A stretch of DNA of 56,963 nucleotides, the filler included, from Dugesia japonica (taxonomy: Eukaryota): the NCBI GenBank assembly GCA_001938525.1. It is 6 parts of 6 records of this genome, joined end to end, with 100 filler letters (N's around TTAATTAATTAA, not from the genome) between each part and the next. Parts side by side here need not be neighbours in the genome. Positions count along the whole stretch, not along the records: positions 1 to 8,950 come from MQRL01629266.1; 5 more parts are not named here. One strand, written 5' to 3'. The position numbers and the translations under genes are program-made. The notes beneath the pieces are model-generated. The model saw only the letters and a list, made by a program, of their open reading frames with translations, was not told the DNA's origin and did no database searches. Positions 1-56,963 of the stretch are shown in pieces. How positions within the stretch are numbered: position 1 is the first letter of the stretch; the number at the start of each line of letters is the position of its first letter.

Positions 1-484
1 GTTGCTTTGATTGCAACTGTCTGCATCTTAAGCCAGGTCTTTTGAATGCTGAGAAGGCAACATGAGAAGAAATGAAAGAAGTTATTGAGATAGACTATAC
101 GTTATAATAGCTTTATGTGTTCACGAAAATAAATCTTTTGTTAGGATAAATGAGCTTGTAAACTGTTGAGTCATGACTTGTAAAGTTAGCTAAACAACTA
201 CAATAAAGAAAATCACTNCAGCATGAGAAAATGAAACTCAAAGACGGGATTTTGNATAGTCCCACATGAACTCAGGGTAGATGTCACAATGCACGAGGCA
301 TTGTCAAATTTCTGCCGGTTTCAGGGTATCTATCCCTAGAAGATGTTAAAGTAGTGAATGCATAATGAAGGACAAATTAAAGAAGAAGAACCAAGGGAGA
401 GCCGAAATTCCACAAGGAAATATTAACAACGAAAACCTCAAAGCCCAACGATATTATAACTATTAAAATATAATTTATTAAAAA

Positions 485-826
485 CTAGTTATACCTGGCT
501 ACTCGTTGCTGTGGTTCAGTTTGGTTGAATGAAACAGATAAGAAAAGAGAATGAATACATTTCTAATATNNNNNNNNNNNNNNNNNNNNNNNNNNNNNNN
601 NNNNNNNNNNNNNNNNNNNGTTTTTGGAGTTTTTCGATTTTGAACAAATGGAAATTTACATTTTTATTTATATAGATAATGTAGGCATATTATAATATAG
701 TCGGTATATATGATCATGACTGAATTCGAATGCAACGTTGTGTCAAATTTTCAAGGCTATCAGTAAACAATTTTCGGAGTTTTTCGATTTTGAAAAAACG
801 AAAATTTACATTTTTATTTATATAGA
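485..826 (-). mobile_element. Short non-autonomous Helitron-like element (two 5' ends, at 676 and 826)
   Basis: The minus strand reads A|TCTATATAAATAAAAATGTAAATTT... at both 676 and 826 (621-677 is a near copy of 771-827). It ends ...GCAACGAGTAGCCAGGTATAACTAG|T at 485. This gives 5'-TC, 3'-CTAG and insertion between A and T. Confidence 0.6.
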
Positions 827-1863
827 TTGAAATGAATTTAATAAAAGAAATTGTAAAAATGAAAATAAAAATTTCATTAATAATGAAAATGTTCAAGTTT
901 TAAGAGTGTATTAAAAGGATTTTCTTTAATATTTTGTTAGAGATCCGAGTTTTTGACAATAGTCTTCTGCAGGGATTCACTTTTAATTTTAAGTATGAAA
1001 TTTAATATAAAAATATCAGTAATTAAAAATTTAATTAGAAGTTATTATTAAAAAGTGTTGTATAAAATAAAATTCCAAAAATAAAAGTAAAAAGAAATAA
1101 AAAANNAAAAAATTATTAATTAATACATATTTTTAAATTAAATTTTATGGATTATAAATTATTGTTTTATTTTGAATTTTATTTCCTACAAAATAAATTT
1201 TAAAAGTATTGAAACTATTTTTGTATTTACGCTTATTCAAATAAACTTTAAAAATCTATCAAATTATTTCATAGTCAATTAAAAATAATTAAAAAATGCA
1301 GAAAGGAAATATATATTTTAAACAGTTTAGATGGCTTTTTCTTCAAAATAACAGCATGATTGCATCTCATCTATTTGTTTTCATGGGAAAATTGGATTTA
1401 ATATTAATTTTGATTTAAACTGTAAAGTGTTGTTACAAGAATAAAATCTGCAAAAATTTCAAACAATTGAACTTTTCATCAGAAGAATAAAATAATAAGT
1501 TAATCTACAAAATATAAAATAAATATTTCGCCAAAAATGTTTTCGATTACTGTCTCATTAAAACTAATAGAGAATAACAATAATCGTTGGCGATTAATAA
1601 AAATAAATTACAAATACAAAAGAAATCCACTTTAAGAAAAAAGCAAATTATAAAAACAAAAGTAAACATTAGCCATTCACCGTAAAAAATCGAGATATCA
1701 ATTTTTTATACATACCAAAATAAAGCGATTCTAACGCTCACTCAGTGGACAAAATACCCATTTAAATACTTCATTTTACAACAAGAGCATAAAAGGTATG
1801 TTTAATACCCACTTTGAGCAGCGAAATTTAAATCTTATAAAAAGTAGGCATTAAATTAAAATT

Positions 1864-3561
1864 TCAGTTTAACACTTGGGTACTTTTTGATAATATATTA
1901 TGTACTATATTCACACCTTTTACTGATACACTTTGATGGCCCCAACCTGGCGTAAAGATCGATTCTTTAACAGGATACCATACTAATTCGTCTGGTTTCC
2001 ATTTATCTACAGAAGAATCACTAAATCTGTAAATTTCACCATCTAGTTCGGTGATAGTAAATGAGAAATGCTCAGGCATATTTTCAATTGCATAAATTTT
2101 CCACTTTTTTGTTTGAGGATCATACATAGAAACTTTACATGATTGAATTAAATAAAGTCGATCGCTAACAGCTATGAGCTTATAACATCCCCATATATTT
2201 TCTGGAATTGGTTTTATATAAGTCCATTGATTAATTAATGGATCGTATACTTCACTGGAACACAACCATTGTGTTAAAACCGCTCCATAATCTCCTGAAT
2301 TTCCACCACAAACATAAATTTTATCATTTAAAGTTGCTGCAGTTGATCTATTTCGTTTTGATAATAAAGGTGCTATGTGTACCCATCTATTGGTTTTAAT
2401 TGTATACCTTTCTACACTGGATAAAGTTTCCCAACCTTCTCGATGACCACCAATTGCATAAATCTTTTGGTTTAAAACCACTGAAGCAAAGAAAAACCGA
2501 CATTCTTGCATCGGGGCAGAAGGAGACCATTGTAAATTCAGCAGTGAAAATTTGAATACAGATGGAGTTGGTAAAAACTTTTCACATAAACCACCAAGCA
2601 TGTATAAATAATCATCAAGTACTACAGTTTCAAAAAATACTCGACCAGTTGGAATATTTGAGCATCGAGGAAGAATTGACCATGTGTCATCACGATTATT
2701 ATAAACTTTGATCTTCCGATAAGGTGANCAAAACATTCCACCCCCAAATACTAAAATGCATTGATGGGGTAAACGTGGTCTACTTAGATGATGTGCTTCT
2801 GGTAAAACTCTCATCCCTCTTTTACTACGTAAAATTTGTCGCTTGGCAAGTACTAACGTCATTTTAAGAGATTGTGGTAATTTTTTAACTAAACTGTTTT
2901 TTTCAATAGTATTTATTTCATTTAATGATAGCCTTGCCAACCTTAAACAATTTAATAATGATACTAGATATTTCTCCCGAATTATCAAATCATTTTCTGT
3001 CCACTTGATAACAGCATCGAAAAGTTGAATTTCATTTTGAACATTAACTCTGTCATCATCTAAAAATGTTTTCAGTTCTTCATAATTTAATTTTAAGAAG
3101 TCAACATATTTCGAAATTGCAGAAAAGTTTTCAAGCATATAAAGATGAATTTTTGTCATTACTGATAAATTCAGTTGCTTTGCTAATTTCCATGCATCCC
3201 AACAGTTTTCAATTTTAATCGTATTAATTAAAAACTGTTCACATGCTTCAAGCATAGAGTTGACATCAAACCGTTTAGCAATATCAATTAGTTTTTCTAC
3301 ATTTTGTCGAGTAACATCTACTTCTCCAATATGAGCATAGCGAAGTATTATTTCTAAATCCTTTGGTTGATCACAATCAAAATTCAATTTTCCATCTCTG
3401 CCAACGGATTGTAAAAGATTCCAAAACGCTTGACTTGCTGTAGCTAGTTTGAATGCATTTATCATAAGCTTTTGTGAACCATTCACATAAAGTTCTCTGG
3501 TAAGAAGCCAAGGCATGTTGAAATCTAAGAGGCAATTTGGATCTAAATTTTCATTGGACAT
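1864..3561 (-). CDS. Kelch-like protein (BTB-BACK-Kelch repeats), putative Cullin3 substrate adaptor; single exon
   Basis: 565-aa ORF with BTB (LEIILRYAHIGEVDVTRQNVEKLIDIAKRFDV..CEQFL), BACK (LNYEELKTFLDDDRVNVQNEIQLFDAVIKW) and repeated Kelch GG...Y...W motifs (LYMLGG, IYAIGG..SSVERY, IYVCGG..SEVYDP..NQW). Confidence 0.93.
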   Translation of the reverse strand: MSNENLDPNCLLDFNMPWLLTRELYVNGSQKLMINAFKLATASQAFWNLLQSVGRDGKLNFDCDQPKDLEIILRYAHIGEVDVTRQNVEKLIDIAKRFDVNSMLEACEQFLINTIKIENCWDAWKLAKQLNLSVMTKIHLYMLENFSAISKYVDFLKLNYEELKTFLDDDRVNVQNEIQLFDAVIKWTENDLIIREKYLVSLLNCLRLARLSLNEINTIEKNSLVKKLPQSLKMTLVLAKRQILRSKRGMRVLPEAHHLSRPRLPHQCILVFGGGMFXSPYRKIKVYNNRDDTWSILPRCSNIPTGRVFFETVVLDDYLYMLGGLCEKFLPTPSVFKFSLLNLQWSPSAPMQECRFFFASVVLNQKIYAIGGHREGWETLSSVERYTIKTNRWVHIAPLLSKRNRSTAATLNDKIYVCGGNSGDYGAVLTQWLCSSEVYDPLINQWTYIKPIPENIWGCYKLIAVSDRLYLIQSCKVSMYDPQTKKWKIYAIENMPEHFSFTITELDGEIYRFSDSSVDKWKPDELVWYPVKESIFTPGWGHQSVSVKGVNIVHNILSKSTQVLN

Positions 3562-3870
3562 GATAGAATACTTTTTCTGATGTAATTGTTTGATGGGTAT
3601 TAATATTTATTATTCATATAAATCAATATATTTTAATTTTAAACTCACATAAATTTTTATCGGAAATTTTCTCTGTTTAAATAAGGCCTAAATGGCTTCA
3701 CGGGCCATTTTTTATTTTGTAACATTATAATTGGCCGCACTTAAAATAAAAATTTTTTTTTTAATTTAATAAGTAATAAATATGCAAAATCAAAATAATT
3801 TTTTTATTTTTAAAAGAAAAAATTATATCAATATAAGTATTAGTATATCTACTTTTATAAACAAGTACAA

Positions 3871-4986
3871 TAGTAAAAGTACTCACATTAGGGGCTTAAA
3901 TCCCAAAACNAAGTTTTTTTAATTTCTTGAAAGAAAATAAAATATTTTAGTGACCATGACAGTATACCAAAAAAATTAGTTAAATCATAATTAATACAAT
4001 TGTGATGCAAAACAGCTAAAATAAATTAAGAAAAAACAGGATACTTTTTTACTATTCAGCTCACAATAAGACATTGAATTAAAATCATCTATTTAAATTT
4101 GCACATTATATCAAAGAAACACATCAATTTTCATTAATTAAAATTGTTTTACAAAAACAATNNNNNNNNNNNNNNNNNNNNNNNNGGTTCACATGCAGTA
4201 ATTAAATATATAAAATAAAAATAGTCAATATGATAGATTCTAGAATTATGTAATTAAAGTTATCAAGTAAAATGAAGTTTATTACGATGGATTTGTTGGA
4301 CAGGTTTTACAACTAAAACAACTTCTTAATTATGGTTTACTATATATTTTCTAAAAATGCATTAGTCAACTAAAATCTAAAAATATGTTTGTAAAGAGGT
4401 ATAAGGAGTTAAGTCTGTGTATTAAATCTATAGTCATTATGCATTATACCAAACATGTGCAACTTAGTCGTGACTGTTGGCCGGGAAATAAATATTAAAT
4501 AAAATCGCGGTCCTGACTTATAACTGGAATTTAAAAATAGTATTGAATAGAAACTTACGGAGAAATTTAGAAAATAATATTAGAAGTGTATCAACATTGT
4601 GGTGAATGATAGAGCTGTTGGGTTGGAACACATAATTTTAGTGCAAGAGAGCTAACAAAGCATCCCCAAATAATCCGACAATTATCAGAGAACAAACAGA
4701 CAAACGAGTAAAAATGGGTACGGGGCCAGATATTTTACACTATATTATTATTATTATTATTACATAATTATTATTATTATTAGTACAATTATTATATTAT
4801 TATTATCGGAACGAGAAAAATGAAAATTGGGNNNNNNNNNNNNNNNNNNNNNNNNNNNNNNNNNNNNNNNNNNNNNNNNNNGATTTGACTGCAATATTTG
4901 CAAATAAAGCCAAATCTCACAATTCAAAAGATATTAGTAAAAGATATTAGTAAAAGTACTCACATTAGGGGCTTAAATCCCAAAAC
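3871..4986 (+). repeat. 39-bp direct repeat pair (3871-3909 and 4948-4986)
   Basis: TAGTAAAAGTACTCACATTAGGGGCTTAAATCCCAAAAC occurs identically at both positions. Confidence 0.85.
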
Positions 4987-5088
4987 ATTAACAATAACAA
5001 TTTAACATACATTTATTCAATTTCATTCCTAAAATGTCAGGGATTTGATGTTAGAATTAGGGATTTGACTGCAATATTTGCAAATAAA

Positions 5089-5237
5089 GCCAAATCCCCC
5101 AATTCAAAACCCAAATCCCAAATCTCAAATTCTCCAAATCCCAAAACCCAAATCCCAAATCCCAACATCAAATCCCAAATTCCAACATCAAATCCCAAAT
5201 CCTCCAATTCCAAATACCAAATCCTCCAAATCCAAAT
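5089..5237 (+). repeat. Degenerate 7-mer tandem repeat (CCAAATC)n upstream of pPolB
   Basis: Run of ccaaatc/cccaaat variants. It accounts for the low-complexity first ~68 aa of ORF 5065 and for spurious ORF 5037-5276. Confidence 0.85.
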
Positions 5238-7025
5238 TAAAAATATAAATGTTAAAGTAAAAAATAAAATGAGCATATCATTAAATTTGTTCTTTAGAAA
5301 AATGCGTAGAACGTCAAGTAGAATACCAACTAGAATACTACCAACACCAAGTACGAGTAGTAGTGCAGCAGCAATGCAACCAAGTACTAGTAGTAGTGTA
5401 GTAGCAGTGCAAACACGAAGATTAAGTGTAGTAAAAAGTAATAAAACATTTCAATGTAATCATTGTAAGAAATGGTTTAAGAGCAATGTAGGTCTTGGAA
5501 ATCATATTAAATCAAGAACTTGTGCAAACCCATTATTACCAAGAATTAAATGTCCAAAACCTGGATGTTACAGAACATTCGCAACAGAAACAGTTTTACA
5601 AAATCATTTAAATACTTCCAGATGTGGTGATCAAACAATTGTCTCCTTACACTGTGAACTTTGCAATAAAAAATTTAAATATCAAAGTCATGCAAGAGCT
5701 CATTATAATTCTGCTAAACATAAAGAAAAACAAAATATAAATGCATTCGGTGAATTACCACAAGATGAAGCAATTTTGTATGAGCCTGAAGTTCGTGATA
5801 TTTTTAGAATGTATAATAATAAGTTTAAAATTATTTATTATATAGGAAGCAGAGTTGGTTTTACAAAAGAAGTTGAAAAAATATTTCCACAAGATATTCA
5901 AGATATTAAAATATTTAAATCAGAAATTGAAGAAATTGTCAGAAAGTATTTTAACTTTGCTAAAAAAATGATTATAGATATTACAGTAAAATGTAATTAT
6001 GAAAAAATGATAAATAATCATTTAGAGACAAAAGTATTTAAATCATATTGTGAAAATAAAAAATATAATAGAATTATAATGGAAAGTGAAATTGAAAAAA
6101 ACTTAACCGATGTGCTTACTCATTTAGAAAATAACATTCAAGATGCAGAAAAAGAAGGTTCTGGATGGTCACTAAAAAATATTATTGAATTTACATTTAC
6201 ATGTCATAAATATCAATCTTTAGCTGGGGCAACATATCAAAAGTTGCCTTATAGAAAACCAGGAGTTATTAACATTGAAAATAGAGACAATAAATGTTTC
6301 TTGTATTCAATCTTAGCCCACAAATATAATAATTTTACACATCCAACAGATGTAAATAATTATATCCCTCATTTAGAAGAATTAAATTATGAAGGACTAC
6401 ATTTTCCAATGTGTATTTGTGATATTCATAAATTTGAAGAAATAAATAATTGGAAAATAAATGTATTTTCAGTTAACACAACTAAAGAACTTCAACCATT
6501 ATACATTTCACATCTCACCCAAAAACCAAATCCAGAAGAAAAGATGTGTAATTTATTAATATATAAAGAGCATTACATTTTATGTAGAGATATTAATGTA
6601 TTTTTTGCAACAAATGGAAATCAAAACCATGTATGTTTGAGATGCATGAATTGTTATTCAAGTGAAGAGGTTTTAAAAAATCATCAAGAACTTTGCGTTC
6701 ACCATAAACCTAATAATATTAGATTTCCAAAAGAAGATTATTATAAATTCAATAAATTTTATCAAAAAAATAAAGTGCCATTTTATATTGTTGGACAGAT
6801 AATAAAACTAATAAACAAAAAAGTTTAGCTTTAGGAATTTATGTTAAATCTGATTACCCTGAATTATTAGAAAGTAAATACTACGAATTCTCAGGAGAAA
6901 ATACTCATCAACAAATGTTTAAGTTTTTAGATGACATAAATGAAAAAATAAATTTTATTAAAAATGATTTAACATTAAAATATTACATGGGAAGAGATCA
7001 CCCAGAATTCGATCCAAATATTAAA

Positions 7026-7118
7026 TGTAGATATTGTGATAATGATGTTAAAGATCCAGTAATTGATCACAATCATTATAATGGCAACTTTCGTGGATGG
7101 ACATGTAGAGAATGCAAT
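7026..7118 (+). other. HNH / endonuclease VII-like domain inserted in the pPolB exonuclease domain
   Basis: CRYC...VIDHNHYNGNFRGWTCRECN lies between ExoI and ExoII. Confidence 0.85.
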
Positions 7119-8771
7119 TTAAATGATAAATCTTCTGGTTATAATTTATTTATTCCATTTTATTTTCATAATTTATCGGGATATGATTCACATTTATTTT
7201 TTAGGGAATTATTAAAAAATTCTCCAGGAAAAGTGAAAAAAATAATTCCACACAAGTCAGAAAGTTACATTTCATTCCAATATGAAAATATTAGATTTCT
7301 CGATTTAAATAGATTAATACCATTTACTCCAGTAGAAAAAATGGGGGAATTATTAACACAATCCAACAATTTTCCAATATTAAGATCATTTGATTTAAGA
7401 CCTAAAAAAGCATTATTCCCTTATGAATATGTTGTAGGGGAGAATATCGATGAAGTTGAAAAATTATTAAAAAGTAAAAAAATTCCTGAGAAAGAAATAT
7501 TCTTCAATACATTAAAACAAAAAGATATAACTTTTAAAGATTATGTAAAATTTTTAAAAGAATATTTTAAATTTAATAACATGCATGAATACATGCTTCA
7601 TTATATGAAGTTAGATGTTTTAATTCTAGCAGATTATATTGAAGATTTCAGAAACAAATGTATGAATGGAATTTTTAAATTAGATCCATGTTATTCTTAT
7701 TCAATGCCTGGATATGCTTGGGAAGTTGGAAATTATTATTCAGAGGTAAAATTAAAATATATAAAATCAGAAACCTATGACACATCTTTAAGAAATGAAA
7801 AAGGTATTCGCGGTGGCTTATCATCTGAATTAAGTGATAGACAAGTATTTGCACACAATAAAACTAAAAATCCAAATTTTAAACAAATAAATAAAGCACA
7901 ACTTGATGAATTCCTTAAAATGTTGAAGGAAGGAAAAAATCTTCCAGAAGATTCATTTGAAGATATATTTATAAAATATATTGATGAAAATAGTTTATAT
8001 GCAAGCTGTATGACAATGCCGCTTCCAACAGGAGAGATTATTGAGTGCAGTGAGTTAACATATGAAAAACCAACAGAATTTAAAAATTATATTTATGAAG
8101 TGGATTTAGATTATCCACCAGATATCCACGAGAAAACTAGATACTTACCATTAGCCCCAGATAGATTAAATATTACAGAAGATATGTTAAGTAATTATCA
8201 GAAAAGTTTTAAAAGGAAATTAGGAAAACAAAATATAAAACTTACACTAAATCAATTCGATAAAAAGAATTATATAACACTAGGATCAACTTTAGATTTA
8301 TATCTTGAGTTGGGTATGAAAATTAAAACAATACATAAAAAATATGAAATGGAAGTTAAACCATGGTTTAGAGAATATGTTTATAAATTAATAGCTTTGA
8401 GAAGAGAAGCCAAAGCAAATAATGATGCATCAGGTGATCATATTTATAAATTAATGTTAAATGCTTATTATGGAAAAACCCTCGAAAATATTAGAAATCG
8501 ATGTGATGTGGAAATTGTGGATAATGATAGAGATTACCAAAAATTTGCATCAAAATTGACATTTAAATCCAGTAAAGTATTTACATATAATAATGAATCT
8601 GAAGCTGAAATAGCAGCAATGCATATGACTAAATCAAATTTATATTACAATAAATTCCCCTATATTGGATTTACTATTTTAGAGCATGCGAAATATGTAA
8701 TGTATGAATTTGTATATAAACAATTAGATCCATTAGTTGGACAAGGAAATTACAGATTACTTTATACGGAT

Positions 8772-8950
8772 AGTGTAACAAAAGATACTCCAATAATTCT
8801 TAAGAGAAATAATAAAGTTGAAATAATAAAGATTTCAGAAATTTCTAAAGATTTTAAAGAAAGAAATGATGGAAAAGAATATGCAGAAATAGAAAATTAT
8901 GAAATATGGACCAAAAGTGGATGGGTAAAATTAAAGAAAGTAATTAAACA
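8772..8950 (+). mobile_element. Intein (N-terminal splicing region) inserted at the Pol-c site YTD/TDS of pPolB; remainder missing at the gap
   Basis: After LLYTD the expected TDS is replaced in frame by SVTKDTPIILKRNNKVEIIKISEI...YEIWTKSGWVKLKKVIK. This has Ser1 and a block-A pattern, and resembles Pol-c inteins of archaeal and giant-virus PolBs. Confidence 0.85.
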
Positions 8951-9050
8951 NNNNNNNNNNNNNNNNNNNNNNNNNNNNNNNNNNNNNNNNNNNNTTAATT
9001 AATTAANNNNNNNNNNNNNNNNNNNNNNNNNNNNNNNNNNNNNNNNNNNN
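8951..9050. other. Artificial scaffold spacer
   Basis: 44 N + TTAATTAATTAA (stops in all six frames, 8995-9006) + 44 N. Confidence 0.97.
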
Positions 9051-9347
9051 AGTAAAAGGAAATTTATTTTAAATTTTAAATAAATATGTAAAATGTTTTG
9101 AAATAAATTATAATAAATTAATTTTAAATTAAATTAAGTTTCAATTTAAAAAAATGATTGGATAATAAAATAAAATTTTTAATGAATAAAATTTTTAATA
9201 TAAAATAAAAGTTGTCTTAAATTTTAAATAAATAAATAAAATGTTTGAAATAAATTAAATTAAATTTAAATAAATAAATTACAGTNNNNNNNNNNNNNNN
9301 NNNNNNNNNNNNNNNNNNNNNNNNNNNNNNNNNNNNNNNNNNNNNNN

Positions 9348-9447
9348 TAGTGTTAAGCATAGTTTTTATTTGAAATAAATTTTATGGAATTGAATTTTGA
9401 TGTTGATAATCCGAGTTTTCACAACTCATCTAACATGGTGGCAGCTG
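9348..9447 (+). promoter_or_regulatory. 3' end of a 5' LTR and primer-binding site
   Basis: An AATAAA is followed by ...CTAACA (9435) and immediately by TGGTGGCAGC, directly upstream of a gag. Confidence 0.6.
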
Positions 9448-9469
9448 TAAACACCGATGTGATAACATA

Positions 9470-10228
9470 GAGACTATTGCCAAAACATTTTCTAGAGGCG
9501 ATGATCTAGAAAAGTTTATTAAACGGTGTGAAATATACTTTGAGGCAAAGAACATCGTTTTTGAAAAAGATCAGGAACGTTGGGTAACATGTATGCTTCA
9601 TGAAGATTTAGTGGAAGGATATGTAAAGACATTGAATAAAGTGGATGGATATCGAGAGAGATTGNGATTACCTTTTGAGAAAAAGAGAGACATTATAAAA
9701 GATTTATAGAATCTTGTAAGCTATCAACGTGGTGATGAAGAACTTGAGGTGTGTTTTAAAAACAGTAGAAGATTTGGTCCCTAAATCCTTAGCAAATGAA
9801 CAGCTAACCAAAGAAAAATGGTTATCAAAAATGCTAATAATTTGTGCAAATAGTAAAAAAACAGAAGAGATTATCATGCGAAAATTGGAAAAAGTAGAAG
9901 ACATAAAAGAAACTTTATCATTAGTTAAAAAAATAGAAAGAAGAGAACCTATTAACATAGTAAAGAGTTACGCTGGTGTAACATGTGGAAAACGTTTTGG
10001 ATAAAGGAGACAAAATATTGAGAGAGTTACAAAAATAACAGAACAACAGTGTTGGACATGCCAGAGTTATGGGCATACAAAAGAGAGTGTCCAAAAAATT
10101 CTCATGTGGAATATTACACTTGTCACAAAAAAGGGTATTTTAGTAGAAATTGTCCAGACAAGAAACCACCAAAATGTCCTGAGTATGGTAAGATTGATCA
10201 TATCAGAAAGATGTGCACAGAAATTGGA
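9470..10228 (+). pseudogene. gag: LTR-retrotransposon gag with three degenerate CCHC zinc knuckles
   Basis: Frameshifted reading KTFSRGDDLEKFIKRCEIYFEAK... followed by CWTCQSYGH..EC, YYTCHKKGYFSRNC and CPEYGKIDHIRKMC. Confidence 0.8.
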
Positions 10229-12453
10229 GAGACTGGTTACAAGTTGGATTTCTGTTGCCAGACGGGTTTTCTAGAATTGGGTGTTGAACAACTCGATTCT
10301 TAGTAGTTAAGCGTTTTCTTGTTCGATTTTTAATTGACTCTCGAGTTCTTTTCGCTTGGGTTCTACGTCTTCGATTTTGGATTTCCAGTTTCATGCTTGT
10401 TTGATAGCATTAATTTTTTCAATTTGAGTTTCGAGTCCGCTGATATAATTTTGGAGTTGGATATTTAACATTGCATTCTGTTTTGCATCCAATTCCAATT
10501 TTAAAAATTCTGGAACAATAATGAGGGACTGATTCTGGATTTGCAAAACTGAGATTTCAAGGCGAAGGTGAGTGATTATATTTTTGCTACTCATTTCTAA
10601 ATCAGGGAGAGTGATTAATTAAGTATAATATGTTAAGTGACAATTATAAATAGATATATCCATTATTTAGATATTTTGCGTTTTTTTATTGTTTAAATTT
10701 GATCCTTGACACCCTACGTTCAATTAATTTTCGACACATAAGGTATTCATTCAAATTCATGGCACAATTATAACAAGTTTTGAAATGTCGTTTCTGTATT
10801 TCTCCTCAAAAACTCTCATTACGCTATAATTCACCATCTTCCGTATAACATTTTCCGGTGAGCCGACATTTTTGGAATAATTTGCAATATTTTTAACCAT
10901 TGGGATTGGTTTTATTTCTGCGTGACCTTGGCTCATAGTGTATAGATTGATATTTGGATCGCCCATTATTGTTTTAACTTCTTCCAATGTCAATTCCAAG
11001 TTGAATTCCATTATCTACAAATATATACATGATGATTTCTGATTATATAGTTAAGTGCTGATTATAATATTTTAGTTTTTTTGTAAGTATATTTTATTTT
11101 TATTTGGCTTTCTCATATTTTAACATAGCTACAATAAACTTTATATTTATTTAATTATATATACATATATATTTACCACCATGTTAAACCCAACCCCAAA
11201 AATTTCCTTGTCAAGTTCTCCTATGTTTAGCTCTTGGTTTGTTTTCATCCTTAGATAACGTACGAGTTGGTCGTTCATTTCCCATTCCCATCTGTGAATA
11301 CTGTTGAATTTATTTATTAGCACTTGTTCCACTTTCTTTTCGGATCTTATATAATCGATGTTATTGATTCTTTTGACTTATAGTGGGTATAGGCCCATCT
11401 GCCAATATATCTTCCAACCTTTAAATTCATGGTAAATTATTGAATGTATTCCTTTTCCTTGAGTTATAATTATGCTTTTTTGGTCTTCTTCTCCTATGCT
11501 ATTTCCAAAAATACTGACTTTATATCATCTGTTTTGACATATAATGGTGTGCTAAATGAATTCATTTCTCGAACACGTTCTTATCTCTTCTTCCCCTTGT
11601 TTGTTATTTTCTATTCTTTAACTCGGAAGTTATCTTCCAGATAATACACCAGAATGGTAATATCTTTATCAAAGTTAAACCACACCTTAGTTTCGTATAA
11701 AAGTGGGTTGTTAGGATTTTCACATTGAATATTTAACATTTGCTCTACCCTCCAATTTTCCGTGTTGAACTGCATTGACTTACCTCTCACGGGTGCTTGA
11801 CTTAACAGATGTAGTTTCATTTTTCCTTTGGTTTGGTGCAACTTCATCATTGTACTGTTTTGACTTTTTTTGTTGGTCTTAACTTAATACAGTTAGTGTA
11901 GTCTAATGTTTGCCTCTTTTGTTCCTTGTTGAATCCTGCTCGGCTAATGGTTGTAACCATGGTTAACTTATTTCACACAATTATCCTATGTTCGGTCAAT
12001 ACTGGTTCATTTACCCAACATTCATGAATCTTCATTCCTTGTATGGTTATTAATATAGTAGTTAATATGATTTGACTCTAGGTATCTCGTTTCGAGATAT
12101 TATTTGCATTTGTTGATGGGCCAAAACTGGTAATGATAACCACAATAAGATTATTCCAACAATCCCATGTATTAGCATTGTTGTTGGGTAGCCTCTTTCA
12201 AGAATTTTACCGAGTTTCAAAATTATCCATATACTAAAATGCCGTAATCCCAGCATGTGTTGATTATCGCCTATAATAACAAAGCCATTTTAATTACTAT
12301 TTCTATTGTATTCATACTCGTGTTTTCTGTGGTATCTCATTTTCTTGTGTTTCTTTCTCTGCTTGTTCTATCTCATTATATACTAAAGTCATTTTCATTC
12401 TTTTCATCCTTCCTAGAGCTATGCTGGCCAATTGTTTCTCTTCCTCATCCATT

Positions 12454-14114
12454 TTATTCCATTGGCCACTGAATGACTTCCATTTTCTTCACAAGCTTTT
12501 GTACTTCTTTGTCAGTATTCCCAATGTTGTCTGATTCTGATGCTCTGAGAATTAGTTTGTCTGATTTTATCTCCAACTTCGCAACATCTTTTATGTCATA
12601 TTTTCTTTGTATGGGTGGTCCAACCACTCCCCATGATAATTGGATATTTGGAGGTTCATAGACTCTTATCCAATTCCATTGTACCAATGTACGATGAAAA
12701 ACATGAATAGCCGCTAGTAATTCGTCACTGAAGATATTTGTGCATGGCAGACATAGATTTGTGATGATAGATTGATGAATAGGTGCATGAATTGGTGTTT
12801 CAATTAGTGATCCATCATAATCTTTTCTAAACCAATTTTCTTGTCTGGACAACCATGCCCGTTGATCATAAATGGCTTTTAATGAAGTTTTTAATATAAT
12901 TTTTGTTTTCTTGATGCATTGAAAACAACTTTCCTCAAATTTTGTTGTTGAGAGTGAACATATTATTCGCGTAATATAGATACAATTTTCTTCTGACATC
13001 ACCCTTTAGTTTCCTTGGCATATGATTGGATATAACATAGTGGCGTTCATGGCTTCGATCTCAAGTGGCCAACGCATTTGATTATATGAATTAAAAGATA
13101 CGGTCTTAACATCTTTTGGTGCAATAATTGATCTATTATTAGTTATAGTCGAGGTTTGTTGTGAATAAAAACGGATAATTTAAGATTGGTGTGTCAGTTA
13201 TTTTAGGTACACCTACTTTACCCGATCGCCCTAATTCTTTGGGAATTAACGAGTTATTAAGTGACTTAGTCCTTTGACTGTCCTTTACTATCCTAGCCTT
13301 CATTTGTTTATCAGTATATTTCAAGACGCCATTTTCAACAGTCTGGTTATCTTCTGTAATTCCGTTTCTGGTTTTCCTCATTTTCTGGTTGTATGTCCGT
13401 TTATGGTTTCAGGTCTTTATCTTTTTCCGTTAGTTTTCCTTCCCCAGTTTCTTCAGACTCAGCGTTCTTGCTGAGACTTCTTTTTTGTAGTAATGATTCT
13501 AAACCGCTCCAGGGTGTTGGATCAACTGGTTGTGACCATAGCACCAACTAATCCCACACTAATAATATAAAGTGGAAATTTTCATTTGCTTTTGTCAGAG
13601 TTTCACTATAAATATTAACACAACGTTCGCATAATTCGTTTATCGTGTCNTGTGATAACGGTGGTTGNATTGATTGCTCATCGTGTATTTTCCTGCATCG
13701 TTTTTTATTGGATTCATCTTGTTGTAACATCCAAATTCTTCGGGTGGAAATTTCTCGTAATGCCAATTTCAGAACAGTTTGCATTCTCTTTATACAGGTA
13801 AGACAACTCGCCTCGATTAATGTTGGTAAGATTGGACATGTCACCTGCGAGAAGGGAGCACAACTATTCTCTGCTAATGGCATATGTGTTCCTTGTGGTA
13901 TTATAGGGTACAATGTTGTAGTACCCAACGCCTTAACCCGCTGAATCAACTGGCCTAGTACGAATACTGGTGTTGATGTTTTACCGAGTATCATCAGAGC
14001 TTTTTGTAACCGTAACAGGTAACTGTGTGAGAGGTTTGGCTCCGTATTTTCGGATTTACGCGGCCTACCCAGCCGCCTGGGCTGTGTTGTAACTGGAGTA
14101 GTTTCCTCTGTCAT
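12454..14114 (-). pseudogene. Decayed C-terminal extension of Gypsy integrase: AT-hook plus two copies of an unknown CxxC...CxxC domain
   Basis: ORF 13548-14114 is in frame with the integrase across one TAG (KPKI*HANLCKKAAMTEE) and contains RRLGRPRK. ORFs 13548-14114 and 12454-13002 align to each other. Confidence 0.7.
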
Positions 14115-15170
14115 CGCAGCCTTTTTACATAGGTTTGCATGCTAGATTTTAGGTTTTTCTAACAAGTTTCCTTTCTTTCGAACCTTGAGGTTAGTTTCGG
14201 TTACCTCAATCACCTCATATGGCCCTTGCCACGGCCTTTTTAATTTCGACTTAGTACCGACACAAATATCCGGTAAATTGATTAATACCATGTCGCTCTT
14301 CTTGAATGCATGTTGAACTGCTGTTTTATCATGCAAATCTTTGTAGCTTTCTTGGTAAAATTCCACATTTTTCTTGGCTTGTTTCCATATCTTCTGCATG
14401 GTTTCCTTGAAATTTGCAGCGAAATCTGTTTCATCTTGGTATTGAGTTATAGGGGCTTGAAATTCCAAATCGATTGGCATATTGCATTCTCTTCCGTACA
14501 TAAGCCCGAACGGTGAGTATTTTGTTGCTGGATGAATACTCATTCTATAGGCAAATAAGCATAGTTGAATGTGTTTATCCCAGTTATTCTGTTCTTTTTG
14601 TGCATAGCCGGATAACATATTAATCAATGTTTTATAAAAACGTTCCGTTAGCCCATCCGTTTGTGGATGATAATGTGATGTTCGTAACTGGTGTATTTTG
14701 AGGAAACTTGATATTTCTGCTAATATGTTGCTCATAAAGGTTTTTACTTGATCCGTTAAAATTTTGATCGGTTTACCATACCTACTGAAACATTTTCATA
14801 CTATTATATCTGCTATAGTGGTTGCCTTTTGGTTCTTCATTGGAAATGCTTCCGGAAATTTTGATAGATAGTCCATTATTGTCAGTATATAAATATTTCC
14901 ACTTAGCGTCAGTNGTAGTGATCCAACTACGTCCGTGGCTATAATTTGCATTGGAGCTGCAGGTACAGCAATTGGTTTTAGTAGAGCTTGTACTCGTTTC
15001 TCCGTTTCTTTGTGGGCGGCGCATATTTGACATTTTTGCGATCCATTACTTTACCGATTTAGTCATGAGTGGCCAGTAATATTTCTGTCTTAGTTTCGAT
15101 TCAGTTTTCCTATGGGACATGTGTCCTCCAATACTCCATTGTGATATTGTTCCAATAGTTTAGCCATTAT
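14115..15170 (-). pseudogene. Ty3/Gypsy integrase (decayed)
   Basis: HHCC region (YHNG..H..RKT..KLRQKYYWP..CQIC), IATDVVG, MDYLSK, ILTDQ, YHPQTDGLTERF, SPFGLMYGR and the GPY/F motif KLKRPWQGPYEV; contains stops and frameshifts. Confidence 0.93.
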
Positions 15171-15970
15171 TTTCCGTTCTGTTGTACTGTAATTTAATTC
15201 TTCTCCTTGGAATTTTTTACTGAAATATGCAATCACCCTTTCTCTCCCTTGTTCGTTCAATCGACTCAATATCGCGCCCATTGCATATCCACTAGCATCT
15301 GTAGCTAGTATAAATAGTTTTTTGAAATCCGTATGAACCAAAATTGGTACAGTTAATAATTTATCGCGTAATGTCTCGAATGATTTTTGTTNTTCGGGTC
15401 ACCATATAAAAGCTTTTTCTTGTTTAACCAGCTCGTGCATCGGCTTTGCTATTTTTGAGAAATCTTTAATGAATTTGCGATAATAATTTGCGAGGCCTAG
15501 AAATTCTTGTATTTTGAGCACGCAATTTGGTGGTGCCAGGTTTCTAATCTTTTCAATAATTCTCGGGCCTGGTTCCTTTCTTTTGTCTGAGATTAAATGT
15601 CCTAAGTAGGTGACCTTATTCTTGGCCAATTCACATTTGGTGGGTTTTACTTTTAAATTCCATTTTTGCAATCTGAGAAACACATTACGTAAATCTTCTA
15701 AATGCTCTTTAAAAGTTAGTGAGTATATCAGTAAATTGTTGATGTAGGCCATACATTGAGATATGCCGTGTGTTACGTAATTCATCATTCGTTGGAATGA
15801 GGCAGGTGCATTAGTGAGTCCGAATGGCATGAGAATAAATTCATACAGATCGTTGCCGGTCGAGAAAGCTGTTTTCTCCCTGTTTTCGTGTTTAATTTGT
15901 ATTTGCCAATAGCCGCTTCTTAAATCCAAAGTAGTGAATACTTTTGCATTGCATAACAGTTGCAGTAATA
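15171..15970 (-). pseudogene. Ty3/Gypsy reverse transcriptase and partial RNase H (5'-truncated, internally deleted)
   Basis: LDLRSGYWQI, KTAF, MPFGLTNAPASFQ, YINN (in place of YIDD), YLGH, FLGLANYYRKFI. RNase H TDASGYAMGAIL...NYSTTER joins directly to the integrase Zn finger. Confidence 0.95.
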
Positions 15971-17174
15971 ATTAAGTGATTGCGAACATGCTTCTATCGT
16001 TTTCTTGATATCATCTACCCTTTTCTTTAAATTACCCTCTTTTGGGGCTTCCCTTACAGGTGCCAGGGCTCGTTGACCTTGATATTTGTCAAACATGGCT
16101 TCTTTAAGGTGCCTAGTTTACAATCCCGATGATTGACTTTGTAGGTTAATGTTGACGTGTCCGTATTACATGATCCGTCTGCTGCATTGCAATATGATCT
16201 TCCTTTCATGGTCAGGTCTTGTGCGTCGAAAAAGGCCTCATATTCCTTGAGTTTCGATTGCCACAGCATATTGCCATACTTTTCCTCCTATGGTATAAGT
16301 GCCATATTCACAGTTACCTTTATGTGAAGTTATACTTCCCGCTGCTTCTATTGGCTGGTTCATTATGTGTCCTTTTTTGTAAACAACTTGGGTTCCGTGT
16401 TTGATTGTAATTTTACCCGTGATAAATCNTTTGTCATATTGNTGTCCCGTTAAGTNCACAGGGTGTTTCAACGTTCCTGGATCGATTATAAAAGTGTTGT
16501 TGTAGTGATACCCNCAATTGAATATAAAAGTCTTTACTGTTACTATACATTCACGCACCCGAGTTTTGTAATAATCCGACTCCTGGTATAAGTGATACAC
16601 CGAGTTATTTCTGAGTGAGATTTTCTCCGGATTTGAGTCCGGACATTCTTAAGTATCTANNNNNNNNNNNNNNNNNNNNNNNNNNNNNNNNNNNNNNNNN
16701 NNNNNNNNNCTGGTTCATTATGTGTCCTTTTTTGTAAACAACTTGGGTTCCGTGTTTGATTGTAATTTTACCCGTGATAAATCCTTTGTCATATTGCTGT
16801 CCCGTTAAGTGCACAGGGTGTTTCAACGTTCCTGGATCGATTATAAAAGTGTTGTTGTAGTGATACCCGCAATTGAATATAAAAGTCTTTACTGTTACTA
16901 TACATTCACGCACCCGAGTTTTGTAATAATCCGACTCCTGGTATAAGTGATACACCGAGTTATTTCTGAGTGAGATTTTCTCCGGATTTGAGTCCGGACA
17001 TTCTTAAGTATCTATTAAGGAAAATACCTCCTTTCTTACTTGCATTCCATCGCAGTCATATGATAATATAGCTTTGCTTCTTCCCATCATTAAGAATAAC
17101 AACAATATTGTAGTGGTTAATGCTTGCCATGAATTTCGCTGAGGCCACCCGTGCCCATCCATTTTCAATTTCAT
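15971..17174 (-). pseudogene. Chuvirus/Monjiviricetes-type glycoprotein (env-like), N-terminal part, decayed
   Basis: Manual translation from ATG 17174: signal peptide ALTTTILLLFLMMGRSKA, then ILSYDCDG..EVFSLIDT*ECP..LYQ..VRECIVTVKTFIFNCG..AAGSITSHKGNCEYGTYTIGGKVW..CNAADGSC. The Cys/motif spacing resembles chuviral G proteins (recognised by eye). Confidence 0.75.
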
Positions 17175-17304
17175 TTAATTGATNNNNNNNNNNNNNNNNN
17201 NNNNNNNNNNNNNNNNNNNNNNNNNNNNNNNNNNNNNNNNNNNNNNNNNNNNNNNNNNNNNNNNNNNNNNNNNNNNNNNNNNNNNNNNNNNNNNNNNNNN
17301 NNNN

Positions 17305-17637
17305 CATTAGATCCACGATAGGTAATTTACTGAGAATGAGGTTTTTTGACGGCTTGCTTCTGGCCATAGATAGATGTGTTTGATTGATTAATTGTTCTAT
17401 GGATACCACTATCCTTCCTTTCATTGACTGTTCTTGTAACAATTCGTCTAATACTTCTTCTGAATTTTCTCTAGTACCATTACTGGTGCCTTTGTTGGCG
17501 GAAAATTTCTTGATTGTTGATTCTAACTCCTTTGCAGAGTAGTCAGAAGCTGTCTGATAATTAATATTTCCGATCCATATTTTTAACTCTTGGTAGAGCA
17601 TTAGTAGTAACTGTCGTATTACCACTTCTGTCGCCAT
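17305..17637 (-). CDS. Unknown ORF fragment upstream of the glycoprotein
   Basis: About 110 open codons before an N gap, with no recognisable motif. Confidence 0.3.
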
Positions 17638-17708
17638 ATCGTCATCTGCCGTGTTGCTATTATAGCGTTCCTGTGATATGGCTGCCAGTCTCTTGGTTTG
17701 ACGGTTTA

Positions 17709-17808
17709 NNNNNNNNNNNNNNNNNNNNNNNNNNNNNNNNNNNNNNNNNNNNTTAATTAATTAANNNNNNNNNNNNNNNNNNNNNNNNNNNNNNNNNNNN
17801 NNNNNNNN
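17709..17808. other. Artificial scaffold spacer
   Basis: N-run, TTAATTAATTAA (17753-17764), N-run. Confidence 0.97.
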
Positions 17809-20800
17809 ACAAATTTAAATCCATTTTTTAAAAAATAATCTCATAAACAGATAATAGAAATAATCAATTATCCTGAAAATGAGTTTAAAATTTATTTATA
17901 GAAATAATTATTGAATTATCCTAATTTTATTTCCGGTATTATTTCACATATTTATAATAAATCTAAAATCAAAGATTTTTGGAAAATATTTTCTACCAAA
18001 AAATTTTTATCTTTAAATCAAAAATTTACTGCACGAAATTGTAAAGAATTAATGTCTAAAATGGTAAAACAAAAAGCGTCATATCAGTCACTTTTCTTTT
18101 GAACAATTGAAAATAATTTATCTGACAAACCAATTTATTAATTTAAACAAGTATCAGAATTGCTGCAAATATGTTGCATGGTCTTTAGCAATTATTGAAA
18201 ATTTTTTTTTTTAGAATTCCATAAAAAATAATCATAAATAAATTTTTTCCGGAGATATGACCAATAATAACTTCCATATTCGAGGACGTTCGCTGCGTTA
18301 TTTATCTCTGAATTAATGTTAATTTACTCGAGAATGTTGCATTTCAAATAATTTATTTAACCGGCTTCGATTAGTCTTTTCAGCAACTCCGAAAGATCGA
18401 CTCAGATCGTATACAAGTGTTGTAGTAAAAACTATGGATTTACACTATAATGATATTAATGTTCAATAAATGAAAATAAATAAACGACTGTCCATTAAAT
18501 GCAATAACAAATTTCGAGCAATTTTTAATCCTGCATTTGTTAACAACCGTCAAACTTTCAATGACCTCCACAATACTATTATGTCAACAAATTTTTAACC
18601 ATCCCCAATAAATAATCAATATTTTAACTAATCATTTTGATTTATTATATTTATCCCCAAGAATATTGTTGACCTCCATTGATTTTGTACACCATCCTCC
18701 ACATTGTAAACGATTATCAAACTTCATCAAGTCCCTCACCTCCGATGTTTTTGGTATAATTAATGGGCAGTCCCAAAGCAAACTAACTAAAAAAAAAATA
18801 AGTCAAGATATTCAAAGTTTACAGATCTAATAACAAGTAACGGATATTTCGGAATAATATACCGATTGAAAAAAGTATGCCAATCGTAATAATGTGCTCA
18901 TTCGAAAAAGTTTCTTTTCAACATATTAATAAATGTCAATTTAAGACCTATGATGCTTACTGGAAAGGATTTTTAAGACAATTCAAAGCAAGTAGATAGA
19001 TATTGGCACATTGGAACAAGAACCACAATGTCGTCAAGGTCAACTGTTCTGAAATTCCAAGGTCAGCTCTTAAGATCAAATGAAATATAGGTCAATATAA
19101 TTTCCATGACAACTATTAGTAGGTCAATGTCAATTTTTTTGTTATAATTTTTTAAAGTTTAATTTCTATTTTTAATTTTCTTTAAAATTTTTCAATTTTG
19201 AAAATTTTTGAAGTTTTTAAAGTTTAATGGTAACAAATTTAATATCTTTTGATGTGCAATGAAAAAACGACCAATATGGCATGGTTATATTTTCAATCGA
19301 ACCAGTAGATAAAAGGATATTACAGATTTAAAATTTTAAAATGTTTTACACGGGTAATTTTAAAACATGGAGCTTTGAAACCTTTACCGTTTGATAGAGA
19401 ATTAAGAACTACCTATACATTACCTAAAGCACCTTTTCCGTAAAATGCTTAATTTTCGTAATTGGCGGAATGTTTAAAATTTCAATTGAATGTAAGAGTA
19501 AAGGTTGTTAATGATTTCAAATTAAATAAGCTGGCATAGTGGCCATTTTGAGATATTTGGTTTTGAAACTTTGATAGTCATTTAAAACGTACCTATATAA
19601 TTCCTAAAGAACTATTAGTATAAAGTGTGTGCATTTTCCAGCAATTTTCAAAACAACGAACAAATAACGTGTTTAATTGAAATAGACTTGGCTACACTAG
19701 TAAAATTAAAAATTGATATTTTTTCATATAATACATTTCTATTTCAATCACAATGCTAATTTTCAACTAGTGTCGATATTTCAACCATATTAAACAGTGT
19801 TGCCGCAAGTTGTTAATGGGTTCTGATATCGAATTCTATTGTACACAATAGGCTTCGATATTCTCGATAGTTATGATACCAAGATTGGTAGATAATAATA
19901 TCCAAACGAATTAAATATTATTGTAGGTTTATTGTAAACTGCTATTCGAATTTATCCACCAAAATTTTATGTTTGAGTATTGATGATTAAGGCCGCACTA
20001 ATGCTGCTACTCACTATAACACTTTGTACCACTGTATACAACACTATTAGTAATAGTATTCACAATTAAATGTATTATATTATATTGTATTTGTTAGGTA
20101 AATCTTACAGAGATAATTTATTTTCGAACAAATTAATCATTTTAATCCATTTCTATTGGCTTAAATTCTTCATAATAATTTCCTTATATTATATGTTTAG
20201 TATATTTAGTAGTCTAATTATTGCAAACCATAGAAATATTATTTTTAAATAAACAAAACAACTATTAAAACATTTATTTTGGTTATGGCAAATATTATAA
20301 TAAAAGAATTGGTGAAAAATTTATTGTATTTTATAAAATATTTTATCATATTGAAATTATTGAAATAAAATATTCTGAAATAAAAATGAAACCATATTTC
20401 AATGAAAAGCTATAATTATTTGTATTTGCTGATAAGTAATTTTTGCTCGTCCCAGTGAAACATTGTGAGCCACATTTAAGCACCTTGCGGGCCACATGTT
20501 GAGACCCATGCTATAGATTATAATGAAAATCAAAATAATTAAAAAAAACAACATTCATAAACACTAAATAACAAATCTTTAGAGCTCATCGAAAAATACA
20601 CTAAAATCAGTTGAAGTCAAAATTAGATTCAATAATGAAAATTATTATAATTTGCTTATGGTATTATTTATTTAATGCATCATGATAATTTATAACTTAA
20701 AAATAGTTTTGTTTACTGATTGTGATTATAAAATTTTATTGTGAATATTCTATTTTATTGTTTTCAGACTTTCATTTTTACATTTATTGCTTATGAATAT

Positions 20801-22139
20801 TTAATTAATTTCAATAGATATTATGATTTTTTTTATTTTACATTTAATAATAATAATAATAATAATNNNNNNNNNNNNNNNNNNNNNNNNNNNNNNNNNN
20901 NNNNNNNNNNNNNNNNTAATAATAATAATAATTTATATAGCATGAAAAGTTTCACTTAATTAATGTATTATTCGAAATAAATCCTTTTTTGTAATCATTG
21001 CAATAATTTATTATGGCGAATAACTTAATTAAATACCGATTTGTACTTAGAAATTAATTGCCGGGAATTAGCCGAAGGCAATTCTGAATTAAATCTTTTA
21101 ATTCTGGTGAATTGAATCGATTACTATTGTTGAAATTTAAGTCTTGAAACGACTATTGTTCAAAAAAGGATTGCTCGAGATATTGAAAGAGAAACTGATA
21201 TGTGAGGGGCGCTAAACTGGTTTAAAATTAAACAATAATTTTTCGTAATGCCACAGGTATCAATTCATGCGATATTNATTATTATTCTCTTCTAAATAAG
21301 AAAANAAAAACAATTATCGCTNGCCGAAATACTTTTGTAGAAAAAATAAAATAAGCAAATATTTGTGTTTTATTTTTCTTTTATAGAATAATCTTTAAAA
21401 TTCATATACTAATTTCATTAAGTACTTTATCAATTCCATTAATTTTCAGACAAACTTCAACGGTTGTACACTAACAAATATGAAAACTTTATACAAATAT
21501 AGACAGATTTCATAAGTATACATTAAATTATCAAATCTACAAAAAAGTTTCAATAAGTAATATACGAATGTCGTACAAATAAAATCAAATTAAAATAAGT
21601 CATACACAAAATTAAGGATTGTAGATTTAGTACGGAATTTATTCTCTGCAGTCTTCTTCGCAATTATATTTTAGAAAGTCACTTAACAAAGTGAATTTTG
21701 TCTGCGTAAAATCAAAGTTCTCTGTCATTCTCAAAGTCTTTAAAGGATCAGCCCTTTCCCTCATTTAAAACAGTAGAAAAATCATCCCAACTCTTCACNN
21801 NNNNNNNNNNNNNNNNNNNNAGCTTTATGGAAACCTATACTACAACGATCCAGAGGTCATCGTAAACACATTTACTTCCTTTATTCTCGAGGAACGCAAC
21901 ATCAAAATTTGTCAACTTCTATCATGGATTTCTCTACAAGAAATATACCGAATCTGAAATTCATAAAACATCCTCGATCTCTCCAAAAGTGGCCTTTAAA
22001 ATCATCTGTTAATCAATCTCTTTTGNTAAATCTCCATCTATTGAAACAACTTGTGATTATTTTGAACAAAAAATTAAGACTACCAGATTCCACTAATTGG
22101 ACTTCAACAGAATTTGTTAGATCCGGCTCCAAATTCTAG

Positions 22140-23340
22140 TTAAACGAAAAACAATCCTTTAAGTCATCAAACAGCTTGATAACAGTAGCCCAGGTATCAG
22201 TAACATTATTTATCATGAAATCTGTCATTGTGGCCCCAGAATTCAAATCCCGAGTCTACTGTTTAACAAAATTCTCGACTCAAATTTAAATCGATCAAGA
22301 TGGAAGAATTCTCTACATTACTTATTCCAAAGTCAGACAAACCTAATTATAATGATAACTCTGCTTGGCGCCCATTTGCACTCCTCGAATGCGCATACAA
22401 CTGTTTTATAACCTACCTCACCATTTCATTAGACTTTTGAGTTGACAACAATATTCTACTCTTTTGATTTCAAAAAAGGAACTGGCAGTGGTGAGGAGAG
22501 TAACAATATCCTTAGAGCTCTTCTCAAAACAACAAGTTCTTCCTCTAAATTTCAGTTAATATATTTAGATATCTTATATGCCTTCAGTTCTATCCCGATA
22601 AATCACATCACTGGAATCCTTTCTCACAAGAGCATGGATGAGCCCTCCCCAAAGCTTATCCAAGCTATCTTTGACCAATGTAAATCAATGTACATCTGAA
22701 ATCATCGCACCTCTGCATTTATTATGATTTCTCGTGGAATTTTCCAAGGTTGTCTTTTTTCCATGTTACTTTTAGACGTTGGTTTGAATCCAGAGCTCGA
22801 AGAAATCAACCTCATAAAACAAGACAGAGCTCTCATCAACAGCGTTTGCTCTACCTCTCTAACTTATTCTGATGACATTGTACGCATTTCCCGTGATCAC
22901 CAATCTCTTCATGAGATGGGCAATATTTTCAATGCCACAAAATATGGCTATCAGTCATCAAGCAAATTTTTTATCAATCAAACTCTCTTAGAAAATCTAG
23001 CTTTTCCCAACATCCCTTCCCAGGAATGTTACAAATAACTAGGAGTCAACATGTTTAGAAATCACAAACAGAAACTTATATCAGCCTTCAAAAATCTCAT
23101 CTGTGATTTTGACAAGATCACACAATCTTCTCTGCTAACTTGGCAAAAACTAAGCATCTACAAAAGTTTTCTTCACTCTCAGCTTTAAGAATTACAATTT
23201 TCCCAACCGTAAGTTTGCAGATCAACATCAAAAAGATACTCCAATTTTTAAAGTGGAGCCAAACAAGGAAATCCGTAAACGTGTTAAAAAGATCTGTAGT
23301 CTGCCGACCACAATATTTACTTCTCTATCATTCTTGTAGG
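22140..23340 (+). pseudogene. Decayed non-LTR retrotransposon reverse transcriptase
   Basis: Motifs in order across frames: SSPG, LIPK..NSAWRPFALL, IYLDILYAFSSI, RGIFQGCLFS, LTYSDDI, YK*LGV. Confidence 0.85.
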
Positions 23341-24274
23341 ACTGATATATGCAAGGGTGGAATACTCTATTCTAGCAATCAATCACACATTTAAAAACAA
23401 CTTGAACTACATAAAAAAAATTATCTATAATATACAAAAGCTTTAAACATTTGTTTCAATAACATTTTCCATAACAAACAAAAAACCAATACTCCACATA
23501 AGAAAAAAAAGAAATTCAAATAGTTAGCTAACTTAGTTTCTTTTGATTTCGAATAATTGAAGATTTTTGAGAACCCGGTTTCGATTCTCAAAATAATCAT
23601 GATTACCCAGATAGCCGGTTTTGCAATCACTAATGCTCATTAATTTTCTCTATATTCAAAATTTTGAATTATTAAATTATATTTATTACGATACTCTGAC
23701 AAAATGAGTTTTCTAATCTAAACAATTTAAGCAAATCAAACAAAGTAATTTTATGTGAAATGGAAAATCATTAAAAATTCATTAAATGATATCTTTTTCG
23801 GAATATTTATGGCCGTTTGATTTATTTTTTGTAATTTTTATAATTATAAACAAACGGGTAGGTTTTTTTTGAAAAATAACACAGATAATTTAAATTTGAG
23901 TAAATAACATACGTTATGTAGAAGTTTTCAAGTTGTTTTTTTTAATCTTGTGGATATTTTTACCGACAATTTTGATTGATTTGGTAATTCATTAAGTCAT
24001 TATATCAATCATTATCATTTTTATTTCAAAATGATCTAAAAACATGAAAAAGTACATTTTATTTACAAACACCAGAGGTTTAGATTTATATTTTGCTTGT
24101 ATTTACGTCTGTTATGTAAAGTCAATTTAATCTTGATTGAAAAAGATGATTTGACAATTCAGAAACCTTTCAATACAAATTTTTAATAACCTTATAATTA
24201 AAATATTTGGTTACTAAACATCAATTTCATTTTAAAACTTCTTAAAAATTATTTTATTAATATTGTTATTATTT

Positions 24275-24472
24275 TTTTACAATTGCAATTATTGCGAGAA
24301 TAATTGTTGAATGTAGCCATTGATCGTTTTTTTAGAATTCATTAAAATAAAAGCTTCGATCAAAAATTTTTTTTTTGTTTTTTGATATTGATTCGATAGT
24401 TCTACTTTGTATTCGTTGGGAATTGACTTTTTTAAAAAAAAATTTGATCGAAGCTTTTATTTTAAATGAATT
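24275..24472. mobile_element. Palindromic MITE-like repeat, copy 1
   Basis: Begins TTTTACAATTGCAATTATTGCGAGAATAATTGTTG. Internal inverted arms AATTCATTAAAATAAAAGCTTCGATCAAA / TTTGATCGAAGCTTTTATTTTAAATGAATT. Related copies occur at 42352 and 49753-50343. Confidence 0.7.
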
Positions 24473-24518
24473 ATTATTATTACTATTATTATTATTTTTA
24501 TTATTATTATTATTATTA

Positions 24519-24550
<32 letters not shown>

Positions 24551-24624
24551 NNNNNNNNNNNNNNNNNNNNNNNNNNNNNNNNNNNNNNNNNNNNNNNNNN
24601 ATTATTATTATTATTATTATTATT
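24471..24624. repeat. (TAT)n microsatellite spanning an N gap
   Basis: Direct reading. Similar (AAT)n at 20846-20932 and (AT)n at 28217, 51967 and 55212. Confidence 0.95.
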
Positions 24625-27600
24625 ACATGATTGTTAATGTGATCAGATACGCTCGCCATAAGAACTTTATTTGCATCTATTATTTTATTTAATTCAAAAG
24701 AACGCTTTAATTATCTTGTTTATTCAAACCAAATAAATATTTCATACAAAGTCTAATAATTTGAAATTAAACCTCAATTTTTAAAAGTATATTGAAATAA
24801 ATATTTAGATTTTTTAAATAAATTTATTAAACTTATTTCATTTTTAAATGTTGAGAAAATTCCAAAGAAATCATATACATATAATTTTTATGTAATTATT
24901 AAAATTTTTAAAGATTTGTTCGGATAAAACAGTGCTAATTTAGACAGAACATTACTGAAAAATTACATGTAGACATAAGATCAAGAAACTAATGAGTAAC
25001 AGCGTAAAATAGCGAGAAGAAAATATCAAACGCAGAAACGACAAATTAAGCGAAGATCAAGAATGAGACAAAAGAAAAGAATATAATTGATAGAGCGAAA
25101 TACAAAATCGAAGAGTAAAATATAAACTAAGCTTGGAAGAGACAAAAAATAATAATTATTTAAAACAGTGAATAAATTATTTAAAAAAAGGCTTAAGTAA
25201 ATTTTGAATTAATTCTTTATTTTAAAAAAAGGTTAACTGCGAGAAATAATACTTGACAATAAACCGTGAAGAAATAAATAATTTTATTAGCAAGGTGAAT
25301 AATGAAATAAACTCAGATTAAGATCGAGATGAGAAAGTAGAAAATAATTTGTTTTATTTAGTCAATAAATTATTTAAATAGAAATGATATATTGATTCGT
25401 TAAATCATTAAATTATTATTAAACACAAATTCTCGGAATTAAATTGTTAGGAAAATTGAAATAATTCCGAAAAAAGAAAATTTAATTAACTGTGAGGAAT
25501 CTAAATTAGTATGTTTGAAATCAGAAATTTTACACCCACGCAGAAAAGTAGTACTTAGTGAAAAGGATAATATTTGACGACAATAGTTGATTTTCAGTTG
25601 TCAACAATAATAATTGAAGCTGAAAAACACACCATTCTAATTGCAACAATTTTATATATTATATGGGTAAATCATTTAATAAAACATGCTCACTATGTTA
25701 TTTCTGATGTTAATCTATATGTCGATGATGTTTTATTTATGATAAGACCGAGCGGACATGCTTTTAATGCGAATATTTTATTATTGATTTTGTATTTGGA
25801 ATTATTTGTAAGCTTTTTTAAAATAGTAATGATTGTTATTTTATGAAATTTGGTTTCTAGTAATGTTGTTTTATTTATATTGTAATGTATTTTGATAATT
25901 TTAAATATGGGATAACAAAATCTAGGAAAGAATAATCAAGGCTGCTGTAGTTTAAATTTGATAGTTTCAGTTCTCGTTAACCAGTTATGATAATTAGTTG
26001 AAATAAATTTTATTATATTTGCTTTCACTTTTTTATGTTAATGTTACTTTACCTTAAATTTTATTAATATGAATTTTATTTTATTATAATTAATTTTAAT
26101 TTATTTTGATATAACCTGCCAGAATAGCCCATGTATATTAGAAGCTGTGTCATGATAATGCTAAATTAAGCCTAATAGTTTAGTAGATAATAAAAAAATA
26201 TGTACCTTATGAAGTATTTGGAATATCACTGGCCCTGATGTTGATATGATTGTTTTATTCCATTTTTATTGAATAGCACCGAGCTGACTAAGGATAGCAA
26301 AGTGTTAAGCAGAGTTAAGAGTGAGTATTACTAGAACGAGTATTACTACCTAAATAAGTTTTAACTTTGTAAAATGGATAGTAATTTAAATAACAGTTTT
26401 TCAATAGACCTATTAAAACTTGATTAATCATTATTGGCTAGTTCAAAGCAGGTTTGGAATGTTCACCATTCTAACTAGTTGTGTACCAAGTATTCACCAA
26501 CAATAAGCAAGATAACAACCCATACCCAAGGGGGTGGCCATGTACCTTTTCTGGGTCATGCCTTTCTCCCAAAGCTCGAATACGCTTGATTGAATTTTTG
26601 CGAGTGTGTAGTGAATCTCTAGGGCAATAGTGAGCTGTAGTTAAAAAAGAGAGACATAAAAATAGCAGTTTTCTTTTCATAACTTCCCAGAACTCTAACA
26701 AATTGAATTCACTAGGTCTTAAAAGATTTAAACTCTATATTTGTCTTCTTACTATCATAATATGTTTAAGATGCATTTTGAAATAAATAAGAGTATTTTT
26801 AAGAAGTTGATCAAATAGCTATCCTATTGTTTAAAGTATTGATAACTTATAGTGGTAATTTACATTTGTTTTACTATTTTTTTGATGATAGTTCGCAATA
26901 AGTATTATTTTAAAAATACTAAAAAAAATAATGAAACTATATTTAATAAAAATGATAGCATTAATCCAAAATGCAATATGAGGCATTAGACAATGTCTAA
27001 ATTTAAAACCTAGTAAAAATATTTGAATGCCGATATCAAATGAAAATTGACATAATTGTGCTTATCTCTAGTTTTACACTGAAGTCATACTTGGAGGGTG
27101 AAATAATTTTAATCGGTTACTTAACAGTAGTTTTCACGTCTTATTTAACCATTTTAGTATAATTGTTTTGATTTTAATTATTATACTGGTAACGAATATT
27201 TTATAATAAATATTTTTCAAAACTATTAAGTCTAAATCAAAGAACATACCAATTATTAAAAATGAAAGTAATTATCAAGAATAATATTTCTGCTAAATAT
27301 AAATTAGATATAAATATTTCAAATATATATAATTTATTGACATAGGACCGTCCATTATTTATATCAACAAAATCGTGGAGAAGGGATTTGAAAAAGTTTG
27401 ACAATTGCTAAAAAGGGATGGAGGAGAAATGCGTTTTCCAGGGAATATAGTAAAAAATAACCTGAGTTATTCAAATGGCCTCTTGCAGCTAGACAGTCTA
27501 TGAATTTTTTTAGAAATTAAACAATAAGTAAAGTTGTAAATATTAAAAAATTGGTTATATGTATACTATAAGAAAAGCCAATAAATTTCATAGCGACACA

Positions 27601-28212
27601 GTAATGCTTTATACAAGAAATTCTAAAAAAAAATCAAAAGTGGCCATTTGACACAGCATGGTAGGTCTAGTGATAAATATAAATTAATTATTTTCATCTT
27701 CTCAGGAGTTTTGATTTTTTTCTAAAATCAATGATTTGTGAAAAATCTTCCAATATTCAAATCTATTGATTTATTTTTTCAAACTTTGATTACAACTTAA
27801 TTAATCAATTAATATTTTTTCATTTTTATTTTTTCCTTGATTTTATTCTAAAAAATACATTATTTAATTCATTTAAATTTATCTTAAAATTTCTCGAAGA
27901 AAGAAAATCAATATTCATCTAGAAATTATAACGTTATTTCAATTTTGATTATTTACAAATAATTAATTATATAATCTCTAATATTATTTCAAAAAGTAGA
28001 ATCGCCTTAATTCAATTAATCAATGTTTTTTTAAATATTGATTCAAATAAATAGTTTTAAATTATTTAATCTACTAAATCGATATGAAATACTAATTAAA
28101 CAACTCAACAAATGCAGTATTTGATTTTGCTGGATTGTCCGATATTTAGGGCCATTTTGATTTTGGTTTTGACTTAGATTATTGATTCTAATGCAGTTTG
28201 CTAAAATTTACG

Positions 28213-28243
<31 letters not shown>

Positions 28244-28343
28244 NNNNNNNNNNNNNNNNNNNNNNNNNNNNNNNNNNNNNNNNNNNNTTAATTAATTAAN
28301 NNNNNNNNNNNNNNNNNNNNNNNNNNNNNNNNNNNNNNNNNNN
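28244..28343. other. Artificial scaffold spacer
   Basis: N-run, TTAATTAATTAA (28288-28299), N-run. Confidence 0.97.
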
Positions 28344-29139
28344 TATAATATTGAATTTAGATAATAGTCAAGCAGACGTGGAAACTGATATAGATATGGA
28401 AAATGATGAAGAAGAAATATTATCAAATACAAAATAGATTGATTTATTGGAAAATTCCGCAACAGTTTTTGATCTGGTAATATTATTCTTATTATTTTAT
28501 GATTTCTTATTATTATTTTAGAACTGTTTATTAAAATCCTTGAAATACATTATCCGACACTCAAAGAAGCCATCAAATACTGTGCACCTGAAATCATTTG
28601 GATAAAAATAAAGGATATAACTGGAGTGAATATCAATGATGTCATGAACATTTTTTACAAATATCATGACAATGAATACAATGATTGCGAAGAAACCAAA
28701 ACTNNNNNNNNNNNNNNNNNNNNNNNNNNNNNNNNNNNNNNNNNNNNNNNNNNNNNNNNNNNNNNNNNNNNNNNNNNNNNNNNTATTTTAATTAAATTTT
28801 ATGTTGTATTGATGTTAAATAAAAATTTTAATCTTGACTTTAATTTGAAATATTTGTTTTCTTTACATAATGTGTTAAAAAAAATTTCAAAAAAAAAAAT
28901 TTCAAAAAAAAAATTAATAAAAAAAATAAAAAATATAAAATTTTATAAAAAAAAATTTTAAAAAATAAAAAAAAAAGTTTTTAAAAAAAAATTTTTAATA
29001 AATTTTTATAAAAAAATTTTAAAAAAAAAACAAAAATTTTTTAAAAAAATTTAAAAAACAATTATTATAAAAAAAAAGAAATTTATAAAAAAAAATTTTA
29101 AAAAAAAAAAAAATCAAACGAAAAAATTTTTTTTTCTAC

Positions 29140-29489
29140 CCTCCCCCTGGGTGGAAGTGATCTAGAAAATTTTTCTTTGTTAAGTTGGACATAGAAAATT
29201 TTTGAAAAAAAGTATGACTCATGATCTAGAAAATTTTTCTTTGTTAGGGGAGAGGGGAGGGGGCTCATCTGATGAGTCATTGTCTTTGTTCTAACTGACC
29301 GATGACTCATAGTCTTTGTTCTAACCGGCGATGACTCATAATGATGACTCATTTCTTTGTTTAAAAAATGATGAGTCATACAAATTTTTCATAATCATTA
29401 TTTAATTTAATTTAGCTACTTACTATTTGTAAGTAGTTTATACGTGACTAATATTTCTTAGTGATCTAGTGCGCTACTATCTACCTACT
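29140..29489 (-). mobile_element. Polinton-type terminus (element extends leftward) with ATGASTCAT array
   Basis: The reverse complement from 29489 reads AGTAGGTAGATAGTAGCGCACTAGATCAC, closely matching the plus-strand sequence at 36749. A 5'-AGT start is typical of Polinton TIRs. Confidence 0.7.
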
Positions 29490-30124
29490 TATTATTATTA
29501 TTATTTATATTATTAAAGTAAATTTTTTTTATTTTAGTTCGTCAATATTGAAAAAATAAGTTGAACCAGATTCAAATATATAAAATCATAACCAGAAAAA
29601 ATTGGTCATTATAAAGTTGTGGCGCATTATAATGGTGGTAAGAAAAAAAGAATGACCCAAAAATGTTTTGATGCTTTAACTGCAGATTTAAACAGTGATG
29701 ATTTTTCTTATGATAAATTTACTCGTGTATCATCCCAAAAAAAAATTACTGGATTTGATAGAGCATATGTCAAATTAAAATAATAAAAATGGATGAGAAT
29801 TCAGTTTTTTATAAAATGTTAAATGATTATAATTTTAAAGTTAATTCAATACAAAATTTTTATAAAGTTTATAATGTAAATGAGAAAACAGTAAAAAAAT
29901 ATTTGAAGAAATGGGAAATTGAATACAACATGAGATCGTGGGATCCATCTAGAAATATACAAAGAAATTCACATGAAGTTTTATTTCTGTAATTGATAGA
30001 TTTGAAAAATGAGCATCAATTAAAAAATTTGCTAAACTAACTAAGAATGATGGTTAAATTAATTTTGATAATTTTTTATTAGAATTGAATGAATCAAAAA
30101 AGTATACAGTAACGTAATGTAATG

Positions 30125-30234
30125 TAAGGTCTATAGTAAGGTTTATAGTAAGGCTTATAGTAAGGCTTATAGTAAGATTTATAGTAAGGTTTATAGTAAG
30201 GTTTATAGTAATGTAAGGTTTATAGTAATGTAAG
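30125..30234 (+). repeat. 12-bp tandem repeat (GTTTATAGTAAG)n upstream of the capsid gene
   Basis: About 8 copies read directly. Confidence 0.9.
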
Positions 30235-30271
30235 ATAAAAAAACACACGACTAAAATAATTTCTTTAAGAA

Positions 30272-31623
30272 ATGAATACCATGATAGATTTAGATAATAA
30301 TATTGAATTTTCACATACGGCAATAAAAAATGATACACTTGTAATTCCACCATCTTCAGGCACAATAAATAAATTAAATTCAAATGGTGACATAGTTTTT
30401 CAATCTATTCAATCAACAAATCCACTTGACATTTGTAATTCATTATTATACTTTACAATTAAGATTACAATTCCAGAAGCATCGAAAGATAAAATAATTC
30501 TTGAAAATAATTGGTTTCCAAGTTTATTTAATTCCATAAGATTATTTCTTGGGTCATCAGAAGTTGAAATAATAAATGATCCAGGTGTAATATCTACAAT
30601 GTTAAGTTTAATAACTACAACAGAAATATGGAAAAAAGAATATGGGCAATTGTCAGGTTAGTCACCAGATACAAATAAAGGAGACACTGAAACAAAAAGT
30701 TGGGATTGCAACATTGGTTATTATAATAGAAAACAGCTTTATGCCGCAAATAAATTTGAAGGTTTCTTTCAATTAATAAACCTATTTGGATTCATGCAAA
30801 ATTATAATCGACTTTTATACAACACATCGATAGAGAATAAATGTAATCGACAAATTGAAGATAAACTATTATTTTATGGCGAGGCCACATCAGAAGCTAA
30901 ATTAAAATTATTTACTCTTGATTTCCACATTCCAGAATATAGATTATTGCCAAAAGCAGAATTATCTATGTTGGAAAGAATATTAACAAATAAACCAATA
31001 AACATTTATTTAAATAGAATAACAAGAAAAACAAAAGAAGATTTAATTGAAGAAGATCTAACTTAATTGATTTAGAAACAGGTGGATATTATTCAATAAA
31101 AATTGGCAGCCTTGCATATCAACCTAGATATATTTTAATTTGTTTTAAAGAAATGGAAATTTCATTTCAACGTAATAATAATTTACTTATACAGAAAATT
31201 GTTAAAACTTTTGAAAATTATAAGAAAGAAAAAGTTACAAGAAGTAGTTATGTTAAAGGTATACAAATACAATTAAACAATTGTAATTATCCAGTCAATG
31301 AATGTAAATTTGATATGAAAAATAATGAAATGGCTTATCCATATTTGGAATATGTAAAATGTTGTCGCGAGCTTTTTACAGAACCACAATTATCACTTTT
31401 GGATTATGGCAATTTATATCCAATCTTTTGTTTTGATGCAAGTTCACATGATGATAAAATGAATATTAATAATGTTGATGTCACACTTAAAATTAAAAAA
31501 GATCCAGATTTTAAAGCAACTATTTATTGGTGTATCCTTGAAGAAAAACATGTTGAAATGAAACTAGCAAATAGTAAAATTGTTATGGTTGAAAATGTAA
31601 AAGGAATAGATATTAAATGTTAA
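30272..31623 (+). pseudogene. Polinton double jelly-roll major capsid protein (stop at 30659, frameshift near 31066)
   Basis: ORFs 30272, 30794 and 31153 join into one protein: LNSNGDIVF..NSLLYF..NNWFPSLFNSIRLFLGSSEVE..PG, LFGFMQNY, PRYILICF, IQLNNCNYP, YPIFCFDAS. The gene context supports the call. Confidence 0.82.
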
Positions 31624-31637
31624 AGAAATAGCGATGC

Positions 31638-32068
31638 ATGAGCAAGAAGAATTTTATATGTGAAGATTGTGGTAAAATAATTTTAAAGGAAAATAAATCA
31701 AGATATTTAGATTTATGCATAAATAAAGTAACACAATATGGCGGCGATCTTCAAAGTAGTAAATTAACATCTGCAATTTTAAAACCTTTTACATGGGAAA
31801 AATATCCAGGAGAAAGACATTTATTTAAACATAAAAACACTGGCCCAGGAACAAGATTAGATATTCGACTTGATGAAAATAATATTCCATTGATAAGAGA
31901 AGAACCAATTAATAGAGTCGATAATGCCGCACTTAAACATGACATCGCTTACAATTCAACCGATATTCGAGATCGACATATTGCAGGTGTAAATTTAATA
32001 CATGATTTAAATAATATTCAAATCCAACCAATTCAGAAAAACTTCAAAGAGCTCTTGTAAAACTAGCA
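31638..32068 (+). pseudogene. Parvovirus-VP1-like phospholipase A2 domain protein
   Basis: TGPGTRL (Ca-loop-like) and PINRVDNAALKHDIAY (HD dyad); N-terminal CEDC finger; frameshift near 32020. Confidence 0.88.
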
Positions 32069-32953
32069 ATGAAAGCAAAGATAATAATTGGAAAATGTGG
32101 CACAAGAAACGATCCATTTAAAAAAAATACAATTGTAGATGAAGAATCTGATGATGAAATTGACCCAAGTAAAATTAAAAGTAATGAACTTCACAAAGAA
32201 TATAGAAAACCTAAACATTTTAGAAAAGTGATTGTCTATGAAAAATATGATATTTGGTCAGCAGATTTAATATTTCAAGGCATCGAACGAAAAGGTAAAA
32301 ATGTATTATTAACAGTAATTGATCTTTATACGCGATATGCTTTTGTCGAACTAAGCAATAGCAAAACTGGTCCAGCAACAACAAAAGCATTTGAAAGAAA
32401 TTTAACTAAAAGTTTTAGAACTCCAAATAAATTATGGGTTGATAAAGGTAAAGAATTTTATAATATTCATTTTAAATCTTTTTGCAATGAGAATGACATC
32501 GAATTATATTCAACTGAAAATCATGGCAAGGCAGTTGTCATTGAAAGATTTAACAGAACATTTAAAAACAAACTTTTTAAAATTTTTACTGCCGTTGTAA
32601 ATCAAGATGTTACCCTAGAACTATTAGAAGAAATAGTAAACAATTACAATAACTCCATTCATTCATCAATTAATATTACACCACAACAAGCTTCAGATAA
32701 TCCTGAAAATATTAAAATAGAAATTCCAACAAGCACATCCGAGAAATTAAAGTTTAATATTGGAGATCGTGTACGAATTACTAAAATAGGGAAAACATTT
32801 CCTAAAGGCTACAAATTTAAATGGTCAAAAAGAATTTATATTATTACTTAAATTTATCATGATAAACCTTATACATTTGAAATCTCAAATCTTAACGGTA
32901 ACAAAATGTTGGGAAGATTTTATAGCAATGAACTTCAAAAAACATTATTATAA
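32069..32953 (+). pseudogene. Polinton retroviral-like (rve) integrase
   Basis: ELHK, IWSADL, VIDLYTRY, LWVDKGKEF, KAVVIERFNRT, YNNSIHSSI..TP, FNIGDRVRI. After an in-frame stop at 32849 it continues to GRFYSNELQK. Confidence 0.93.
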
Positions 32954-33004
32954 TTTTAAATCTAACATGAAAATAAATAGTATTATTAAAATATAAATCT
33001 TAAA

Positions 33005-34349
33005 ATGGACAATCTTCTAAAACATTTAAATGAACTTATTGAAGATTTGCCAACAATCGATGAAATAAAAGAAGAAGAATTTTATTTAAATTTTAAAATA
33101 AATTTTATAGATGCTAAAATGAAAATAGAAACTAAAATGAAAATATTAAAACCAATAATTAGAAGTTCAAAAATATATTGGGTGAAATCAAAACCTAAAG
33201 TTGAAAATGATACACCTAAAGTAAAAAATGTAAAACCTAAAGTTTGAAGATTTTACTATTGATGGAGAAGGATCGCGTGTAGTAATTGATTTGGGTAAAA
33301 CAAAAAAGAAAAGAAAACCAAAAGTAAAAAAATACCAAAAAACATTTGAATTTATCACAACAGAAAGTGAAAAAGAAGAGCCACCTAAAATTGAAAGAAA
33401 TGATTCTGATTATGAACAAGAAATCACTAAACTTGAAACTAAAAATGGGCCCCACGGAGCCCGAAATGTAAAATGTGAAATTCCTAAGGAAAATTCTGAA
33501 TGTGAAAGTGAAAGTGAAAGTGAACGGTCTAAGGAAAGTTCAAAATATGATTCTGAAAGTGAAATTGAACAAGCAGAAGTAGAAACTCAAATAATTCCTA
33601 AGGAAAATTTTGAATATGATTCTGAAAGTGAAAATTCTGAAAATGAAGAAACTGAAATAATTCCTAAGGAAAGTTCTGAAAGTGAAAGCAAAAATTCTGA
33701 AAGTGAAAGTGAAAGTGAACAAAAAACCGAAGAAATTGAACAGCCGAAAGTAGAAACTAAAACTCCAATACCTAAAATATTACCATTAAGTAAATTAGAA
33801 AAAAATGTAATCGATAGAGGAAAATTAAATAAGAAAGAAATTAAACCATTGGAAAATGATGATAAGGTTTTGCAAAAGATTAATGTTAAATTAAATGTAA
33901 AAGATGAGTTTTTAAAATATTTATTGCCAAAACCATTTGCTTCATCAATATTAAAACAAGAAGATATTGAAAAGAAAATTTTAATTATTCATGAGCTCAG
34001 TGAAAGTAAATATAAAACATTAGACAGGAAAGGAATTACAGAAGAAATTTATTATTGGAATGATGTAATAATAAAAAGTAAACAAATTGGTTTAATTGGC
34101 TATTCTAAATTAGGGAAATTATTAACAATACTAAAAACACAATTTAAAAAAAGTTCACAATTTAAAAATTATTTATATGGAAGAGAAATTCACTATTCAA
34201 TTAGATACATAAACAAATTAATACAATTTAGTAAGTTAGTAGATAAGTTTCCAAAGATATTAAATAGTAAATTTTCATTTCATAAGATACACACGAATTT
34301 TAAAGCGATTAAAGAAGCTATTAACGAAGAACTTAAAGTTTACCCCTAA
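33005..34349 (+). pseudogene. Unknown Polinton protein: E/S-rich repeats plus C-terminal helical domain (1-nt frameshift near 33244)
   Basis: ORFs 33005 and 33291 join if one T is removed. Contains repeats of IIPKE..ESESE, and the C-terminus is paralogous to 35142-35429. Confidence 0.7.
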
Positions 34350-34389
34350 ATAAAAAAGTGGGCCCCACGGGGCCGAAATCTAAAAGTGT

Positions 34390-35141
34390 TAAAATAAGTC
34401 ATCTAACATTTCATCTGTCTCTTTGTTCACATAAAAATAATTATACTTTGTTTTCCAATGAAGATTTACCTCATAATCATATTATAACTTGTTCATAAAA
34501 ATATTTGAAAATAGTTCATGATAAACATTATCTCTATCAGTTTTATTTAATTTGAAAAAGATGTAACAATTTGAATTATTCCTTATAGAATTTTTATCAA
34601 GATGATAATATGTTTGGGAAATATAAATCACATTACAGTTTGAATGTCTTCCACGAGTAAAATAACGTTTTTAAATTTCTTGATTCTTTTCATTAACAAC
34701 ATCATCAAATATTATTAAGTTTTTCTTTTCTCTTGAAAGATTATCACATGAAATAATTTCATTAGGTTTATTTGATAATGTTAAAATTATAGATCTTGGT
34801 TTTCTAACTACTATTTTTTTTTCTAGATAATATTGTACAACTTGATGAGGTGTAACACAAGTATTTGGAACGATAATTTGATTTTCAAACATTAAAATAA
34901 TTTTTTGTTTAGTTAAACCATTTTCAAAACCAATGTAAAGTAATTGAATTTCAAATTGATTAATTGTAGTCGAATAAAATATTAAAACATCATAATCTAA
35001 AAATTCAGGTGTCAATAACATTTTCATTAATAAAACATTTTTACCACAACCTGAAGATCCAATCATTAAAAGTCTAAAATTATTCGGTAACACTTTATTA
35101 TTAAAAGTTGTCAAAATTTTATTCCAGATGTACGAAGCCAT
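34390..35141 (-). pseudogene. A32/FtsK-HerA-type genome packaging ATPase
   Basis: Walker A GSSGCGKN and Walker B LIIFDD. Past the in-frame stop at 34671 it reads YFTRGRHSNCNVIYISQTY..IRNNSN. Confidence 0.92.
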
Positions 35142-35728
35142 TTATTCTACCATATTTTTAGCTATTATTTCTTCAATTACACAAAAATTTTCTTGGATTT
35201 TTCTAGATGAAAAGTTACTTTTAATAATCTCTGGCCGTGTTTCTGCTATTTTTACAAATCTAATTAATATGTTTATATAACTCATTGTGGGAACAATTCC
35301 ATATGCTGCTAGAAAACTTAAAAAATCACTACAATGTGTTTTTTCATTTTCATCTCGAAATCTAGATTTTAAAGCATACAATATTGATCCTAATTGTGCA
35401 TATGAAAGTAATGTTCCTCGTTTAAACATAGTTAATTGTCTTTTCCATTGTAAATAACAATCTGCTAAAGTAATTTCATTTTTAGATAAATATACTGCAC
35501 AATATTCTCTATAATCTTCTGGTTTACAGTTTCTTGTTCAGTTTCAGTTACATCATACATTCCAAAAATTTCATCAAGATCATATTCTTCTTCATCTTCT
35601 TTATTAAGCACTGTTATTAAATTAGTTAATTCATCTTTTAAATTTTTCATATTTTCATTATCATCATTTAATTCACCAAATTTTATTTTAGGTAAAACAT
35701 TTTTAATCGCGTTTATTAAATCTTCCAT
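35142..35728 (-). pseudogene. Unknown Polinton protein, paralog of the 33005-34349 C-terminal domain (1-nt frameshift near 35523)
   Basis: ORFs 35465-35728 and 35142-35429 join. Shared pattern W-x14-YxxLGxxLxxLKxxF...YINxLIxFxK...PxIxxSxFSxxKIxxNF. Confidence 0.7.
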
Positions 35729-36069
35729 TCTCTGTAGGCTTTGTTATTTCTTATATTTAAAATTTAGAGCTTTATGCGACCCTTGGTTAATCACTTTAAT
35801 TATTTTGAGACGCAGGAGTCTCACATGCGTCCCCTTGCTTTTTACATTCCAAGTTTACTTTTCATTTCATTAATAACTTTTGTTTGATTTTTCACCAAAA
35901 TTTTTAAACTAACATCTTGTGATTTATTTTTTTCCGATTTGTTTCCAGAAATCAACTCATGAACTTCATTTACCATATTTTTACTTGTCATTAACTCATC
36001 ATCTGTCAGAATTTCATCATTAACAGCTTTCTGTTGAAATAGAAATAATTTATTTTTAACAGCCTCAAG

Positions 36070-36748
36070 TTTATATTGAAATGCAAAATATTGGTCATCA
36101 GAATGTGGAATTATTTTTTTTATTTCATTTGGATGTTTTCTTAAAAGTTGTTTGAAAAATAAATGATTATCATAGCCCATCGCATTATGAAAATAAAATG
36201 GTATAAATAAATTCTTTTTACTTCTATCTTGAAGATTACAATCGGAATGCGCATATCACGAAATTCTCCATTGAAATGATTATGATCTTTAACTGGATTT
36301 TCTGTTATTGGTTTATCACAATATCTAAATTCACTATTAGGAATAAATTCTGGAGCTTGACCGGTGTAATCTTTTATTAACTTATTAAAAATAACATTTC
36401 TAAATTGTTTATTAATTTCTTCAAGAAACTTAATAAAATCTTTAATAACATTTTCTCCTGAAAATTCATAATATTTACTTTCAAATAAAGTTTGATATTA
36501 ACTTTTGAGATAAATGCCTAAGCTTATTGCTTCTAGTTTATCGTTATTATTATTTGTGTAAGATTAAAAATCTCCATATAAAACAAATGGCATTTTATTT
36601 ATAAAACAGTTACTTTTATATTCGAAATAATTTTGAGTTGGAAATTTTACATTTGCTGATTTATGATGAATACATTCTTGTTGATTAAAACATCATTGGT
36701 TGAATATTGATTCATACAACCTAAGCATAAATGATTTCGTGGTTTCAC
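36070..36748 (-). pseudogene. pPolB: Second pPolB fragment (Zn finger, ExoI, HNH, ExoII)
   Basis: PFVLYGDF*SY, LGIYLKS..ESKYYEFSGEN, DHNHFNGEFR, LFIPFYFHNAMGYDNHLFF..KKIIPH: collinear with the copy at 5269-8950. Confidence 0.9.
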
Positions 36749-37200
36749 AGTAGGTAGATAGTAACACACTCTATCACCCCCTCCCCCCCCTCAAGTTCAA
36801 ATTTTTTCAAGGTCGCTGATACAGTATACTTGTATCTGATTTAGTATACTCAATTCTTATTGGTGGAAAATTTGAAGGTCGAATTTTCAAGGTCAGTGAT
36901 CTTGTATACTCTATTCTGATTGGTCGNNNNNNNNNNNNNNNNNNNNNNNNNNNNNNNNNNNNNNNNNNNNNNNNNNNNNNNNNNNNNNNNNNNNNNNNNN
37001 NNNNNNNNNNNNNNNNNNNNNNNNNNNNNNNNNNNNNNNNNNNNNNNNNNNNNNNNNNNNNNNNNTCAATGTCAAAGTGATACAGTATTCTATGTTCTGA
37101 TTGGTTGATGTGGTTCAAGGTCAAAGTGATATAGTATCCGATAATCTGATTAGTCGAAATTTTTCAAGGTCATTTGATAAAATTCATATTTAAATTGCCC
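36749..37200 (+). mobile_element. Polinton-type terminus (element extends rightward) with TCAAGGTC/ATTGG repeat array
   Basis: AGTAGGTAGATAGTAACACACTCTATCACCCC starts where pPolB similarity stops. It is followed by ~50-bp units containing TCAAGGTCA and CTGATTGG. Confidence 0.7.
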
Positions 37201-37324
37201 AGGCCGACTTCATAATTAAATTTCCCGCGCAGACTTACTATATAAATTTTTTAATGTTTCAAATTTTTTTTTTAATAATAAAATTTAAACAAACTTTTTA
37301 CTTTATTATTAAATCGTTATTTAT

Positions 37325-37632
37325 AATTTAAAACAAAAATAATCAATCGTTATTTTAAACTAAAATAATCATTAGCTATTTAATTTCCATGTAAAATTTA
37401 AAACAAAAATAATCATAAGCTATTTAATTTCCATTTAAAATTTAAAACAAAAATAATCATTCGCTATTTATTTTTCATTCAAAATTTAAAACAAAAAATA
37501 ATCATTAGCTATTTAATTTACATTCAAAATTTAAAACAAAACTAATCATAAGCTATTTAATTTCCATTTAAAATTTAAAACAAAAATAATCATTACTTAT
37601 TTAATTTCGATTTAAAATTTAAAACAAAATAA
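37325..37632 (+). repeat. ~39-bp minisatellite, about 7-8 copies
   Basis: Unit AAAATTTAAAACAAAAATAATCATTAGCTATTTAATTTCCATT and variants. Confidence 0.9.
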
Positions 37633-37671
37633 TTTTGTTATTAAATCTTTATCCAACCACACACAAATTTC

Positions 37672-37771
37672 NNNNNNNNNNNNNNNNNNNNNNNNNNNNN
37701 NNNNNNNNNNNNNNNTTAATTAATTAANNNNNNNNNNNNNNNNNNNNNNNNNNNNNNNNNNNNNNNNNNNN
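37672..37771. other. Artificial scaffold spacer
   Basis: N-run, TTAATTAATTAA (37716-37727), N-run. Confidence 0.97.
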
Positions 37772-38769
37772 ATTTGTGAAGTCACGCTTGCTAATTTATT
37801 GTTAAAAATTGCGAGTCGTATTTTCCCATTACAACAGAATACAAAAGTAATATTTAATTTTATTTATTTTTATATGATCGGAAGACTGGGACGGTGTTTA
37901 TCGTTGACTGGCAGCGCCGGCAACGATGAACATCAGTGCTCAGAGATCCTAGGTAAAATATGAGATCATCCACCCTTATATTATGAGGGATAAAAGATGT
38001 TAAATGTTATGAAAGCTGAGAAAGGTATTTATAAAAAGTTGAGATATTTATGAAAAATGTTTATGAAAGACTGAGAGTTGTGAGAGATGAAATATGAAAG
38101 ATGTTGTATTATGGTTCGAGAAGTGAAATGAAGTGATCATTTAAAGGGATATGAGAGATTAATTATGAACGGATGATAGTGTGTATAAATGGTTATAAAA
38201 TATGAAAGTGGAATGTCTATGACTACGAGTGATGGGNNNNNNNNNNNNNNNNNNNNNNNNNNNNNNNNNNNNNNNNNNNNNNNNNNNNNNNNNNNNNNNN
38301 NNNNNNNNNNNNNNNNNNNNNNNNNNNNNNNNNNNNNNNNNNGAATGTTTATGAAAATATTACTCATTTTATTATCAATCGTTATTTATTTATTATTCTA
38401 GAGAAATTATGATACGAATATTTAGAATGATTATATCATTGATAGTGAAGCTGGCTAATGGATCAGTTGTTATTCGGAGGAGGATGGATGTCTCGCAATA
38501 AAATACACGAATATGCGCATGATAATAAAGTTTAACAAAGATTATTAAGAGATAATAGGAAGGGATCATCAATATGAAAGATAGAATGATTGAATGAAGG
38601 TGAAAATTATTGTGAGTAGTGACAGAGAATCCAAACTCATCCGCAATAATGAAGGATCGTCGATTGGTAAACAGTAATTTTATATCTTCCTTCTTAAATT
38701 ATGTATTATGTATGAGTATTATGTATTATTGAAAGTTAATAAATGCCAATGAAGTTGGTTGTTACTTAG

Positions 38770-39809
38770 AATGTTTAAAGCAATTACTCAAAATGTGGCT
38801 GAAGAATCATTGAAACCAGATGGATGCGTCTGCCAATCAAGCATCGCCAACACCATGCCAAATTTGTGGGATTCAATCGGTGAATACGGAACCGATATCG
38901 ATCCGTAGTGGATTACACAGGATCGCCTTCGAAAAAATGATCAAGGTTTGCTAACTATGAAGGAGCAATTGGATCAAGAACAGCAGTTACTGAAACAGAA
39001 GACAGTGATAATCGGTGACTTACAGAAGAGAATAGAACAGCAGGAACAGGAATATAATGATCGACTAGCGGACCTCACGATCGAACAAGNNNNNNNNNNN
39101 NNNNNNNNNNNNNNNNNNNNNNNNNNNNNNNNNNNNNNNATCGACATCAACAACATCTAATTCAAACAGCACGTTCGGCACACCTCGAAACAGAAGAGTA
39201 TACTAAGATGTCGAATCGTTTAAATGCTACAATAGAGACGGCGCTTTGACAAGTCCTGATTTCATCTGATGAAACTTCCAATATCCCCGAAACTTTGTTG
39301 TGATTCGTATGTGATGTATGTGGTAACATCAATATAGTTTTCGATCTAGCCTTTTTATGTTTTCGACTTCTTTGTCCAGTTAAACAGAATTAAAGATAAA
39401 ATTATATGAGAATTATATTAACTCCGATTTTTAAATGTCTTCTTTGATAAATATGATGAACAATGCAATAAGCAATTTTAACTTTTTAATTATTGTAGTG
39501 TCCGAGGCCAGAAAGCTAATCGCGGAAACTTCGCTAGCGGACATTCGCAGAAAATGGGCATCNNNNNNNNNNNNNNNNNNNNNNNAAATAACTGAACTAC
39601 AACGGAAGAACTTATCATTACGAGAAACCAATGCCAAGTTAAAAGAGAGAGATCTAGCCCTGTCACAGTCTTGTCGAGCGATGGCCGATATCATCAAAGC
39701 CTATATTGATAGAGAAGGAGTATTAATATCTACGGTGAGGACATTAGCTAAAGTTTCGAAGTCGGATAAAGGAATCTCAAAGAGAGCAGTCCAGGAAGTC
39801 ATTGAATAG
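38770..39809 (+). other. Possible fragments or exons of a coiled-coil protein gene
   Basis: Two heptad-rich open segments (MKEQLDQEQQLLKQK..., ITELQRKNLSLRETNAKLKERD...), each preceded by a plausible AG acceptor. Contains stops and N gaps. Confidence 0.3.
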
Positions 39810-40136
39810 GATGTATGAGAAACATTGGACGGGTGATAAATATGGATACGAATAAAATTTTGTACAGATTGTATTTCTGAATTTTTGATTATAGCGGGAG
39901 TTGATAATGATTAATGACGTTTAATTATAAAACGAGAGCCAGATAGAAATTGGAACCTAAGACGGGATACAGCATAGTCCCGCTGAATCCGGGAAATGGG
40001 GGATCGTGTTACTAGNNNNNNNNNNNNNNNNNNNNNNNNNNNNNNNNNNNNNNNNNNNNNNNNNNNNNNNNNNNNNNNNNNNNNNNNNNNNNNNNNNNNN
40101 NNNNNNNNNNNNNNNNNNNNNNNNNNNNNNNNNNNN

Positions 40137-40500
40137 AAAAGCTCAGCAACCCAACAATATAATAAAACAGAAAGCGCTTTACTTTGCACAAAAAAAAATA
40201 ATAGATTTCAAAGTATCTACTGGATGGCTATACTCATTTAAACAAAAAAATAGATTAAAGTTATTAAAGTTACAAGGTGAATCTACAACAACTAGGTCAA
40301 GGAATTATCAAAGCCTTCAAAGTCCTTTTCAATGAGAAGAAATNAACAAATATTATTGAAAACATTGAATCCGGTTTGAAAATGTTTTTGTGCAATAAAA
40401 ATTTAACCATAAAAGTTGCAATCTTCTTTCTTTGAAATACTTCGAAAGATTTATCCGAATTTTCAATCAAAAATTGCTTCAAACATGCTGGCTGGAGATA
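40137..40500 (+). pseudogene. pogo/Tigger-family transposase remnant
   Basis: CENP-B-type HTH IIKQKALYFA..FKVSTGWLYSFKQK...GES joined, through a deletion, to the C-terminal SIKNCFKHAG motif. Confidence 0.8.
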
Positions 40501-42351
40501 TGAAAATAACAATAATAATGAATTATGAGATAATAGAATTCAAGCATCAGATGAATTCATATTAAAGTCTAAATTAAGCGATCTATGGATGAAAATGAAT
40601 TTCTTGATTGTGGATATGGTTTGAATGGTATTTTTGGGGTAGAAAGATAATAATAATAAGATAAAAATATAATAATGGCAACAGGTAGTGACGAAATCAA
40701 AGAAGAGGATATATCAGAAAATAGGACGAAGATTAGTTAAAGAAAGTAGTAATTAAAGGAAAACTAAGAATAGGGAATTAAAATGTAAGCAATTACCAGT
40801 AAAATCTTGAAACAAAAAGGAAACAATTTGGAAATAAAGAAAACAAAGTGACTGGGTTACAAAAAGTTGTTAAAATTATAGGAATATATATTTAAAGAAC
40901 AGGCAAATGTATTTTAATATCGCGAATAATTATGAATTCTTTAACACGCCATTTTTTCTAACCCACCAAATTTTTTAGAATTACGTTTTTTGTCGAGTTA
41001 TAGAGAATTTATAGTAAATAAATGATTTATAAGTAATAAAACATTTGATAAAAATTTTTGTCCCATAGAGATTATTGTTCAATTAAGAATATTGTAAAAA
41101 TTAAAAAACAAAAGTAAAATCGGATTTCAATAGGAGTCGCTCTTTTCTCGACTAAGAACCAACAAAAAATTTTAATTGATGGTAACATTATTTCAGCAGC
41201 TTTGCAGAACGTGCTTGAAAATAAAGAATTTAAATTATGCAAAGATCAGTATTTAATCGTAGATTATGAAATTTTTAAGGATTGAAACACATAATAACAT
41301 TATGTAATAAAACCTAAAATATATCAGTAGTTATGTATTTTAAGCCTATGTTTCACCATATATTAAGAGCCAGATTTGCAAGTGATAAATTTAAAAATAA
41401 ACGTCAAACTGTATAATTTTTAAAATAATTCCTCAAAATTTTAAAANGGTATTTTTTTGATAAAAACCTTGAAAATTTATCGAAATAATTTGGGAAACTA
41501 ATAGAGAAATATTGTGGCATCTGACACTGATTATATAATTACCAACATCATCATATTAAATTCTGTGATATAAATATGGAAATCGCAAATGTAATTGTCC
41601 TAGCAACCTGTTGAAGTGCTGGCTGACTGAATTTCATGATACATTGAACATTCATATTGATAAGTTTACTAAACAATTATGTAATACATACGTATCAAAT
41701 TTATGCATACTGGTCAGGTATTATGTTTCGCAATGTGATCAAATCCCAAGAATGAGCAGGTATATTCCATATTAAAATAAGCATTTACATGAATTATCTA
41801 ATAACCATGTGGTTTTAAGAATTTTTTTTCTTTAATTTTCTAAATAAAATTTCATATTGATAAATTTCAAAATAAATTTTAAAATATAATTAAATTTAAC
41901 AATTTAATAGCATTTCTGCATCATGTGGTATAAAGCAAACTAGGAGTCGTGAGTTATTTTGAAGTACTTTATTATAAAGATTATAAAAATGTTTTATTTT
42001 TTTAATACAGACAATTCATTTTATAGACTTAAAAAAATGATAAATATATACTTTGATGACATAAAATATGTAAATATTTATTAATTGTAAATTAAATGCT
42101 AAATTAAGATTATCATTAGAATAAAAATCGAAAGTTTATTTAAACTTGGAGTCGAGATTGTTTATCAGATAAATTTTTTGGGGTCGTGGCATGTTTGGAT
42201 AGCACTGGTTTACAGTATGAAACCACAGACCTCAATTACGGAAAAACTTATTAATTAGTATGAAATAATATATAAATGCACATTTAGATTATACTAAAAA
42301 GTATAACTTCATTGATTAAATGAAAAGATTTTTTTCAACAGCACGCAAATG

Positions 42352-42445
42352 TTTTACAATTACAACTATTGCGAGAATAATTGTTAGATTAAGCCATTGA
42401 TCTCATTTAAGATTTCATTAAATTAAAAGCTTCGATTAAATGTTT
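42352..42445 (+). mobile_element. MITE-like repeat, partial copy 2
   Basis: TTTTACAATTACAACTATTGCGAGAATAATTGTT...TTCATTAAATTAAAAGCTTCGAT matches the copy at 24275. Confidence 0.7.
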
Positions 42446-44759
42446 TTTTTATATTTTTTATAATTTTTTAGTTGTTAGTATTTCAAATTGTTGACTTTTG
42501 TCTTCTTCAGAATATAACTTTTTGATTGATTTTATAAATTTTATAAAAAAAATTTCAAAATTGTTTGCATTTTATTGAAATCTAATTGAATAACGTTAAT
42601 TTAATTTAAATTAAATTTATTTAAGTTTATTTTAATTATTATTGTGATGAAAAGCTAAAAAGTTTGCTTAAATAATTAAAATAATAGTAGTAATAAATTA
42701 TCACGTATTTTGAGTATTTTAAAATAATTATTTTAACACTGATCTCAATCTATTGTTTTGGATATTTAAATTGTTTCGTGAAAAGTGGATAGTTTCAGGA
42801 ACTCTTTTGAATATTAAAAATTTGTGTACAATTTCAAATTACGACGTTGTGGAATATTTAAATTAACTATTGAGAGAAATTATTTGTTCAGAAGTTGTTC
42901 GTGTGATATTACAAGCTAGTTTTTCTTGTGATTTAACTTGATATTGAAGAGCAGACGTTAGTTATTTATAATAGTTGTACAGTATATTATATTAGTTGAT
43001 TATAATCTAGTTGATTATAATTATAAATAAATTCTTCGTAATTCAATTCATATTTATTATTATTATTTGAGTATTACATATAAATAATTAATATTGCTAT
43101 TACGAACGGTCATAATAATTATTAAACTTTTATTCACTTAAACAAAATTATTATGAGCTTTTTCTCTATGACATGGCCAAAGATTTATTGCCTCATAGCA
43201 TTTAAAATTATTGTTAACTAGATTGGTTTTAGGTTTATAGTCTTTGATCAATATTTCTTCATGTTTCTTCCTGTGAAGTGTAGAGATATATCTTGTTCCT
43301 AATGTTTTCCAGATTTTATATGATGTTTTTCTGGTGAAATTTTATGTTTGTGTTGAAAGTATTTGAAGATAAGGAATACTTAAATCTATTTGGTTGAAAA
43401 AAATTTCCCGGCTGACATTGTATGCGGGTGTGTTTAGGTATCCACTAATCCAAATGCATGAAACTTTTTGGCGGAAAATTTAAATAAAGAATTTAGATAC
43501 AATTTATATAGTGTTTGGTGGACAATTTGAATTTAAATATTTGGCAGACAATATAAATTAAATATTGCATTCGCGAAGCTTGTGTGTTACATGCGTGAAG
43601 GTTGCATATGTTCTTTGTTTTAATGAATGTAATTTATTATTTTGCTGAAATTATTGTTAATTTGTTTTAATTCATTAAATTTTTCTCGGGCAATATTATA
43701 ATGAATAAAAAAAATTGTATCACTTAAGTAAGAATCATGAACTGTTTATACATTTTCTAAAGCAGCGTACACCCCACAGGGGAGCAATTGAAAAATGAAT
43801 TTTTGTAGAATTCAAATTTAACCATATGGCGACTCTAAGTCATCTCTCAAGCTTAGTAAACATCCAGTATGGAGTGCAAATAACTTTTGGCCGCTATTTC
43901 AATATTTCACGCCATTTTTATGGATTATCTCACCACGAATGACTCCGCTTATAAGAGCAATGAAATGACATTATGAGGTGGCCGAGATGCATTCAGATAA
44001 CTTCGATTTGAATACCTGAATATATTATGTTTGCTTAATAACTTCCTAGTTCTTTCTACCTGAAGTCCATCATTTAAGATACTCATTGAAAAATTAAACA
44101 ATTTTATGTTATGTGGGGGATATATTAAAATTTTTAAAGCTTAGGTGGGGCATGGCACGAAAAAGGTTGGGAAAATGTTTTGTTCTCATAGTAATGAAAT
44201 GGGTAATTTAAACTATTCTGAGTGTTTTGTAATTGGTATATATATATNNNNNNNNNNNNNNNNNNNNNNNNNNNNNNNNNNNNNNNNATGGCAAATGTTT
44301 AATAAAAAATAAATAACGTCATTTAAAATAAAATTTCATTGTTATATATTTCAACGGATCAAATTACTAATTGTAAACCTATAAAAATCAAAGACGTTTT
44401 TCAAAAATTTTTAATTTTAAATTGTATTAAAATTTTTGTATTAAAATGATAAAAAAATTGAAAATTATTTTAAAAAATAAAATACAAGACTTATAAAAAC
44501 CTAGAGAAAACATGAAAATATATTAAAATTACACAAATTAAAAAATATTTTATATATAAAAAACTTTAATCAATTTAGTCGAAAGAACTGCCTGTACATT
44601 AATAATGGGATTATGAAATCTAATCATGAACGACTCTCCCAGTAATTTTTAAATTGCTAAGACAAAATTTTAAAATTTGAAATTTCAACATTCACATTAC
44701 AATTACTTTTGTTGTTAAATTTATGTTCTGCAATATTACTACCACCACCAAAACAATTA

Positions 44760-45113
44760 ATTGGAACAGCTCTCGCAAATCTGCTAAATACATAAACACG
44801 TGTCAAAATTTTCTTGTATTCTTTATTAATTCTTCATTATGGAATCATTTCCATCAAATCCAATTGCCATAAATCATCAATACCAAATGTTGAAAATCTT
44901 TTCAGCATTGGTTTGTTTAGATTGTATGTTAACTGGTTCGACAACCACTTTTTCGTTTTGCTTTTTGAATTTTGCGTTGTTTTCCAAAGTTTTTCTACTC
45001 CTTTGAATCTGGATGGATTTTGAAAATCTGTACATATAATTTCGATTTTCTCCATTACAACTATTTGATATGAATCGGAGATAAATTCTTGATAATAATT
45101 CCAAGTATCCCAT
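44760..45113 (-). pseudogene. Polinton integrase N-terminal remnant (different family from 32069)
   Basis: NPSRFKGVEKLWK..TKKWLSNQLTYNLNKP..GIDDLWQLDLMEM, then VFSRFARAVP. Confidence 0.82.
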
Positions 45114-45116
45114 TGT

Positions 45117-45432
45117 TTATGTACAATTTACCAGGCCCAATGTAGCCAATACAATTGGTAGTAATGCAGCTATAAAACTGCCATTTTGTTTATACATTAC
45201 TTTTCCCATCAATTTCTTATTCTTGGTATTTACAAGTGTTAACAGTGAATTATTATGTTTTTGTAATACTAGCTTTCTAGCTTTGCTATATTTATATTAC
45301 CACGAACATTTATGATAATCTCTAGTAAAGTATCAATAATAAACGTTGGAAATGATTGTAAAATTTCCATTCTCATTTCCTTTGGAGGCTTGAGCAATGC
45401 ATTGAAAAATGGAAGACTTTTCGAAATTTCAT
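45117..45432 (-). pseudogene. Polinton small basic core-like protein remnant
   Basis: Manual translation LPFFNALLKPPKEMRMEIL..IDTLLEIIINVRGNI...KQNGSFIAALLPIVL (GGF-type hydrophobic tail), directly upstream of the integrase. Confidence 0.6.
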
Positions 45433-46119
45433 TTTATATTTAAATAAATACATGAATGTTATTTATTTATAACTTTATCCATTTTTCATTTGTAAGTTTC
45501 TTTCCTTCTCTTTGTGATAGCTTTCTAAACTTGTTCAATTAATTCTTCTTTGTGTATCTCTTCTTTATTTGTTTTGTGTATTTGTTTCTTACTTTCGATT
45601 TTCGAATAGTTATTACTATCGATTTTTGAATAATGGTTTGGTTGATAAACTACAAATTTTTTAAAGTTTGTCATTTTATAAATAAATAATTACTTCAATT
45701 GTTTATAAACTGTTATTCCATTCGGATTGAAAATATCAGTTCGTTCATCTAGTCATTGTTATATAAAATCGAGAAAAAGAACTTTGAACGTATTTAAATA
45801 TATTATTATTCACATTTATTCCTTCCAAAACATATCTCCTTCGGTAATCGAAATGACTGTCACTACTGCCGGTGGCTTGTTGAACTCTTGCCACAACGTT
45901 CTCGTATTCACCAATACGAAACATTTTATTTTGAGCTTCAAAAACATGCGATTGTTCTGCACTAAGATTTGCTCGCCTCTACGGTCATTGCTCACCCGAT
46001 CACTTAAAGTCTTATTTTTTGCTTTCAGTTGTCGGTTTTCTTCTTGCGATGCCAGCAGTTTCTTTCTTTATCTTTTTAACCCCTGCTTTCCATAAGGCTT
46101 GCTGTCATGTACACTGAAA

Positions 46120-46363
46120 TACATACAGTTTTCCTGAAACACATGCAATATTACGTCATAATTTTTTAAAAAACGTGATTACATAAAAAAATTGAAAAAT
46201 ACATTATTACGTAAGAAAAATCTAAAAATATACAGTATTGTATAAAAACCTTCAAAAATATATACAGTATTACATAAGAATTTTCTAAAAACACATGGTT
46301 TTCTGGAACACACACAGTACTTCGTTACTAGGGGGTGTTCCAGTGCGCCACTATTCCTCTACA
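46120..46363 (-). mobile_element. Polinton-type terminus with TTACRTAA array
   Basis: The reverse complement TGTAGAGGAATAGTGGCGCACTGGAACACCCCC aligns without gaps to the 29489 and 36749 termini. Polinton genes lie on the inner side. Confidence 0.6.
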
Positions 46364-47735
46364 ACGAAAATAAATCATCAAATCAGTCCATGGGTTCATG
46401 TGTTATTTTAATGTATCAGATTAAGGTTAATACTAAAAGTAAAAATAAGTTCAAAGTTATTTCGTTACTTGTATATCATCATTAAAAACATTAACCAATT
46501 TCAGACACTTTTCAGTTTCCACAATAATACAAATTATATCGTCACTATCTTATTATTATCATATAAAATTAGAAATAAGTTAATCATTAGAATTTAAATC
46601 ATTCGAAATTATTAACAAGAGATTATAAAAATAAAAACTGTTTTCATTTTAAATAAAATATTCTAAGCATCTAATAATTATAGGACAAAATAATGATGTT
46701 AACTAAATTATCATACTTGTACAATCATTTTACTATTCGAAATTCATGTTAATCATTATTAAATAAAATACTTATAAAATTGTAAGTCACATTATAATCA
46801 AATTTATCATAAATATAAAAATTATATAAAAAAGAAACTAAAATTAAATTAAATACAAAAATCGCGTAAAATAAAATTATTAACCGATTTATCATTAAAA
46901 CGAAACTCGTATCAAAAATAAAATCATAAAGCTACTATAAATAATTAGGATGTAAATTTATATTTTAACTGAATACTACACTATAAAATAAAGAACTTAC
47001 GCAACTTTCATGTCATATACAAGAAAAAATAGAAGATCAACCATCACTAGCTTATATCGCATATCTTATTCGCTTTCCAATAATCAAGTAACAATTTTAT
47101 CAACAAAATTTACTCGCATAGATTCAAATAACTATTTCGCTTTGTAACAATCGATTTAAATATTTATTTGCCAAACATAAATAAACATCATCTCTTCTCA
47201 TAACTAATAATCAAAATCCTTATCTGATTTACTACTCTGGTGGATGATCTTCATAAAAGGGCAGTAGTTTATTCATTCATAATACATCATTAAATGTCAG
47301 TAACTAAAATCAAAAATTACTTCTATTGTTAATATAGTTTTTTTCCAAGCTAATAATTCAACAGTTGTAATGATGCTCTCCTTGGCAATTTTTTCCGTAA
47401 CAATTAACTTAATTTAATAAGGTTTTATAGCAATTGTGATGTTGATCACTATGAATATTTTTGATTTTGATGTTTTAGTGCTGCTTTTAAATTCAAGTAT
47501 AAAGATTACTGCGAGGTGTTGCTCGCTTTTGGTTTTTCCAAAATTTAAATTACTTTTTGCAAGCTTGTACTTGCATAGCTAATAACATTTTTCAAATTTA
47601 AAGGTCACCATTACTAGGTAACAATAATAATATACTAATCTCTTGATGATAATCAAAATTAATTATAATAATCAATATTTTTTCTAATTTTTGACGGTAA
47701 TAGGCGGAAAGAAACGTTACTTGGGCAATTTTTTT

Positions 47736-47835
47736 NNNNNNNNNNNNNNNNNNNNNNNNNNNNNNNNNNNNNNNNNNNNTTAATTAATTAANNNNNNNNN
47801 NNNNNNNNNNNNNNNNNNNNNNNNNNNNNNNNNNN
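47736..47835. other. Artificial scaffold spacer
   Basis: N-run, TTAATTAATTAA (47780-47791), N-run. Confidence 0.97.
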
Positions 47836-49329
47836 TTAGTAAATAAATTTGTGACATCAAATGAGACCATAAAGCAATCATTACTAATCAATGGATACTG
47901 AGAAATAAAAGATGAAAATTAAAAACTATCTTTGCACTCAAATTAAGATTTATGTAAAAGCTTAACAAGCTTATCCAACATTAGCTCCAACATTAGCTTC
48001 TATTTTCTTGTCTAAATTAGAGAGAAAGATTTATAGCAAATAAATTTTTTAAAAAATGGTGTTAAATTATTTACTTGTAATATATTTTTGTTAATTTAAA
48101 TACCATTTAAAAGTTTAGAGAAAACATTAATGTTAACTTTAGATTTTGTCATTAAACTGGAAAATAACGGAAAAGATTAAGGGAAATAATTAAAAAACAT
48201 TTTACAATATAAAATTATTATACTTAGTTGACAATCAGTAAATTTTAGATTTCGAGTAATTACAAGTTATTTTATAAATTCAACTTAAATCACTAAATAT
48301 ACCTAATTGAAATGATCTATCAATTTATAGTTATGAATACATTATTTTGCGATGGATCATGGTTAAAAATTAGTTATGATTTTGTGCTGAAATATTTTAG
48401 ATATATTTGCAATTGTCATTAGATTTTCAGATAATGGTTGATATCCATTTATAATTGAAAAACATATTTAAAGTTTAGCAATCGGAAACAGTAATATTTT
48501 TAGTGGAAATGAAAATAATTAGTTTTTCATACTGACTTGATATTTAGTTAAAATACAACTAGAGCGAAATTAATTTAACAGTATATGAAAAAATAGTATT
48601 CCTATTTTGAATATTAATTTTTAATAATAATTACTATTTTTAATAATAATTAGTAGTTTTAATTACACTTTTTAAAAATTATTTTTAATTTTAAATAAAA
48701 TTAAATTCTTAATTCGTGGTTAACCTTATAATGTTACAGTTATTAAATTTGAATATATATTTCAGTCAAAAAATCATTATGAAAGTACATTCTAGTTTAT
48801 AAATATTCATTTTCACCGGAAATAATTTTACTAATTCAAATTGGGTTACCAAAGAACAACCCTGTCTACAAATTTGATCTCAATAATAAAAATTAATCAT
48901 TTTAAATAATAAAATAAATTACCTGTACATTCTTTTCATTTGAGTCTTATTTACTACGAAATCGAATAATTTCCGTATGGTACGCTTATGTTCTTATCAG
49001 GCCATCTTATCTTTTATTGCCATTATTTGTTAATGCGTCTTTAGGTTATTAAATTTGAATACATAAAAACTGGTCGTTTTTCCTTCATATTCTAAATTAC
49101 TTTACTGAGACCGGTTTATTGTACCGGTATGGCTGATGATTGATGTTAGTATCTTAGCCTTCATGTTGTTTGATTCGCAAAGGAAACTTAAACATTTTGA
49201 AATGAGGAAAACCCATTCTTTGTATTTCTTTTCCATATTTTCATTATTTTTCTTAGCTTTTTGTTCTTTTGGCTCAAAGCTCAACTAAACAAGTTATTTA
49301 TGTCAATATACAACAACTCTGTATTTTCG

Positions 49330-49705
49330 TCTGAGATTTTCGGTGATTATTGACAAAAGTGAGCCCGTCACTAATTTCAACTTCAAAAAAGTTTTACATG
49401 TCGTTATCAGTCGAAGGTTTTTATGGGTTTATTTAAAGTCATCAGGGCAGATGCCTAGCTCATATCTGGAATGTCGAAGAAATTTAAAGGGTACAAACGA
49501 TTGTGAGCTAAGGATTTGGCTCAAAATACTGAAAAAAGTCAACTAAGAGAAAAACATTCAACTTCATGTACAACAACATATAGTTAAGTACGTTTTTGCA
49601 TTTCAAGATTTTCCACATGTCCACCGCTTTCTCGTAGGCTTCATTGTTAAGTTCTTCCCATTTTGGTGGTATGCTTTTCATGTCTACTAGTTTACAAGTA
49701 TACAA
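49330..49705 (-). pseudogene. pPolB: Third pPolB fragment (ExoIII region)
   Basis: AYEKAVDMWKILKCKNVLNYMLLYMKLNVFLLVDFF, followed by TDNDM*NFFE..IS.GLTFVN (IRGG-like region). Confidence 0.75.
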
Positions 49706-49752
49706 GTTTTATAGAACCGAAACCCGCATCAACAAATCATGACGACTATTAG

Positions 49753-50343
49753 TTTTATAATTACAATTATTGCGAGAATAATTGCTGGATCTAATCATTG
49801 ACTGTATTTGAGATTTCATTAAAATAAAGTAATAATTTCGATCAAATAAAATTGTTGCTTTATATATATTCAAATTTTCGACTATTGTCTTCTGAAATAT
49901 TCCTGAAGAAGAAAATAGTAGAAAATTTGAATACCAATAAAACAACAATATAATCAAAGCTATTACTTTATTCTGAACTATTAGCTTGGTTAACAATATC
50001 TCGAGTTTCCATAAATATTAATTTAATCCTAAATTGTTTAGGTGTTTGTTGAAAGTTAGAAAAGATGAATATTGGGAATATTCAAACAAATTAATTCTCT
50101 TCATTTAATATAAAAGCTTTGATCAAATTTTGATTTTTTTATTGATATTGGATAACAATTCGATGTTTCGACCTTGTCTTTAAAAAGTCAATTCCTGGCG
50201 AAGACAAGGTTGAAATATCGAATTGTTATCCAATATCAATAAAAAAACCAAATTTTGATCAAAGCTTTTATATTAAATGAATTCTATAAAACGATGAATG
50301 GTTATGTCCAACAATTATTCTCGCAATAATTGTAATTGTAAAA
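49753..50343. mobile_element. MITE-like element with terminal inverted repeats and an internal ~180-bp hairpin
   Basis: TTTTATAATTACAATTATTGCGAGAATAATTG at 49753 is inverted at 50312-50343. The segment 50100-50280 is a near-perfect palindrome. Confidence 0.8.

Positions 50344-56963: not shown

What the first reader, a model, noticed from the sequence alone, without database searches (positions are those of the whole stretch)
8757..8950. Intein in the catalytic motif C of a Polinton/Maverick protein-primed DNA polymerase
Seen: after intact motifs A (DENSLY) and B (KLMLNAYYGK), motif C reads RLLYTD. At nt 8772 the frame then switches to SVTKDTPIILKRNNKVEIIKISEISKDF...EYAEIENYEIWTKSGWVKLKKVIK(H/Q) instead of the invariant TDS. 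Known: YxD/TDS is the Pol-c intein insertion site of archaeal and giant-virus (e.g. mimivirus) family-B polymerases. Those inteins start with Ser (SVxxDTP-hydrophobic), have an ExWTxxGWxxxxxVxxH-like segment before block B, and use the Thr of TDS as the +1 nucleophile. Inteins are known from prokaryotes, microbial eukaryotes and viruses; animals are known only for the related Hint domains. Inference: this is a protein-splicing element in a protein-primed PolB of an endogenous virus-like element in an apparently animal genome. It may have been acquired from a large DNA virus, and it would make replication depend on splicing. Only ~60 aa are visible, and I cannot confirm novelty without a search.
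Basis: partly seen in the sequence, partly recalled or inferred. Interest (0 to 1): 0.95.

Follow-up and report, generated by a model that had tools for sequence, protein, structure and literature searches.

The report
Intein start inside Maverick polymerase motif C
The DNA polymerase gene of a virus-like mobile element, probably sitting in an animal genome, is interrupted in its catalytic motif by what looks like the first 59 residues of a self-splicing protein element (intein); the literature I could search says animal genomes have none, but the rest of it lies beyond the sequence piece.

Summary
One open frame runs through polymerase motifs A and B and reads RLLYTD at 8754-8771. From 8772 it carries 59 more codons to the edge. 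There is no frame change at 8772, only a change of content.

Among 131 relatives with a recognisable motif C, all continue with T-D-S/G/C. The window matches them up to the Asp and not after. The tail scores like shuffled sequence against the relatives' downstream profile, so it is not diverged polymerase. It is coding, so it is not an intron read-through.

It starts with Ser at the published pol-c intein site (YxD|TDS). It matches NCBIfam intein_Nterm in register (E 1.6e-4, just under the cut-off, model cut by the edge). Its fold model retrieves mainly inteins and intein-bearing viral proteins, none of them significant alone.

Best reading: the N-terminal part of a class-1 intein in a Polinton/Maverick protein-primed polymerase (about 0.75). 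Block B, the C-terminal His-Asn, the +1 Thr and any endonuclease are unseen.

An animal host is likely but unproven. An origin from giant viruses is only hinted at. I found no prior report in the papers I could search.

The parts
8772..8950 (+). N-terminal 59 codons (plus 2 bases) of an intein-like Hint domain, in frame with the polymerase and cut off by the edge of the piece
   Evidence: Ser at position 1. TIGR01445 intein_Nterm E 1.6e-4, 22.6 bits against a cut-off of 24.5, query 2-55 on model 2-50 of 83. Nine control pieces of the same gene give no intein hit. Codon log-odds +18.3, against -19.8 +/- 9.4 for intergenic windows. AF2 model pLDDT 71.6 with hairpin-helix-hairpin. Foldseek PDB ranks 1-5 are all inteins. 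BFVD top hits are intein-bearing viral proteins. Scores 1.4 bits, no better than shuffles, against the relatives' post-motif-C profile.
8754..8771 (+). N-extein half of polymerase motif C (RLLYTD), ending in the first catalytic Asp
   Evidence: Matches the relatives' columns up to the Asp. Most of the 150 listed alignments end at or within two residues of this point.
5269..8950 (+). [quoted passage not shown] It lies in two reading frames with one interruption and is cut off at the 3' edge. The start given is the first ATG.
   Evidence: PF03175 E 6.1e-18. 8421 relatives at E<=1e-3, best 45% identity. The upstream frame matches the N-terminal half of 81 of the 150 relatives. First ATG.
5644..6801 (+). 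N-terminal region of the polymerase that is colinear with the relatives (the terminal-protein and vOTU part in the published architecture), preceded by C2H2 fingers
   Evidence: phmmer against the 150 relatives, best E 5.5e-44. C2H2 finger families. Architecture as in PMC11161782; the TP and vOTU folds themselves were not tested here.
7020..7121 (+). His-Me finger (Endonuclease VII / HNH-like) domain just before the exonuclease domain
   Evidence: PF02945 E 5e-6, above its cut-off. PHROG endonuclease VII families. Present in 28 of the 36 longest relatives, with invariant Cys/His columns.
7158..8717 (+). Exonuclease and polymerase core (DNA_pol_B_2), with motifs A and B intact
   Evidence: PF03175 envelope. 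Motifs read.
1864..3561 (-). Neighbouring intact BTB-BACK-Kelch (KLHL-like) gene with one ambiguous base. It is either a host gene or cargo.
   Evidence: Pfam BTB, BACK and Kelch. A 96%-identical protein exists in the collection. All named relatives are animal: cestode, fishes, nematode, fly, tardigrade, tunicate.

Best explanation
Bases 8772-8950 encode the N-terminal part (block A region) of a class-1 intein. It is inserted in frame at the 'pol-c' site of family-B polymerases, between the first Asp and the Thr of motif C (Y-x-D | T-D-S). The host gene is the protein-primed polymerase of a Polinton/Maverick-type element.

Shown:
- The polymerase homology ends exactly there.
- The insert is coding and begins with the Ser nucleophile.
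- It resembles intein N-termini in sequence and in predicted fold.

Inferred from the established chemistry of class-1 inteins:
- The polymerase is made as a precursor whose catalytic motif C is split.
- Ser1 attacks the Asp-Ser bond (N-O shift).
- The +1 Thr expected after the intein takes over the N-extein.
- The terminal Asn cyclises and the peptide bond re-forms, giving a continuous Y-T-D-T-D-S motif.
- Polymerase activity, and so replication of the element, would then wait on splicing.

If the unseen part holds a homing endonuclease, intein-less copies of the polymerase gene would be its targets.
For: - Junction: the window follows the relatives through L-L-Y-T-D and shares none of the next seven residues. 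Most of the 150 listed alignments end at or within two residues of it.
- Not polymerase: the tail scores 1.4 bits against a profile of 127 relatives' post-motif-C segments. Shuffles score 1.3 +/- 1.3 and 205 of 500 reach it. The relatives themselves score 41-148 bits.
- Coding: 0 stops in frame against 8 and 9 in the other two forward frames. Codon log-odds is +18.3, like polymerase windows (20.2 +/- 5.3) and unlike intergenic windows (maximum 2.9). Open 59-codon windows are 3 of 3582 in non-genic DNA.
- Intein likeness: TIGR01445 intein_Nterm E 1.6e-4, in register from residue 2 to model position 2, with the model cut at 50 of 83 by the edge. Nine same-size control pieces gave no intein hit; their best hit of any kind was E 0.019. 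phmmer lists a TFIIB mini-intein chain at E 2.6.
- Fold: the AF2 model (pLDDT 71.6) gives Foldseek PDB ranks 1-5 and 12 of 46 hits as inteins, including three PolB inteins. BFVD top hits are an iridovirus topoisomerase II (E 0.024, prob 1.0), Megavirus and phycodnavirus PolB fragments, terminases and DnaB, all classic intein hosts (host list in PMC5784728).
- Site: YGD|TDS with Ser1, a terminal Asn and Thr+1 is the published pol-c allele (PMC549080).
Against: - Only 59 residues are visible. Block B (TxxH), blocks F and G, the terminal His-Asn, the +1 residue and the C-extein are all beyond the edge.
- The TIGR01445 score is below its curated cut-off.
- Pfam Hint and intein models give nothing.
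- No Foldseek match is significant on its own: best E 0.76 in PDB and 0.024 in BFVD.
- No homologue of the tail turned up in two word-based searches of 5.8 billion proteins, among the 150 polymerase relatives, in prokaryotic genomes or in phages.
- The assembly is a draft with N-runs, so a mis-join cannot be excluded from the sequence alone.
Confidence: 0.75

Rival explanations
1. Intein-derived but dead or incomplete. The insert began as an intein at pol-c, but this copy is a relic, truncated or mutated downstream, and the polymerase copy is a non-functional remnant.
For: The polymerase gene already carries one interruption between its two reading frames. Nothing beyond residue 59 of the insert is visible. 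No other copy with the insert was found among protein relatives.
Against: Both long frames and the 59 insert codons are free of stops, with normal codon usage. Ser1 and the block-A pattern are kept.
Confidence: 0.12
2. An unrelated in-frame coding insertion, gene fusion or assembly chimera at 8772 that only resembles an intein start by chance.
For: All intein-specific scores are below the usual thresholds. Pfam is silent. The scaffold has gaps, with duplicated blocks beside them.
Against: The junction falls on the exact residue of the known pol-c site, in frame, with Ser first. The TIGR01445 match starts in register at that residue, while nine controls give nothing. Inteins, which I take to be a small minority of PDB chains, fill the top Foldseek ranks. 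Composition and codon usage match the flanking gene.
Confidence: 0.08
3. Read-through into a spliceosomal intron that happens to begin right after the Asp codon.
For: The host is probably a eukaryote with introns. GT dinucleotides lie within a few bases of the junction.
Against: The tail has coding codon usage and position-specific composition, and no stops in frame against 8 and 9 in the other frames. Only 0.08% of non-genic 59-codon windows are open. It also matches an intein model.
Confidence: 0.02
4. A strongly diverged polymerase C-terminus with a degenerate motif C (Y-T-D-S read as a shortened D-T-D-S).
For: BLAST and phmmer extend a few alignments 20-40 residues past the motif at low similarity.
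Against: The profile of 127 relatives' downstream segments scores the tail like shuffled sequence, 1.4 bits against 41-148 bits for the relatives. The second catalytic Asp would be missing.
Confidence: 0.02

Closest known systems
pol-c allele inteins of family-B DNA polymerases (archaeal PolB; Mimivirus PolB, Ogata et al. 2005, PMC549080)
   Same: The insertion point is between the Asp and the Thr of Y-x-D|T-D-S. The first residue is Ser. The expected +1 nucleophile is Thr. Foldseek lists PolB inteins (PolB16 OarG, KOD 'intein homing endonuclease II', the N. equitans split intein) and Megavirus PolB fragments among its top hits.
   Different: The extein here is a protein-primed PolB of Polinton/Maverick type, not an RNA-primed replicative PolB. 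The host is probably an animal genome. Only the first 59 residues are seen. No significant sequence similarity to any known intein protein was obtained.
Inteins of nucleocytoplasmic large DNA viruses (phycodnavirus, iridovirus, mimivirus polymerases, RNR, helicases, topoisomerase; Green et al. 2018, PMC5784728)
   Same: A Hint-type insertion in a replication protein of a eukaryotic DNA virus or virus-like element. The best structural matches are to such proteins.
   Different: That survey lists no Polinton or pPolB case and states that inteins are absent from metazoan genomes.
HNH and VSR nuclease domains inside Polinton pPolB2 (Jeong et al. 2023, PMC10748475), read as traces of intein invasions by Krupovic et al. 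2024 (PMC11161782)
   Same: Extra domains typical of mobile elements inside Polinton polymerases. This gene also has the HNH-like domain, at 7020-7121.
   Different: Those are nuclease domains that stay in the mature protein, lie elsewhere in it and have no Hint part. Here the insert is the Hint part itself, at motif C.
Hedgehog/Hint autoprocessing domains of animals
   Same: The same fold superfamily, and the only Hint relatives accepted in animals (PMC5784728).
   Different: Those are C-terminal domains that cleave and attach cholesterol. They are not insertions that are spliced out of a host protein. No Pfam Hint model matches the tail.

Membership tests
Class-1 intein (Hint protein-splicing domain) | In-frame insertion in a conserved host-protein motif, with N-extein homology ending at the junction | tested here: met
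   homology to 131 relatives stops at the Asp of motif C, and the tail does not match their downstream profile.
Class-1 intein (Hint protein-splicing domain) | Cys or Ser nucleophile as first residue | tested here: met
   Ser encoded at 8772-8774.
Class-1 intein (Hint protein-splicing domain) | Block A / N-terminal splicing region matches an intein profile | tested here: inconclusive
   TIGR01445 E 1.6e-4 at 22.6 bits, below the 24.5-bit cut-off, with only 50 of 83 model positions available. Nine controls are clean. Pfam gives no hit.
Class-1 intein (Hint protein-splicing domain) | Block B (TxxH) | not testable with these tools
   It lies beyond the edge at 8950. The continuation was not fetched (see referred steps).
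Class-1 intein (Hint protein-splicing domain) | C-terminal blocks F and G ending in His-Asn (or Gln), followed by a +1 Cys, Ser or Thr and the C-extein | not testable with these tools
   Beyond the edge.
Class-1 intein (Hint protein-splicing domain) | Hint fold | tested here: inconclusive
   A partial model (59 aa, pLDDT 71.6) retrieves inteins at PDB ranks 1-5 and as 12 of 46 hits, all with E >= 0.76. BFVD best E 0.024, prob 1.0.
Class-1 intein (Hint protein-splicing domain) | Protein splicing occurs | not testable with these tools
   No expression or proteome data are at hand.
pol-c intein allele of family-B polymerases | Insertion exactly between Y-x-D and T-D-S | tested here: inconclusive
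   The N side is met (Y-T-D then Ser). The C side (T-D-S after the intein) is unseen.
pol-c intein allele of family-B polymerases | Closer to pol-c inteins than to inteins at other sites | tested here: inconclusive
   Foldseek lists PolB inteins and Megavirus PolB fragments (31-32% identity over 74 columns). It also lists TFIIB, RadA, topoisomerase and terminase inteins at similar scores.
Polinton/Maverick protein-primed PolB | DNA_pol_B_2 core with exonuclease and polymerase motifs | tested here: met
   PF03175 65.4 bits against a cut-off of 25.8. Motifs A and B read.
Polinton/Maverick protein-primed PolB | Long N-terminal extension (TP and vOTU region) colinear with that of Polinton polymerases | tested here: met
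   The upstream frame matches the N-terminal half of 81 of 150 relatives, best E 5.5e-44. Architecture as in PMC11161782. The TP and vOTU folds themselves were not modelled.
Polinton/Maverick element | Integrase, capsid proteins, packaging ATPase, protease and terminal inverted repeats | not testable with these tools
   None lies in the 8.9 kb piece. The element, if complete, continues beyond 8950.
Animal (metazoan) nuclear genome as host | Flanking genes of clear animal origin on the same contiguous sequence | tested here: inconclusive
   The named relatives of the BTB-BACK-Kelch neighbour are all animal, at no more than 28% identity. A spider protein is among the polymerase relatives. Two N-runs separate the neighbour from the polymerase gene.

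The most novel reading that the evidence does not exclude
A complete, splicing-competent pol-c-type intein, related to those of giant-virus polymerases, sits in the protein-primed polymerase of a Maverick integrated in an animal genome. That would be the first intein in a metazoan nuclear genome and the first in a protein-primed PolB. It would point to intein traffic between giant viruses and Polinton-like viruses, with the many intein-less Maverick copies in a genome as possible homing targets.
Probability: 0.35. Interest if true: 0.8.

Novelty: new member of a known kind. Interest (0 to 1): 0.62.

Why it matters
Inteins are described from microbes and from viruses of microbes and invertebrates. 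A 2018 survey states that they are absent from metazoan genomes and uses that absence as the rationale for intein-targeted antimicrobials (PMC5784728). A real intein in a Maverick polymerase would do three things:
- extend the pol-c intein allele to protein-primed polymerases;
- give direct support to the recent guess that the nuclease domains in Polinton polymerases are left over from intein invasions (PMC11161782);
- place a protein-splicing element inside an animal genome, by way of an endogenous virus-like element.

It would also add a post-translational step to how such elements make an active polymerase.

The limits are plain. Only 59 residues are visible and the host is unverified. An older description that I could not read (Kapitonov and Jurka 2006, not held) might already mention such a case.

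Tried and rejected
- Pfam on the tail: no family, even at E <= 10.
- phmmer of the tail against PDB sequences: no significant hit. One TFIIB mini-intein chain appears at E 2.6.
- PHROGs: one unnamed family at E 0.028.
- Two word-based searches of the 5.8-billion-protein collection restricted to the tail (candidate lengths 373-1186 aa and 116-368 aa): nothing.
- phmmer of the tail against the 150 best polymerase relatives: nothing.
- Tail against prokaryotic genomes (search for related loci): 304 pattern matches, none confirmed.
- tblastn against phage records: no match.
- NCBIfam and Pfam scans of the 36 longest relatives for inteins: none.
- Exact look-up of the window's two complete ORF products: not in the collection, so the source could not be named that way.
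- Cluster look-ups for names: only a spider protein and a mis-binned 'cyanobacterial' MAG protein carry names.
- Short open stretches outside the genes: no Pfam hits.
- Rfam and tRNA scans: nothing.
- Literature: no paper in the held library reports a Hint intein in a Polinton, Maverick or protein-primed PolB. Kapitonov and Jurka 2006 is not held.

Rejected readings:
- diverged polymerase tail;
- intron read-through.

Steps not done:
The two frames were searched apart.
- I filled no N-runs.
- I met no contig that I took for human.

Full report
**What is in the piece**

The piece (1-8950) is AT-rich, with GC 16-35%. It is a draft assembly with N-runs at 570-619, 4162-4185 and 4832-4881, plus single Ns. 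I filled none of them.

It holds two genes.

- On the minus strand, 1864-3561 is an intact BTB-BACK-Kelch gene.

The evidence for the polymerase:
- PF03175 at E 6.1e-18.
- 8421 relatives at E <= 1e-3 in the 1.84-billion-protein library. The best is 45% identical and most are 31-38% identical.

The gene lies in two reading frames with one interruption. The upstream frame ends in a stop and the rest continues in another frame. The upstream frame matches the N-terminal half of 81 of the 150 listed relatives, best E 5.5e-44. In those relatives the two halves form a single polypeptide of about 1100-1400 residues. That is the architecture published for Polinton polymerases (PMC11161782).

I cannot say whether the interruption is a short intron or a lesion.

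**Checking the observation**

It reads RLLYTD at 8754-8771 and then SVTKDTP... from 8772 to the edge. There is no change of frame at 8772.

Of the 150 relatives, 131 have a recognisable motif C with both flanks. These were selected by the D-T-D-S/G/C pattern, so those columns are fixed by construction.
- The window shares the residues before the junction. The shares of relatives with the window's residue are 0.15, 0.87, 0.70, 0.40, 0.77 and 1.00.
- It shares none of the seven residues after it.
- Most of the 150 listed alignments end at or within two residues of the junction.

**What the tail is not**

It is not diverged polymerase. I built a profile from the 100 residues after motif C of 127 relatives.
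- The tail scores 1.4 bits against it.
- Shuffles of the tail score 1.3 +/- 1.3 bits, and 205 of 500 reach the real score.
- The relatives themselves score 41-148 bits.

It is not noncoding or an intron read-through.
- There are 0 stops in frame, against 8 and 9 in the other two forward frames.
- The codon log-odds (coding against intergenic model) is +18.3. Polymerase windows score 20.2 +/- 5.3. Intergenic windows, taking the best of three frames, score -19.8 +/- 9.4 with a maximum of 2.9.
- Only 3 of 3582 non-genic 59-codon windows of this piece are open.

**What the tail is like**

Sequence evidence:
- NCBIfam TIGR01445 (intein N-terminal splicing region) matches the 59 residues at E 1.6e-4 and 22.6 bits. 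The curated cut-off is 24.5 bits.
- The match runs from query residues 2-55 onto model positions 2-50 of 83. It is therefore in register with the Ser at the junction, and it is cut short by the edge.
- Nine other 59-residue pieces of the same gene give no intein hit. Their best hit of any kind is E 0.019.

Structural evidence:
- An AlphaFold2 model from the single sequence reaches pLDDT 71.6. It shows hairpin 7-20, helix 21-30 and hairpin 44-53.
- Foldseek against the PDB gives no significant E-value (best 0.76). Even so, ranks 1-5 and 12 of the 46 listed hits are inteins. They include the PolB16 OarG intein, the KOD polymerase 'intein homing endonuclease II' and the Nanoarchaeum split PolB intein.
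- Foldseek against predicted viral structures puts an iridovirus topoisomerase II first (E 0.024, prob 1.0). Next come Megavirus PolB fragments (31-32% identity over 74 columns), a Pandoravirus and a phycodnavirus PolB fragment, terminases and DnaB. These are all classic intein hosts (PMC5784728).

The site:
- It is the published pol-c allele, YGD|TDS, with a first Ser, a last Asn and a +1 Thr (PMC549080).

Each line is weak alone. Together with the exact junction they make an intein N-terminus the best reading by far.

**What remains unseen**

- Block B, the C-terminal blocks, the +1 residue, any homing endonuclease and the polymerase C-terminus all lie beyond 8950.
- No close relative of the tail exists in the searches open to me.
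- None of the 36 longest polymerase relatives hits an intein family. Among the relatives sampled, the intein-less state is therefore the rule.

**Mechanism (inferred)**

The polymerase would be made as a precursor with motif C split by the intein. Splicing would follow the standard path: N-O shift at Ser1, transesterification to the +1 Thr, Asn cyclisation, then O-N shift. That would restore a continuous motif C and with it polymerase activity.

**Host and origin**

- All named relatives of the Kelch neighbour are animal proteins, at no more than 28% identity. An unnamed protein is 96% identical.
- One polymerase relative is from a spider.
- Two N-runs lie between the neighbour and the polymerase gene, so their linkage rests on scaffolding.
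- I rate an animal host at about 0.7.
- Apart from the non-significant Megavirus alignments, an origin from a giant virus is untested.

**Literature**

- No paper in the held library reports a Hint intein in a Polinton or protein-primed PolB.
- Jeong et al. 2023 describe HNH and VSR nuclease domains in Polinton pPolB2. Krupovic et al. 2024 suggest that these stem from intein invasions.
- Green et al. 2018 state that inteins are absent from metazoan genomes.
- I have an unverifiable recollection that the first Polinton paper (Kapitonov and Jurka 2006) may mention an intein. It is not held, so novelty is provisional.

I did not fetch the continuation of this scaffold or other DNA copies of the element by look-up or pattern.

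1. Earlier I also recalled motif-C strings of other polymerases, as mental comparators.
3. The alignment tool printed a consensus line.

Noticed in passing
window 5105-5237 (partner arm 5040-5068): An array of about 19 copies of a CAAATCC-like heptamer lies directly upstream of the first ATG of the polymerase gene. An inverted partner lies just before it. It could be a subterminal repeat of the element or a promoter-region repeat.
   Followed up: no
window 621-677/771-827; 3871-3909/4948-4986; 4882-4929/5062-5109: Near-identical 39-57 nt blocks sit right beside N-runs or single Ns. They are either duplications at draft-assembly gap edges or real repeats near the end of the element. Two N-runs (4162-4185, 4832-4881) separate the Kelch gene from the polymerase gene.
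   Followed up: partly
window 7020-7121: A His-Me finger (Endonuclease VII / HNH-like) domain lies just before the exonuclease domain. It is shared by 28 of the 36 longest relatives, with invariant Cys/His columns. It recalls the HNH domain reported in nematode and oomycete Polinton pPolB2 (PMC10748475).
   Followed up: partly
window about 5440-5730: Three or four C2H2 zinc fingers (zf-met / JAZ type) sit at the N-terminus of the polymerase. Similar fingers occur in 4 of the 36 longest relatives.
   Followed up: no
window 1864-3561 (-): An intact, intron-free BTB-BACK-Kelch gene has a 96%-identical unnamed protein in the collection and only distant named relatives, all animal. It is unclear whether it is a host gene or cargo of the element.
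   Followed up: partly
P0009 (relative of the polymerase): A Polinton-type polymerase fragment is deposited as a protein of a 'Cyanobacteria bacterium' MAG. This is most likely eukaryotic DNA mis-binned into a bacterial genome.
   Followed up: no
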